A stretch of 64,000 nucleotides of DNA from Octopus vulgaris. Lineage: Eukaryota. The DNA is taken from assembly GCA_951406725.2 (NCBI GenBank), contig OX597824.1, positions 56,916,001-56,980,000 of the forward strand, read 5' to 3'. Of the stretch, positions 1 to 64,000 are shown one piece after another; the first letter of the stretch is position 1, and the number at the start of each line of letters is the position of its first letter. The position numbers and the translations under genes are program-made. The notes below the pieces were generated by a model. It was not told the DNA's origin, made no database searches, and saw only the letters and a list, made by a program, of their open reading frames with translations.

Positions 1-1870
1 CTACTACTACTACTACTACTGCTGCTGCTGCTGTCACCACTGCTGCTTCCGCCGCTGCTGCTTCCGCCGCTGCTGCTTCCGCCGCTGCTGCTTCCGCCGC
101 TGCTGCTTCCGCCGCTGCTGCTTCCGCCGCTGCTGCTTCCGCCGCTGCTGCTTCCGCCGCTGCTGCTTCCGCCGCTGCTGCTTCCGCCGCTGCCGTCGTC
201 GACGCCGCCGCCTCCACTACTGCCAACGCCGCCACTAACGCCGCCGCGCTGCTGCTGCTGGCGCTGATGTCACTGTTGCCGCTTCCGTCGCTGCCGTTGC
301 CGCTGCCGCTGCCGCTGCCGCTGCCGCCGCCGCTGCCCCGGCCGCCGCCGCTGCCGCTGCCGCCGCCGCTACCGCTGCCGCCGCCGCTGCCGCTGCCGCC
401 GCTGCCACAGCCGCCGCTGCCGCTGCCGCCGCTGCCACAGCCGCCGCTACCGCTGCCGCCGCTACCGCTGCCGCCGCTGCCGCCGCTGCCGCCGCTGCCG
501 CCGCTGCCGCCGCTGCCGCCGCTGCTGCCGCCGCTGCCGCCGCTGCCGCCGCTGCCGCCGCTGCCGACGCTGCCGCCGCTGCCGACGCTGCCGCCGCTGC
601 CGCCGCTACCGCCGCCGCCGCTGCCGCCGCTGCCGCTGCTCCGCAGCTGCCGCTGACGCCGCCGCTGACGCCGCCGCTGACGCCGCCGCTGACGCCGCCG
701 CTGACGCCGCCGCTGCCGCCAACGCCGCTGCCGCCAACGCCGCTGCCGCTAACGCCGCTGCCGCTAACGCCGCTGCCGCTAACGCCGCTGCCGCTAACGC
801 CGCTGCCGCTGCCGCTGCCGCTAACGCCGCCGCTGACGCCACCGCTGCCGCTGACACCGCCGCTACCGCTGACGCCGCCGCTGCCGCTGACGCCACCGCT
901 AACCGCTGACGCCGCCGCTGCTGTCGCCGACGCTCTGTTGTCGCTGCTGCTGTCTCTGCCGCTGCAATCACCGCCGTTGCTGCCGCTGCTTTCGCCGCTT
1001 CTTCCGCCGTTGGTCCCTCCCACTGCTGCCGCCGTTTCTACCACCGCTGCTGTCGCTTCTTCTGCCGCCGCCATTTCTGCCGCTGCTGCTGCGACCGTTG
1101 CTTCAGCTGCTGATGCCACCTCCTTTGTCCCCACCTCCGACGCTGCTGCTAATTTGCTGCTGCCACTGGTACCACCGCCGCTGCTACTGCCGCCGCTGCT
1201 GCTGCCACCGCTGCTGCTGCTGCCGCTGCTGCTTACGCCGCTGCTGCTGCCGCCGCTGCTGCTGCCGCCGCTGCTGCTGCCGCCGCTGCTGCGACCGTTG
1301 CTTCAGCTGCTGATGCCACCTCCTTTGTCCCCACCTCCGACGCTGCTGCTAATTTGCTGCTGCCACTGGTACCACCGCCGCTGCTACTGCCGCCGCTGCT
1401 GCTGCCGCCGCTGCTGCTGCTGCCGCTGCTGCTTACGCCGCTGCTGCTGCCGCCGCTGCTGCTGCCGCTGCTGCTGCTGCGCCGCTGCTGCTGCCGCCGC
1501 TGCTGCTGCCGCCGCTGCTGCTGCCGCCGCTGCTGCTGCCGCCGCTGCTGTCGCCGCCGCTGCTGCTGCCGCCGCTGCTGCTGCCGCCGCTGCTGCTGCA
1601 GCCGCTGCTGCTGCCGCCGCTGCTGCTGCCGCCGCTGCTGCTGCCGCCGCTGCTGCTACCGCCGCTGCTGCTGCCGCCGCTGCTGCTGCCGCCGCCGCTA
1701 CTGCTGCCGCCGCTGCTGCTGCCGCCGCTGCTGCTACCGCCGCTGCTGCTGATATTAGTGTTGGTGATAGGGATGATGATGTTGGTGGTGGTGGTGGTGG
1801 TTGCGGTAGTGATGATGATGATGATGAGGATGATGATGAGGAGGAGGAGGTGGAGGAGGAGAGGAGATGG
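1..1870. repeat. GC-rich (GCC/GCT)n compound microsatellite/minisatellite
   Basis: 15-nt unit CTTCCGCCGCTGCTG tandem at ~46-190, GCCGCT/GCTGAC variants, and a 200-bp direct repeat (GCGACCGTTG at 1091 and 1291); ends in (GGT)n(GAT)n(GAG)n. Confidence 0.9.
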
Positions 1871-3998
1871 TACATAGAGATAGAATCACGATTCCTTTCG
1901 TATAAATTATATTCCCAAGTAACTTGATACCCCAACTTCATTTCCTTTCTCCCCTCTGTCAACTCACTGATTTCTTGGAGTCCCTATTTCTTCCTTGCTT
2001 GTTAATGCTGTTGTTGTTTTTATGGCTGTTAGTCTTTCCATTGTCATCATTGTTATGCTTGTTGTTGTCTTCTCACTCAGACTACTTCTTTTTGTACTCC
2101 TCCCCATGTATTTACTGTTTTCTTCAGGACTCACCACCACTATCAAAACCACCACCATCGCCGCCGCCGCCATTTGTACACACACACACACACACATAAA
2201 CTAGTCTAGACTATCCGTGACCCGTTCGGTCTCCCAGCAACAGAGTTTTGTTCCGTGGGTTTTTTTTTCTCCAGGTTATTTCGCATACTTTCAACGAATG
2301 TGACATCGAAATCACGCTTTTCTCAGAACAGGTAAGATTTGGCTGCTATTTCTTGCACGCCATGCTACCACGTAACAGGTATCTTGGGGTCCTTTATTGC
2401 AAATAGCTGTTACATGGTAGCAGGACGTGCTAGAAATAGCAGCCAAATCTTTGAATGCACTGGAAAAAAAACCATTGGGAAAAAACTATTTCATACCGAA
2501 GTTACGAATATTTACGAAATATTTATCGTATTTTTAAAGTAATTTTCACTTTAAACTGTTTAGATATGCAAAAAAAAAAAACACAAAAAAACCCCAAAAA
2601 GTTGTAATGGTATTCATTTGAAAATAATAAAAAAAAAACATTAACATATATTCTCTGTTTAAAGAAAAATAAAATATAAATACTTACTGTAGAAACAACT
2701 TACACTTTTGAAATCACAGTTACTTAAAAATATTTCTAAATGATTAAAATCTAGTGTTTAACAAAAGCGAAAATAGAAACATTTACTGTAAAAAAAATCG
2801 TATTTTTTTCGTTGTCAACTCACTGTGTCTAATCGAAAGATAATAATTTCTTTCTTTTCAGGATGAAGATTATTTTCGGAACATTTTCTCATTATGCACC
2901 ATTTTGGGTATTTATACCACAAAAACCTCTAATATCTCGAAAATCACTTTACCGATTTACGCGAAACTTGTATCATTCCGTTCGTATTAACATTTCAGAT
3001 AAACTTAATTCATAGTATTTTCCCATTATGCGCCAGTTTGGTTGAGTAACATTGCAAGCAAGATTCAATCTGATTTTTACTACTGTATATATATATATAT
3101 ATATACACATGCATACAAAAGCACATACAAATACACATATATGCTTACATATGTGCATATATCAATCTGTGTATCATACTTAGAGCAGATACATGATGGA
3201 AAGCCTAATTAACTGCGGTTTTCCCCTCATTATCTCTTAGATACATACAGTGTAAAAAAAGAATCGTTTAGCAGTCGTAGTTTTGTTGCTAAATGCGAAT
3301 TTATGTCTCTTTGGGTTTTGTTAGAAGCGAGTATTGGGCCCATCATCAGTTTATATACATTAATTATGGTACATATATGTCTATTTTAATTTAATATTGA
3401 CTCAAATGCATGTATACACATATGTATGTATGTATTTATGCATGTGTGCAATCATACACACACATACACGGAGACATGCACACAGATGCGTACTGATTTG
3501 TTTAGTTATTTCTTATGTCATGTTGTATAATGTTGTATAACGTTTCCGTCCCATTCTCTGTTGTTTCATATAAAACCATGTGTATATATCCCACCTGTTT
3601 TCTAATTCAATTATAATAAACATTGTATGAATCAATGGATCCTTGTAGTAAAAAAGGAAATATATGTATATATTGCTGTTGTCGTTATTCGGTAACACAT
3701 TTATCCGGTACACGACGGATATGGGGTTTGAATGATGAGGTAGGGTAGTGCATTGGTGGAACCGTTAGAATGCCAGACAAATACCGCTGTTGTCAACTTT
3801 GTTTTCACACATCTGGAAACGGCAAAGAAAATACAAATCATTTATTGGGGCGATATAATCCATTGTCCTCCTCTACTTTGCCTTTCATACTTTCAGGATC
3901 GACAAAATAAGCACCAGTTAAGCATTGGGTCGATGTAAAAGACTAGTCCCACCACTAAAAGGAAAAACAATTCAGGCCTTGTGCCTATGGTAGAAAGA

Positions 3999-4054
<56 letters not shown>

Positions 4055-4055
4055 G

Positions 4056-4614
<559 letters not shown>

Positions 4615-4647
4615 CATCATCATCAACATCATTTTTATTATTCCTTC

Positions 4648-5147
4648 GTAACACAGTGTATGTAAAAATGCACCGGGGTGTTTAGTGATCTGTCAAGTCA
4701 CAACAAGGACCTCAGGTAGATAATACTTTCCTTAAGATGTCTTTTTGCAAGACATCAATCTTGAATGGGATATTCAGTCACCTTAAAAAGCTTTGGAGTT
4801 TCAATGAGAGTGAACCCAACGTTCCGATCACTACTGTTATCGCTTTTACATTACCCTCTCGCATTCTATACAGTCTTGCCATTTCCACTTTCAATTCGGA
4901 GTACTTGGTGATTCTTTCAACCGCTTTACTCACAACATTCATGTCATTTGGTATGGCCACATCAATGATCTGACAGTATTTGAATCTCTTATTCAATATG
5001 ACAGTATCCGGCCGATGGTGTTCGATTACACGATTCGTCTGAAAATTATAGTCCCAGAGTATCGTTACTTTTACATCTTCCTGCATAACTTTACTTGGTA
5101 CATGCTCATACCAGTTCTCTGTTACTTCATTTACTGCAAAAGAGCCA
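4648..5147 (-). mobile_element. 5'-truncated R4/Dong-like non-LTR retrotransposon (restriction-like endonuclease C-terminus)
   Basis: WYEHVP..ILWDYNFQT..RPD..IIDVAIP..KYSEL..VVIGTLG matches the PD-(D/E)xK RLE domain; flanked on both sides by (TAA)n. Confidence 0.8.
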
Positions 5148-5206
<59 letters not shown>

Positions 5207-6063
5207 CTTCATCATCATCATCATCATCATCATTATTCTCAAACTCTCAAACTCAACTCATAACGTCTAGGGCTAAACTCTGTCACTTTTGTGATCTTGG
5301 TAACTTTTTCCTTTAGGCTCAAATTGCTAATAAGCCACCCACTTAATTTGTCGATTACACTTTTACGGTTTTGAAAATCAGCACATGTTTTCTTATATGA
5401 TTGACAGAGGTGGAGTTTAACCCTAGGCGTTAAGAGTCACTGATGAGGATTAAGATGGTCTACATCAAGATCCCAAATTGTCGATCCGACTATATACGCT
5501 GGGGATTTCTCTTTGTCAGTCATTAAGATAGTGCTCTGTGGCTTTTGAGTTGTTTAACTCCTCTTTCTAGCGATAGTGGGGCAAGTCAGTACCTTCTGTC
5601 TCTTTTGTGACCTCTCTCTGTCTCTGTCTGTCTGTCTGTCTGTATCTCTCTATATATGTATATATATGTATATGTGTGTGTGTCTGTATCTGTGTTTGTC
5701 CAGCACTGCCTGACAACAGTGTTGGCGTGTTTACGTCCTTTAGCATTTCGGCCGTACAGACAGACAAAATAAGAACCAGGCATAAAAGGAAAAAAGTATT
5801 GCAGTCGATCCATTCGATTAAGTTCCACAATGCGGTGCCCCAGCATGGCCGCAGTCTAATGACTATTATTGTACTGAAGACAGTGAGCTGGCAGAATTGT
5901 TTGCACATGGTCTAAATGCTAGGCAGTGTTTCGCCCGTCTATATGTTCTGACTTCAAATTCCGAAGTCGATTCTGATTTTCATCCTTTTTGGGTCGATAA
6001 AATAAGTACCAGTTACATGGAACCCCCTCCATATTTACTGGCATTATGCCAAAATAAGAAAGG

Positions 6064-6096
<33 letters not shown>

Positions 6097-6290
6097 TCTA
6101 AATGATATTGGAACGAATCCTTAGCAAACGGAATTAACCTGCCTTTTATTTATAATCTTTCTGAAAAACGTAACTCGTTGTCTCGATTCATCGAGGCAGC
6201 GCACTCTTTCTCTGCGATTATCGCATGCAACTCGAAAAACAACAATAGCAGCAACTGAAATCTTTTATTTTTTATCTTTAATATATTGCA

Positions 6291-6647
6291 GTCATTATAC
6301 TGTGGCCAATGTGGCCACAGTATAAAGAAGAATTTTTAGTCGAATGAATCGACCCAAGTACTTTTTTTAAGCCTGGTACTTATTTTTTTACCGAACCGCT
6401 TGGCTACGGGGGCGTAAATAAACCAACACCAGTTGTCAAGCGGTGGAGGGGGTCAAACACAGTCATACACACACGCGCACGCACACACACACATCATTCA
6501 CTTTCCGTCTACCAAATCCACTCACGAGGTTTTGGTCGGCCTGAACCGTAGTAGAAAACACTTCCGCAAGGTATCATGCAGTGGCACTGAACCCAGAACC
6601 ATGTGGTTGGAAAGCAAGTTTCTTACCACACAGCCATGCCTGTGCCT
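6291..6647 (-). mobile_element. tRNA-derived SINE, family 1 (CORE-like)
   Basis: Reverse complement of GGCATGGCTGTGTGGTAAGAAACTTGC...GGTTCAGT; tail motif AGTACCAGGCTT. Confidence 0.75.
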
Positions 6648-7408
6648 AGACAAAAATATCTTTTTATCCTATAATTCAATTTAGCTTTATGTATTTCTTA
6701 TTTTTTTCCCCTTCTTTCTAGATTTACAAACATTCTAAGTATTCGAGTTCAAATACTTTTGGAGGAATTTTTGATACGAGAAAATATGTCTGAGGGGCCA
6801 ACATTAGGTGTAAGATCGACTAGAATGTATCAAATGGCGTGATATTTGTGACAAAATCTCAGTGACGAAACTCAAGTTATTCGGAAAATCTAAAAGTTTT
6901 AGAAATAGTGACAGAATTCACTGGGCCCCCTCTTCATCCTTGCGTATCTAGCACGCGCACGCACACACACAAGAGACACACACAGACGCATTCACAGATG
7001 CACGCACACGTGTATAACCATACGTACTTACCTATACCTATGTGTTTATCATTGTGTTTGCTCGATAAAACATTAGACTGACCAAAACAAAAATAAAAAG
7101 TAAATAAAAAAAGAAGCTATTTTGTATTTCTTTTTCTGGAGAATAAGAGTTCTTCTTTGAAACAGTTGTAATGTAAATAATGTCCAAAATTTGCAATTTG
7201 AGAGCAAGGATCCCAGGAATTACCATTTTATTTATTTTCTTCAGAATAAGAAATTGAAACTTAATATTATTTCTGATCGCATTTTCACGTTCTACAAGGA
7301 TTAAATACCGCTGCTCCGTACGTACATACATACATATGCATATATATACATTCATTCATGCATACATATATTTACATACATTTATGTATGTATCTATATA
7401 TTCTCCCC

Positions 7409-7513
<105 letters not shown>

Positions 7514-7521
7514 ATTTTTTA

Positions 7522-7722
7522 TTTGTTTCAGCCATTTGACTGCGGCCATACTGGAGCAGCACCTTTATTCGGACAAATCGACCACAGGGCTTATTCTTTG
7601 TAAGCCTAGTACTTATTCTATCTGTCTCTTTTGCCGAAACGCTAAGTTACGGTGACGTGAACACACAGACATCGGTTGTCAAGCGATGGTGGGGGGACAA
7701 AAACAGACACACAAACATACAT

Positions 7723-7793
<71 letters not shown>

Positions 7794-7926
7794 CGACAGG
7801 CTTCTTTCGGTTTCCGTCTACCAAATCCACTCACAAGGCTTTGGTCGGCCTGAGGCTATAGAAGAAAACACTTGCCCAAGGTGCCACGCAGTGTGACTGA
7901 ACCCGGAACTATGTGGTTGGTAAGCA
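7522..7926 (-). mobile_element. tRNA-derived SINE, family 1
   Basis: GGCACCTTGGGCAAGT core and GAGTGGATTTGGTAGACGGAAAC on the minus strand; internal (TA)n(TG)n. Confidence 0.8.
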
Positions 7927-7934
7927 GTCACTCG

Positions 7935-7983
<49 letters not shown>

Positions 7984-7984
7984 A

Positions 7985-8440
7985 TTGGGTCATCCCATAA
8001 ATAATGCGTTTTTTTATACTTCTTTTATTTTTCAAAATTCAAATAAACAAAGCTATTTTTTAATCTAAAATATATTCTCCTTTATTTTCTACAATGCTTT
8101 CCCATCATCTATCTGATAGACTTGCAAGGCCTGACTTCCAAAATTCACTTGTCCGTGACGAAAAATACTCCTCCACTACTGTTATGACCTCGTCTGCAGA
8201 ATTCATATTTTTTTCCGTCCAAATGATTTTGAAGAGTGCGGAATAAATGATAACCAGTTGGGACAATGTCTGGCGAATATGGTAGCTAGGGCATCGATAC
8301 CCATTCAAACTGCTCCAGCCTTTGGAATGTCATCCTCGCTGTGGCCGTGCATTATCCTGATGGAAGAACATCTTTCGTCTTGAACTCAAAGATGGTCATT
8401 TTTATTCTAGCGCTGACTTGAATGACTGGTTGAATGACCA
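7985..8440 (-). mobile_element. mariner 3' remnant
   Basis: TA+TTGGGTCATCCCATAAATAATGCG terminal repeat; minus-strand HQDNAR and EFWKSGLASL motifs of a decayed mariner transposase. Confidence 0.65.
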
Positions 8441-8449
8441 AATCCGAGC

Positions 8450-8825
8450 TACTCTGCTAGTTCCTCAACAGTTACGGTGGGATTTTGTTCCACCAGGGTT
8501 TGCAGTACTGTTTTTTCTTCATTTGTATTGTTTTTTCTTCATTTGTATTGCTTTTACGTCCTGTTTTTGTCACTTGTTTTACCCCTCTGCAAAAGAATTT
8601 TATTTAATTCCTTTTGCAGGAAGGACTGCTTTGACTGTGTTCTGTCCTTACCTTCGAAACACACTTTGAATCGAACCAGGGACAACTGATGAAGGGGAAT
8701 TTTCCTTGTATTGTTTGTCCTGTACTCTGTTTTTTCGTTGTTTAAAAAAAGTCCGTTTCCTTGTTTGATTTTATGTTCTCGTCTCTCGTTGTGTTCTACG
8801 TTTATTTGTGGTGTCCTGTACTCAC
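8450..8825 (+). mobile_element. PLE-derived short element, family B (related deleted copy at ~15470-15630, minus strand)
   Basis: T-rich body ending at (CA)/(TA) microsatellite; carries hammerhead core strands; shares GAAAC..GAA(A/C)CAGGGA(C/G)AACTG and TGTCCTGTAC-like end with 15470-15630. Confidence 0.55.
8636..8697 (+). ncRNA. candidate non-circularly permuted hammerhead ribozyme (family B)
   Basis: TGTGT-T-CTGTCC ... CCTTC-GAA-ACACA ... GGACAA-CTGATGA-AGGGG; stem III TGTGT/ACACA, stem I TGTCC/GGACA, stem II GGGG/CTTC. Confidence 0.55.
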
Positions 8826-10527
8826 ACACACACGCATATATATATATGTATGCATGTATATATACATGTAGATGTAAGTATGTACATATATGTATGTATA
8901 TATCATTATATTTTATTCATTTATTATATTACTATATATATATACATTACATATATGTACTAATGGACATAAATACATATATACATACACACATACACAA
9001 CATACCGACACACACAACACATAGATACAATATTTAAACAATAAGGCAAATGCACCTACATGTAATGCAATTACACATATGCACACTCAACTCGCATAAT
9101 GCCCACGCACATGCACTCCCTCATTCACACGTATGCACATTCACACACATACACAGGCACCCATACACACAAGCACAGACATATGCACACAAATATTCCG
9201 CGTAAAATACGTAAGAGTGCAGCAAATGAACCAGAGATGCAACCTCTATATTGTCACAAAATCTCCTGAAACCAATATAAATTTACTTCAGCGGCAACCT
9301 AGAAGTATGTGTACTAGAATATACATGGTAAGGAAATACCCCAAAAGTTGCAGGAACAAAACAGCAAAAAGAAAAAGGACAATGCCCGCCACAAAAAACA
9401 AAAACAAAAGACAAACAAACAAATAATCAAAAATAAAGGTTATTAATTTATGTAAGAAACAAAGGGGTGAGTGCGTTTACCACTTAAACAATTGTCTTTC
9501 GTCAACAACAAACAGAGAAATAAATGAAAAGAGAAGACAGTTCCGTGAATGCTTAAAATGAAAACACATAGTTTTTCCTTCTGTTCTTGACAAATGAACA
9601 TTGTCTCGAAACAGTGAATCTCCTATTTCATCACCCAAACTTCTAAACAGCTGCTGAGTGCATCTTTTTATATTTTTTCACACAAGGTTTGTTGACCTCT
9701 TATAAGAAGACAGGCACATTCTCATGCTTCCAGTTATAAAGAGAATATTATAGTGATTGCTATTTAAATCAGTCACAAACCAGAGTTTAACTGTAATGAC
9801 TAGATTCATTTGCATACATTGCAATTGCTTATTCACATTAAACAGCAATTGCATATACACATACAAATATACATCCGCATACATGCACTTACATTTACAA
9901 TAGAGACAAGCTGCCATTGGGCTAAATTTACGTCACAGTTTTGAATGTGTCGAAAAATTGACACTCTTGATATTTTACAGAAATGCATGAGCACCACAGC
10001 ACTTACTCTTCATCCACTAACCCATTTATGGATACTGAAGATTTATAAGTTGTCAGATATTCATGGCTTCTCTCACACAACGGTATGTTAGATATATGAT
10101 TTATGAAAAAACCCAGTCCCGCCCCGCACATACACACAAGAAAATATTTGTACTTTATAAATATGAAGTCTGTATGTATTTATGCCCTTGTGTGAATGTG
10201 TGTCTGTGAATATAATCAAAGCTCCCCTATACACATCTATCAATCATCCCATTGCTTGTGATATATTATTTCCTCATCTTTTACGCGCCCACTTATACAT
10301 ACATGTTTATACTCATGCACAACCAAACTCACACATATTCAGATACATATTAACATGCACACACATACTTACTTATGTTTGTGTTTGTATGTATATATGT
10401 ATGTATACATCCACATAAGCTATTCATTGTAAGCTTTATATATATATATATATATATATATACACGCATGCATAAATATATATTACATGTATATGTATAT
10501 ATGGGCATGTGTATATATCCTTATCAG

Positions 10528-10600
<73 letters not shown>

Positions 10601-10631
10601 CGTATGTATATATATGTATACACATTCACAT

Positions 10632-10794
10632 TGGCGCAGGCGTGGCTCTGTAGCAAGAAGCTTGCTTCTAAGCCATGTGGTTCTAGGTTCAGTCCTACTG
10701 CGAGGCACCTTGGGCAAGTGCCTTCTACTATAGACTCGGGTTGAACAAAGCCTTGTAAACAGATTTGATAGACGGAAACTGAAAAACGTCCTGC

Positions 10795-10795
<1 letters not shown>
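10632..10795 (+). mobile_element. SINE family 1, 5' half
   Basis: GGCGCAGGCGTGGCT..GGTTCAGTCC..GGCACCTTGGGCAAGT. Confidence 0.75.
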
Positions 10796-10877
<82 letters not shown>

Positions 10878-11490
10878 CACGACCGACTTCCATTCTGACT
10901 GATAGGTCGTAAGTCGATCTGGTCGTATGTCGGATTTATATTTTTCAACACTATTTTTATTCAAATGCAACTGGTGCTTGAAAGCGACTGAGAGACTGTG
11001 GCAGGTAGTGGTCACTTGGGTTTGAAGGAGGCCTGCGTTGTAAGATGCTGCCATAGTTATTGTATGCGTAGCTATCAAACGCCCGAAAATCTATTTCTAT
11101 TTTTTCTTTATTTTTTTATTGTTTTACATTTTTGGTCGTAAGTGCGGGTGGTCCTAAGTCGCAAAAGTCGTAAATCGAGGAGAAGGTGTAAATATGTACA
11201 CATACAAACGCCCAGGAATGCACAGATACACAACCCACACAACCCCACGTACACACAAACACACACACCTATATGCACACACACACATAGACGTACACAC
11301 GTACACACAAACACATACACATACATACTCAAGCACACGCGCATACACGCAACAAAACGTATACATAACTCGACACACATCATGTTCACACACATATACA
11401 CACGCACGCACATACACACATGCACACACACACATACACACACACGCACATACATATAAACGTACATACACATACATACACGCACATATA

Positions 11491-13140
11491 CAGTTGCGGC
11501 CCAAATGTTCAGAACGGCATTGTTTTTGTCAGAAAAGTAGATATAAGTTTTTATCAAAGTTGTTTTATATTCTATAATTTTCAGAGACAATAAATACAAT
11601 ATTAATTGGTATTGTCTGAGATTTTGATGTAATTTGAGTGGATAATACAAAAGTTATGGATGATATAGTGATTTACTGCAAAACCCATGGTAGCCAAAAT
11701 GATCAGAACGGTTGAAAAAATAACAAAATAATAAAAAATGACAGAGAATGCTGGAATTATTTCATATTTAGTTGTGAAGCCCTTTAGCTTCAATCAAACT
11801 TTGACATCTTTGACTGCATGAGGAAATTACATTTTCAATTTCTTGCTGGGTGATCTGATTCCATTCTTCCTGAAGGGCATTTCATAATTGCTCGGTTGTT
11901 TTAGGATTTCTGGCTTTCGAACGTTCTCCAGGAGACCTGGATGTTGTCTTTCCGACTCCAGCACATGTTTTCAATAGGATTGAAATCTGGGCTTTGAGCA
12001 AGCCAATCCATAATAATAACCTTTTCAGCCTTGAGGAAGTTCATGAGCGCCTTAGCCTTGTGACATGGGGCATTGTCCTGCATGAATATGGGTGGTCGCT
12101 TAGTTGAATTTCTCAGCACAGGCAAGCCATGATCTTTTACAAGTTGTTTATAAACTCCTGCATTTATCTTTCCATGTAATCGCACCAAAGGGCCCACACC
12201 ATCTCCAGATATCATCCCCCAAACCATGACACTTCCTCCACCGAATTTAACATTAGTCTTAAGGCATTTAGGCGACAATTTTTCACCTGCTTTTCGACGA
12301 ACGTACCTTTTCCCATCTGAGCCAAATAACATAGACTTAGATTCATCACTGAAATGCACCGTTTGCCATTTTTCTTGAGACCACAACACATGTTCGGTTG
12401 CAAAGGTAAGACGACACTTTTTATTCTTGGAGCTGATCAGTGGCTTCACTGCAGGTGCTCTTGCTTGTAGGTCATGTTCAACTAAACGACGAGACACAGT
12501 TTTTCGAGATAAAGTTTTCTTCAGTACAATGCTCATTTCTCGAGAAACAGCAGCAGCAGTTTTAAATCTAACCTGTTTAACCAACCTTACCATAGCACGA
12601 TCTTCTCTCTTGGTCGTTTTTCTTGGCCTACCTGTAGACTTTCTTGCTTCACACGAACCACAATTATCGTAGACCTTAAGAATACCGTGAACAACACTTT
12701 TTGACTTGTTAACAATCTTTGCAATAGACCCAATACTTAAATTATCCTTCTTTCGAAGCTTAATAATCTGCTGACGAATTGGTAACGGAGTAAGTGGCAT
12801 TATATTAACAAAATACACTGCAGATATTCTTACGGCGTGTTTAGTAAATGAACCTTCACGTAAACAAATTCAAAACATTAGAGTTCGCTGGTTAAATATA
12901 CTAAAACATGAAGTAAAGGCAACCATTCTGATCATTTTGGCCGCCATGGGTTTTGCAGTAAATCCTTAAATCATCCATAACTTTTGTATTATCCTCTCAA
13001 ATTACACCAAAATCTCAGACAATAACAAATAATATCGTATTTATTGTCTGTGAAAATTATAGAATATAAAACAACTTTGATAAAAAATTATATCTACTTT
13101 TCTGACGAAAATAATGCCGTTCTGAACATTTTGGCCGCAA

Positions 13141-13143
<3 letters not shown>
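11491..13143 (-). mobile_element. Tc1-family DNA transposon with long IR/DR-type terminal inverted repeats
   Basis: TA|CAGTTGCGGCC...GGCCGCAACTG|TA; ~225-bp TIRs (11491-11715 and 12920-13143); internal transposase. Confidence 0.95.
11790..12818 (-). pseudogene. Tc1 DD34E transposase, frameshifted near C-terminus
   Basis: HTH, GRPRKT, FSDES, GGGSVMVWG, QDNAPCH, SPDFNPIEN; sequence departs from the Tc1 consensus after NPIEN. Confidence 0.9.
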
Positions 13144-13235
<92 letters not shown>

Positions 13236-13297
13236 CGCGTGTGCGTGTGTGTGTATATATATATTTTCTGTTATTCTTTTATCTTTTTATTCTTTTA

Positions 13298-13650
13298 TTT
13301 GTTTCAGTTATTTGACTGCGGCCATGCTGGGGCACCGCCCTTAGTCGAGCAAATCAACCCCAGGACATATTCTTTGTAAGCCTATCGGTCTCTTTTGCCA
13401 AACCGCCAAGTTACGGGGACGTAAACACAGTAGCATCGGTTGTCAAGCGATGTTGGGGGACAAACACAGGCACACAAACACACACAATACACACATATAT
13501 ATATATATACATATATATTACGGGCTTCATTCAGTTTCCGTCTACCAAATCCACTCACAAGTCTTTGGTCGGCCCAAGGCTATAGGTGCCACGCAGTGGG
13601 ACTGAACCCGGAACCATATGGCTGGTAAGCAAGCTACTTACCACACAACC
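13298..13650 (-). mobile_element. SINE family 1
   Basis: Same motifs as 7522-7926; further partial copies at 13790-13975(+), 15170-15310(-), 15770-15930(-), 18110-18590(-), 27335-27680(+), 31005-31140(+), 47375-47620(-). Confidence 0.75.
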
Positions 13651-13654
13651 AGTC

Positions 13655-13685
<31 letters not shown>

Positions 13686-13731
13686 TGTATGTATGTATGT
13701 ATGTATGTATGTATGAATGTATGTATGTATG

Positions 13732-13765
<34 letters not shown>

Positions 13766-14011
13766 TGTATGTATGTATGTATGTGTGTGTGTGTTTCTCC
13801 ACCACCACCGCTTGACAACCGGTGTTGGTGTTTACATCCCCGTAACATAGCGGTTCAGAAAAAGAGACTGATTGAATAAGTGCCAGGTTTTAAAAAAATA
13901 AGTCGATTTGTTCGACTAATAAACCCTTCAAAGTGACTCCCCAGCATGACCGCAGTCATAATGACGGAAACAAGTAAATATATACGTAGATACATACATA
14001 CATACACACAC

Positions 14012-14093
<82 letters not shown>

Positions 14094-14835
14094 GTCTATC
14101 TATCTATCTATAAATTAATATGCAACATATTGATATAACTATATCATATATTTTTATATAAAATAATATGTTATATATATACATATGTATGTGTGTATGC
14201 ATGTATGTATGTGTGTATGTATATAATGTGTATTTAAGCATTTATGTGCATGTGTTTGCGTGAGTATGTGTGTGTGTGTACATTACGTACACGAGAAAGC
14301 TTCATGTATGATGGACCTACGTATATACATCGCATTACATAGTTACATACGGACGTATACACTTACATATGCATAAATATATTTCACATTCTACGCATAT
14401 ACATGGATACAACGACACATCACATTACATACATACTCTACATACTTAGATTACATTATGCACATACATGCGATGCATTTAACGGGTATAGATACTTCTG
14501 GTTGTAGAATGTGAAAATAAAATTATAAAAACGAAAAAATGTACAAAAAAGTAAAAATAAAAAAATCTCAAACTATAGTCTAAATGAAATTCCATTTTCA
14601 TACATCTAAATATTTGCGAGTTTCTTTTTTTTTAATAGTAGACATCGGAACCGTTATGAGAGAGTTCAGAGCTGATCAAATCATAGGAGTCACAGGGAGA
14701 AATGGGTAACAAGAGCTGGGTAATAATACTGCAAAATGTCGGAATGTCTGGATGTCTGCGTTAGTAAACAGTGAGATAGGTTACTGAATATCATTACACA
14801 CAACTTGTGTTTTATGTCAGATTTATGAAAGAAAC

Positions 14836-14866
<31 letters not shown>

Positions 14867-14930
14867 CCACCACCACCACCATCATCATCATTATATACAT
14901 TAGAACTTTAGTTAACTGTTTGTCTGTTTG

Positions 14931-15000
<70 letters not shown>

Positions 15001-15001
15001 A

Positions 15002-15085
<84 letters not shown>

Positions 15086-15313
15086 CTTTCTATATATGTG
15101 TACATACACACCATGGTATATATAACATTTCGGGTATAGATCATACATAATGTGTATGTCCAAATTAATGCGGTCGAACAAATCGAGCCGAGGACTTATT
15201 CTTTGTAACTAGTACTTATTTTATCGGTCTCTCTTGCCGAACCGCTAGGTTACGTGGACGTAAACACACCAACATCGGTTGGCAAGCGATGGTGGGGAAC
15301 AAACACAGACACA

Positions 15314-15387
<74 letters not shown>

Positions 15388-15673
15388 ATATAAATAATAT
15401 ATAAATATATGGACATATACATACATATATGTACATACCTACATATATATGTATATATATATATATGCATATATGGGTACAGGATATCAAAAAAACGTTA
15501 AACACAATGAGAAACGAAAACATAAAAACAAAAACATAGAAACAAATTTTTTTTCGAACAACGGAAAAACAAACAGAGAAACGAGACATACAACAGTTCT
15601 CCCTGTTTCATCTACCCCAGGTTTCGAAATATATATATATATATTTGTTTGTTTTGTAAACTTTCCCTATATA

Positions 15674-15768
<95 letters not shown>

Positions 15769-16666
15769 ACAGGATTCTTTCAGTTTCCGCCTACCAAATT
15801 CACTCACAAGGCTTTGGCTGGCCCGAGGCTATAGCAGAAGACACATGCCCCAGGTGCCACTCAGTGGAACAGAACCCGTAACCATGCGGTTGGGAAGCAA
15901 GCTTCTTAACATACACCCACTCCTGGGCCTATATATGTATGTATGGATGTATGAATGTATATATTAAGTGTGTGTGTGTGTGTGTGAGTATGAGCGTGTG
16001 TGTTAGTATGAGTGTGTGTGTGTATGTGTGTGTGTGTTTGTATATATGTACATATAGTTTGATTGATTTGTAAAAAGCGGAAAGGAAGAGATGAACATAC
16101 AAATATAGTGATCATGATAATCTGTTGTCGGAATATTAAATTGGACCGCATTCACAGACACACACATACACAGAAACAGACACGCACACACACACATGTA
16201 CATACATACATGTATATATAAATATCATTCAATCACGGTAGTGGTTGAATATATTCTTAAGTCCACCATTTCGTCAACGGCAGCAGCTTCCAAGCTTCAC
16301 CACTAAGTTAGTTCTCAACTAAATTGCAAACTGTTAACAGTTTTAAAGAGGACACCTCCTCAGCTACACTTTGGCATAAATAGTTTGAGATTTAGTTCAG
16401 TAGAAAAAAAAGTTACATCAAAATATCTGTGACCTCAAGGGGGGCAGTAAGGCAGATATTCATCTTCAACTAACATAAAGTTTTTAATCTTAAACTAAAA
16501 GTATACTTTTCTTAAATGATAGAAATGCATGAGGAATTCAGAATCGTTTGTCGCATTGAACAAATATTAGTAGAAAAACAGTTATGAGGTAAAATGTTAC
16601 GATATTTAATATCAGCCAGGAAGTAAGAAGTAACGCTTAAGCAATAAGTATAAAGAACATACTTTT

Positions 16667-16890
16667 AAGGCAGCGAGCTGGCAGAATCGTTAGCACGCTG
16701 GGTGAAATGCTAAGCGGTATTTCGTCTGCCGCTACGTTCTGAGTCCAATATTCGCCGTGGTCGACTTTGTCTTTCATCCTTTCGGGGTCGATTAAATCAC
16801 TACCAGTTACGCACTGGGGTCGATATAATCGACTTAATCTGTTTGTCTGTCCTTGTTTGTCCTCTCTTTGGGTAGTAAAGAAATAGAAAT
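16667..16890 (+). mobile_element. SINE family 2
   Basis: AAGGCAGCGAGCTGGCAGAATCGTTAGCACG...TTTCATCCTTTCGGGGTCGATT. Confidence 0.8.
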
Positions 16891-18994
16891 AGGTATTTCG
16901 TCTGTCTTTATGTTTTGAGTTCAAATTTCGCCGAGGTCGACTTTGACGTACAGATTATTTAATTAATTTTTTTTAACTAAACACTTTAAAACTTCCGATA
17001 CTGGTAGAATGTGTCACATAGAACAGGGCTTACTCTTAACGTTTTTGACAAGATTTTGTATTTTAGAAGTTATTTCGTCAGCAGTTACAGAGTAACAATG
17101 GACAAATTCGTGTTTGATAAGTGCCAATACACGAAACTCTCAGCTTTTGACTTACTCTCCAACTTTTGCCGATGATATATATACATATTACATATATGTG
17201 TAAAAAAAATCTCATCACGCAATCGAACCAATGAAAGAGCCTCTACCTGGTCGCTCGACACGCTAAAAATTGCAGCCAAAGTATCCCCTACCTAAATCAC
17301 ACGCCCATTGTATGTCATGTCCTAGATTATCCCTAAAAAGATGTTTTGCTGACGGCTGGAATGTCTTTGGTGATACGTTTGCAGTATCAGGATTGCTTTG
17401 AGGCTAAATAACAACATTAGGGTCAATTTCTATATTAACACCCGCACGATTTTCACTAAGAAAAAAAATTGATTTTTTGCGTGGAATCAAGTACCCTGAC
17501 CTCCTAATATGCTGCAAATCCCTTATTTTGGTTCGGAAAAAATGAGGTGGGGGTAGAGAATCATTGGAAATTTTTTTCGTTGAATGAATTCCTGTGACCT
17601 CCTAATATTGCAAAATTAGGTTACTTAAGGTGAGCCTAGTAACTGATGGTTTTGGGGTCTTGTTGTTTGTAACTTTTGGTAATCTATGGTGCAACCAACA
17701 ACATAGTAAAAATCTTTGCCATTAATTTGGTGTGGATGGGTAATATAAAATAACTCAATCACAACATAAATAACACTATACTTATTTAAGTAGAATTTGG
17801 CTAATTTACTACAGTAAATACAGAAAAAAGTGACTAATTAGACAAACTTACAAATTAGCTGAACAGATTTGTACAATAAATTAAAAAGATGAGAACTAAA
17901 GAGTGATAAATTAGAAGAACTGGCATTCTTTGCAGCAATATTTTAAGTAAAAAGTTTCTTATTCTTTACTTTACTAGAAGTAATAGTTTGTTTTATACTT
18001 TTACAGGTGTAATAACTTGTCCTGTACTTTTCCAGGTTTATAATCTTAAGAAGATGACTTTTCATGCTCACATTTTTTCATGTAATATATATATATATGT
18101 GTATTCTTTTATTTGTTTCAGTCATTTGACTGCGGCCACACTGGAGCACGACATGGAAGGGTTTTAGTCGAAGAAATTGACTGCAGGACTTACTTTTAAG
18201 TGTAGTACTTATTCTATCCTTCTCTTTGCTGAGCCGCTTCGTTACGCGACGTAAACACGCCAATACGGGACGCCAAGCGCTAGGAAATAAACACAAGCAC
18301 AAAGACACACAGAGAAATATATTCACAAATATATGTTTTATTATTTTCTTCTTTTACATGTTTCAATCATTTGAATGCGGCCATGCTGACTTATTCTTTA
18401 TAAGCCTAGTACTTATTCTATCGGTCTCTTTCGCCGAATCGTTAAGTTACAGGGACATGAACACACCAACATTGGTTGTCTAGCGATAGTGGGGAAACAA
18501 ACACTGACACACACACATATATATATACATATACGACGAGCTTCTTTCAGTTTCCGTCTACCAAATCCACTCATAAGGCTTTGGAAAGGTGCAAGGGAGG
18601 CAAGCGAGGGTGGAATGAGAGGGTAAAAATGTGGAAAGAGAAAGCAAGCTTATGGGTGGAAAAAGATAGGTAAAAGAGAAAGAGGGAGAAAGAGAGAAAA
18701 CGAAAAAGAAAAGAAGAAAGAGAGAAAAAGAGTGGAGATATGGTTAAGAGTGGTACAAAAATATTCAAAGAACATCATTTTACAATAAAGTAAACGAACG
18801 AGTCCATTCCGCTACTTGGATGTATCACGGGTTGAAAAGAACGAATACAAAGAGAAAAGTTAGACGAAAGTAGAGTAGACGTAAATTACACGGATAAAAA
18901 ATGAGACAACGGCACGATACACGGAATATTCGCAGCAATTTCATGCCAATTACCTTTGATACTGCTCAATTTTGCAAGCGCCAGTTCTTATGTA

Positions 18995-19028
<34 letters not shown>

Positions 19029-19165
19029 AGAAAATAGTAAAGTGTGAAAAAACGACAGAAGGCTTAAATGTTAAAAAATATATATATTTGTGTCAAAATG
19101 TCTGGAGAATATTGGAAAAATTTTTTTTCCCTTTCCTTAAAATGACATAATTTAAAAATTTTTTA

Positions 19166-19205
19166 AAGAAATTACCGGTTTCGCGTGTAGCTTTTCAAAT
19201 TTCTT
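19166..19205 (-). ncRNA. minimal type I hammerhead, U3-A8 variant, in 3' pLTR
   Basis: AAGAAAT-TTGAAAA-GC TACAC GC-GAAA-CCGG-TA-ATTTCTT. Confidence 0.8.
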
Positions 19206-19261
19206 GTGACGTTATGTTTATATTGCATGGAATTATCGTTGTTTTTATTTCCAGGAGATTT

Positions 19262-21667
19262 CTAAATAAGGGGAGGTAGTGAGTGATTTTTTCCGGTGTA
19301 GGGGAGATAATCGCTTAAAAATTTTTTTTCCCTTTTCCTTGTTAATTTCTCCGTGTCAAGTATGTTCGGATGGTTGAGTCTGGGTTTGTACTTTTCAATG
19401 AAGAATGTTTCCTTGTTCAGTCTCATTTGTGTTGATGATCCGAAAGCACATTGGTAAAATGGGAAGATTAAAAATTGTGGCAGTAGTTGCTTTGCGCATT
19501 TCTCAATGTGCTCACTAAAAGGTATCATTCTATATTCTGGGAATGCAATCTGTTGTCGATGCAGTGTGCATCTGCGCCTGAGTGATAGTCCCGTGGAACC
19601 CACGTAGTCTTGGTGGCAGCCCGAGCATTTAATAACATAAATTATGTTTTCAGAGGCACAAGTAAAGTTAGATTTGATCTTAAATTTCTGTCCCTCTTTA
19701 AAGAAGAATTCTGATCCTTCCAATAGGTTAGGACATGTTGCACAGTTCGATCTACCACATTTTTTTACTTTTGCATCCGTAATTTTAGAAGACAATTTTG
19801 CCTTTGTGAGAATCTTTTTAAGTGATTTAGGCTGTTTGTAGCTTTTAATGATTTGGTGTATGTTTAGAATTTCCTTTAATTTTGGGTTTTTATGAAGTAT
19901 TGGTAAATTCTGGGTGATGATGGTGAAGGCTTCTTTGTTTCTGGGGTTGTATGTAGATATGTAAGGTAGTATTTTCGGGGAAGGTGTGTTGTTGTGTTGA
20001 ACTTTTCTTAAAGTTTCTATGTTGATTTCTGTTGCACGTCTGATCCCATCCTCTATGAGTTGAGCTGGGTAATGTCTGTCAATTAGGGTGTTTTTGAGTT
20101 CTTGCAGTCTAAAGTTCCTGGTATTTTGTTCTGACACTATTGTGCATATCCTTCTTGCAAGGTTGAAGGGGATGTTTGTTTTAGTGTGTCTTGGGTGGCA
20201 TGAATTAAAAAGAAGGTATTGTTTGGCGTCTGTGGCTTTGTAAAAAATGTCTGTTTCTATTTTAAGGTTAATTTTTTTAATTAGTACATCCAAGAACGGG
20301 AGCTCCTTTTGGTTGTATTCCATTGTGAACTGTATATTTGGGTTTATGCTGTTCAATAGGTTTTTAAATTTTAGGAGTTTATCTATGTTTTCATTCCAGA
20401 GAATGAAACAATCGTCTAGGAATCGTTTCCAATTCTCTTTTATGTATTGAGAGAGGGAGTTTCCAAAGATTGATAGAGATTCCTGGTAAATGATTATTTC
20501 CATGTATCCCATTGTTAAGTTCGCAATGACTGGTGCTGCCCTTGTACCCATAGCAATTCCGGATTTTTGACGGTAAAATGTATTGTCAAACATGAAGTGG
20601 TTATTGTGTAGGATGAATTCAATTGATTTAGTAATGAATTCCTTACTGATCCTTTTTGGTATTTCTTCCGGAAATTGGTCTAACCAGAATTGTATTGCCT
20701 CCAGTCCATAATTATGAGGTATACTGGTATACAAGTTGACTACATCAAATGAAACCAGGATTGTTTCTTCCTTGGTTTTTTTTGGAAGGTGGTTTAACAT
20801 ATCTAAGTCATCTCTGATATGGCTATCGATATGTTTAAGGAAGGGTTTCAAGAGGATGTCCATAAGTAGACTTAGTCTGTGTGTTTCACAGGTTGGGCCA
20901 GCTACAATGGGTCGTAGTTTTAGGTCCCCCGGATTAGGTGTGTGTATGTATGTCTTTGGTGATTTTTTAATGGTTTCATTTATAATTTGACTTTTATGAA
21001 TTTTTGGCAGACCATAGAAAAGGCTAGGTTTGCATTTAAAGTTTGTTAGGAAATCAATCTCTTTGGTTGTCAGTTCCTTTTCATGGGTTTTAATTAGTGA
21101 AGATAGAGTTTTCATTATTTTTTGTGGGGTGTAGTTGGTAATTTTTTCATAATGTAGGTCTTCATCAAGCAAGGAAATTACAAGATTTCTGTAGTATGAT
21201 GTATCCATTATTACAACTGCATTTCCCTTGTCCGCTTCCTTAATGGTTATATCTTCATCATTTTGGAGTTCTATCAGTTCTTTCCATTGTGTAGTGTTAA
21301 AATTTGGGTTAGTTTTCTGTTTATGTATAGTATGGTAGGGGAAGTTCTCAATGTGGTTACAGAATTCGTCAAGATCTTTATTTCTTCCTCTGTGTGGGAT
21401 GTGTTCACTTTTGTTCTTGACTAGTGATTCATCTTCAGTATTGAAACTGTTTGATGCTTCTGCTAGTCTTAATTTTCTGCAAAATTCTGTTACATTATCC
21501 TTGAGTTCATTTAGGTTTGCTCTGATTGGAGTTGGTGTAAATTTGAGCCCTTTTGCGAGGATGTCAATTTTTATGTTAGAAAGAGGTTTGGTTGAAAGAT
21601 TGATTATCTTCGGTTTTTCCTTATTACTAGGTTCCAGCCTGTGTCCTGGTGTCCCTGGTCCCTGGCT
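19262..21667 (-). CDS. PLE reverse transcriptase + Zn-finger linker + GIY-YIG endonuclease (frame open well upstream of first ATG at 21208)
   Basis: IINLS..KGLKF, ADKGNAVV, FYGLPKIHK, LRPIV, SFDVVNLYT, GIAMGT, RFLDD, LPFLD, CGRSNCATC, IIYVIKCSGC..YVGST; no stop from 21778 to 19262. Confidence 0.93.
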   Translation of the reverse strand, partial: SQGPGTPGHRLEPSNKEKPKIINLSTKPLSNIKIDILAKGLKFTPTPIRANLNELKDNVTEFCRKLRLAEASNSFNTEDESLVKNKSEHIPHRGRNKDLDEFCNHIENFPYHTIHKQKTNPNFNTTQWKELIELQNDEDITIKEADKGNAVVIMDTSYYRNLVISLLDEDLHYEKITNYTPQKIMKTLSSLIKTHEKELTTKEIDFLTNFKCKPSLFYGLPKIHKSQIINETIKKSPKTYIHTPNPGDLKLRPIVAGPTCETHRLSLLMDILLKPFLKHIDSHIRDDLDMLNHLPKKTKEETILVSFDVVNLYTSIPHNYGLEAIQFWLDQFPEEIPKRISKEFITKSIEFILHNNHFMFDNTFYRQKSGIAMGTRAAPVIANLTMGYMEIIIYQESLSIFGNSLSQYIKENWKRFLDDCFILWNENIDKLLKFKNLLNSINPNIQFTMEYNQKELPFLDVLIKKINLKIETDIFYKATDAKQYLLFNSCHPRHTKTNIPFNLARRICTIVSEQNTRNFRLQELKNTLIDRHYPAQLIEDGIRRATEINIETLRKVQHNNTPSPKILPYISTYNPRNKEAFTIITQNLPILHKNPKLKEILNIHQIIKSYKQPKSLKKILTKAKLSSKITDAKVKKCGRSNCATCPNLLEGSEFFFKEGQKFKIKSNFTCASENIIYVIKCSGCHQDYVGSTGLSLRRRCTLHRQQIAFPEYRMIPFSEHIEKCAKQLLPQFLIFPFYQCAFGSSTQMRLNKETFFIEKYKPRLNHPNILDTEKLTRKREKKFLSDYLPYTGKNHSLPPLI

Positions 21668-22215
21668 AAAAAATGTTGGGTGTAATTTTGTTTGTATGAG
21701 TTGTCTGTGAGGTTGTGTGGTATTTGGTCGGGGGAGTGGTGGTATTGTTGCCTCCGATCGTTGTGTGTGTGTGGGAATCTATGGTTGTTAATGCTTGTGG
21801 TGTGTGTAAAATTTCTGTATGGGGAATATTTTTGTTTCGAACTTCTTGTATGTGGGATGTTGCTTGACATAGTGTTTCTTTGCGTTTGTCTTGTGTTTAG
21901 TGGGGACCAGTAGTTTTGGTTCATGGGGTAGTAGTGATTTGTGTGTGGTGTATTTCTTATCCTAGTGTCGTATTGTGCTGTATGGTGGTTGGGTCTGGTA
22001 TTAGGATGTTGTTGGTTTGTTCTGTTTTTGGTGTAATTTCTTTCATAGACGCGTCCTCTTTCAGCTAGTTCCCTGTTAGGTCTAGCGTGGTTTGTAAAGG
22101 TTGGTTGTGGGTGATTTCTGTCTTTAGTGTATGGAGGATAGTTGGGGGTTGTTCGTGGGTTGTTAGGTTTTTCTTTTTTATTTATTGCAATTTTCTTAAG
22201 GAAGGGATTATTTGT
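21604..22215 (-). CDS. 3' part of PLE upstream ORF (N/H/R/T/P-rich), overlapping the RT frame; 5' end lost at the inversion junction
   Basis: Open frame of ~200 codons; the listed start codon lies in the inverted pLTR and is an artefact. Confidence 0.55.
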   Translation of the reverse strand, partial: TNNPFLKKIAINKKEKPNNPRTTPNYPPYTKDRNHPQPTFTNHARPNRELAERGRVYERNYTKNRTNQQHPNTRPNHHTAQYDTRIRNTPHTNHYYPMNQNYWSPLNTRQTQRNTMSSNIPHTRSSKQKYSPYRNFTHTTSINNHRFPHTHNDRRQQYHHSPDQIPHNLTDNSYKQNYTQHFLARDQGHQDTGWNLVIRKNRR

Positions 22216-22409
22216 ACCCAAAAGTACAAACCCAGACTCAACCATCCGAACATACTGACACAGAGAAATTAACAAGGAAAAGGGAAAAAAAAAATTTTAA
22301 GCGATTATCTCCCCTACACCGGAAAAAATCACTCACTACCTCCCCTTATTTAGAAATCTCCTGGAAATAAAAACAACGATAATTCCATGCAATATAAACA
22401 TAACGTCAC

Positions 22410-22449
22410 AAGAAATTTGAAAAGCTACACGCGAAACCGGTAATTTCTT
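22410..22449 (+). ncRNA. minimal type I hammerhead, U3-A8 variant, in inverted pLTR
   Basis: Identical inverted copy of 19166-19205. Confidence 0.8.
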
Positions 22450-22625
22450 TAAAAAATTTTAAAATTATGTCATTTTAAGGAAAGGGAAAAAAATTTTTCC
22501 AATATTCTCCAGACATTTTGACACAAATATATATATTTTTTAACATTTAAGCCTTCTGTCGTTTTTTCACACTTTACTATTTTCTTATATATTCACCCAC
22601 GTGCTTTACCAAACAAACTTTCTTA

Positions 22626-22686
<61 letters not shown>

Positions 22687-22689
<3 letters not shown>

Positions 22690-23056
22690 GCTGTGTGGTA
22701 AGTAGCTTGCTTCCCAACCACATGGTTACGGGTTATGTTGCACTACGTGGCACCTTGGGCAAGTGTTTTCTACTATAACCTCTGGCCGACTAAAGCTTTG
22801 TGAGTGGATTTGGTAGACGGAAACTGAAAGAAGTCTGTCATATATATATGTATATATTTGTGTGTGTTTCTGTACTTGTCCCCACCATCACTTGACAGCA
22901 GATGTTGGTCTGTTTACATCCCCGTAACTTAGCGGTTCGGCAAAAGAGACCGATAGAATAAGTACTAGGCTTACAAAGAATAAGTCCTGGGTCGATTTTT
23001 TCGACTAAAGGCGGTGCTCCAACATGGGCAACAGTCAAATGACTGAAACAAGTAAA
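22687..23056 (+). mobile_element. SINE family 1, near full length
   Basis: GTGGCTGTGTGGTAAG...CAAATGACTGAAACAAGTAAA. Confidence 0.85.
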
Positions 23057-23827
23057 TAAATAAAAGCAGCTAGTTATAAAATCTCTGTAAGAGAGGAAAG
23101 AAATAACTGTACTGGCAAGTAATGTTTGTGGCCACTTCAACGTGGCTTTTGCGTACGAACGGACATTACTGCAATTTTTTAACCCTAAGCGGACATTTCC
23201 TCTAGCTGGTTTACGATGCAACCTACATCCGATATATTGCAAGCAAGAGAGTGAATCCCTACTACCTTCTCGCGACTAGATCGGCAGACCAGCCTGGTTT
23301 CAGGCTATTTCTGTCCTTCCTCAATGCTGGACACCTTGTCTGCTAGAAATGGCAGTTGTTGGCTCAAGTTTGCAATATATAGAAATTCAAGCGACGTTCA
23401 GTCGCTGATCTTGCAACAAGCAGAACAGCTAGTTATAAATATCTGTAAGAGATGAAAGTAGTGACATGAGTGACGCCCAGAGTCGAATGCCTTCTTGTCT
23501 AGCTATATCGTTAAGAGATTACGGCGATGTTGCTCGGCTTCCTCAATGACAACTTTGTTGAGGAGGAGCTGTTCAGCAAACCCCCAGACTCCTTTCTTCC
23601 TCTTGCCTGTTCTTCAGTTATCACACCATTTGTTTAGCAGTGGTTTTGGAGGAAAATTCAGACAATCTTTGTACAGTTTATACAGAACATAAAAGCATGC
23701 TTAGAGCTTTGTATGTATGTATGTATGTATGTATGTATGTATGTATGTATGTATGTATGTATGTATGTATGCATGTATGTATGTATGTATGTATGTATGT
23801 ATGGATGTATGTATGGATGTATGTATT

Positions 23828-23875
<48 letters not shown>

Positions 23876-23927
23876 GATAAAACTTACTTGGAAATGGATG
23901 CGTGGCATTCGAACATATAGTAATATA

Positions 23928-23977
<50 letters not shown>

Positions 23978-24811
23978 GCACATATGCATACATATATGTG
24001 CATACCTACATATATATGTATATATATGTAGGTATGTACATATATGTACGTATATATGCATATATATATATATATATATATATTTATATTATATATATGT
24101 ATATGGTTCATATATACACCACCACAGCTATGACAAAACATCTTAACCTGAAAAGCAATGTCCACATGTGGCTTCACACATTTAAGCTACGAGTGAACTT
24201 TGGGCTACCCCTTTGCTCTATCTCTGGGGAATACCTCACCCCCTCTCTTTGGCCCAATGGTGACCTTTTTACTTCTCCATTCATTTTCCAATCACTGATT
24301 AGCCATATCGAATATCTTCGCCATTCATGGGAACAGAAAATGTGATTGTGGATTGACGCGGTCAATGTATATTATCGCCATCAACATCGTCATCGTTATC
24401 ATCATCATCATCATCCTCGTTGTCGTTATCGTTGTAATCCTCTCCTCCTCTTCCCACATCTCGCCACCCTCATTATCTTTATAATTATTCTTTTTTATTC
24501 TTGCTTTGAGAAATAGCAAAACGTTTCCCTTGTTAATACAGAAAAATTAGGTACAGCTTGGGGAACATGAATGGAAGTGTTTAAGGTTAATCAAGTTGAC
24601 TAATATTTACAAGGTTAACTAATATGTTTATGGTTAGCCAACGTCTTTAAGGTTAACAAATGCTGTATGGAAATGTCCTAAGAATATTTATACACCCTAG
24701 TATTATTGCTTTTTAGATCGTGCCTATGTCCATTCTTAGAGGTAATATATCAAATTCTTTATATAAGTCTCTCTCTCTCTCTCACTCATGCATTCTCTTT
24801 CTTTCTCTCTC

Positions 24812-24812
24812 T

Positions 24813-24899
<87 letters not shown>

Positions 24900-24904
24900 C
24901 CTAC

Positions 24905-24969
<65 letters not shown>

Positions 24970-25025
24970 CATCTATCCATCTATCTATCCATCTATCTAT
25001 CTATCCATCCATCCATCCATCCATC

Positions 25026-25114
<89 letters not shown>

Positions 25115-25140
25115 ATATCTATCTATCTATCTATCTATCT
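24812..25140. repeat. (TATC)n microsatellite
   Basis: Direct reading; similar arrays at 14012-14110, 14931-15085, 39798-39912. Confidence 0.95.
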
Positions 25141-25203
25141 ACACACACACCGTTGGCGATTTTTTTCCTCCGTCTTCCCTTCTTTGGATCTTTCCTTTTC
25201 CTA

Positions 25204-25240
25204 TGTTTCTGACGAAGAGCTCCGCTCGAAACGTTAAACA
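25204..25240 (+). ncRNA. minimal type I hammerhead in short PLE fragment (25148-25340)
   Basis: TGTTT-CTGACGA-A GAGC TCC GCTC-GAAA-CG-TT-AAACA; palindromic stem III ACGT. Confidence 0.8.
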
Positions 25241-25349
25241 CTCCTTTCCTTCTTGCCTGAGCGTCCAATAATACTATACTTGTTCCACGTCCTCGCGTTG
25301 TTGTGTTTTCTCTTTGTGTTTTCATGCTTGGATTAACTATATATATATA

Positions 25350-25391
<42 letters not shown>

Positions 25392-25508
25392 TCCCGGGTT
25401 GATTCGGGGTTAACCACAGTATGTAAGGTATAACTCTAAAATTAATTCCTGAAGATTTCTCTTGAATGAAACAGTAATAATGAACTCCTTCTATTAATTA
25501 AATTAATA

Positions 25509-25574
<66 letters not shown>

Positions 25575-25605
25575 TATTAGAGAGTTAACACCCTCATAAT
25601 ATATT

Positions 25606-25670
<65 letters not shown>

Positions 25671-26204
25671 CACATTCAAAAGGAAAAAAACACATACACG
25701 CACATTACAACCACAACAAACATTCACAAACTTACATGCACACACACAAGCATGCACACACACAATGACACATACCTCCCCGACAAATACAAGGCATATA
25801 AACGCACCCACACAAACACTCCTACACGCATACACACATATTGCACTAACAATACAAACAAAACAGATCACTCACAAATGCAACACACGTGCACACACAC
25901 ACACACCCGGAAACTACAGAACTACATAAACCATACTCACACATATACACACACACACAAACACATACTCAATACCAACACACACAAAACGCATATACAC
26001 ACACGCCACTCAGATAAACCCAACATATATACAAACACATACACAAACTAGCGCACACGCAACACACTAACAAACATTAACCACACACATACATACACAT
26101 ATACACACACCATCCTACCAAATTTTGAAAACACACACAGACACATTTATTTACACCACAATGGACCCTGGGACCAATCAGAAACGGCCCCTCCACACAA
26201 ACAC

Positions 26205-26244
<40 letters not shown>

Positions 26245-26713
26245 TCATATCATTCTGACCCCCATACAGACGCACCATGACAAATACTAATCACGCACAT
26301 ACACACACTAAGACAATCACACACACGGCTAACAAACGGGCACACACATACACACACCATCCTACCAAATTTTACAAACACACACAGACACATCTATTTA
26401 CAACACAATAAACCCTGGGACCAATCAAAAACGGCCCCCACACACAAACACAAACACATGTATATGTATACACACACACACAAAGACTCGCACCATTCTG
26501 ACCTCTAAAGACCAATCCCCCAAATCATTGATGCTTGAAGGAGAGACAAAGAAGTTCTTTTCAGTTCCACATTACTTTTCCTTCCCCCCACTCAAACACC
26601 CCTACACTGTCCCTTGAAATAAAAAATAGTCTTTTACGATAACATGGTGAACCAGGTCAGTTTAAGCTACCACTACTAAAATGTAAACTTTTTTGAACTT
26701 ATAATATTCTGTA

Positions 26714-26757
<44 letters not shown>

Positions 26758-27161
26758 TACAATACCAATATTCCACTGAACTTTTTAATAATTCCTTCTG
26801 GAAACTATCTTTAACATTTTCTTGAGTATGTATATATATGTTGTAATCTTTTGTGCCCAATATTTTAATGAACTTGTTAAACTATTTAATATTTTCCCAA
26901 GATTTTCCCTTGTAAGCTGTTCTTAACATGTCCTTATTATCAAGGAATGTATATGTATATTGTAATATTTTGTGACAACCATTACCTGGCACAACCAAGC
27001 TTTTGTGCCCAATATTTTGATGAACTTGTTAAACTTTTTTATATTTTCCCAAGATTTTCTCTTGTAAACTGTTCTTAACATGTTCTTGTTATCAAAGAAT
27101 GTATATATGTATTGTAGTATTTTGTGACAACCAGTAACTAACACAACCAAGCTTTTACATG

Positions 27162-27207
27162 TTACTTTTGACAATCTTTATCTAAAAAAGTGAAACCGGT
27201 AAAGTAA
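27162..27207 (+). ncRNA. type I hammerhead, U3-A8 variant
   Basis: TTACTT-TTGACAA-T CTTT ATCTAAA AAAG T-GAAA-CCGG-TA-AAGTAA. Confidence 0.7.
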
Positions 27208-27457
27208 ATAAACATCTTTTAAAATTGCATCTTCAAACCTTCTTTCATATATAATTCCACTCGTGCGGTACCTTACAACTCCACTTTGTTATATATATAT
27301 ATACATACGTACGCACACACACACATACATACATAGGCGCAGGTATAAATTTGTGATGAGAAGTTTGCTTATAACCTCGTAATTCCGGGTTCAGTACTCG
27401 AACCAGCCAAAGTCTTGTGAGTGGACTTGGCAGACGAAAACTGAAAGAACCTCGTCG

Positions 27458-27489
<32 letters not shown>

Positions 27490-29051
27490 TGTATATATAT
27501 ATGTGTGTGTGTGTGTGTGTTTATGTAGATATATATGTGTCTATGTGTGCGGTTCGGGAAAAGAGACCGATAGGATTAGTACTAGGCTTAAAAAATAAGT
27601 TCCGGGTCGATTCGTTCGGCTAAAATTCTCCAAGGTGCTGCCTCAGCATGGTCGCAGTCTGATAACTGAAACAGGTAATGAAAACATAAAATTTGTGTGT
27701 GCGTGTGTATATTGTGTAACCGCAACAATGTACAATGGAAAGAAACTATGGGACAGGTTTCAAAATGAGCCACGCATTTTTCGTATGTCGGGTCTTACGG
27801 ATTGCAATACGGAGGTTACACTGATTAGTATCCCTCATATAAAACTTTGCTATAAGTGAGGCCTAACAAAAAACGAAGAAAACAAATCCTACCATGAGAA
27901 TTGTAGCACATCTCTTGTGTGCTGGATGACTGTTCTGTCGATCACATCAAGAGGACTCTGAACAAGTTTAGCTGTCGAATTTAACATGTATGTTCTAACA
28001 AGATAAGCTTTAGGTCACAGAGACTCGTCTCTGTAACAGGAAAATCGCAGACAATTTAGCAGTGAGCAAGCAGTCAGCAGATAGGTTACCTCCAAGTTAG
28101 TGTCTACACAATTTAGTTCAGTGGTTCTCACCATTTTTGTTTTTATCTATGGACCCTTTTGATGCTTAAAGTTAGTTTTATAGATGCTTCTTTCAAAATT
28201 TCTATTTTGCTATTCACCCATTCACTTGTGTTGGTTTGCAATAGCACCCACTGAAAGAACATGTTTCAGTGGTTGGAACCATGTTAAAATATATAAAACA
28301 TTAGAGAAAGAAACGTAGGCGTTTCTTGCAATAAATTTTTCACGAACAAAGCAAACTTTTTCACGAACCACTAAAATATTACTGCGGATCCTCAATTTAC
28401 TAATTTACTAAAAAATCTAAAATGGATCCCGGTTGAAAACTATTGATTTAGTATCTTCCTGAAAATATTCAGTACAACATTCCCCTGGCAATATTCTCGT
28501 TCAATTTCTATGTTAAGCCGCTACTCGTAGATGTCATGGGCATGATGTAACGCGCGCATGCGCGCACACACACGCATACACACGTATACACATCCACACA
28601 CAAATACACACACACGTACCCGGCACGCATATTTCATTCACACAGCGTTTTGATCAAAGATATTAAGAGTAAGAGAATCTTCGTTGGGTAGCAGCTGTTG
28701 GAAAGGGTGTAAAATACCAAATTAACCACCAAGGTCGAACTCTCTCTTCATTTTCCTCTCTGTATCTCCCTCTCTTCTGCTTTTCTCTCTGTTTCTCGCT
28801 CCTCTCTCTTTCTGTCTCATGATGAAATCGGCTGGAAAGGGGCTGGTCTCCTCCATGTTTCAGTGCCCAAGATATTCTTTATATCATGACGGTGTCCTTA
28901 CGAATTCAATGTCAGTTGAGGGCCCAAAGAAGGCTGGAAGCACACACGCACAGATACATACACATACACGCGCACACAGACATACACCAGATATGTGCCA
29001 GATAATTCGTTTCTCTGTGTGTGTATTTGTGTGTGTGTGCGTGCGCGCGTG

Positions 29052-29082
<31 letters not shown>

Positions 29083-29142
29083 CATCAACATCATCATCGA
29101 TGTAAATGTATATATGTATGTATGTAATATATATGTAGTATA

Positions 29143-29234
<92 letters not shown>

Positions 29235-29391
29235 CATAGTTATCGCCATACTAATATGGCATTCTTATAAAAATAAGAAAAAGCTTATTAGCTCCATGAG
29301 GCCATCGCCTTAGTATGGCGATAACTATTATTTTCCGGGAACGCTGCCGCTGTTCTCTTTTAGAGAGACTTAGTTATTTTAATATTTCTAT

Positions 29392-29501
<110 letters not shown>

Positions 29502-30285
29502 ACATACGTACATACACACACCTATATACACGTAATGATATAGAGATAATTATGTATTAGTGTGTATGTAGATATATAGGTGCGCGCGCGTGACTTCATG
29601 TGTGTGCATATCTTCATGCATTCACATTGATGCTGGTACGTGCGTACGCAATTTGACATCCACATGTAATAAACACAGATTATTTTACATGACCGCACTC
29701 AAATTGACGTGTAAACCGGCTACAGTAGTAGTAGTAGTAGTAGTAGTAAAAATTGTAGTAGTAGTTTTAGTAGTAGTAGTAGTAGTAGTAATAGTAGAAA
29801 TAGTGATAGTGGTAGTGACGGTAATGGTGGTAGTGTTAATAGTTGTGATAGTAATAGTGGCAGTGGTAGTAGTAGTTGTTGTATTAGTGCTAGTTGTAGT
29901 AGTGGTGTTGGTGTTGGTGGTGGTGGTGGTGGTAGTAGTAGTAGTTGTGATCATTGTATAACGTAACTTCCTACCAATTCGAAACTCATTCTCATTCTAA
30001 GTTAATTTTATCGCTGTCGTCGTATTCATCACCACCACCACTACTCACGTTCGTTCCCTCCTCTTCCTCATCCTTATCATTATCGTTGTCTTTTATTTAA
30101 AATGTATAAATCTACATATCTTAGTCACAATCTGAACTTGCAGGAAATTCAATTTGTCTTGTGTGTATGTGTGTGTATGTGTGTGTGCTTGTATGTGTAT
30201 ATATTTATGTATGTATATATGTATATATATATATGTATATATACATACATACATGCATACATACATACATACATACATACATACA

Positions 30286-30318
<33 letters not shown>

Positions 30319-30521
30319 GTGTGTGTGTGTGTGCTTGGTGTTGGGGTACTCTGAAGATAGGATGCGGTGGTGCTGGGTACATAATGAATTTTACATTTTT
30401 ATGTAATTAGTTTTCCACGAACCCTATTCTGTTACTGATGAGGTCTTCCATTACTGGCAATATAGAGATGTCACTAAATTAAAATTGCATTTTTTAACGT
30501 GTCTTAATATTGGCTCCAAGT

Positions 30522-30740
30522 AAGGCAGCGAATTGGCAGAATCGTTAGCAGTCTGGGCAAAATGCTTAGCGGTATTTCGTCTGTCTTCACGTTCTGACTT
30601 CAAATTCCGTCGGAGTCGACTTTGCCTTTCATACTTTCGGGGTCGATAAAATAAGTACCACTTGAGCAGTGGGGTCAGTGCAATCGACTTACCGCCTACG
30701 CAGAAATTGCTGGTCTTCTGCCAAATTTTAAACGAATATT
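30522..30740 (+). mobile_element. SINE family 2
   Basis: Same head and central motifs as 16667-16890. Confidence 0.75.
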
Positions 30741-31149
30741 AGCTGGAAGTGAACTGAACGAACCTTTATGCGGTTACACGATTTGCAAGAAATTGCAGCT
30801 GCTGATCTCTCATATTATATCTACTCTCTTCTGTGAAAACAGTATCACATTAGATTAAGTAGTTTGTAAGATAGATGGTCATAAGTGGAAAGATTTTGAC
30901 CCGAAGCACGACCTCCGTTTGACCTGGGGACAAACAACATTAACTGAAACTGTAGCGAGGGAATGAAAGATACAACCCCCCGCCACACACACATACGGAT
31001 GAAGGCGTGGCTGAGCGGTAAAAAACTTGCTTCCCAAACACATGCGTGGCACCTTGGGCAAGTATCTTCTACTACAATCTCGGGCCAACCAGGGCGTTGT
31101 GAGTAGATTTGGTAGACGGAAACCGAAAGAAGCCCGTTATATATACGCA

Positions 31150-31940
31150 TAAGTCTGGTTAAGTCGTTTCGACTTACGTCATTTCTGAAGGTACATCGGT
31201 CTTTCTAAAATATTAAATCAGTATTAAATACAGCATCAATTTACTCTACCTGGCGAAACAGCAATAACATTCATACTATACTGTTCTGTTTGTTCCGGGT
31301 TGTATCGATTAGTTACTTTCGTATCCGTCCCCGGGAAATAAATACAAAAGCAATAGAAACATAATCTGTATAGCATATTAAAATTCATGTTAAAATACAG
31401 TATGCATCATTGATCTGGAGCCTCATCGTTTTACGTTGGAGAGGCTTTTCCTCATTTATACATATGTCTCGCTTTATCTGAGGAAATGGATCCAAATGCA
31501 CATTTTGTAAAAATATTGGGGACGGGGTTGTCAAGATATTGTTGCAGCTTATTACCTAATCCTTGAAGAGGAGAAAAATGCAATTCAAGGAACTTTAGTT
31601 CGCACAACGCTCTACACCAACCCAACAGGAGTCAGCTGATGGGCTCCAACCATCGACATCTAGTGTGTAATCTCTTCTTCCTCCTACACCAGCCTCAATG
31701 AGTAACGCCGACGTCAGCCATCAGGTAGGCAACAGTACAGTATTGGAAATTATTTCTTTCTAATATAAAAGCAACCCAGGCCTGCTTAACAATTTACCGA
31801 ATTCGTAGGCTAACATAAAAACAACCTAGGCAAGCCTAGGTTTTAACTATTACATGTATATACATATAAATAATGGTTATTTCGACTTAAGTCGTTTCTC
31901 GAGTTAAGTCGTGTCCTCTGGAACCAATCAACGACGTATA
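31150..31940 (+). mobile_element. pogo/Tigger-like non-autonomous remnant
   Basis: Subterminal palindromes CGACTTA(A/C)GTC near both ends; decayed DPN..QD..Y..EE C-terminal-like segment. Confidence 0.45.
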
Positions 31941-32059
31941 TATATATATATATTGAATTATCGAATCATCTCATAAATAGTACTTTTTTCCATTGCATGA
32001 ACTAAAAGTCGAAGGGGGACGGGATAAACTACCTGCATCAACATGCTATAAAAGTAGGT

Positions 32060-32230
32060 AGTAATTTTACCTTCTCCTTAATCTTAGTGCAGTACGATTT
32101 TAACAGTTATTTTTTCAAAGCTATAATGGAAGTGACAAAGGAGGATATTCGGTATATCTTGCTTTATGAGTTCAATAAAGGCAACAACGTTACGGAAAGT
32201 GCAAAGAATATTAATGCAGTATATGGGGAG
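32060..32230 (+). mobile_element. mariner 5' remnant
   Basis: MEVTKEDIRYILLYEFNKGNNVTESAKNINAVYG, a mariner N-terminal HTH. Confidence 0.7.
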
Positions 32231-32265
32231 CAAGACAAATGAGAAAATAACAAAAATATAGATTA

Positions 32266-32339
32266 ATCATGGACATGTTTCGCTATTAACATTTACGTAA
32301 TTTTACTTACGTAATTTGTCCGTAGCTCCTCAGCATGAT
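32266..32339 (-). ncRNA. type I hammerhead with extended stem II
   Basis: ATCATG-CTGAGGA-GCTA...TAGC-GAAA-CATG-TC-CATGAT. Confidence 0.85.
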
Positions 32340-32681
32340 CGTCATTGTAAATATAATTTTGGCGTTTGCTGAATTTTCTAGAGAACATTTCTTAGTGGCA
32401 AGACCATAGCGGATCTAGTTCTAGCATAAGAGTTGTCCACGTTGTGGTCATCCCTCTTATATGAATGTAATATACATACATACATACATACATACATACA
32501 TACATACATACATACATACATACATACATACATACGTAGGTAGTACATACATACATACATACATACATATTTCGTTTTCGTCTCTTGTATTTACATCCGT
32601 CTCGTGCGTTCACATTCCTGTCTTCTACCAAGAAATCTAATGCTTACAGCTTAGTTTTTTTCTTGGGGCTGGCCGAGTTGG

Positions 32682-32750
32682 AGCAAATATCAGAATTGAA
32701 CAGCCGAAATTTGCTATGATGATTCGGTGTCTGACTGAAGATTGAAGGCT
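32682..32750 (+). ncRNA. candidate non-circularly permuted hammerhead (family A, copy 1)
   Basis: AGCAAAT-A-TCAGA ... AGCC-GAA-ATTTGCT ... TCTGA-CTGAAGA-TTGAA-GGCT. Confidence 0.6.
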
Positions 32751-33388
32751 TCGAATGATTTGGTGTGTTCCGTGTTCGTCCCTTCCTGTATTTCACGTTC
32801 TTTATATATAAAAACATTTATTCTTATATTATTGCGGCGTTACGTGCACCCCCCCGTTTGTTTGTCCAATTTTAAACCCTGCACGACTTCTATACACTTT
32901 GTCTTTCCTACCCGCCATTGCTTCTTTACCAAACTATTTTGGCGCCCTCCGATTCTTGCGCCCTCCGATTCTTCCCCCCTCTTCCTCCCATCCTCCTTAA
33001 TCCCTTCTTTCTCCTTTTCTCTTAGTCACTGATTCTGTCCCCTGCCTTCCACCCTCTTTGATTCCCTCTCTCTCTGTCTCTCTTTCTCTCTCTCTCCTGC
33101 AACCTGCTGCTTCTTAACCATTCTGTTGGCGATCGTATCTCGACCAACATGTGTCCCCTCTACCGAAACGGTAATTATTTCTACGCCAGCTGCTATGTTG
33201 TTGTTGTTTTTGTCTCATTTGGTCTAAAGTCGTAAGACAACCATCGTTATATTTTGTTTATCCATTACTGTTTTCAATTTCGTTTTCGTCTCTTGTATTT
33301 ACATCCGTCTCGTGCGTTCACATTCCTGTCTTCTACCAAGAAATCTAATGCTTACAGCTTAGTTTTTTTCTTGGGCTGGCCGAGTTGG

Positions 33389-33457
33389 AGCAAATATCAG
33401 AATTGAACAGCCGAAATTTGCTATGATGATTCGGTGTCTGACTGAAGATTGAAGGCT
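33389..33457 (+). ncRNA. candidate non-circularly permuted hammerhead (family A, copy 2)
   Basis: Identical to 32682-32750. Confidence 0.6.
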
Positions 33458-33530
33458 TCGAATAATTTGTCTGTGTTCCGTGTTCGTCCCTTCCTGTATT
33501 TCACGTTCTTTATATATAAAAACATTTATT

Positions 33531-33596
<66 letters not shown>

Positions 33597-33844
33597 TTAG
33601 AAGAAATGAGGTACTCAGAAATCTGGATGGTTTTATATTTACAGATATTTATTAGTATATTACATGTTTTTATAAATCATATATCATATATTAGCACTTT
33701 CGTCCATTCTAGTGGAGTCTTCAAATTCAACTAACTTTTGCAGGAATTTTGACTCTTTTTATAGTATTATTGAGTGTGTAGGGGTAGCGAGAGATATAAG
33801 ATAGTACAAAAGGGTGAGGAATGGGGAGAAAGTTTAAGAGAGCA

Positions 33845-33875
<31 letters not shown>

Positions 33876-34302
33876 TTTGTATCTGAAAGGGTGTTAAAGA
33901 AAAAGAAGGAATGGAAGAAGGAGAGAAAATTTGTTTATATCTTTGAAGCTGGTCAGTTTGTCAATAATAATCGGTTCTTGGGTTTTAGTAATGGCAAATC
34001 CAGCTGTTCACTCCAAGGGGGGAAAGATGTCACTTTTCAAAAAATTGTCTGGATTTCCTTTTTATCATTGACTTGTAAAAGAGAGAGAGAAAGAGAGAAA
34101 CAGAGAGAGAGAGAGTGAGAGAGAAGGAGTATGTGTGCGTGTGTGTGCAAGTGTGCGCGCGTGTGTATATATGTGTGTGTGTGTGTGTGTGTGTTTGTAT
34201 CTGAAAGAGTTGTTAAAGAAAAAGAAGGAAAGGAAGAAGGAGAGAAAATTTGTTGATATCTCTGCAGCTGGTCAGTTTGTTAATAATAATCGATTCTTGG
34301 CT

Positions 34303-34334
<32 letters not shown>

Positions 34335-34485
34335 GATGGTATGTTGCCAACTTAATGTGAAAGTCCCATGAAAGGGAAGAATGCTATTGCTATTTAGCCC
34401 CAGGAAACACCGTTTCTAGTTGACCATGACATATTTTCTGTGTCTTTAGTTTTTCAAACGGGAGATAAGCACCACCACCCAGCTA

Positions 34486-34540
34486 AGCCAGTATCAGAGA
34501 CCAGTTTCAGAGTCATTCCTCATCATCAGTCTGCTTGGCT
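34486..34540 (-). ncRNA. type I hammerhead with internal-loop stem I
   Basis: AGCCA-AG-CAGA-CTGATGA-T GAG GAATGA CTC T-GAAA-CTGG-TC-TCTG-ATAC-TGGCT. Confidence 0.8.
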
Positions 34541-34625
34541 GCCGCTTTTCAACTTCTTTATCTTGCTGCTACTGTATAAATCTCTCTGAGAGATTTAGAA
34601 ATGTAATATTTCTAGTTCAGAAATA

Positions 34626-35020
34626 GGCTGTGTGGTAAGTAACTTGTTTACCAACCACATGGTTCCGGCTTCAGTCCCATTGCGTGGAACCTTGGGTAAG
34701 TGTCTTCTACTATAGCCTCAGGCCGACCAAAGCCTTGTGAGTGGATTTGGTAGACGGAAACTGAAAGAATCCCGTCGTATATATGTATATGTATATGTAT
34801 ATATATGTGTGTGTGTGTTTGTGTGTCTGTATTTGTCCTCCCCCCCCAAACATCACTTGACAATCGATGCTGGTGTGTTTACGTACCTGTAACTTAGCGG
34901 TTCGGCAAAAGACACCGATAGAATAAGTACTAGGCTTACATAGAGTAAGTCCTGGGGTCGATTTGATCGACTAAATGCGGTGCTCCAGCATAGCCGCAGT
35001 CAAATGACTGAAATAAGTTA
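34626..35020 (+). mobile_element. SINE family 1, near full length
   Basis: Same motifs as 22687-23056. Confidence 0.85.
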
Positions 35021-35199
35021 AAGAGTATTTCACTTGAAATATATATATGTTTTCAAAGGCGAATAAGCATCAATAGCTAGCAAGCCATGCAACTCCAGAC
35101 TGATGATGAGTAATGAGTGACAAGTCGTATAGAGAGTCTTTAACTGGCAAACAAAGGCGCAAGATCTATGGATAGGAAATGATGTAAAATGCCTTTCAC

Positions 35200-37720
35200 C
35201 AGCATTTCGCCCGGTTGTTCGGGGAGAGCGGAGCGCTTGAGCGTGGGGATCCCTTAAAGGACTTTTTAGCCGGTGAGCCGCGACTCTCGGCACGGGAGGC
35301 GGAATGCTGTGAAGGACCGATTACTCCTGCGGAGGTAAAAGAGTGCGCCGGGGAAAAGTCGCCGGGGCTGGTTGGTTGACCCTATGAGTTTTATGGTAGT
35401 ATGCCGGACTTGTTCGGGGACCTGCTGGCCAGCTTCTATGCAAACTGGCAATAGAATGGGAGGATTCCCAGCTCTGTGAGTCGGGGAGTGGTTACGCTGA
35501 TCCAGAAGGATCCGAGCAAGGGGGATGATAATGGTAATTATATGCCCATAACTCTACTTAATGTAGACTTAAATATTTTGGCCAAAGTGTTATCCAAAAG
35601 GTTGACGCGTGTCGTGGAGAAACTGTGGATGCATTGAGCTAAGAAGATGTTACTCCACATAACCCAAAGGTTTTCTGCTTGGCTGCCACTTGTAGGGAAG
35701 GCGCAGACATGCGCCATCCCAGGCAGGTCGATCCAGGACAATCTTCATCTTATACGCTGCGCCTTAGATAGGGTGGGTAAATTAACCGGCAAAGGTGGGG
35801 CATTGGTCCTTTTAGAGCAAAGTAAAGCGTTTGATAGGGTAGACCACCAGTACCTGGCGGTGGTCCTCGAAGCGGCTGGGTTGGGCTCAGACTTCTGTAG
35901 GTGGATCTTCGCTATGTATAGCGGCATCCAGTCCACCGTCCAGATTACCTGTCGGAGCCGTTTTTGATCAAGCACTCAGTTCATCAAGGGTTTCCTTTGT
36001 CTCTGCTTCTGCAGCGGAAGTTGGAGAAGTTGGGAGGCAACCCTAATGAAATCGGATGCGGTAAGTCGGTCTCTGCTTATGCGGATGATGTCATATTCAT
36101 CGTATCGTGGAGGCGCAATGGCCCAGTGGTTAGGGCAGCGGACTCGCGGTCATAAGATCGCGGTTTCGATTCCCAGACCGGGCGTTGTGAGTGTTTATTG
36201 AGCGAAAACACCTAAAAGCTCCACGAGGCTCCGACAGGGGATGGTGGTGATCCCTGCTGTACTCTTTCACCACAACTTTCTTTCACTCTTACTTCCTGTT
36301 TCTGTTGTACCTGTATTTCAAGGGGCCGGCCTTGTCACTCTCTGTGTCACGCTGAATATCCCCGAGAACTACGTTAAGGCTGCACGTGTCTGTGGAGTGC
36401 TCAGCCACTTACACGTTAATTTCACGAGCAGGCTGTTCCGTTGATTCGGATCAACCGGAACCATCATCGTCGTAACCGACGGAGTGCTTCCCATCCATTC
36501 ATCGTATCCAATCAAGAGCAGCTACCTTGTGTAGAGGACGCTATCAAAGGATACGAGGCGATGGCAGGGGCAAAAGTTAACAAGGACAAGTTCATCGGCT
36601 TGCGCCTCGGCACCTGGATGAACAAGTCGATATCGTCCAGTGTCGTGGGTGACTGGACAGATGGTCCTGTTAAGTTGCTTGGAGTTTGGTTTGGACCGGA
36701 CTCCCAGACAGAGAAGAATTTGAGCGAGGTGGCAGACAAGGTGGAGGCTCTAGTCCGGACTTGGTCCCGAAGGGCTCTGTCCTTGAAAGGAAGGGCGGAG
36801 GTGGTACAGGTGTTTATTACCTCTGTCATCACCTACCGCCTGACCGTTGTCCCTTGCTCCGATTCGTGGCTAAACATGTTGGAGCACCTCCTTTTCCGCT
36901 TTCTGTGGAAGGGAAGAAAGCCACTTGCGAGGCGCTCCGTTTACTGCCAGGAACCGCTAAAGGGTGGGTTAGGGATGCCTTCGCTAATAATGTGCAGACA
37001 TACGCTGAGGCTGAGGTATCTCTGGCGCTACCTGGAAGGTGATAAGGTGTGGAATCCGCTGACAGATGAATTCTTTCCGCGACCAGCCTCCTTCGAAAGA
37101 GTCAAACTCAGTTTCATTAAAAGACGTACCCTGACTGTATGGCAAAAAGAGTGTTGACAGGTACTCGTGCTTATCCGCAAGACGGGCAAGGCCGGCAGTA
37201 GGAATACCACCTCGGTTTTGTATAGAGGGCTACGATGACCCCTAGGAGGGGCTCTGAGGTTCGATGAGAACCAACTTGCCAATCTGTTTCAAAAAACTTT
37301 CGGGCCAGGGTATTTGGATAATTACCAAAGGTCCCTGACCTGGCAGTGCTACATGAACGCTTTACCTATTCGCGATAAGTTATCCAGGCACGGAATGTCA
37401 GTGCCAACGGCATGTCTAAGATGTAGGCTGGACGATGAAACCATCCAGCGCGCTTTTGTACATTGTCGGGAGCTGTCAGGCTTGATGATTTACGTTGAAC
37501 ACGTGTTGTCGCATCTGGAAACAGTATAGTTATCGGCTGAATATATAATAAAGATTGAACTCTCGAAGGAAGGTGAGGTATATTTTTTCTGTACAGTTGC
37601 TGTGCTGAAAGAATGTGTTTAGAAGACTAGAATGCAAGGACTCACGAGGCAATCCTTTATCTCTGACCCCGGTTTGCGACAGTACTTCAGGTATCATCTG
37701 AAGATGATTAAAATGTTTTG
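35200..37720 (+). mobile_element. degraded L1/Tx1-clade LINE ORF2 (RT + C-terminal cysteine motif)
   Basis: GKSPGL, LLNVD..ILAKVL, GRSIQDN, KAFDRVDH, YADD, LSLKGR, GGLGMP, CLRC..ETI..AFVHC across frames with stops. Confidence 0.85.
36107..36496 (+). mobile_element. tRNA-derived SINE family 3 inserted in the LINE
   Basis: A box TGGCCCAGTGG, B box GTTTCGATTCC; 12-bp TSD ATTCATCGTATC at 36095-36106 and 36497-36508. Confidence 0.9.
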
Positions 37721-38240
37721 AATGCTTGCCATGGTGAGTCTACTGTCGTGAGAAAGAATCACTTCAAAACTTGGTGTTTAGGAATTTTCTTTTACATCAA
37801 GTTCAAAATTTTACGCCAGCCGTTAAACTGTCACTACGTTGCTGTCCGTCGTTAAGAAATAACAGCCATGGTGAGTCTACTATCCTCAGATTCTATCCCT
37901 TCAAACTTTGGTTTCCAATATTTTTATTCAGCTCGCAAGTTCGTCTGTCCCTTTTAAATGTTAGTGTTTTGCTGTCTACCTTTCCGTTGTCACTGCCTGA
38001 TATTTATGATTGATCTTTCAAAATATTTTCTTTCTCAACTTACTCAAGATCTTTTGTTGTTTATAAATGGGAGAGCGATAGATAGAGAAAGATAGAGAGT
38101 AAGAGAAAGCGAGGGAGAGTCCGAGAGAAAGGAAGAGTAAGACAGTGAGAAAGTGAGAAAGAAAGGAGAGAGAAACAAAGAGGGAGAATGTGGTGATAAA
38201 AAACAGAAAGGAAGCAACAGAAAGTAACAACCACACTCTT

Positions 38241-38272
38241 ACCCGCGCGTAGAGCGGGTCACCTTTAGCTAG
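38241..38272 (+). mobile_element. Helitron-type 3' terminus
   Basis: Hairpin ACCCGC-GCGTAGA-GCGGGT followed by CTAG|T; 5' end not identified. Confidence 0.5.
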
Positions 38273-39797
38273 TCTGTATATATTTTCAAAAGGAGGTTCA
38301 ATAAAATTTTTATTGTAAGTTTTTCTCTCTTGTTATTTACACTCCATTCTGAAGTTTCACGCCCCTTTAACACCAGATTATTGCCCTGATCCACCGGTAA
38401 GGTTCCACCTTGGAAAACATTAGCTCAGAGCGACAAAAAGTTACATAGAAATTATATTGTTGCTGCTATTTCTATATGATGGTTACAGGCTTGGTTATGT
38501 AGTTAAAAGGCTCGCTTCAGAAATACATCATTTATGCTTCGAGCCCATTGTGCGACATGCTTGGCGAGTGTTTTCTAGTAAAACTTGGGTTGACTTATGA
38601 GTGGATGCTAGTTTGTTGGTTGATTGGTGAAATTTTCCAGCCCCGCTTTTTATCCTATAAAGTTAGGTGAAGAGAAGGTAAAATGGAGATACAAAGATAG
38701 CTAAAATAAGATGTACAGTGTGAGTGCGCATGCCAAACTTGATGGAAGGGGGAGGAGAAGGAGAGGGAGGATAGAAATAAAGAGAGAGAGAGAGAGAGTT
38801 ATATTAATAAGAAATTTGTTTTATTTAATGTCACTTTAAGGTAATAATATTTTTCTTTTGAAAATTAAAATAATTGTTTTACCATCTTGTACAAGGAGCA
38901 AGAAATTTGATAAAAGTTGAATTATAATTATTGTATATGTGCCATATTTCCTGATATTACCCATGGTGGTAAACGTTATACTTCCAAAATTACCATTCAG
39001 AGAACGGGTTTCTGTTGTCCAGTTACATTCGGATTATGTATGTATGTATGTATGTATGTATGTATGTATGTATGTATGTATGTATATATGCACTCATGTA
39101 TGTATCTGCGTGTATAAAATTTGTGGTCCATATAACTGATTCTGTGGTCTGGAAGATCGGGACATACTCATGGTATTCTAAGACGTTCCGAAAATGGTGA
39201 AATTGATGACGTTATTGCTCCACTTGAACAGTTACAAGTCGATGGTTGTAGAAAGTCATGTGCCAGGATTGAGTTCTTGAGAATCGACGTTCAGAGAAGG
39301 AATACTGGATATTGCAGTTAGTGTGGGATTTGTGGATGAGAGGGGGAGAGATTACTAATTCGCGAGTGCCTGAACGGAGAATGCACTTGATAAACAAGGC
39401 TGTATTTTTAATGAGTGCTCAGAAATTTCTCGTGTCATTTAATCTTATATGGCTGTTTGTTGAAAGGCGGATTAAAGCCGACACTACTACTATTTATTTC
39501 GTAGTTAACTTGAATAAAAGCTGAGTTTGTCTTTACACTAGATATTCATGATCTATTATAGTAATAACTGCCAATTTTATCTAAGGTTGCCCGTTCAGGA
39601 AACTTCTACGTACATTGCTAAAATCTTAAAATATTGGAAGGGTAGTTAGAATGTATATTTCTTTACAAGATCGTTAAGCTAGTTTTATTTATGGTTCATA
39701 TATAGCAGTTTCTACGTTCAACGTTTCATCTGAGAAAACTGTTTATATCTGAAGGCGACTGCAATGCTATGGCCGAGGTTATTGAAGGTGCTTATTA

Positions 39798-39887
<90 letters not shown>

Positions 39888-40060
39888 ATATCTATCTATC
39901 TATCTATCTATCTAGCTGTCGTCATGTATGTTCGCACATATGTGTTTATTAATACATACACACAGACACTCACATAAACACATATACACACTAACATCCC
40001 CGCGCAAAAGTATATTTCACACATTGTCCGGGGCATGCACATGTACTACTCGATCATATA

Positions 40061-41340
40061 CGAGGGACGTTCAATAAGTAATGCCACTGATCCACTTTCA
40101 GTTGTTTGATCTAGCTGAAATTTTGCATGTGCAATTATTTATATCTCTATAGATTAAATAGCAAATTATAGCTCTGAACTAATTGTGGTGTCTGATTTAC
40201 AGGTGTTTGGACTGAGTCAAGTGTGAAATGTTGAGTGTCGAGCAGTGATCCGGTTTTTGTATTTGAATGGATGCTCACCACGGGAGACTTTTGATGAAAT
40301 GAAAGTAACTTATGGTGATGATGCCCCATCATATGACCTTGTAAAACGCTGGCATCGTGAATTCAAATATGGTCGGAACTCTGTGGAAACAGCTCCCAGA
40401 TCTGGTCGCCTCTCTTCTGCCATTGATGAGGCATCTGTCCGTCAAGTTGAGGCTGCCATTTTGGAAGATCGACGCATAACTATTCGCCAAATAGCCCATG
40501 AGGTCAAGATTAGTACCGGGTCTGTGGAAGCTATCATTCATGACCATTTGCATATGCAAAAGGTGTCTGCCAGATGGATTCCCAGGTTGCTCACACCTTT
40601 CCAGAAGCAAGAACGCGTCGAGTGCTCGAGGATGAATTTGGAGATGTGCCAAGAAGATGAGTCAAAATTTTTCAAAAGACTGATTACACAGGATGAAATC
40701 TGGGTCCATCACTATGATCCAGAGACCAAAGCCCAGTCAATGCAGTGGAAGCACCGTGACTCACCTCCTCCAAAGAAGGCAAGGGTGCAGCCCTCCGCTG
40801 ACAAGGTCATGCTCCCAGTCTTCTGGGACCAGGACGGAGTAGTGATGACAGATTTCCTGGCAAAGGCTACCACAATTACAGGAGCCTATTATGCTTCACT
40901 TCTGAGGAAATTAAGAGAAGCTATCAAAATCAAGAGGGGGGCAAGATCAGCAAAGGCATCCTCCTGCAGGACAACGCTCCGGTCCACAACTCGCGTGTCA
41001 CCAGATCAGAAGCACAGGCGTGCGGCTATGAACTCCTTCTCCATCCCCCTACTCTCCTGACCTTGCACCCTCTGATCTCACCTCTTCCCAGCCATGAAGT
41101 TGTTTTTGAAAGGAAAGCGTTTCCCAGATGATGCAGCCTTGATTTCTGAAGTCACGTCGTGGCTGGAGGACCAAGCTGGGATCTTCTACAAAAACGGTCT
41201 CCAGAGCTGCATCAAACAATGGGAGAAATGCATAACTCTGGGTGGTTCCCATGTAGAAAAAGAATAATAACTGTGCCAAGTTTCGTTGCTCTACTGCTAT
41301 GGGGAGTGGGTCAGGGGCATTACTTATTGAACGCCCCTCG
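40061..41340 (+). mobile_element. full-length mariner element (irritans-like), transposase frameshifted
   Basis: TA|CGAGGGACGTTCAATAAGTAATGCC...GGCATTACTTATTGAACGCCCCTCG|TA; WIPRLL, TQDEIW, then QDNA and YSPDLAPSD in a shifted frame. Confidence 0.95.
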
Positions 41341-41620
41341 TACACCATAAACTGCCAACAACTGAGGAGAATATACACGGGTAAGGATCAGAGTTTTTAA
41401 ACCCATTTCTAACGTAAGGGAAATACAAACTGCCAATGCTCCTGAATATTTACATCCCCTTACCTGTATATCTAATTTTTTCACTTTGCATTATCTTATA
41501 ACTTTTGAAGTCTCACGTAGCTCAACTCCAAAATGGAGACGGATTACCATCATTTTTAAGAGTGGGACACTTGAAAATTGAAAACTGTAATGAGGGAACC
41601 CTGAGATATCGAATTTAGAC

Positions 41621-41676
<56 letters not shown>

Positions 41677-41769
41677 TTAATAATAATAATATTAATAATA
41701 ATAATGATAGGGAGTATAACTCCAAACTTACAGGGAAAAATTCAATTTAGTATTAAATTAAATTTCACA

Positions 41770-41813
<44 letters not shown>

Positions 41814-41954
41814 ATAAATTTGAGAAAAACCACTATTATGTAATTCAAACAATGATAGACGTAAAACATACTATATAGAAAAGGTAAAATATATGATAAA
41901 ACATTTACCTAGATCACAATAAAGTACATGACAATAAACAGTATATAATTAATA

Positions 41955-42060
41955 GACTACGTACGTTTCGTGGCAATATCTTCAATTCGAATTCCAATCA
42001 AATTTAACTTTAATCGATCCAAAAACAATTCAATTTAAAAGTATAGTCACTCCTCAGGTC
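41955..42060 (-). ncRNA. type I hammerhead with long stem II, in PLE remnant 41708-42630
   Basis: GAC-CTGAGGA-GTG...CAC-GAAA-CGTACG-TA-GTC. Confidence 0.7.
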
Positions 42061-42639
42061 AACAATAACAACAATGGTGGTTAAATAAATACATATTTTA
42101 ATAAATAATCAAACAGAATTAAACAATATTTCTTAAAGAAATAAAAACATGATTCTTCTTATAAAAGAAATTTCGTGTATAAATATACAGATATTTATCT
42201 TGTTTGATACCTGTGTCTCCACCACGAAGACAGAGGCTGGATTTACTAAGTGTTTATATGCTTTCATTTCTGGTTGCATTTCTTTAACTTTTTGCGAACT
42301 ACATCTACCAACATTCCAAGCCCCCAGAAATAGTTGTCGGACTGTAATACTTTCCTTCTTCCCTTAATTTTGTGTTTTTGTACTCTGTGTAAATCTGCTT
42401 TGTTAATATATAAATATCTATACATTTATACATTAATATTCATCGCTTGAATATTTTTATTTGAATTATTTGTTTAGTTGCATCTTAATCTCCATATCCG
42501 CTGATCTGGACTCCTCTTATAGTTACTCTTAGCCCCGAAGACTTAATCCCCGGTAATTCGGAGTATGAGCTCAAAACAATTGAGCGCTACTCAATGTTTT
42601 CTATATTGAACATCTCTAGATCTCATCTGTATCGTGAGA

Positions 42640-42965
42640 AGTTTGCTTCCCAATCACATTGCCACTGCATGGCACCTTGCGCAAGTATCTTCTACTATAG
42701 CCTCGGGCCGACCAAAGCCTTGTGAATGGATTTGGTAGATGGAAACTGAAAGAAATCCGTCGTATATGTGTGTGTGTGTGTTTATCTCCCTCCTATCAGT
42801 TGACAACCGATGTTGGTGTGTCCACGTTCTCGTAACTTAGCGGTTTGGCAAAAAAGACCGATAGAATAAGTACTTGGCTTACAAAGAATAGGTCCTGGGG
42901 TCAATTTGTTCGACTAAAGGCGGTACTCCAGTATGGCCGCAGTCAATTGATTGAAACAAGTAAAG
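42640..42965 (+). mobile_element. SINE family 1
   Basis: Same motifs as 22687-23056. Confidence 0.8.
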
Positions 42966-45577
42966 AATAAAAGGATGTATATGTGTGTGTGTATGTATTT
43001 AGATATATATTTAAGGCATAAAAACTGGAGGTAGTTAGGAGCAAAGCCAATTGGGACCGATCTCGCATTATTTCTCTTTTTATGTATTTGCATAATGTTC
43101 TTTTGCACCTACACACATTCATGTACGTATACACGTACATGTATGTATACACATATGTATATGATTCAATTCATATGCAACAGTTTACAAAAATTGTTGT
43201 AAGTATAGATTCGTGTGAGTGCATTGTTGCGTATCACCCATATCACACAAGAAATATTGAAAAAAAAAAAGCAAAGATACAACGACGAGAACAAACTAAT
43301 CCAAAGTAACGAAGGAAAAATATAAAAGACAACAAATTAATAGCAAAGAAAATATAAATAAATACCTCCTACAGATATATAGACTATATCTTTCTTCAAG
43401 TGAAACGTTTTTCACATTAGTTTCTCGTTTGCAGCAGACATCAGAGATTCTCCATAATTTAGAATATATAAGATTACATTTCAACTTTTATCTGCTCCAG
43501 CAAGATTTTGAAAGAAAGAGAAAAAACCCCTAACAAACGCGAAAAAAAAAAACAACTACAAAAACAACAGTGACAACTAAAAAAATTCTTTAAAAAGAAT
43601 TAAAACACGAAAGAGTTGAAAAATTAACCCGAAACGGGGTTTTTAATCAGCTTCGCTTAATTAATAACGTCACATGACTTTCTAGAGTTATTCAGCCGTA
43701 GAAGATGGTAAATTGTGATATCTGCGAGGAAATGAACCTGGAAAAGAAAGGTGGGGATATGTGTGGGGTGGAACAGTTGGGGGCGCGTAGGATATGTGGT
43801 GGCGAGGTGGTATGTGTGCGTGTGTGCATGGTGTATAGTGTGTGGGTGATGGTGATAACAGCTTGGAATTGAATATTTTAAAAATATAATTTAGCTTGCA
43901 TTTTGGCTGATATTTTGTTGCTGTTGTTGTTGTTGTTGACTTAGCTGTTTGCCAGGACACACCCAGTTACTCTTTAACCGTAAATTACCAAGGCAACAAG
44001 AGTCTCTCTACGTGGCTTCTCATCTTGCTAGAAATAAGAAAAAAATTTCTTCAAATCACACTATGCTGTTAAATAGAGGAGACACCGGACAATGTAGTCT
44101 CTAAACAGACAGACAATCACGGATGGAAAGCCTTTGATCATTATTCACCTAGATAATCAGAGCTGAAGCACAAAACCGATAGGAAACGAAACCGCGGTGC
44201 GTACGCTTCAACTGCTAAATCTCCCTAAAACTCTTTCATGCCATTTTAAAATGGGAAGTATATATCCTACAAAATGGCCCTTGATATAAGATGAGGTGGC
44301 CAAAGCTGGATCGCCTTTGAACATAGGTTTTCTCAATAAACAACAGAACAACTAACTAACAGCATCTCGTTTGATTTGTGAGAAATAGCAGCCAAATATC
44401 CCTCTAATCATACCACACAATAGGACATTATATATTGTAGATTTAAATAGCCATAAAATGCTGTATGGTAACGTTTGAAATATTTTCGATCATTGGCTTA
44501 TTAGATTAGTGCTGATCTGTAATTAAGCAACAACGACTCCTTTATGCTATGGCAAGGAGGGAACCATTACGAGGTTACCTGCCTGACTTGCTAGAAAAGG
44601 CAGCCAGATTTCCCTCAAATATGTGCTATTTTAGAGAATGAAATGACACATTGGATAGGGTAGTGCTTGGAATGTCTTTGTTCACAAGTTTTCTAAAAGG
44701 TCACCAAGAGCTTTAATTTTAACGATTTACTGAGAAGAGTGTGAAGGGTAAGGTTCATGGCACTTTTTCAGAGTCTCTGAAAGAGGTGCATAGGAGGGAG
44801 GGGAACTATATCTAGACTAGAGGCTAAAACAAGTCAATGTGTTTCCATCCTTATTACTATTCATATAAGGGCAGTGGATTGGCAGACAGAAACGTTAGAA
44901 CGTCGAAGAAAATGCCTTGCGATATTTATTCTGGCTCTGTACGTCTTGAGTTCAAATACCGCCGAGGTGAATTTAGCTTACTCCTATAAATTTCAGGTTT
45001 TGTGCTTATATTAATAATATTTACCTTTACTGTAACCCGTACCACCCCACTGCAGACTCAATCGCTCTCAGCTAGAGACTGCGGCAGTGAAAACTACTGT
45101 CTTTACTTCCTCTATTCAGTGTCGCAATAGACACTACATGGTGTCTATTAGGTGCAACGGAAAGAGCGACTGTTTCAACTAAGGATAAGAGACTTAGCTC
45201 AACTGTAATTACTACAAAGTTATTCAAATATAAACACACCGAGACTAAGCGCTTTACATTAGCTGTAGCCACAATAAGAGCCTACAACCATACCAAAATT
45301 TACCTCTGCTGTTGCTACCAGGACATTCAGTTATATAAATACGGAAACCACTTCTTAGTAACAACTCACAGTGAGATTTCTGTTTTTGTATCAGCCCTTT
45401 AACAGCAATAAACTGAGTACCAATAATATGAAGTATAATTGTTTTTATGTTTATAAATAAATTTCGAAGTTAAAAAAGAAACATAAGCTCCTATTAACCC
45501 GAGAGAGCGACTAGATTTCGATTCCCAATAGAAGCTATTTCAATTCAATGATGGCAATATTACTTGGGAAATTTTAA

Positions 45578-45770
45578 AGTGGCGAGCTGACAGATTCGCG
45601 CTTAGCGGCATTTCGTTTGTCTTTACATTTTGAGTTCAAATTCCACCGAGGTAGACTTTTCCTTTCATCCTTTCAGGGTTGATAAGATAAGTACCAGCTG
45701 ATCACTGGGGCCGATGTAATCGACTTACCCCCTCCCCGAACTTGCAGGCCTAGTGCCAAAATTTGAAATC
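45578..45770 (+). mobile_element. SINE family 2 with target-site duplication
   Basis: Flanked by ATATTACTTGGGAAA direct repeat (~45558 and ~45772). Confidence 0.75.
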
Positions 45771-47614
45771 TATATTACTTGGGAAACTTCAAACTTCTCA
45801 TTACCTTCCATTTTTAATAAAGAACCATTATTTTTAAATAATGGATAAGCCGTGAGTAAATGCAGCCCCAACGTTAGATTCATTAAACATAGGATGGTTC
45901 ATTGTATGTAAGAAAGAGCAAATCGCTAAGATAAATCATATTATTATAAATTACATAAAGGGGGTGAGCTGGCAGAATCGGAGAAAATGCTTAGCAGTAT
46001 TTCTTTAGGTTCTGAGTTCAAATGTCACCGAGATCATCATTGCCTTCCATCCTTTCGGGGTTAATAAAATAAAATACTGGGGTTAGTATAATCAACTAAC
46101 CCTCACACCATAAAATTGCTTACCTTGTGTGCCAAAGTTTGAAATTGTTATAAAAATTATTTAAAATATTATGATAAATCATATCATCATAAACAGAATT
46201 TAAGTTCAGACTGACTCCTGACAAACGTTAGGTAGAGCTGTACAGGCGAAATTTACTTATTTGCATTTGTATTAGTTCAACTGGCTGTTGGGATTACATT
46301 TTTTTCAAATGAGCTACTCACGATATACTGGCGAGTTAGGCAGAGGTGTATTTAGCTCTTACATGTTTAACTCTCCAAAAATAAATCATCGACGATCAAA
46401 CGAAGAAACATGAAAATATTCCTTTGACCTGATAAACATAGCGTCTAAATCACCCTCAAATCACATCTTGTCGTTTTTAAAAAGGTTGCAGTAGAGGACA
46501 CTGGATAAAGTAGTCGTAGATTGGATGGCCGTGGTTGTAGATGCTGCTCATAGAGCTGCTCAGTCAGAACTGACCTGGGGTTAAACAACTAAGTAGCGGC
46601 TTTTATGAATCTTCGTGTTTCGTCAAATGATTATTTTTGTTATTTTTAGAAAAAAGAATGGCTAAAAGAATAAAAGGAGTCAATATCGATTGAAGAATGT
46701 TCCAGAGGATATTTACCCTCTTTTCTGACAGGGTCGGAGTATAAAAGGGCAACTTTTAAAAAATATAGTGGAGAGGTGAATTTGGTGTATTCTAATGTTG
46801 AACGCTGGGACAAAGTTCAAACCTGGTTTTAGTCATGGTGTAAGGTATCGAGTTGAAGTGTAAATTTTAGCAAACTAAGTGACAGTGTTTAGCTAGCTCG
46901 CCTGTCAAAGAGCAGCGAGCGTAAGGCACTAAGCATTAATTCGAGGTTGGCTAATAACTGCTATTTTTGTGCCACAGGGCAACTCTACGGAAACTAAACA
47001 TGATATAGGGGTCGCAGTAAGGTCGTTTTCGATCCTAACAATTTGTCTGGGGGGATGCTTTTATAAGGAGAAGAGAAAAAATATCTAAAAGTATGTTGGA
47101 CTTCTGTTGACATGTAAACTAAACAGTGTTTGAAGATTTTAAAATATCTTTGGGTTGCCCACTTTTGAAACAACACGAACAATAGGAGCGATATAAAGAG
47201 ACAAAAGAAAACAAGAACAAAGAAGTAATGGGAAATAACCGTAAAATAAGCTATCACTAATAGAGTAAGGTGGGATAAAGAAGTGAGGAAAAGTCGGTAA
47301 GGATGAATCGCGAGGAAGGGTGGGAGGCAGCTAGAGAGAGGGAGGGAGAGCAAGAAAGAAGATTTTTTTAATTTTAAGCCTGGTATTCTATCATTTTTTT
47401 GCCGAACCGCTAGCTTACTGGGGCGTAAACACACCGAGACTAGTTTTAAGCGGTGGTCAGGGACATATACAGACACAAACGCATGCACGAACGCAAAAGC
47501 GACGGGCTTCCTTCAGTTTGCCTCTATCATACCTACTCAGAAGGCTTTAATCAGCTTGAGACTATAGTAGAAGATAATTGTCGAAAGTGTCACGCAATGG
47601 GACTGAACCCGGAA

Positions 47615-47895
<281 letters not shown>

Positions 47896-47901
47896 ATATA
47901 T

Positions 47902-48198
47902 GTGGAGGCGCAATGGCCCAGTGGTTAGGACAGCGGACTCGCGGTCGTAGGATCGCGGTTTCGATTCCCAGACCAGGCGAGTGTTTATTGAGCGAAAACA
48001 CATAAAAGCTCCACGAGGCTCCGGCAGTGGGTGGTGATCCCTGCTGAACTCTTTCACCACTCTTTCTCCCACTCTTTCTTCTGTTGGCCTGCTCACTTAG
48101 CCAGCGGGGTGGCGTCATTCGAAGGCTAAAACAATGCGGACGCATTGTGACCAACGATGTGTAGCAACATTTGATGCTCTGGTCGGTCATGTGATCAT
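47902..48198 (+). mobile_element. SINE family 3 (alternative 3' tail)
   Basis: First ~170 nt match 36107 onward; 3' half unrelated. Confidence 0.85.
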
Positions 48199-48206
48199 GA
48201 GATGTG

Positions 48207-48278
<72 letters not shown>

Positions 48279-48339
48279 CATATAGGCGCAGGCGTGGCAG
48301 TGTGGTAAAAAGTTTGCTTCCTAACGACATGGTTCCGAG

Positions 48340-48371
<32 letters not shown>

Positions 48372-48374
48372 ATG

Positions 48375-48424
<50 letters not shown>

Positions 48425-48425
<1 letters not shown>

Positions 48426-49060
48426 TGGTAAAACGGTAAGATAACAAAAGAAAGAAACGGACCTCAATATTATGTAAATAGAGGAAATTTATCTATAAAA
48501 TAATATGTTACATTACTCGATAGTCAAGATAAAACTCTGAGTTTCAGATGCCGAAGTGGGAATCCACAACGCCATCTCTTCGGTTATCTGGCTATTTGAA
48601 AATGCCACGAAAAAATACCGTTATACAAAGGGAAATTACAGTGTTATAACTCTGCTTGCCTGCGTACTTATACATCGCTATGTAAACGTAAACATCTTCA
48701 CTCGCATTTTTCGCCATAAAAAATTATATAAAAATACATAAAAAATATATATAAAAAATATATAAGAAATATACATAAAATATATATAAAAAATATATGA
48801 TAGAAGGTATGATGAGGTAAAAAAACCTTCTTGGGACATAACATAGAAAGCATGTTCTATCTGTTTTCTTTAGGGGACCAAAAACGTAACAGAAATTTAG
48901 TCACATATGGGCATGATCCGAAAAGTTCTGTCCTTGAGTTTAGAAATGTAGTAGGGTCTAAGCTGCTTTTCCAGATAAGCCATCTCTCCATGTCGCATAG
49001 ACCGCACCTTCCGCTGCCGTTGGTATAGGGCTTACATTTGGCCAAAATCTTCCAATGTAT
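48425..49060 (-). mobile_element. PLE 3' fragment (Hydra-like endonuclease C-terminus)
   Basis: KPYTNGSGRCGLCDMERWLI..FLNSRTELFGSCPY..KFLL; flanked by (TA)n. Confidence 0.7.
48527..48589 (-). ncRNA. type I hammerhead-like motif, U4C variant
   Basis: AGATAA-CCGAAGA-GATG...CATC T-GAAA-CTCAGAG-TT-TTATCT. Confidence 0.6.
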
Positions 49061-49096
49061 GTTATATATATATATATATGTTATATATGTATGTTA

Positions 49097-49172
<76 letters not shown>

Positions 49173-49224
49173 GTGAAGGGAAGAAATGGAGCTGAACGAA
49201 GATTCTACAGAATTCCTTTTTATT

Positions 49225-49310
49225 ATTTTCTACACATGTTTCAAAAGCCGCAAATTTCCAAGTTCGGACTGAATAAGGAGACCATTTTGCAGCTTTCTCT
49301 TCAGGAAAAT
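49225..49310 (-). ncRNA. type I hammerhead with long stem II
   Basis: ATTTTC-CTGAAGA-GAAAGCTGCAAA...TTTGCGGCTTTT-GAAA-CATGTG-TA-GAAAAT. Confidence 0.85.
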
Positions 49311-50279
49311 CCAGGAATTAAAAACTCCAAAACAAATGCGCAGCAAGGTATTCGAACAAAACGCTCCTAAATATATTAAACTTCAATTATCCGCGCTAAG
49401 GCACGGTTGCGACACCCCAAGGTCGTAACTTCAACCGTGTTTTTTCTATTGTGATTTTTGCTACCCAGGTATCGGTTAAATTTTGAATAATCCTTAACAA
49501 GATAATTCATTTATCCATTTCAATATATATATATATATATATTTATAAATAAGAATAATATCGATATTATCAAGTGGCCAGCATGGGAAAAATACCATAC
49601 AAAGGTAATAATTCTTTACAACTAAAAATAAGGGTGTCTGAGAGACACCACCATGCCGAAATAGCAGTCAAATCCCCGACTCTAAAAACCACGTTAAATG
49701 TTATATATATATATATATATATATAGAAGTGTGGCTACAATCCAGCCTACCTCTACTGCTATTGGGCGGGGGGGGGGGCATTTTTAATTTTTACCCCGGG
49801 ACGTCCTACGTCCCAGATATAAAGGTTAAAATAAAATATTTCCACTTTGCAAGTTCGAGTCGAGTACTCCCTTGCATGCTCTGTTGACTCGAACCTTGCT
49901 TCTATTGTGGCGAATTTACCGCCTCTGGTTAGATATCTTCTCATAGTCGCTCCAAGACACTTTTCGATGGTGCTTTCCTCCAGGTGTTCAAATCTGTTTT
50001 CTCTACATTGTATATTTTATAGACAATAGTCTTTTCTTTAATTTAATTTTTTATTATCCATCTGGACTATTCCATTTCTGCACGCTAATTTTATTTTTGA
50101 TTTATTCCCATTCATGTGACACCACTTATTCAAGTTCAAATCATTGATGCAATATTATACCAATTGCTATTTTTACTTTTGTTATGTTACGATTATATTA
50201 TACTTTAGTTTGATTTTAATTATTACTTACTACATATAATTCAATTGTTATTATTATTTTTATTGTTAAAGTGGAAGTA

Positions 50280-50530
50280 TCTGACATAAAATAGAGAAAT
50301 GTTTTTTTTTCACTTTTAACACGTAATACTGAAATAGTGGAGAAGATATGATATTGCTATGGACTCGCTCTAGGCAAGAAGTTGAACATTTTTTCGCCCA
50401 TGAAACTACATGGACCCTAAGTAAGGCATGTGTAAAATTTGAATGAAATTGGTTGTGTAGTTCTCAAGTTTTAGGGAAACACACAGACAGACAGACACAC
50501 ATTCTCAGTTTTATATATATATATATATAT
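50280..50530 (-). mobile_element. Helitron-like 5' fragment, homologous to 61570-61798
   Basis: Shared AACACGTAATACTGAAATAGTGGAGAAGATA...CACACATTCTCAGTTTTATATA. Confidence 0.6.
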
Positions 50531-50534
50531 ATGA

Positions 50535-53500
50535 TGGACTCTCCCGTCAGTTTCGACGTATGTGGCTCTGACAACGTACTCTTTCTTTGTCAATCACAAT
50601 GCGTTTGGCACAATCCTTGTGCCCACACTCAATCTGGCTGTAGATGAGGACTTTGTGTATTCTTTCGTCACTCATTCTGACATGGCCACCCCAGCGCAAT
50701 TGTGATTGGATAAGGATGCTTTCGATTACACCAATCTTACACTTGCTAAACAGGTCGGCATTTGAAACTCTGTCTTTTAGTTAATAACCGCAGATTGTTC
50801 TCAGTCTTTGTTGAATATGTCTAGTTGGTTAATGTGTCGTCTATAGGGTATCCACGATTCTGAGCCATACAAGAAAGTAGTAAGAATGGCAGCTTTATAG
50901 ACCTGTACTTTGGTGTCAAGTTTGATGTCCCTTTCATTCCATAGGCGATGACAGAGTTTGCCAAATGCGTTGGTTGCCTTTGTAAGACGGTTGACGATTT
51001 CATCATCAAGAGAAGCACTAAAATTCACTTTACTACCAAGATATGTAAATGACTTCACATAATTTAGGCTTTTCCCATCAGCCTGTATAGGAATGTCAAG
51101 AAAATTGTGAACCGGTGGTCTCTGCTTGACACCTCAAATTTGTTTAGGGGTAGGGCAAGTTTAGAGGATTGTTTCCGTCTTCTTTATGCTGATGGTCAAA
51201 CCAAAGGCTTTACATGCAGCAGAAAATCGGCCAAGATGTTCCTGAGCTTCCTTTAAGGAGGTCGTTTCTAGTGCAGCATCATCTGCAAAAAGTAGATCAC
51301 GAATGATACTGGTGCAAAGCAGTGTTCTGGCTTTGAAACGCTGTTGATTGAATAGTTCACCACTTGTTCGAAACTGGAATTTGACACCACTTTTTATGTC
51401 ACCAAAAGCATACCTCAGCATCACTGAAAAGAAGAGTACAACCGAAACAGGGACATAACACAACCTTGCTTTGTACCGTTTGTAACGACGAAGGAAGCCG
51501 AAGATTCTCTACTGGACACGACAACATCCCTCATTCTCTCATGAAAGGAGGTGATAAAATTCAATATCTTGTCTGGTATACCAGGCTCTTTCAGAACTTT
51601 CCATAGTGCTTGCCGGTTAACAGTGTCGAAGGACTTAGTAAGGTCAACGAATATCAAGAACAACTCTTGAATTTTCTCACATACCTTCTCCATGACCTGT
51701 CGAAGGGAAAAGATCATCTCGATAGTGCCACGGCCAGAGCGAAATCCGCACTGTGATTCTGGATAGATATCATTTACAACGTGTTTGATGATCCTGTCAA
51801 GAATGAGTCGAGCAAGAATCTTACCAGCAATAGGCAGAAGCGATATTCCACGATGAATATCACAGACACTTCTGTTTCCTCTGTTCTTATAAAGATGTTA
51901 AATTGAGCCATCCTTGAAGGCCTACAATCCAAATGTTTATGAAGTTTCTTAAAAAGCTTCTGTCCACCATGCTTGTAGATTTCATGAGAGACAGCATCCC
52001 TGCCAGACGCTTTATCAGAAGAGATCTGTTTAATAGATCTGTTTACAGGAAGGCTGGCTCCAAAGACAGTCCCAGTATTTCAGTGTGCTGTGGAATAGAC
52101 ATTATGACGTCATCGTTAGTAACTGATGTGGAGTTCAACACAGCTTCAAAGCGATCTTTCCATCGTTTCAGGATGTCAGATTTGTCAATCAACAGTGTCT
52201 CTCTATTCAATGAAAAAATAGCAGTAACACCGTGCTCTTGAGGACCATACACTTTCTTGAGGCCATCATAAAAGGCTTTAGAATCCTTTCTGTCTGCAGT
52301 TTCTTGGAGTTCAGCAGCCTTAAAAGACAGCACGTTAGACCTGGCCTCTGCATTCCTTGTAGTCATTCTCATTTCCTTAGATCTAGGATGCATTCAGGTC
52401 GTCTTGAAATAATTTCGTTATTGAAGAAAAGGTATTTGTGATGCTTAGACTGAATTCCCTGCAGATAGAGAGCATACGCAAACCGCTGGAGTTCATTTGA
52501 CTTACACCATGGTGAGTAAGTACACCCTCCCATGCCTGATCATCAGTACCAACACAGGCATTAAAGTCGCCCATAAGGATGAGTTTATACCTATGGTGAC
52601 AACTGGAGTTGGTTATAAAATTTATCCTTTTCCTGGCCATGGTTGGGACATAGTAACTGACAAGCGTAGCACGAGTGTTGTGATCAAGTTCCACCGTTAG
52701 TGTCATAATACGATCAGAGATGCTCTTGGATAGAGAAAGAAGGGATCTAGCTATTTCTGTCTTGATGACAAAACCAACACCAGAGTGGCATGGTTTGTCC
52801 TCATTTCTTCTACACCAGAAAAATATGTATCCACCTTCACTTTCTTCTAACTGTGATGATCCTGCAAGACGAGTTTCACTGAGTGCAGTTATGTCAACGT
52901 TGTAGTTCTTTAGTTCAAGGGCAACTAGTGCTGTTTTTCGTTCTGGTGCTGAGTGACTGTTTTGGAGAGTGTGCACATTCCAAGAACCAAGGTTAATATT
53001 CTTAGATTTTTTCATGTTTCCACTGCGTTACTGAATAACCAGACAGCTACAGCAGGTTGCCAAGTTTAAGGTGAGTAAGCAATGTTTAGGGCTCCTTTTT
53101 TCACCCTTCCCACTGTTGGGGAAAGCAGTGCTGTGTCTAAATAGATCTGCTTTGCTACCACTGGAAGACACTGACAGCAAAGTTACTAACAAGTTCGGTG
53201 CTGGAACGGTCATCACCCAATGGTCGCCGACTGTGTAGAGATCCAGCAAGAGACTTCCAGTAATATCCTTTACCTGTCCCTGCCGCTTTCTCTCTCTCGT
53301 CAGAGGACTTTTTGATTTTTGCAAGTTGAAGCTGTGCCGTATTGAATGAATAAATGTACGTTGTCAAAAAACTCATACCTATGATTTGATTTGAGTGTTG
53401 AAAGCTTGTGTAGAACCAGCCACACATTTTCGAAGTGATGATAGTAAAAATATGTTCCACAATACCAAGAACAACTCACCTCAGGCTTTTTTCTTCAGAG

Positions 53501-53700
53501 GTTTCCATTCTAGACGAGCCGCTATAAACAAGCTGGAGAGCTTAGTCTACACTACGAATCTACCCCTATGAGTTTGTTGATAGTACAAGCCTATCAAGGA
53601 GAACCTCAGCAACCAAAGATCTGGTTTTATATTAGAGTTCCCCTCTCCTAGATGGGATACCTTCACCACAGTTAAGGAGCCCAATCTGCCTCCTAATATA
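50535..53700 (-). mobile_element. degraded RTE-clade LINE (APE + RT)
   Basis: GSWNV, ALSETR, GVGF, MGDFNA, FVDLTKSFDTV, GTKQGC, LFADD, FTYLGS, LYGSESW across frames. Confidence 0.9.
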
Positions 53701-54039
53701 TGGAATTAAAAACATCAAGTTTAAAAAAAATGTATCTACACATGCACATATAGTTGGGTGGCCGTTGACTACTCATGAGTTCCTTCGCTCTTTATGACAG
53801 GTTTTATTTTTCGTCCCCCAGGGTGTCCAACAATCACCATCCTCACCAAACAAGCTTGGTCGGGTTGCCAATTTCGTCGCCGTGCACTCGACCATGTAAC
53901 AGGTTGTACTGGGTTACATGTTACCAGTAGCGAACAAGAGCGACTAATAACACTAGAGAGCGACCTGATTTTTTTCGTATATACATACATACATACTGAT
54001 ATATATAACTTAGATAACTTAGATATGTTTCGACCAAAG

Positions 54040-54340
54040 ATTGGTCCAGGCCATGTCTAACTTAATAGCACCACCTGATAGGATTATTCGAATCCTGTTT
54101 AAGTCAAGTTTTGTTCAAGTACTGAGTTCTTGTTGGGTGAGTTGTATCAAGTTTTGTTCAAGTAGTGAGTTCTTGTTGGGTGAGTTGTATCCAATTATGG
54201 GTGGCTTATCTGGTATTCTTTGAAGGAATCTATCCAGACTCCGTTTAAAGTTGATGGGATCCTTTTCCTCTTTGATCTCCCTCGAGACAATGTTAAATAG
54301 GGCAGGGCCTATTGAGGAAAAGAAATTATGTTGCAGTGTA
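54040..54340 (-). mobile_element. LINE 3'-end fragment (CR1/L2/Jockey group)
   Basis: GPALFN..FKRSLDRFLQRIPDKP C-terminal motif. Confidence 0.55.
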
Positions 54341-54362
54341 CATGTATATATATATATACATG

Positions 54363-54403
<41 letters not shown>

Positions 54404-54805
54404 ATATATATATATATGATACATATAAACATATACATACTGCAACAAAGTTCGATTTGCTGACCTACACACACACACTTATGCACCCGAAAAAGACACG
54501 GATATGTACGCGCATACATAGATACATATATGAACTATATCGGGTTTGATTGGGATTTAAAAACATCAAAACAACAAAGCTACCAACAACATTCAGACTG
54601 TTTAAGAATAATATCAGTAATTATTTGAGGCACATAATTATGCAGAATTTCTGGTCATTTATAAGCTGGATTTCATAAAGTATAAAGGTAAAACTTAAAA
54701 ATTAGAATTACCAGGCATTAATAGAAATATAAAAATATGAATAGAAACTTAGTCGGTAGTACACATCCATCCATCTACCCATCAAGCCAATCAGTCAGCC
54801 AGGAC

Positions 54806-54845
<40 letters not shown>

Positions 54846-54921
54846 TAAAGCGGAAATAGCAAACAGTCTGGCAAGAACTGAAGGGCATTTAATTTAGCTA
54901 TATAATGTAAGATTTATTTAG

Positions 54922-54995
54922 TCTCTAATAGCTGTTTCTAGAATATCCCACCTATTGGAACATCCTGTCGAGCGAGTATTCCGTCGTCGGAGAGA
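54922..54995 (-). ncRNA. degenerate hammerhead-like motif (U4C) in PLE fragment
   Basis: TCTCT-CCGACGA-C GGAATA...TATTCT A-GAAA-CAGCTA-TT-AGAGA. Confidence 0.45.
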
Positions 54996-55231
54996 GAGAG
55001 AGAGATCAAACAGTGGAAGAATATTCGTCATCAATGATAATTATTGCGGGATATTACGTCTTGAAAGGGAGAAGAAATCCAATTAAATCCAACTTCTTTT
55101 CTGCTTTGAGTCACCCATGACGAAAACTCCTTGTATCATTTACATACATGCATGCCTACATGAATACATACATAATACATACATACACACATACATACAT
55201 ACATACATACATACATACATACATACATACA

Positions 55232-55262
<31 letters not shown>

Positions 55263-55338
55263 GCACAATCATTGCAAGCTAACAGAAGTATCTAACATTT
55301 GTTAGATACTTTTTGGGAACGTCAACTTCAAAATCATT

Positions 55339-55371
<33 letters not shown>

Positions 55372-55542
55372 TCTTCTCTTTCTCTTTCTATTTTTTCTCT
55401 CTCCCACCACTTATTATTTTCTGATTTTCGTTTTCGTTTTCTTTTTCTAGCTTGCAAGAACTAAGTTGTATATTTAGAATTATGCACGGAGACGCATTAC
55501 GTATGTATATATATGTACATAGATATCTATATATGCATTAGA

Positions 55543-55610
<68 letters not shown>

Positions 55611-57420
55611 GTTTTGCCTGTATTTATTTGTACATATATGTAGGCATGTACCAACGTTTGTATGTTTAGAGTATATATGTATATATAGTTTTTTTGGTGT
55701 GTGTATGTATAAGTAAATGTTTATGTATTTTTATGATGTTAGTTCTTTGCAAGGCAATGTTTTTATTTTAAACGGACATAGCTTTTTAATTAATTTAAAT
55801 TTATTTTACCGTTAATTAATTTACCCTGGATATATAGGGTTTTTCCCTTCTACTAAAGCTAATTTTTGATTTAAGGCTTTCTTCGATTTTAAATATGATT
55901 TTAAATCGTAATTTTGATATAACCGGTTATTGAAAAGACCGTTAATTGAAAAGGACCAATGAAACAAAATCAATTTCAAATGAGTATCTATCAATGTAAT
56001 TGTATATTCATACATATAACTTGTATGTGGCTGTGTGGTAAGAAACTTACTTCTCAATCACATGGGCACAAGTACAGTGTCACACTGTGGCACCTTGGGC
56101 ATGTAACCTCTACTATAGCTTTGGGCCGACCAAAGCTTTATGAATGTACTAGCAGAAATACCCGGCGTTGCCCGGTTACATTCAATTGAAGAATTAGACT
56201 TTTCTGTTATATTTTCTGTAATGAACTGGAATATCTATGTTTCGAATTTCATCAAAATTGCAGATGAGGGTTATTTCCCTCTTTACACATCCAAAACAAA
56301 ATTGTAATCGTGCCACATGTATCCCATACTACTCATTTTTATGCGCATATTCCAAAATTCCAGTCTTATTGAACCTGTTAAAAAGATTTTGCTCCTGGAA
56401 AATGAAGGTCGTGGAGCTCTAAAGTGTGAGAGTTAAGGCCCCTGTTGGGGGTCGGCATCTTAATGTCAACCAGAGAAGTTGAATTGTTGAGAATTTATTT
56501 GAAATAGGAAATATATGTTCACTGGGTTTGTAAAAGAGAGCAAAGCTACAGGAAACCAAAAGACGAATGATCACAATAAGCAGTCAATTACCCTACCCTA
56601 GTCGTTACCACTCCCAATGTAGGATTCCTCACCATCCAGGTGACAGGCACAGCCGTAAGATGCATTACGAATCTATAGCAATTGGAAGGGCGTGATCCAA
56701 CTGAAATCAACATTAACAACTGTGTGAGGTGAGGGTTAAGGAGAAATTAAGCGTCACCTCTGGAGTTTGCAAATGACCACTATACTGATACGTAACTAGA
56801 CAGAATAAATTTACAATCTATAAATGTCTTTGAATAACTAGTCACTCATCTGGGAAGGTCTTGAAATCAATGTTACCATCTGGGGACTACGTGTGACCCA
56901 GTGATAATAAAAAGACTGAAAGGAGGTCTGCAATCAAATAACTTTACTCAACACTTTGCAACTGAATCAGTGTATGCAAAGATGCCTCTCATTTATTTGA
57001 CAATTTAATCACCAAATTGGAGAAATCACAATGTAAGTGTATGTCAAAGCAAACGCTTACACTGTTGTACCATTGAATTACAAATAATGCTCAACTTTTA
57101 TGCTCGGATAACCCTAGAGCACAACTGTATTCGTTTTTGCTTAGGTAAAATGACAAAATTGTGGGTGTTAAGTCCCCATTGGAGGGGTCTTTCTAACTTG
57201 TAAGAAGATGAAATTTTATAAATATTACTTCATTTGTGTGTAATATCTATGGTTAAAATTTCATCAACAGCAAAATTATATGAATTGTCATGGGGGTTAT
57301 GGCCCTTATGCATAGAATATAATTTCCAAATTTCATAAAGATTCATTCAGTACTTTTGACCTACTTTTGGATCATAAAAGAAATGACTAAAATTTGGGAG
57401 TTAAGGCTCCCATTAGAGTG

Positions 57421-57495
<75 letters not shown>

Positions 57496-57800
57496 CATAT
57501 AGATAGATATAGATATAGATACACACACACACATGCAAAGATAAATTGAGTGATACAACTGAGTGGGCAAACAAAACTATGAGGCACAGCCTAGTGCTTC
57601 TTTTATGTTGATAAGCCTGGTACTTATTCTATTAGTTTATTCTTGTGAAATCAGTAAGTTATGTGGATGTAAATAAATGAACAGCAGTTGTGAAACAGTG
57701 ATGAGGGAGAAACACAATGACACACACATAGACTTACATATATACATACATATATATACGATTGATTTGATTCAGTTCCTGTCTACGAAATCCATATATA

Positions 57801-60515
57801 TTGTTGTTGGCATCCTTTTTTGTCTCGGGAGACAATGGAGTTGCGCATAAAATAATGTAGTTCGGCTTTTACATTTCATGTGCTGATACATCTCCTGCTG
57901 TGGCTGTGTAGTCCTATCCTGGACAAACACTCCCTCTGGCAGGTGCCGCAAATGTAGCGAAGACTTTGCCTGGCTGGTTGTAATATCATAGTTTCTTGTT
58001 GACGTCTTTTCTTGTCTTTCCATTTCTCCTCCCTCTCTCTATCACTCATTTGTGTTCCCTCTTACGGTAAGTCGCCAATCTCCACGGTTGCTGGCAACTG
58101 CTTCCCAGTTGGTAATATTGATGTTATAGGCATTCATGTCCCTTTTGCAAACATCCTTGGATCGTAAGAACGGTCTTCCCACAGACCTAGTGACCCTAGC
58201 AAGCTCCCCGTTGAGTATGTCCTTGGGGATTCTGCCATCTTCCATACGGCTAACATGTCCAAGCCATCTCATACATCTTTGTGTGAGGAGTGCAAACATG
58301 CTTGGTATTCCTGCTTGCTTGAGGACATCTTTGTTGGGGACATGATTCTGCCATTTGATGCGAAGGATTTTCCGGAGGCAGCGCAGATGAAAGATATAGG
58401 CGACGCTCTTGGCGTGTGTATGGCGTCCAAGTCTCACTTCCATACAGTAAAGTGCTAAGTATATATGCCTGGCAAATCTTCATTTTTGTGGTCTTGGTCA
58501 GCTTATTGTTGTCCCATGCCCGTTTGGAGAGTTGGGCCATCACAGCAGCTGCCTTGCCAATGCGTATATTGAGCTCAGCATCAAGGGATAGGTTGTAGGT
58601 GACGGTAGAGCCAAGATAGGTAAACCTCTCCACCTCCTGTAGTCTGTGGTCTCCAATATGTATGTTTGGGATGTCCGATGTAGCCTAACCCATGATGTTG
58701 GTCTTCTTGAGGCTGATAACTAAGCCCAATTCACTACATGCTTGCTAAAAACAGTTGATGAGCCTTTGTAGGGCTTCTTCTGTGTGTGATACCAGAGCGG
58801 CATCATCAGCAAATACCATCTCCTTGATCAGGACGCTTCTGATTTTGATCTTGGCACGCAGACGTGAGAGACTGAACAGTTTCCCATCACTTCTACTGTG
58901 CAGAAACACTCCATCATCTGATGTCTCAAAAGCATGTGACAGCAGCAGCCAAATAAGATGCCAAATAATGTAGGAGCAAGGACACAACCTTGCTTTACCC
59001 AATTCTTATTTGGAAGGCGGCTGATGTTGAACCATTGTGCTGTATGGTGCCTTGCATATCATCATGGAAAGATTTGATGATCCTCAGCAGCTTTGGTGGA
59101 CATCCGATTTTTTGGAGCAGGATGAAGAGGCCTTTTCTACTTACCAAGTCAAAGGCCTTTGTCAGATCAATGAAGGCCATATATAATGACATTTTCTGCT
59201 CTCTGGACTTCTCCTAAATTTGGCGTATGGAGAATATAATGTCAATAGTTGATCTGCTTCTTCAAAAGCCACACTGCGATTCTAGATAAATTCGAGAAGC
59301 AAGCAGTTGCAGCTTAGACAGGATAATGCGAGCAAAGGCCTTTCTAACAGTGCTTAGAAGAGATATTCCACGGTAATTGTTACAATCACCACGGTCACCT
59401 TTGTTTTTGTAAAGCGTAATGATGTTAGCATCCCGCATATCCTGAGGGACTGTACCCTCTTCCCAGCATTGACACAAAAGCTCATGAAGGTGCCGAAGCA
59501 GGATGGTGTTTTTGCCGGTTTTGATGATCTCTAAGGGGATGCCGTCTTTTCCCGGAGCCTTGTTACTTGCTAGGGAGTCAATAGCCTTGGTGAGCTCTGC
59601 TATAGATGGCAGACAAGCAAGTTCGCACATGACTGGCAAGATCTTGAGACCCTCGATTGCAGCTTCAGCTACCGTGGTCTCCCGTGAGTAGAGATCCTGG
59701 TAGTACTCCACCCATCTATCCATTTGTTTGCTTTGGTCCTTGTTGAGATCTCCAGTAGTTGATTTCAGAGGGGCTGACTTGGTTGCGGATGGACCGAGAG
59801 CCTTCTTCAAACAGGCATTCATCCCACGGGTGTCGCCACTGTCAGCAGCTGACTGGATACTCTGACAGATTTCCTGCCAATACCTATTTGCACAGCGTCT
59901 GGCAGTCAGTTGGGTTTTATTTCTTGTCTTTCTGAGTTCTTCGAGTGACTTTGTAGAAGAGTCACTCTTGTATTGCATCAGAGCTGCACGCTTTGCTTCG
60001 ATAACTATTTCCAGCTCTGAGAGCCCAGCACTGAACCAATCTATGTTTTGCCTTTCTCTCATGCCGAAAGTATCTATTGATGTGGTATACAAAGCTTCCA
60101 TGGTATAATTCCACCTACTTTCAGCAGAGGAGGTTGGGCAGCTACTGAGGGAAACCTTGATAGAAACAGCAAAACATTGTCGTAGGGTCCGAGGTTCTGG
60201 CAGTGTTAATGCGTGATTGGCCCATTTTCTTGGAGTGATGGACATTTTTAGGCAGAATCCTCACCCTACTTCTTATTAGTGAATGATCTGTGTCACAATC
60301 CGCGCTGTGGTAACTACGGGTCAGTTGAACAGAATTCAGAAATGATCTCCTTGTAATGATGAGATCCAGCTGATGCCAGTGGTGAGATCTTTGATGTCTC
60401 CAAGATGCCTTGTGGGATGTCTTGTTTGCTTAGAATGTGTTAGTGATGCACAGGTTATGGTATGTGCAAAATTCAAGTAGTCTCTGACCATTGTCATTCA
60501 TGTTGCCAATACCAA
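57801..60515 (-). mobile_element. 5'-truncated degraded RTE-clade LINE
   Basis: KAPGKDGIP, YRGISLL, FIDLTKAFDLV, FADD, FTYLGS, LLYGSETW, RWLGHV, GRP; (CAA)n 3' tail. Confidence 0.92.
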
Positions 60516-60583
60516 AATACATACACTTACATATATACATATATATATATACGATTGATTTTTTTTCAGTTCCTGTCTACGAA

Positions 60584-60701
<118 letters not shown>

Positions 60702-60802
60702 ACACACACACACACACACACACACAAAGATTAATTGATAGATACAACTAAGTGGGCAAACAAAAATATGAGACACTGCGCAGTGCTTTTTTATATTTTG
60801 AT

Positions 60803-61110
60803 AAGCCTGGTACTTATTCTATCAGTTTCTTCTTGTGAAACCAGTAAGTTATGGGGATGTAAATAAACGAACACCAGTTTTGAAGCAGTGATGAGGGAGA
60901 AACACAAAGACACACACATAGACTTACATATATACATACATATACATACAATTGATTTCTTTCAGTTTCTGTCTACAAATTCCACCGACAAGGCTTTGGT
61001 TGGTCTGAGGCTATAGCAGAAGACACATGCTAAGTTACCACACAGTGGGACTGAACTGAGGACCATGTGTTTTGGAACGAGGTTTGTTACCACACAGCCA
61101 CACCTGCACC
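60803..61110 (-). mobile_element. SINE family 1
   Basis: Same motifs; partially duplicated at 57530-57800. Confidence 0.75.
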
Positions 61111-61452
61111 TATATGTGTGTGTGTGTGTGTATGGGTGTATATATGTATGCATGTATATATGTGTATATATATATGTGTACATATTACATGTACATCTAT
61201 ATATATATATATACATCTAGACATACATGTATATCTATAGAAATACATCTATACATATACATGTATACATACACAGCTATATATATATACTTGTGTATGT
61301 ATATATATATATATATATCCATATATATATTGTTATATTTCGGAATGGTCATATTGTGCATCACTAACACATTCTAAGCAAACAAGACATCCCACAAGGC
61401 ATCTTGGAGACATCAAAGATCTCACCACTGGCATCCATATATATACATGTAT

Positions 61453-61552
<100 letters not shown>

Positions 61553-61845
61553 CCCATATACATACAATAAAGAGATGTTTTTGTTTCACTTTTAACACGT
61601 AATACTGAAATAGTGGAGAAGATATAATATTACTGTGGGCTCGCCCTAGGAAAAAAGTTAAAATTTTTTTGCCCATGACACTCCCCGGACTCTTAGTAAG
61701 GTATGTGTAATGAAATTGGTTGCGTAGTTCTCACGTTTTAGGGAAACACACAGACAGACAGACAGACAGACAGACACACATTCTCAGTTTTATATAGATT
61801 TCGTAGGCTGATACTGAAAGAAGTCCGTCGTATATATATATAAAC

Positions 61846-62800
61846 AGGGTCTTGCAGTTATATTGAGACCAATTTAAGCTGATAACTTAGTGGGCTTAAC
61901 ATTTCATTTTCGACAAAACCTTGCTTGAAAATCTAATCTTCCTCTTTATTTTTCTGGTAAATAACGAACTGATTCGACAACAGAAAGTCATGGAACAATA
62001 GAATCGTTCCGCCATTGATGTTTTGGCGCGCGCCGGACACACTGCCAATAAAATTGTTAAGTTGAAGGAACGTCCAAAATCAACAGTTTATCGTGTGTAT
62101 AAACAATTTAGAGAGGAGGGAAAGATTGATAGAAAAAGCACAAGACTCGAAGTGATTCCAAGCGCCATCCAAAGTTTCTCGCTGGCCTCAAACGTTCGAT
62201 TGAAGCCAACTCATCCACATCCATGATAACTCTTGCAAAGAAACGCAATATGTCTTTTCCATGGTGTCCAGAGTTGTGAACAGGAACCTTGGCATAACCA
62301 GCTATGCTCGACGACGCCGTTACCTCCTAACAGAGAAGGCCAAAGCAATCAGAGCCGAGAGATGCCCAAATCTCAAGCATCAAGGCGCAGGCAAAACTCT
62401 CGCGTTTGTGGTCGAGAAGTTCATTGTGGACGCTGAGGTAATTTGCAGACATTCTCGAGAGATTGCATACATCTCTTCTGACGTTTCCCACTGTGTTTGA
62501 CAGTAAGAATCCTGCCTCTGTGATGGTATTTGGAACCGTGGAGAGTCATGGAAGTGCTATGAGTCTGGCTTGAAGATAGGCACAAAGAAGTATCTGGATA
62601 TCCTGAAGAACTCTCTGTTACCTTGGATGGAGCAGACGTTTTTACTTGACAATGTTGTGCTTATTCAGGATTCTGCGCCATGCCATGGGTCAAAAGCAAC
62701 ACAAACCTTCCTTGATTAGAAGGTATACTTTTTTGTGAGGGTCTACATTTGGCCCAAACCAGATCTCAACCTTCTCGATTACATTTTATGGATGTACTTC
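61846..62800 (+). mobile_element. degraded Tc1/mariner-superfamily (maT/DD37D-like) element
   Basis: KSTVYRV HTH, SVMVFG, IQDSAPCH, PDLNLLDYILW with many stops and frameshifts. Confidence 0.7.
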
Positions 62801-62937
62801 GAGCAAGGACCACCGCTTCACCACACTCGAGTGTCCATTAAAATATTAATATTTCTATTTTTGAAAGCCAGTGGAATATATATAAATAAACCTTCGAACA
62901 GACAGTCAACAGCGACGCCTGCTGGGTTTGGCTACTT

Positions 62938-62976
62938 CACATTGAGAAGGGGGAAATACCCCGAAATTAGTCTGTG
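62938..62976 (+). ncRNA. type I hammerhead, U3-A8 variant
   Basis: CACA-TTGAGAA-GGGG GAAATA CCCC-GAAA-TTAG-TC-TGTG. Confidence 0.7.
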
Positions 62977-63092
62977 GGTGTTGAACCAGCAAGGGGAAGC
63001 TGCTGACCTCCCCTGTTCGAAGGTTGTAATGGACACAGGTTTGTGTATCACATATCTAGCTATCAGAGGCAGCATTCGTCCTATTTTCCTGG

Positions 63093-63163
63093 ATAACTAT
63101 TAATATCTAGTATTACGATAACTATTAATATCTAGTATTACGATAACTATTAATATCTAGTAC
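63093..63163. repeat. 25-bp tandem repeat x3
   Basis: GATAACTATTAATATCTAGTATTAC. Confidence 0.9.
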
Positions 63164-63342
63164 TGCTGTCGTAGTCTCCTTCAGAGAAATTTAGAAATAT
63201 ATATATATTATATATAGAGATATAACATAACTATAATTATATATTATTTATATAATAATACATGTTACATTTAAAGCGACTAAACCCAAACAATTGACTG
63301 AAAAATATACGTACATACATATATATATATGTTTATATATAT

Positions 63343-63379
<37 letters not shown>

Positions 63380-63389
63380 ATAATAAATA

Positions 63390-63600
63390 TTAGGGAATAA
63401 ATCCAAATTTACAGGGAAAAAATCAGATTTAGGATTAAATCCAATTTTATAGTAAAATATTATAAAATATTATTAGAGACAAAACCACTATTTTGCAAAA
63501 CAAACAAGGAAAGACTTAATCAATACATAAAATTTTAATAAATAGTATTGATTAAGTCTTTCCTTGTTTGTTTTGCAAAATAGTGGTTTTGTCTCTAATA

Positions 63601-63662
<62 letters not shown>

Positions 63663-64000
63663 TATAATATTAATTCGAGACAAAACCACTATTTTGCAAA
63701 ACAAACAAGGAAAGACTTAATCAATACATAAAAATTTTAATATAAAGTAAATAAACCGCCACTACAATTGTTTCATGTCTTCAAATGACATTCGTCAGGT
63801 GGATTTCCGATCTTCTAATCAGTTTGAAGACATGAAACAATTGTAGTGGCGGTTTATTTACTTTATATTAAAATTTTTATGTATTGATTAAGTCTTTCCT
63901 TGTTTGTTTTGCAAAATAGTGGTTTTGTCTCGAATTAATATTATATAATATTTTACTATAAAATTGGATTTAATCCTACATCTGATTTTTTCCCTGTAAA
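63390..64000. mobile_element. two fold-back (inverted) PLE pLTR fragments around a (TA)n tract
   Basis: Arms 63461-63526/63545-63610 and 63661-63785/63823-63947; shared tail at 63390-63460 and 63948-64000. Confidence 0.8.
63759..63802 (-). ncRNA. type I hammerhead
   Basis: CCAC-CTGACGA-ATGTC ATTTGAA GACAT-GAAA-CAATTG-TA-GTGG. Confidence 0.9.

Follow-up and report, generated by a model that had tools for sequence, protein, structure and literature searches.

A putative split-core hammerhead ribozyme in a protein-free tandem repeat of Octopus vulgaris

The insertion and its repeat family

The window analyzed here is a stretch of 64,000 nt from Octopus vulgaris (contig OX597824.1, positions 56,916,001 to 56,980,000). 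Its plus strand harbors at 8505-8937 a 5'-truncated insertion of subfamily B1, a copy of a 765-nt non-coding tandem unit that starts about 136 nt upstream of the predicted cut and has a TA tract at its end. All parts of the putative ribozyme lie on this strand. An outer helix, Px, is opened by 8582-8586, which pairs in the MFE fold with 8693-8697 directly after A9 (pair probability 0.83). It is followed immediately by the hairpin Py (8587-8619, from folding), which in turn directly precedes G10.1. The 5' strand of stem II (8620-8624, with G10.1 at 8620) forms five covarying Watson-Crick pairs with 8651-8655, while the 5' strand of P0 (8626-8635), assigned by eye, extends stem III by pairing with 8670-8679. 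Block S, located by descriptor at 8636-8647, comprises the 5' strand of stem III (8636-8640), the predicted cleavage nucleotide 8641 and the 5' strand of stem I. Block G (8651-8663), assigned from its letters and covariation, contains the 3' strand of stem II (8651-8655), G12-A13-A14-A15.1 (8656-8659) and the 3' strand of stem III; a 6-nt bulge and the 3' strand of P0 follow at 8664-8679 by eye. Block C (8680-8692), recognized by its letters, consists of the 3' strand of stem I and CUGAUGA at 8686-8692, and is followed by the 3' strand of Px (8693-8697; folding and alignment), which the sequence-only reading had placed in stem II. The structured unit is 8582-8697, i.e. about 54 nt more upstream than the 8636-8697 of that reading, for which all letters and coordinates are as it gave them.

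The triplet at the predicted cleavage site is GUU, and the revised fold leaves the cut where it had been proposed earlier, between 8641 and 8642. Most close copies carry C at 8632 and G at both 8670 and 8685. Three changes are thus private to the window copy, two of them inside P0 (8632 and 8670). The third, an A at 8685 where the family has G, breaks the pair beside the cut. The earlier suggestion of a decayed copy is borne out by this private C-A mismatch, G being present at 8685 in nearly all of the other 29 closest copies. At 8664-8669, on the 5' side of the P0/stem III loop, B1 is without 3-5 bases that are kept in relatives, yet it has recently been amplified; by eye, relatives from Naiad and from family A have a kink-turn-like loop in place of this bulge.

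Of 2,403 candidates obtained with a 121-base query in the 2.8-Gb genome, 40 were scored (95-98% identity). An exact 24-mer of element B had 1,012 genome matches (0 in the control), and a looser core pattern had 8,779 (16 in the control). The unit is defined by locus L012, in which two ribozymes lie 765 nt apart; it has 36% GC, is protein-free and contains no ORF. Tandems of B, with one ribozyme per unit, occur in L012, L145 and L204, and long B copies run into another unit, none into coding sequence. Two further insertions in the window belong to family A: about 1.4 units of a 707-nt monomer at 32569-33535 (plus), with two ribozymes at about 32620-32750 and 33327-33457 that are both wired as in B, and an A2 copy at 47752-47894 (minus), with its 5' end some 7 nt behind the predicted cut. 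Family A had previously been cited as independent support; the same layout is indeed present, but its independence is not clear, since A may share ancestry with B. Five bases downstream of CUGAAGA (32735 and 33442), the four letters of family A's upstream stem II strand recur, which makes a second stem II formally possible and a switch conceivable.

Insertion ends were mapped for 97 of the first 100 24-mer matches listed, three being left out, in coordinates in which m1 is 8642. The 3' ends of 51 of these copies fall at m288-291 in the TA tract, to which the mapping may be drawn, and those of another 32 at m321-334, two of these after a second round. Among seven inverted pairs, six carry a 40-nt tail on one arm only. 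Element B hence shows (TA)n targets, 5' truncation, partial tandems, inverted 5' arms and a one-end tail; Craig et al. (PMC8557442) describe such targets, partial tandems and inverted arms, together with a tail of 30-40 bp, as features of Penelope-like elements. The same insertion features are found in an intact Penelope-like element of the window. This element (19022-22620, minus) holds an 838-codon ORF with RT, Cys linker and GIY-YIG between inverted pLTRs, one of which has a 40-nt tail. Its 154 scored relatives are 88-100% identical, and its CX4CxxC linker is of the Neptune or Nematis type by the part of PMC8557442 consulted. Near 19200, its pLTR contains a stretch that resembles a minimal hammerhead, except that the first core strand is altered. 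As an autonomous partner of element B, this element (19265-21778, minus) was rejected: it has a different pLTR, and 30 relatives contained two cores, both outside the pLTR position. An ORF with RT and GIY-YIG directly upstream of a B or A ribozyme was found in none of 310 loci.

Elsewhere in the window, 25209-25240 (plus) resembles a short type I minimal-hammerhead core of the kind described for Penelope-like elements, and a perfect 125-nt inverted repeat adjoining a TA tract (63661-63947) has the appearance of a back-to-back pair of truncated pLTR copies whose minimal hammerhead core is degenerate. Transposase frames of the Tc1 and mariner types and a LINE-like fragment occur at 11904-12869 (minus), 40227-41057 (plus) and 59265-60260 (minus). 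The first 1,751 nt (1-1751) form a GC-rich (GCC/GCT)n array with 71% GC versus 35% for the window.

Families A and B1 are young, while the Naiad copies seen are old remnants with 82-91% identity. Arrays of family A hold up to four ribozymes. In the three arrays with two or more full units, only 0-1 substitutions separate units of the same array, whereas the median between arrays is 7, which is compatible with a single template, such as a circle, having been copied several times; later duplication is also possible. Tentatively, the ribozyme could also cut and yet the tandem units stem from linear read-through transcripts or later DNA duplication without a circular intermediate. This alternative touches the last step of the life cycle only. 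It sits poorly with the near-identical units of young arrays that differ from each other, and with the circular RNA formed by known animal retrozymes of such layout (accessible part of PMC7229834), but it accords with partial tandems being typical of Penelope-like elements in general (PMC8557442, likewise in part). The two ribozyme stretches of older B tandems, which are uninformative on the template, differ at 5-6 of about 170 sites, as would be expected from it, and no RNA run is on record: sequencing runs searched with the family A monomer included none among the holders listed. Contigs of three organisms carry relatives of the B and A units. Contigs of about one monomer length or wrapping round were discarded as evidence of circles, because tandem DNA gives the same.

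A probable split hammerhead core

The window was searched with a descriptor for the three hammerhead blocks in any order, which demanded at least five pairs in stems I and III and at least four in stem II and tolerated at most one extra base after A9 and one mismatch beside the cut. The sole match on either strand has the non-circular order S-G-C that had been read from the letters. One hundred block-wise dinucleotide shuffles gave 0 SGC matches and 0.01 type I matches per window; with five extra bases allowed, two family A copies also match. The claim that this order lies outside circular permutation stands, while its supposed novelty does not, the order being already known as type-SGC (Eckert et al. 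2023, PMC10085705). The hammerhead core, i.e. CUGANGA, GAAA, U16.1-A15.1 and H17, is fully present, with the U-A pair in 21 of 22 representatives. The circular order S-C-G and the three-way junction of types I, II and III are absent, and element B lacks the type I hammerhead used as a criterion for metazoan non-LTR retrozymes. No consistent helix between the flanks of stem I and stem II was seen by eye; the linker pairs upstream instead (P0). In Rfam, no family reached the gathering threshold over the window, and at E values up to 10 the region 8450-8950 gave no hammerhead model, only microsatellite-driven miRNA and other chance matches. Microsatellites dominated the output of a repeat finder applied to the complete window.

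A core-only harvest afforded 271 distinct sequences. Of these, 234 formed 20 clusters judged to be true relatives, and the other 37, from small or truncated clusters, were excluded; 142 of the 234 have block S. Since the core letters belonged to the harvest pattern, their invariance is not evidence. For the strand preceding GAAA, a five-pair partner upstream of S exists in 116 of the 142 copies versus 8.2 after shuffling of the upstream part, and a gap-free Px/Py/stem II junction in 77 versus 0.95, in copies that are related and correspond to about ten subfamilies as the independent count. Majority sequences of nine of the 11 clusters having block S contain four different versions of a five-pair Watson-Crick stem II. 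In a structure-blind MAFFT alignment of 22 B-type representatives, 93% of the cells of the split fold are paired (slid controls, 40-46%) and 17 of 27 pairs show double changes, values that overstate the case because the representatives are related and were mostly picked for a high pairing score; the 142-copy count is fairer. Covariation here means double-change counts on an alignment of related sequences. In these terms, stems I and III, as proposed earlier, each have double changes across subfamilies in four of five pairs. The upstream stem II has them in three of five, with 99% of its cells paired, and Py in four of six, while one Px pair changes from C-G to A-U in 9 of 22. Chance is excluded as the origin of the motif.

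The cleavage nucleotide provides a further constraint. By the NUH rule, G is excluded at the hammerhead cleavage position. As this requires, none of the 142 copies has G there (U 71, A 44, C 27).

The sequence-only reading had paired 8651-8655 with 8693-8697 as stem II, which is probably wrong, judging by the alignment: the first pair is unpaired in 21 of 22 representatives and the helix as a whole is 63% paired. A shortened version of this helix would make the motif a plain type-SGC hammerhead, with 8652-8655 paired to 8694-8697, one extra A and the upstream helices as accessory or regulatory parts. This was the first interpretation of the locus and has been given up; the upstream partner is better supported in the alignment as well as in the 142-copy counts. 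The weak 4-bp stem that 8693-8697 could alternatively form is formally paired in 22 of 22 B-type sequences, which speaks against the upstream stem II, and it has one double change. Yet two of its four pairs are G-U, its energy is 0.0 kcal/mol compared with -4.6 for the upstream stem II and -7.4 for Px, and four Watson-Crick pairs occur in only 1 of 140 copies. Moreover, it cannot form in the majority sequences of the Naiad type or of family A, nor, by eye, in the consensus of the squid Naiad, and both of its strands have better, covarying partners. In favor of this reading, a 3-nt linker and an additional base behind A9 are also features of the tested SGC-1 (PMC10085705), and the published SGC patterns demanded CUGAUGAUG or CUGAUGAG, which CUGAUGAAG would escape. 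Taken together, the plain type-SGC reading is unlikely.

In the split-core fold, the chain would thus run through the 5' strand of Px, Py, the 5' strand of stem II, P0, the cleavage site, stem I, the GAAA block, P0, CUGAUGA and the 3' strand of Px. Covariation suggests that stems I, II and III cross one another, so that the pseudoknotted topology of the earlier reading would persist with a different stem II, and that two abutting helices span the interval between A9 and G10.1. Normally, these two nucleotides are joined by a direct bond or separated by one extra base. No tested precedent was found for a helix pair at this position, which could distort the core and thus counts against the fold. 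Nested folding recovers Px and Py unprompted (z -2.6). It gives the upstream stem II a probability near 0 and favors a non-catalytic long hairpin for the core, because pseudoknots are beyond nested folding. Since an RNA limited to 8636-8697 would be without the upstream helices, a cleavage assay on it could give a false negative.

Insertion starts and a possible life cycle

The end mapping is unselective for 5' ends, because its anchor lies 144 nt behind the cut. Among the 97 copies, 14 begin in m35-134, 34 in m-5 to m34, two in m-45 to m-6 and 47 farther upstream, so that 49 copies run through the predicted cut. Of the 34, 29 start in m0-30, nine of these at the first TA (m8). With copies treated as independent insertions in Fisher tests, the rate of 34 ends per 83 copies at risk in m-5 to m34 exceeds both the 2/49 of the next 40 nt upstream (p 1.4e-6) and the 6/89 of the 40 nt just downstream, m35-74 (p 7e-8). 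TA content does not explain this pile-up. Among 69 core-pattern matches from other subfamilies, 24 end in m-3 to m16, nine in m-56 to m-14 and 36 run on. Five of the 97 copies begin 4-5 nt upstream of the cut, and some of these early starts may be chance matches to TG flanks.

A conserved but non-cutting fold, acting as a signal for the retrotransposon protein and causing the pile-up by enzyme stalling, is very unlikely even though half of the copies pass the cut and GUU is a weak triplet. Stalling would be expected around m55, where the fold has its 3' edge, yet ends are few there (six in m35-74); they sit at m0-30 and nearly cease farther upstream. In addition, the cleavage position avoids G. 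Poor in vitro cleavage, which this explanation could invoke, has been described for minimal hammerheads of Penelope-like elements (accessible part of PMC4209133).

The preferred reading is that the window contains a decayed copy of a likely self-cleaving split-core hammerhead within a 765-nt repeat that encodes no protein and probably depends on a Penelope-like RT for its copying; from the sequence, this is considered likely as a whole. Weighing against it are the five copies that begin before the cut and the 49 that pass it, the negative search for an upstream Penelope-like ORF at 310 loci, and the age of the Naiad copies compared with the young families A and B1. Transcripts of tandem units would be cut once per unit, after 8641. 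The enzyme could then prime from a fixed internal site with (TA)n DNA, about 290-330 nt behind the cut. On cut linear RNA, it would run off at the cut and yield copies that begin just behind it, while uncut or re-joined, likely circular, RNA would allow read-through for more than one round and thus generate near-identical tandem units. For the young A and B1 copies, the intact element with the CX4CxxC linker and a similar TA end is no more than a candidate source of this enzyme.

As far as the alignments and counts go, this is a real conserved hammerhead-type structure in a retrozyme-like element, which with good probability works as a hammerhead and probably lies outside type-SGC as defined. 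Slightly favored is the more comprehensive proposal of an undescribed hammerhead with a non-circular core opened between A9 and G10.1 and closed by a pair of abutting helices, which would be the missing ribozyme of cephalopod Naiads, would have been co-opted by many families of circular-RNA retrozymes with about ten thousand copies in a single animal genome and would have left traces of in vivo cutting in 5' ends. If true, non-circularly permuted hammerheads would move from rare metatranscriptome contigs into an abundant animal retroelement. The assumption of Eckert et al. that block C is uninterruptible would break, with standard descriptors and Rfam models missing a whole class, and a construct of 120 nt would allow a test of the puzzle of Craig et al. 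that Naiads lack hammerheads. The clustering of insertion starts behind the cut would be a rare genomic record of ribozyme activity and, at the same time, of how Penelope-like enzymes use cut versus uncut templates.

Relation to known ribozymes and retroelements

Metazoan non-LTR retrozymes (Cervera and de la Pena 2020, PMC7229834; Li, Clavereau and Pollet 2026, bioRxiv 10.64898/2026.07.22.740005) share with element B protein-free low-GC tandem units with one ribozyme each and a proposed mobilization by Penelope-like elements, as far as their accessible text goes. In contrast, they are defined by type I hammerheads and their circular RNA has been shown, whereas element B is known from genomic sequence. 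The portions of these two texts that were covered mention neither octopus nor permuted cores.

Naiads encode EN-RT and were reported to be without canonical hammerheads, although Naiad_Ovul was flagged HHR_half_core (Craig et al. 2021, PMC8557442, in part). Like element B, they target (TA)n and have inverted arms and a tail of 30-40 bp, and the published consensus 3' ends of Naiad_Obim and Naiad_Ovul display the same fold, their stem I resembling that of subfamily B2. Repeats of the genome studied here are nearly identical to published octopus Naiads, and a Naiad-type core pattern has 753 genome matches (2 in the control). About 1 kb upstream of the fold and on its strand, loci L384 and L387 contain remnants of the Naiad ORF, short translated stretches that match the C-terminal region. 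By eye, stem III of the Naiad_Obim and Naiad_Ovul ends bears a clear kink-turn pattern. In the squid Naiad_Esco, again from the portion available, the order S-G-C and stems I, III and P0 can be discerned by eye with an imperfect stem II, while Naiad-1_Dst has a core in normal order by eye. In an arthropod Naiad end in the supplement of PMC8557442, in the record before Naiad-1_Dst, the blocks seem by eye to follow the order S, G, C, stem II forming a closed hairpin and A9 being followed by a Px-like helix; this would be yet another wiring. The fold is not claimed for the whole Naiad clade, as other Naiads differ. The 3' end of Naiad-1_Skow (same supplement) we take to resemble an HDV-like ribozyme rather than a hammerhead. 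In the text covered on Naiads and hammerheads, this fold is unreported.

A published split-core wiring was not found in the literature searched, which took in few subscription papers, and searches there for a hammerhead insertion between A9 and G10.1, or for a k-turn combined with retrotransposons and permuted hammerheads, likewise gave nothing. The plus strand of CChMVd contains an extra nucleotide between A9 and G10.1, i.e. the position tolerates insertion. There, it is a single base, whereas here two helices and the chain ends would occupy this place.

The closest relatives in topology are the type-SGC hammerheads (HRIMA-1 and variants) with the block order S-G-C, which according to the part of Eckert et al. 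2023 (PMC10085705) consulted are published from metatranscriptomes only. When Px closes the ends, the ring order of the octopus fold is that of their non-circular class, opened inside block C. Both have the S-G-C order, three mutually crossing stems, a short linker between stems I and II and the full core. In type-SGC, however, block C is left intact, with a helix connecting the flanks of stem I and stem II (PMC10085705, in part), whereas in the fold proposed here the 5' strand of stem II lies upstream of block S, two helices bridge A9 and G10.1, and P0 extends stem III.

Follow-up and report, generated by a model that had tools for sequence, protein, structure and literature searches.

This analysis focused on an element at 32568..33537 (+) of the window, the window being the whole stretch of 64,000 nucleotides of Octopus vulgaris DNA that was analysed. 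The element belongs to family A and comprises 1.37 tandem units of a 707-nt non-coding monomer inserted in (TA)n. It is 5'-truncated, and its 3' end is fixed at a (TA)n target (33533..33597, +) about 140 nt 3' of the predicted cut. The 5' flank is an (ATAC)n microsatellite (32472..32567, +, by repeat annotation, with the array extending to 32569), the 3' flank is (TA)n, and the direct repeat within the element is 261–262 nt long with 98.5% identity. Motifs listed in the first-pass annotation are where it placed them, with GAAA at 32706–32709, CUGAAGA at 32735–32741 and 33442–33448, and predicted cuts after A32689 and A33396. These cuts lie 707 nt apart and bound the monomer proposed there (32690..33396, +), which is 43% GC and 67% pyrimidine and has no coding capacity, its longest sense ATG ORF being 28 aa.

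In every unit the hammerhead core is complete, with the cut site first, then GAAA and then CUGANGA. The first-pass annotation had placed this layout outside types I–III, which holds, and the same order has been published as type SGC and validated in vitro (Eckert et al. 2023, in the portion available of PMC10085705). From its 5' side, the ribozyme region of the first unit (all on the + strand) starts with a pyrimidine tract, X (32655..32662), which may pair with the strand that exits the core to form an optional closing helix. It is followed by U (GGCUG, 32667..32671), the likely 5' strand of stem II, which pairs with 32701–32705 and in which G10.1 would be 32667, core positions being numbered here in the hammerhead convention. 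Directly 3' of U is the strand P0' (32672..32679), which pairs with 32721–32728 and is the counterpart of the SGC helix linking stems I and II, and then the predicted non-bulged strand of a kink-turn (G3n, G2n, A1n; 32680..32682). Block S (32683..32694) holds a stem III strand (32683–32688), H17 (A32689) and a stem I strand (32690–32694), and block G (32701..32714) holds M (CAGCC, 32701–32705), GAA (32706–32708) and the other stem III strand (32709–32714). The next stretch (32715..32728) supplies the kink-turn bulge (32715–32717), G1b, A2b and U3b (32718–32720) and the P0 strand (32721–32728). The second stem I strand (32730–32734) and the CUGAAGA core (32735–32741) together occupy 32730..32741, and D, the strand leaving the core, which contains the five nucleotides earlier read as an insertion followed by GGCU, occupies 32742..32750. 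A second ribozyme copy lies at 33362..33457 (+), with U at 33374, its predicted cut after 33396 and its core at 33442–33448.

The window contains three members in all, one each of families A, B and C. The family B ribozyme (8609..8701, +) has U (GAAGG) at 8620–8624, H17 at 8641, M at 8651–8655 and the core at 8686–8692; the same layout had been claimed for it earlier and is confirmed, although in the window copy the first stem I pair is broken by G>A at 8685. The family C relative (47755..47895, –) is about 140 nt long, 5'-truncated about 6 nt past its predicted cut, and ends 3' in (AT)n. Elsewhere in the window, a minimal type I hammerhead motif of conventional order (CUGACGA ... GAAAC-GUU) is present at 25209–25238 (+) within another short repeat, the end of which is (TA)n. 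Two transposase frames, which we take to be Tc1/mariner-like, lie at 11901–12869 (–, 322 aa), between 328-nt inverted arms, and at 40227–41060 (+, 277 aa). There is also a long GCT/GCC trinucleotide-based repeat at 24–1751, giving poly-Ala/Ser/Gly frames, and a perfect 125-nt inverted repeat with a 37-nt spacer at 63661–63947.

Related families are abundant in the genome, which is 2.8 Gb in size and rich in microsatellites. Exact patterns containing both core blocks recovered about 10,000 core-bearing copies: the A/C-group pattern had 4,226 matches, against none for its reversed control, and two mutually exclusive B-group patterns had 2,117 and 3,717, against 0 and 2. Unit lengths are 693–707 nt in A, 769–780 nt in C and 765 nt in B, and the spacings between matches suggest units of about 650–930 nt in other subfamilies, while the monomer bodies of different groups share only patchy similarity. 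A search with the family A ribozyme region gave 1,644 initial candidates, and insertion anatomy was followed in 30 loci representing 28 independent insertions. The 3' end lies at (TA)n about 140 nt past the predicted cut in 25 of the 28 by pattern, and in one more at the overlapping locus L026, whereas the 5' ends are scattered across the unit and arrays reach up to four units. Such a combination indicates a partial tandem rather than an LTR pair, so that the repeat-body-repeat description given earlier is retained as regards the repeats themselves but not as an LTR-like structure: with one end fixed and the other variable, the length of the repeat is incidental. A tail of about 30 nt is present at the 3' end in 2 of the 28 insertions. 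Palindromic 5' junctions and inverted element pairs were also seen, several of them at or near the ribozyme (loci L067/L083, L142/L143, L145 and L211/L212). Other subfamily variants, with differing stem I strands, occur in public runs X2 and X17, which carry two organism labels, with loose ends at window position 32675.

A descriptor covering all six permutations, run on the window and 400 kb of evenly spaced genome sequence, returned five SGC matches, one of which was a poly-T artefact, and a single GCS artefact; five shuffled sets gave no SGC match. An Rfam scan of the element found no hammerhead, the only hit being a weak one to the sR5 snoRNA (E 0.23) that arose from AUGAUGA/CUGA k-turn-like words. 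Pseudoknot-free minimum free energy folding of single sequences gave z-scores of about –0.2 to –0.6, which are not significant; such folding is uninformative for pseudoknots.

The non-circularly permuted order of the core is supported both by the exact-pattern matches set against reversed controls and by covariation of stems I and III across subfamilies, a check that the first-pass annotation had proposed. Alignments were made of 24 A/C-group and 30 B-group natural copies, hand-picked from 120 distinct contexts to span subfamilies, with 5'-truncated copies left out. Two-sided changes are found in 12 of 30 pairs in the A/C set and 17 of 29 in the B set, counted per sequence and therefore not phylogenetically independent. 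They affect 4/6 stem I pairs and 2/7 stem III pairs in A/C, and 5/6 and 4/6, respectively, in B. The model helices are 90–92% paired, compared with 23–56% in slid controls. Since the search patterns demanded CUGANGA and GAAA, only the NUH triplet and N7 are independent tests of the core: U16.1 and A15.1 are invariant, all aligned copies (24/24 and 30/30) have A, C or U at H17, G being absent there, and N7 is variable. Two details of the earlier fold need revision. Stem III is 6 bp rather than 7: just 5 of 24 relatives form the seventh pair, the bases of which are part of the kink-turn pattern. The long extension of a stem I given as 5–11 bp is better explained by helix P0. A type III reading that uses a downstream GAA (32752) was also tried and rejected, because what follows that GAA is not the same from family to family and the GAA itself is missing from B.

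Helix P0 joins the strand 5' of the first stem III strand to the strand just before stem I, and shows two-sided changes at 5/7 pairs in A/C and 6/6 in B. In a permuted position, P0 takes the place of the type-SGC helix that links stems I and II at their far ends. Between P0 and stem III, 22 of the 24 A/C copies have a 3-nt bulge of variable sequence and then GA opposite GA, which at the sequence level matches the definition of a kink-turn as a 3-nt bulge followed by tandem G-A and A-G pairs between two helices (as given in the accessible part of PMC5435971). Position 3n is G in 19 of the 24, and kink-turns with 3n = G are described, in the available section of PMC4382518, as a class that folds in metal ions alone. 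The kink-turn of the A/C group is a consensus match and its kinked fold a prediction. A canonical kink-turn is not conserved in B, where even a loose test picked out only 8 of 30 copies and the position is taken by a purine-rich asymmetric loop.

The identity of stem II is the point at which readings diverge most. The first-pass annotation had formed it from AGCC and GGCU after a 5-nt insertion, that is, from M and the downstream strand D, and had listed the pairing of upstream GGCTG with CAGCC as a fold that would speak against the ribozyme. The latter is instead most likely the real stem II. U is a 5-nt strand that is a 5-bp Watson-Crick partner of M in both groups; the pairing is 97% in A/C and 100% in B even though its sequence differs between them (GGCUG:CAGCC and GAAGG:CCUUC), and it opens with a G-C pair in 23/24 and 29/30 copies, so that G10.1 would be supplied by the upstream strand. 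A sixth U:M pair covaries in B (C-G in 4 and A-U in 5 of 30). Subfamily E is especially informative: the downstream GG is absent from all 24 pattern matches, and among the 16 copies with intact upstream sequence (of 24 loci, 4 being set aside as truncated and 4 for having no GAAA in place) at least four of the five U:M pairs are kept in 15, and the first two M:D pairs in none. Since E keeps U:M without the downstream GGCU, D is not needed as part of stem II there, although E is a small subfamily of 24 matches whose copies have decayed further. Helix energies favour U:M, together with X:D, in 54 of 54 sequences. Within groups, covariation of U:M is almost nil, the sole two-sided change being in a decayed copy (L230), and its support comes from the one between-group change, from subfamily E and from the sixth pair. 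From these comparisons we consider it probable that stem II uses the upstream GGCUG strand. With that strand in place the weak point of the 5-nt insertion disappears, and the insertion is likely to have been a misreading. The strand after A9 may instead pair with upstream X, where changes occur on one side only in the A/C alignment, form a local hairpin, or do nothing.

A plain type-SGC ribozyme, with stem II formed by AGCC:GGCU after a bulge of 5 nt (1 nt in B) and the upstream GGCUG acting as an off-switch or a bystander, is an unlikely alternative. In its favour, the M:D pairing is available to 18 of 24 A/C copies and, with many G-U pairs, to 99% of B cells, it keeps G10.1-C11.1, and the base directly after CUGANGA varies as a bulge would; a viroid hammerhead also offers a precedent for a one-nucleotide core insertion. 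However, M:D is lost in E, the ends of which still fall at the cut, it is energetically the weaker pairing in every one of the sequences compared, and it leaves a near-invariant U unexplained. Its companion helix, in which P0 would pair with downstream UCGAAU, was rejected because it shows no covariation (228 of 500 shuffles scored equally high). The gap from CUGANGA to the downstream strand is 5 nt at best in A/C and 1 nt in B, and the alignments in the accessible part of Eckert et al. (PMC10085705) have no insertion of more than 1–2 nt at that place. An intact block C with a stem II strand within 1–2 nt of CUGANGA, as strict type SGC would have it, is therefore formally possible in B but is not found in A/C, and E has no downstream partner at all.

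Competing folds do exist, since U has a downstream partner as well in both groups and RNAalifold chooses U:D for A/C. It could be speculated that the RNA is a two-state switch forming U:M or M:D according to context (precursor, cut monomer or circle), or that folding requires help from a PLE protein or, in trans, from another unit. Family A retains both sets of partners, there are several mutual complementarities among U, M and D, and a protein-assisted hammerhead has a precedent in Penelope-like elements, or PLEs (in the part available of PMC11167929). B loci add the observation that the trinucleotide preceding U could base-pair with the core CUG in 29–30 of 30 copies per pair, a possible off-state. 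Against this, M:D is dispensable, as E shows, all of the helices can form inside one unit, and the CAG:CUG pairing in B varies by transitions only, a kind of change that keeps such pairs by chance. A switch of this kind appears improbable, even more so than a downstream stem II, and an upstream U:M stem II is retained in what follows.

If the RNA is cut in vivo, reverse transcription of the cut RNA should leave insertions with 5' ends that stop at the cut, and the genome carries such a footprint. In A/C, 24 of 28 (TA)n junctions, distinct loci among the matches listed, lie at +1 to +12 (6 of them at +1), with four at –11 to –15 and none at –1 to –10, and in B 22 of 27 are 3' of the cut, again among the matches listed; both tallies were made by hand with an uncertainty of 2–3 nt. 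Genome-wide, 860 reverse-strand junctions fall in a 30-nt window containing the cut, and 93 in an equal control window, the control being inside the 3' half of the ribozyme and having different anchors, and forward counts being inflated by repeated starts. Altogether, the pile-up just after the predicted cut is about 8–9-fold over controls. Of 90 loci taken in genome order, 87 could be classified, and 22 ends were at +1 to +14, 14 at –1 to –70 and 51 further upstream, an excess at +1 to +14 with a binomial p of 2.6e-9 under a uniform rate, given that a few placements are off and overlapping loci were counted separately. In two copies of E the 5' part is an inverted piece, which starts at +1 of the cut in one and at 0 in the other, so that the RNA of E also appears to be cut in spite of lacking the downstream GGCU. 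Some of the pile-up may come from AT microhomology at +4 to +10, which does not explain the ends at +1.

The cut position predicted earlier is thus supported by genomic 5' ends just 3' of the A32689-equivalent site. The pile-up is likely to be the footprint of cleavage in vivo, and it is very probable that the hammerhead cuts at this site. An inactive element, that is, a protein-binding or RT-stalling structure that merely resembles a hammerhead, might be invoked from the lack of an Rfam match and from the ability of structure to stall RT. We regard this as highly improbable, because H17 and N7 show exactly the degeneracy of a hammerhead, the ends of E fall at the cut, and the pile-up steps at the scissile bond itself, with the gap just upstream noted among the matches listed and a low rate in the structured 3' part.

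Comparison of the natural copies suggests a fold that would run, 5' to 3', X, U, P0', kink-turn strand, first stem III strand, cut, first stem I strand, linker, M, GAA, second stem III strand, kink-turn bulge, P0, second stem I strand, CUGANGA and D. Stem II would be U:M, and the kink-turn would bend P0 back from stem III so that the distal end of P0 touches those of stems I and II, a contact that would replace the usual one between loops I and II. The chain would leave the core after A9. If the last segment of HRIMA-1, a type-SGC hammerhead, is moved to the front, exactly the observed order results, and the fold may therefore be seen as a type-SGC ribozyme circularly permuted and opened at the A9/G10.1 bond. 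As for the life cycle, tandem transcripts, their transcription being assumed, would be cut to monomers of about 707 nt at the site backed by the genomic footprint, and some monomers may re-ligate into circles. A PLE endonuclease/RT would then nick (TA)n and prime internally at an AU-rich site about 140 nt past the cut; cut templates would give short copies ending at the cut, and circles or uncut multimers longer partial tandems such as the window element.

Copying by a Penelope-type RT, as first proposed, is supported by insertion anatomy. Partial tandems, 5' truncation, inversions, a tail and a (TA)n target are all found here, and partial tandems, inversions, 30–40-nt tails and (TA)n targets are traits of PLEs (in the text available of PMC8557442). 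According to the accessible part of PMC11167929, the PLE RT nicks AT-rich DNA and starts within its own RNA, which fits the fixed start 140 nt past the cut. A point against the model is that, in the same text, a PLE hammerhead was dispensable for insertion in vitro. About one quarter of the sampled copies are short and stop at the cut. The other three quarters or so cross an intact junction, and their templates would thus have been circles or uncut multimers. When units of a single locus were compared over 185 nt, 11 of 12 pairs were free of substitutions, the median between loci being 2; the three full units of L026 differ by 1–3, where the corresponding median is 13. Such a pattern is compatible with one template having been copied repeatedly, although not only with that. 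Run X17 contains one 749-nt contig with a 30-nt terminal overlap that spans the monomer, which fits a circle, but tandem DNA or tandem RNA would give such a contig as well. A public-run contig joint described as "goes back 709" lies in a duplicated stretch and not at the cut. Taken together, it is fairly probable that the element is a tandem retroelement without coding capacity, which a PLE RT likely copies, with one multiply pseudoknotted hammerhead per unit that likely self-cleaves after A32689 and A33396 and has an upstream stem II.

The window itself carries a PLE (19016–22592, –) with an intact ORF that includes RVT_1 (19262–21778), but it was rejected as the direct partner. It shares the (TA)n target and no sequence, as comparison with the monomer showed no similarity (score 31, shuffled mean 34) and its 3' UTR contains no CUGANGA. 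In 4 of the 28 family A loci this PLE is adjacent, via (TA)n tracts or unrelated DNA. The octopus Naiad family Naiad_Ovul, which prefers (TA)n and is flagged HHR_half_core in the supplement of PMC8557442 as available, is a possible autonomous element with this ribozyme layout.

A search of the accessible literature found no report of an SGC-order, block-split or kink-turn hammerhead in an animal genome, and in the literature searched the term "type-SGC" was used only in PMC10085705. Hammerhead variants "containing additional helices" are mentioned in the part available of PMC13725137, which cites a 2015 paper. We lean towards the view that the octopus ribozyme represents a seventh hammerhead topology, SGC-type and multiply pseudoknotted, with a block split at A9/G10.1 and a natural kink-turn, that among non-circularly permuted ribozymes it is the first from a cellular genome, that it drives a retrozyme superfamily of some 10,000 copies invisible to type I–III descriptors, and that it may be the missing ribozyme of the "hammerhead-less" Penelope clades. 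If so, non-circularly permuted ribozymes would move from rare metatranscriptome RNAs to an animal genome at very high copy, and the host, the copies and an in vivo footprint would come with the ribozyme. The six-permutation scheme assumes, in the section available of PMC10085705, that CUGANGA and the adjacent stem strands are never more than 1–2 nt apart; the split layout breaks this block rule, so that type I–III hammerhead and retrozyme censuses would miss a class. Penelope clades that have "half cores" but reportedly no hammerheads could be tested directly for this layout, and a kink-turn in a natural hammerhead would be a possible protein-controlled handle on cleavage.

Type SGC is among the closest known systems. 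HRIMA-1 (PMC10085705, in the part accessible) shares the block order, the full core, a short linker between stems I and II, a fourth helix after the stem II 5' strand and before the stem I 5' strand, and the same helix connectivity. It differs in that the stem II 5' strand and the fourth-helix strand follow CUGANGA, whereas in the octopus element both are upstream of the cut, and in that the octopus element has a kink-turn pattern between stem III and the fourth helix. SGC RNAs are known from metatranscriptomes, with none in the genomes of known organisms according to the same portion of that source, and here there are about 10,000 DNA copies in an animal genome. Plant LTR retrozymes are similar in being about 700 nt from cut to cut, but have type III hammerheads in their LTRs; the octopus element has no true LTRs and no type III motif, and both its 5' ends, across the unit, and its repeat length vary by copy. 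PLE clades with (TA)n targets, Neptune and Naiad, share partial tandems, 5' truncation, inversions, a 30–40-nt tail, (TA)n and a ribozyme near the 3' end (PMC8557442, as far as available). Canonical PLE hammerheads are minimal type I, however, and the octopus element has no ORF and no sequence link to the one PLE tested; Naiads, in the same available text, have no canonical hammerheads, some being flagged HHR_half_core. Animal non-LTR retrozymes are likewise non-coding tandem units with one hammerhead each, dispersed at high copy and with a proposed dependence on PLEs (PMC7229834; bioRxiv 10.64898/2026.07.22.740005; both as available). Their hammerheads are type I and their units 150–450 bp (available part of PMC7229834), whereas the octopus element has the knotted SGC order, units of about 650–930 nt, and short partial tandems in (TA)n. 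The family is real, abundant and retrozyme-like, and behaves as a non-LTR retrozyme but conforms neither to the type I retrozymes nor to strict type SGC.
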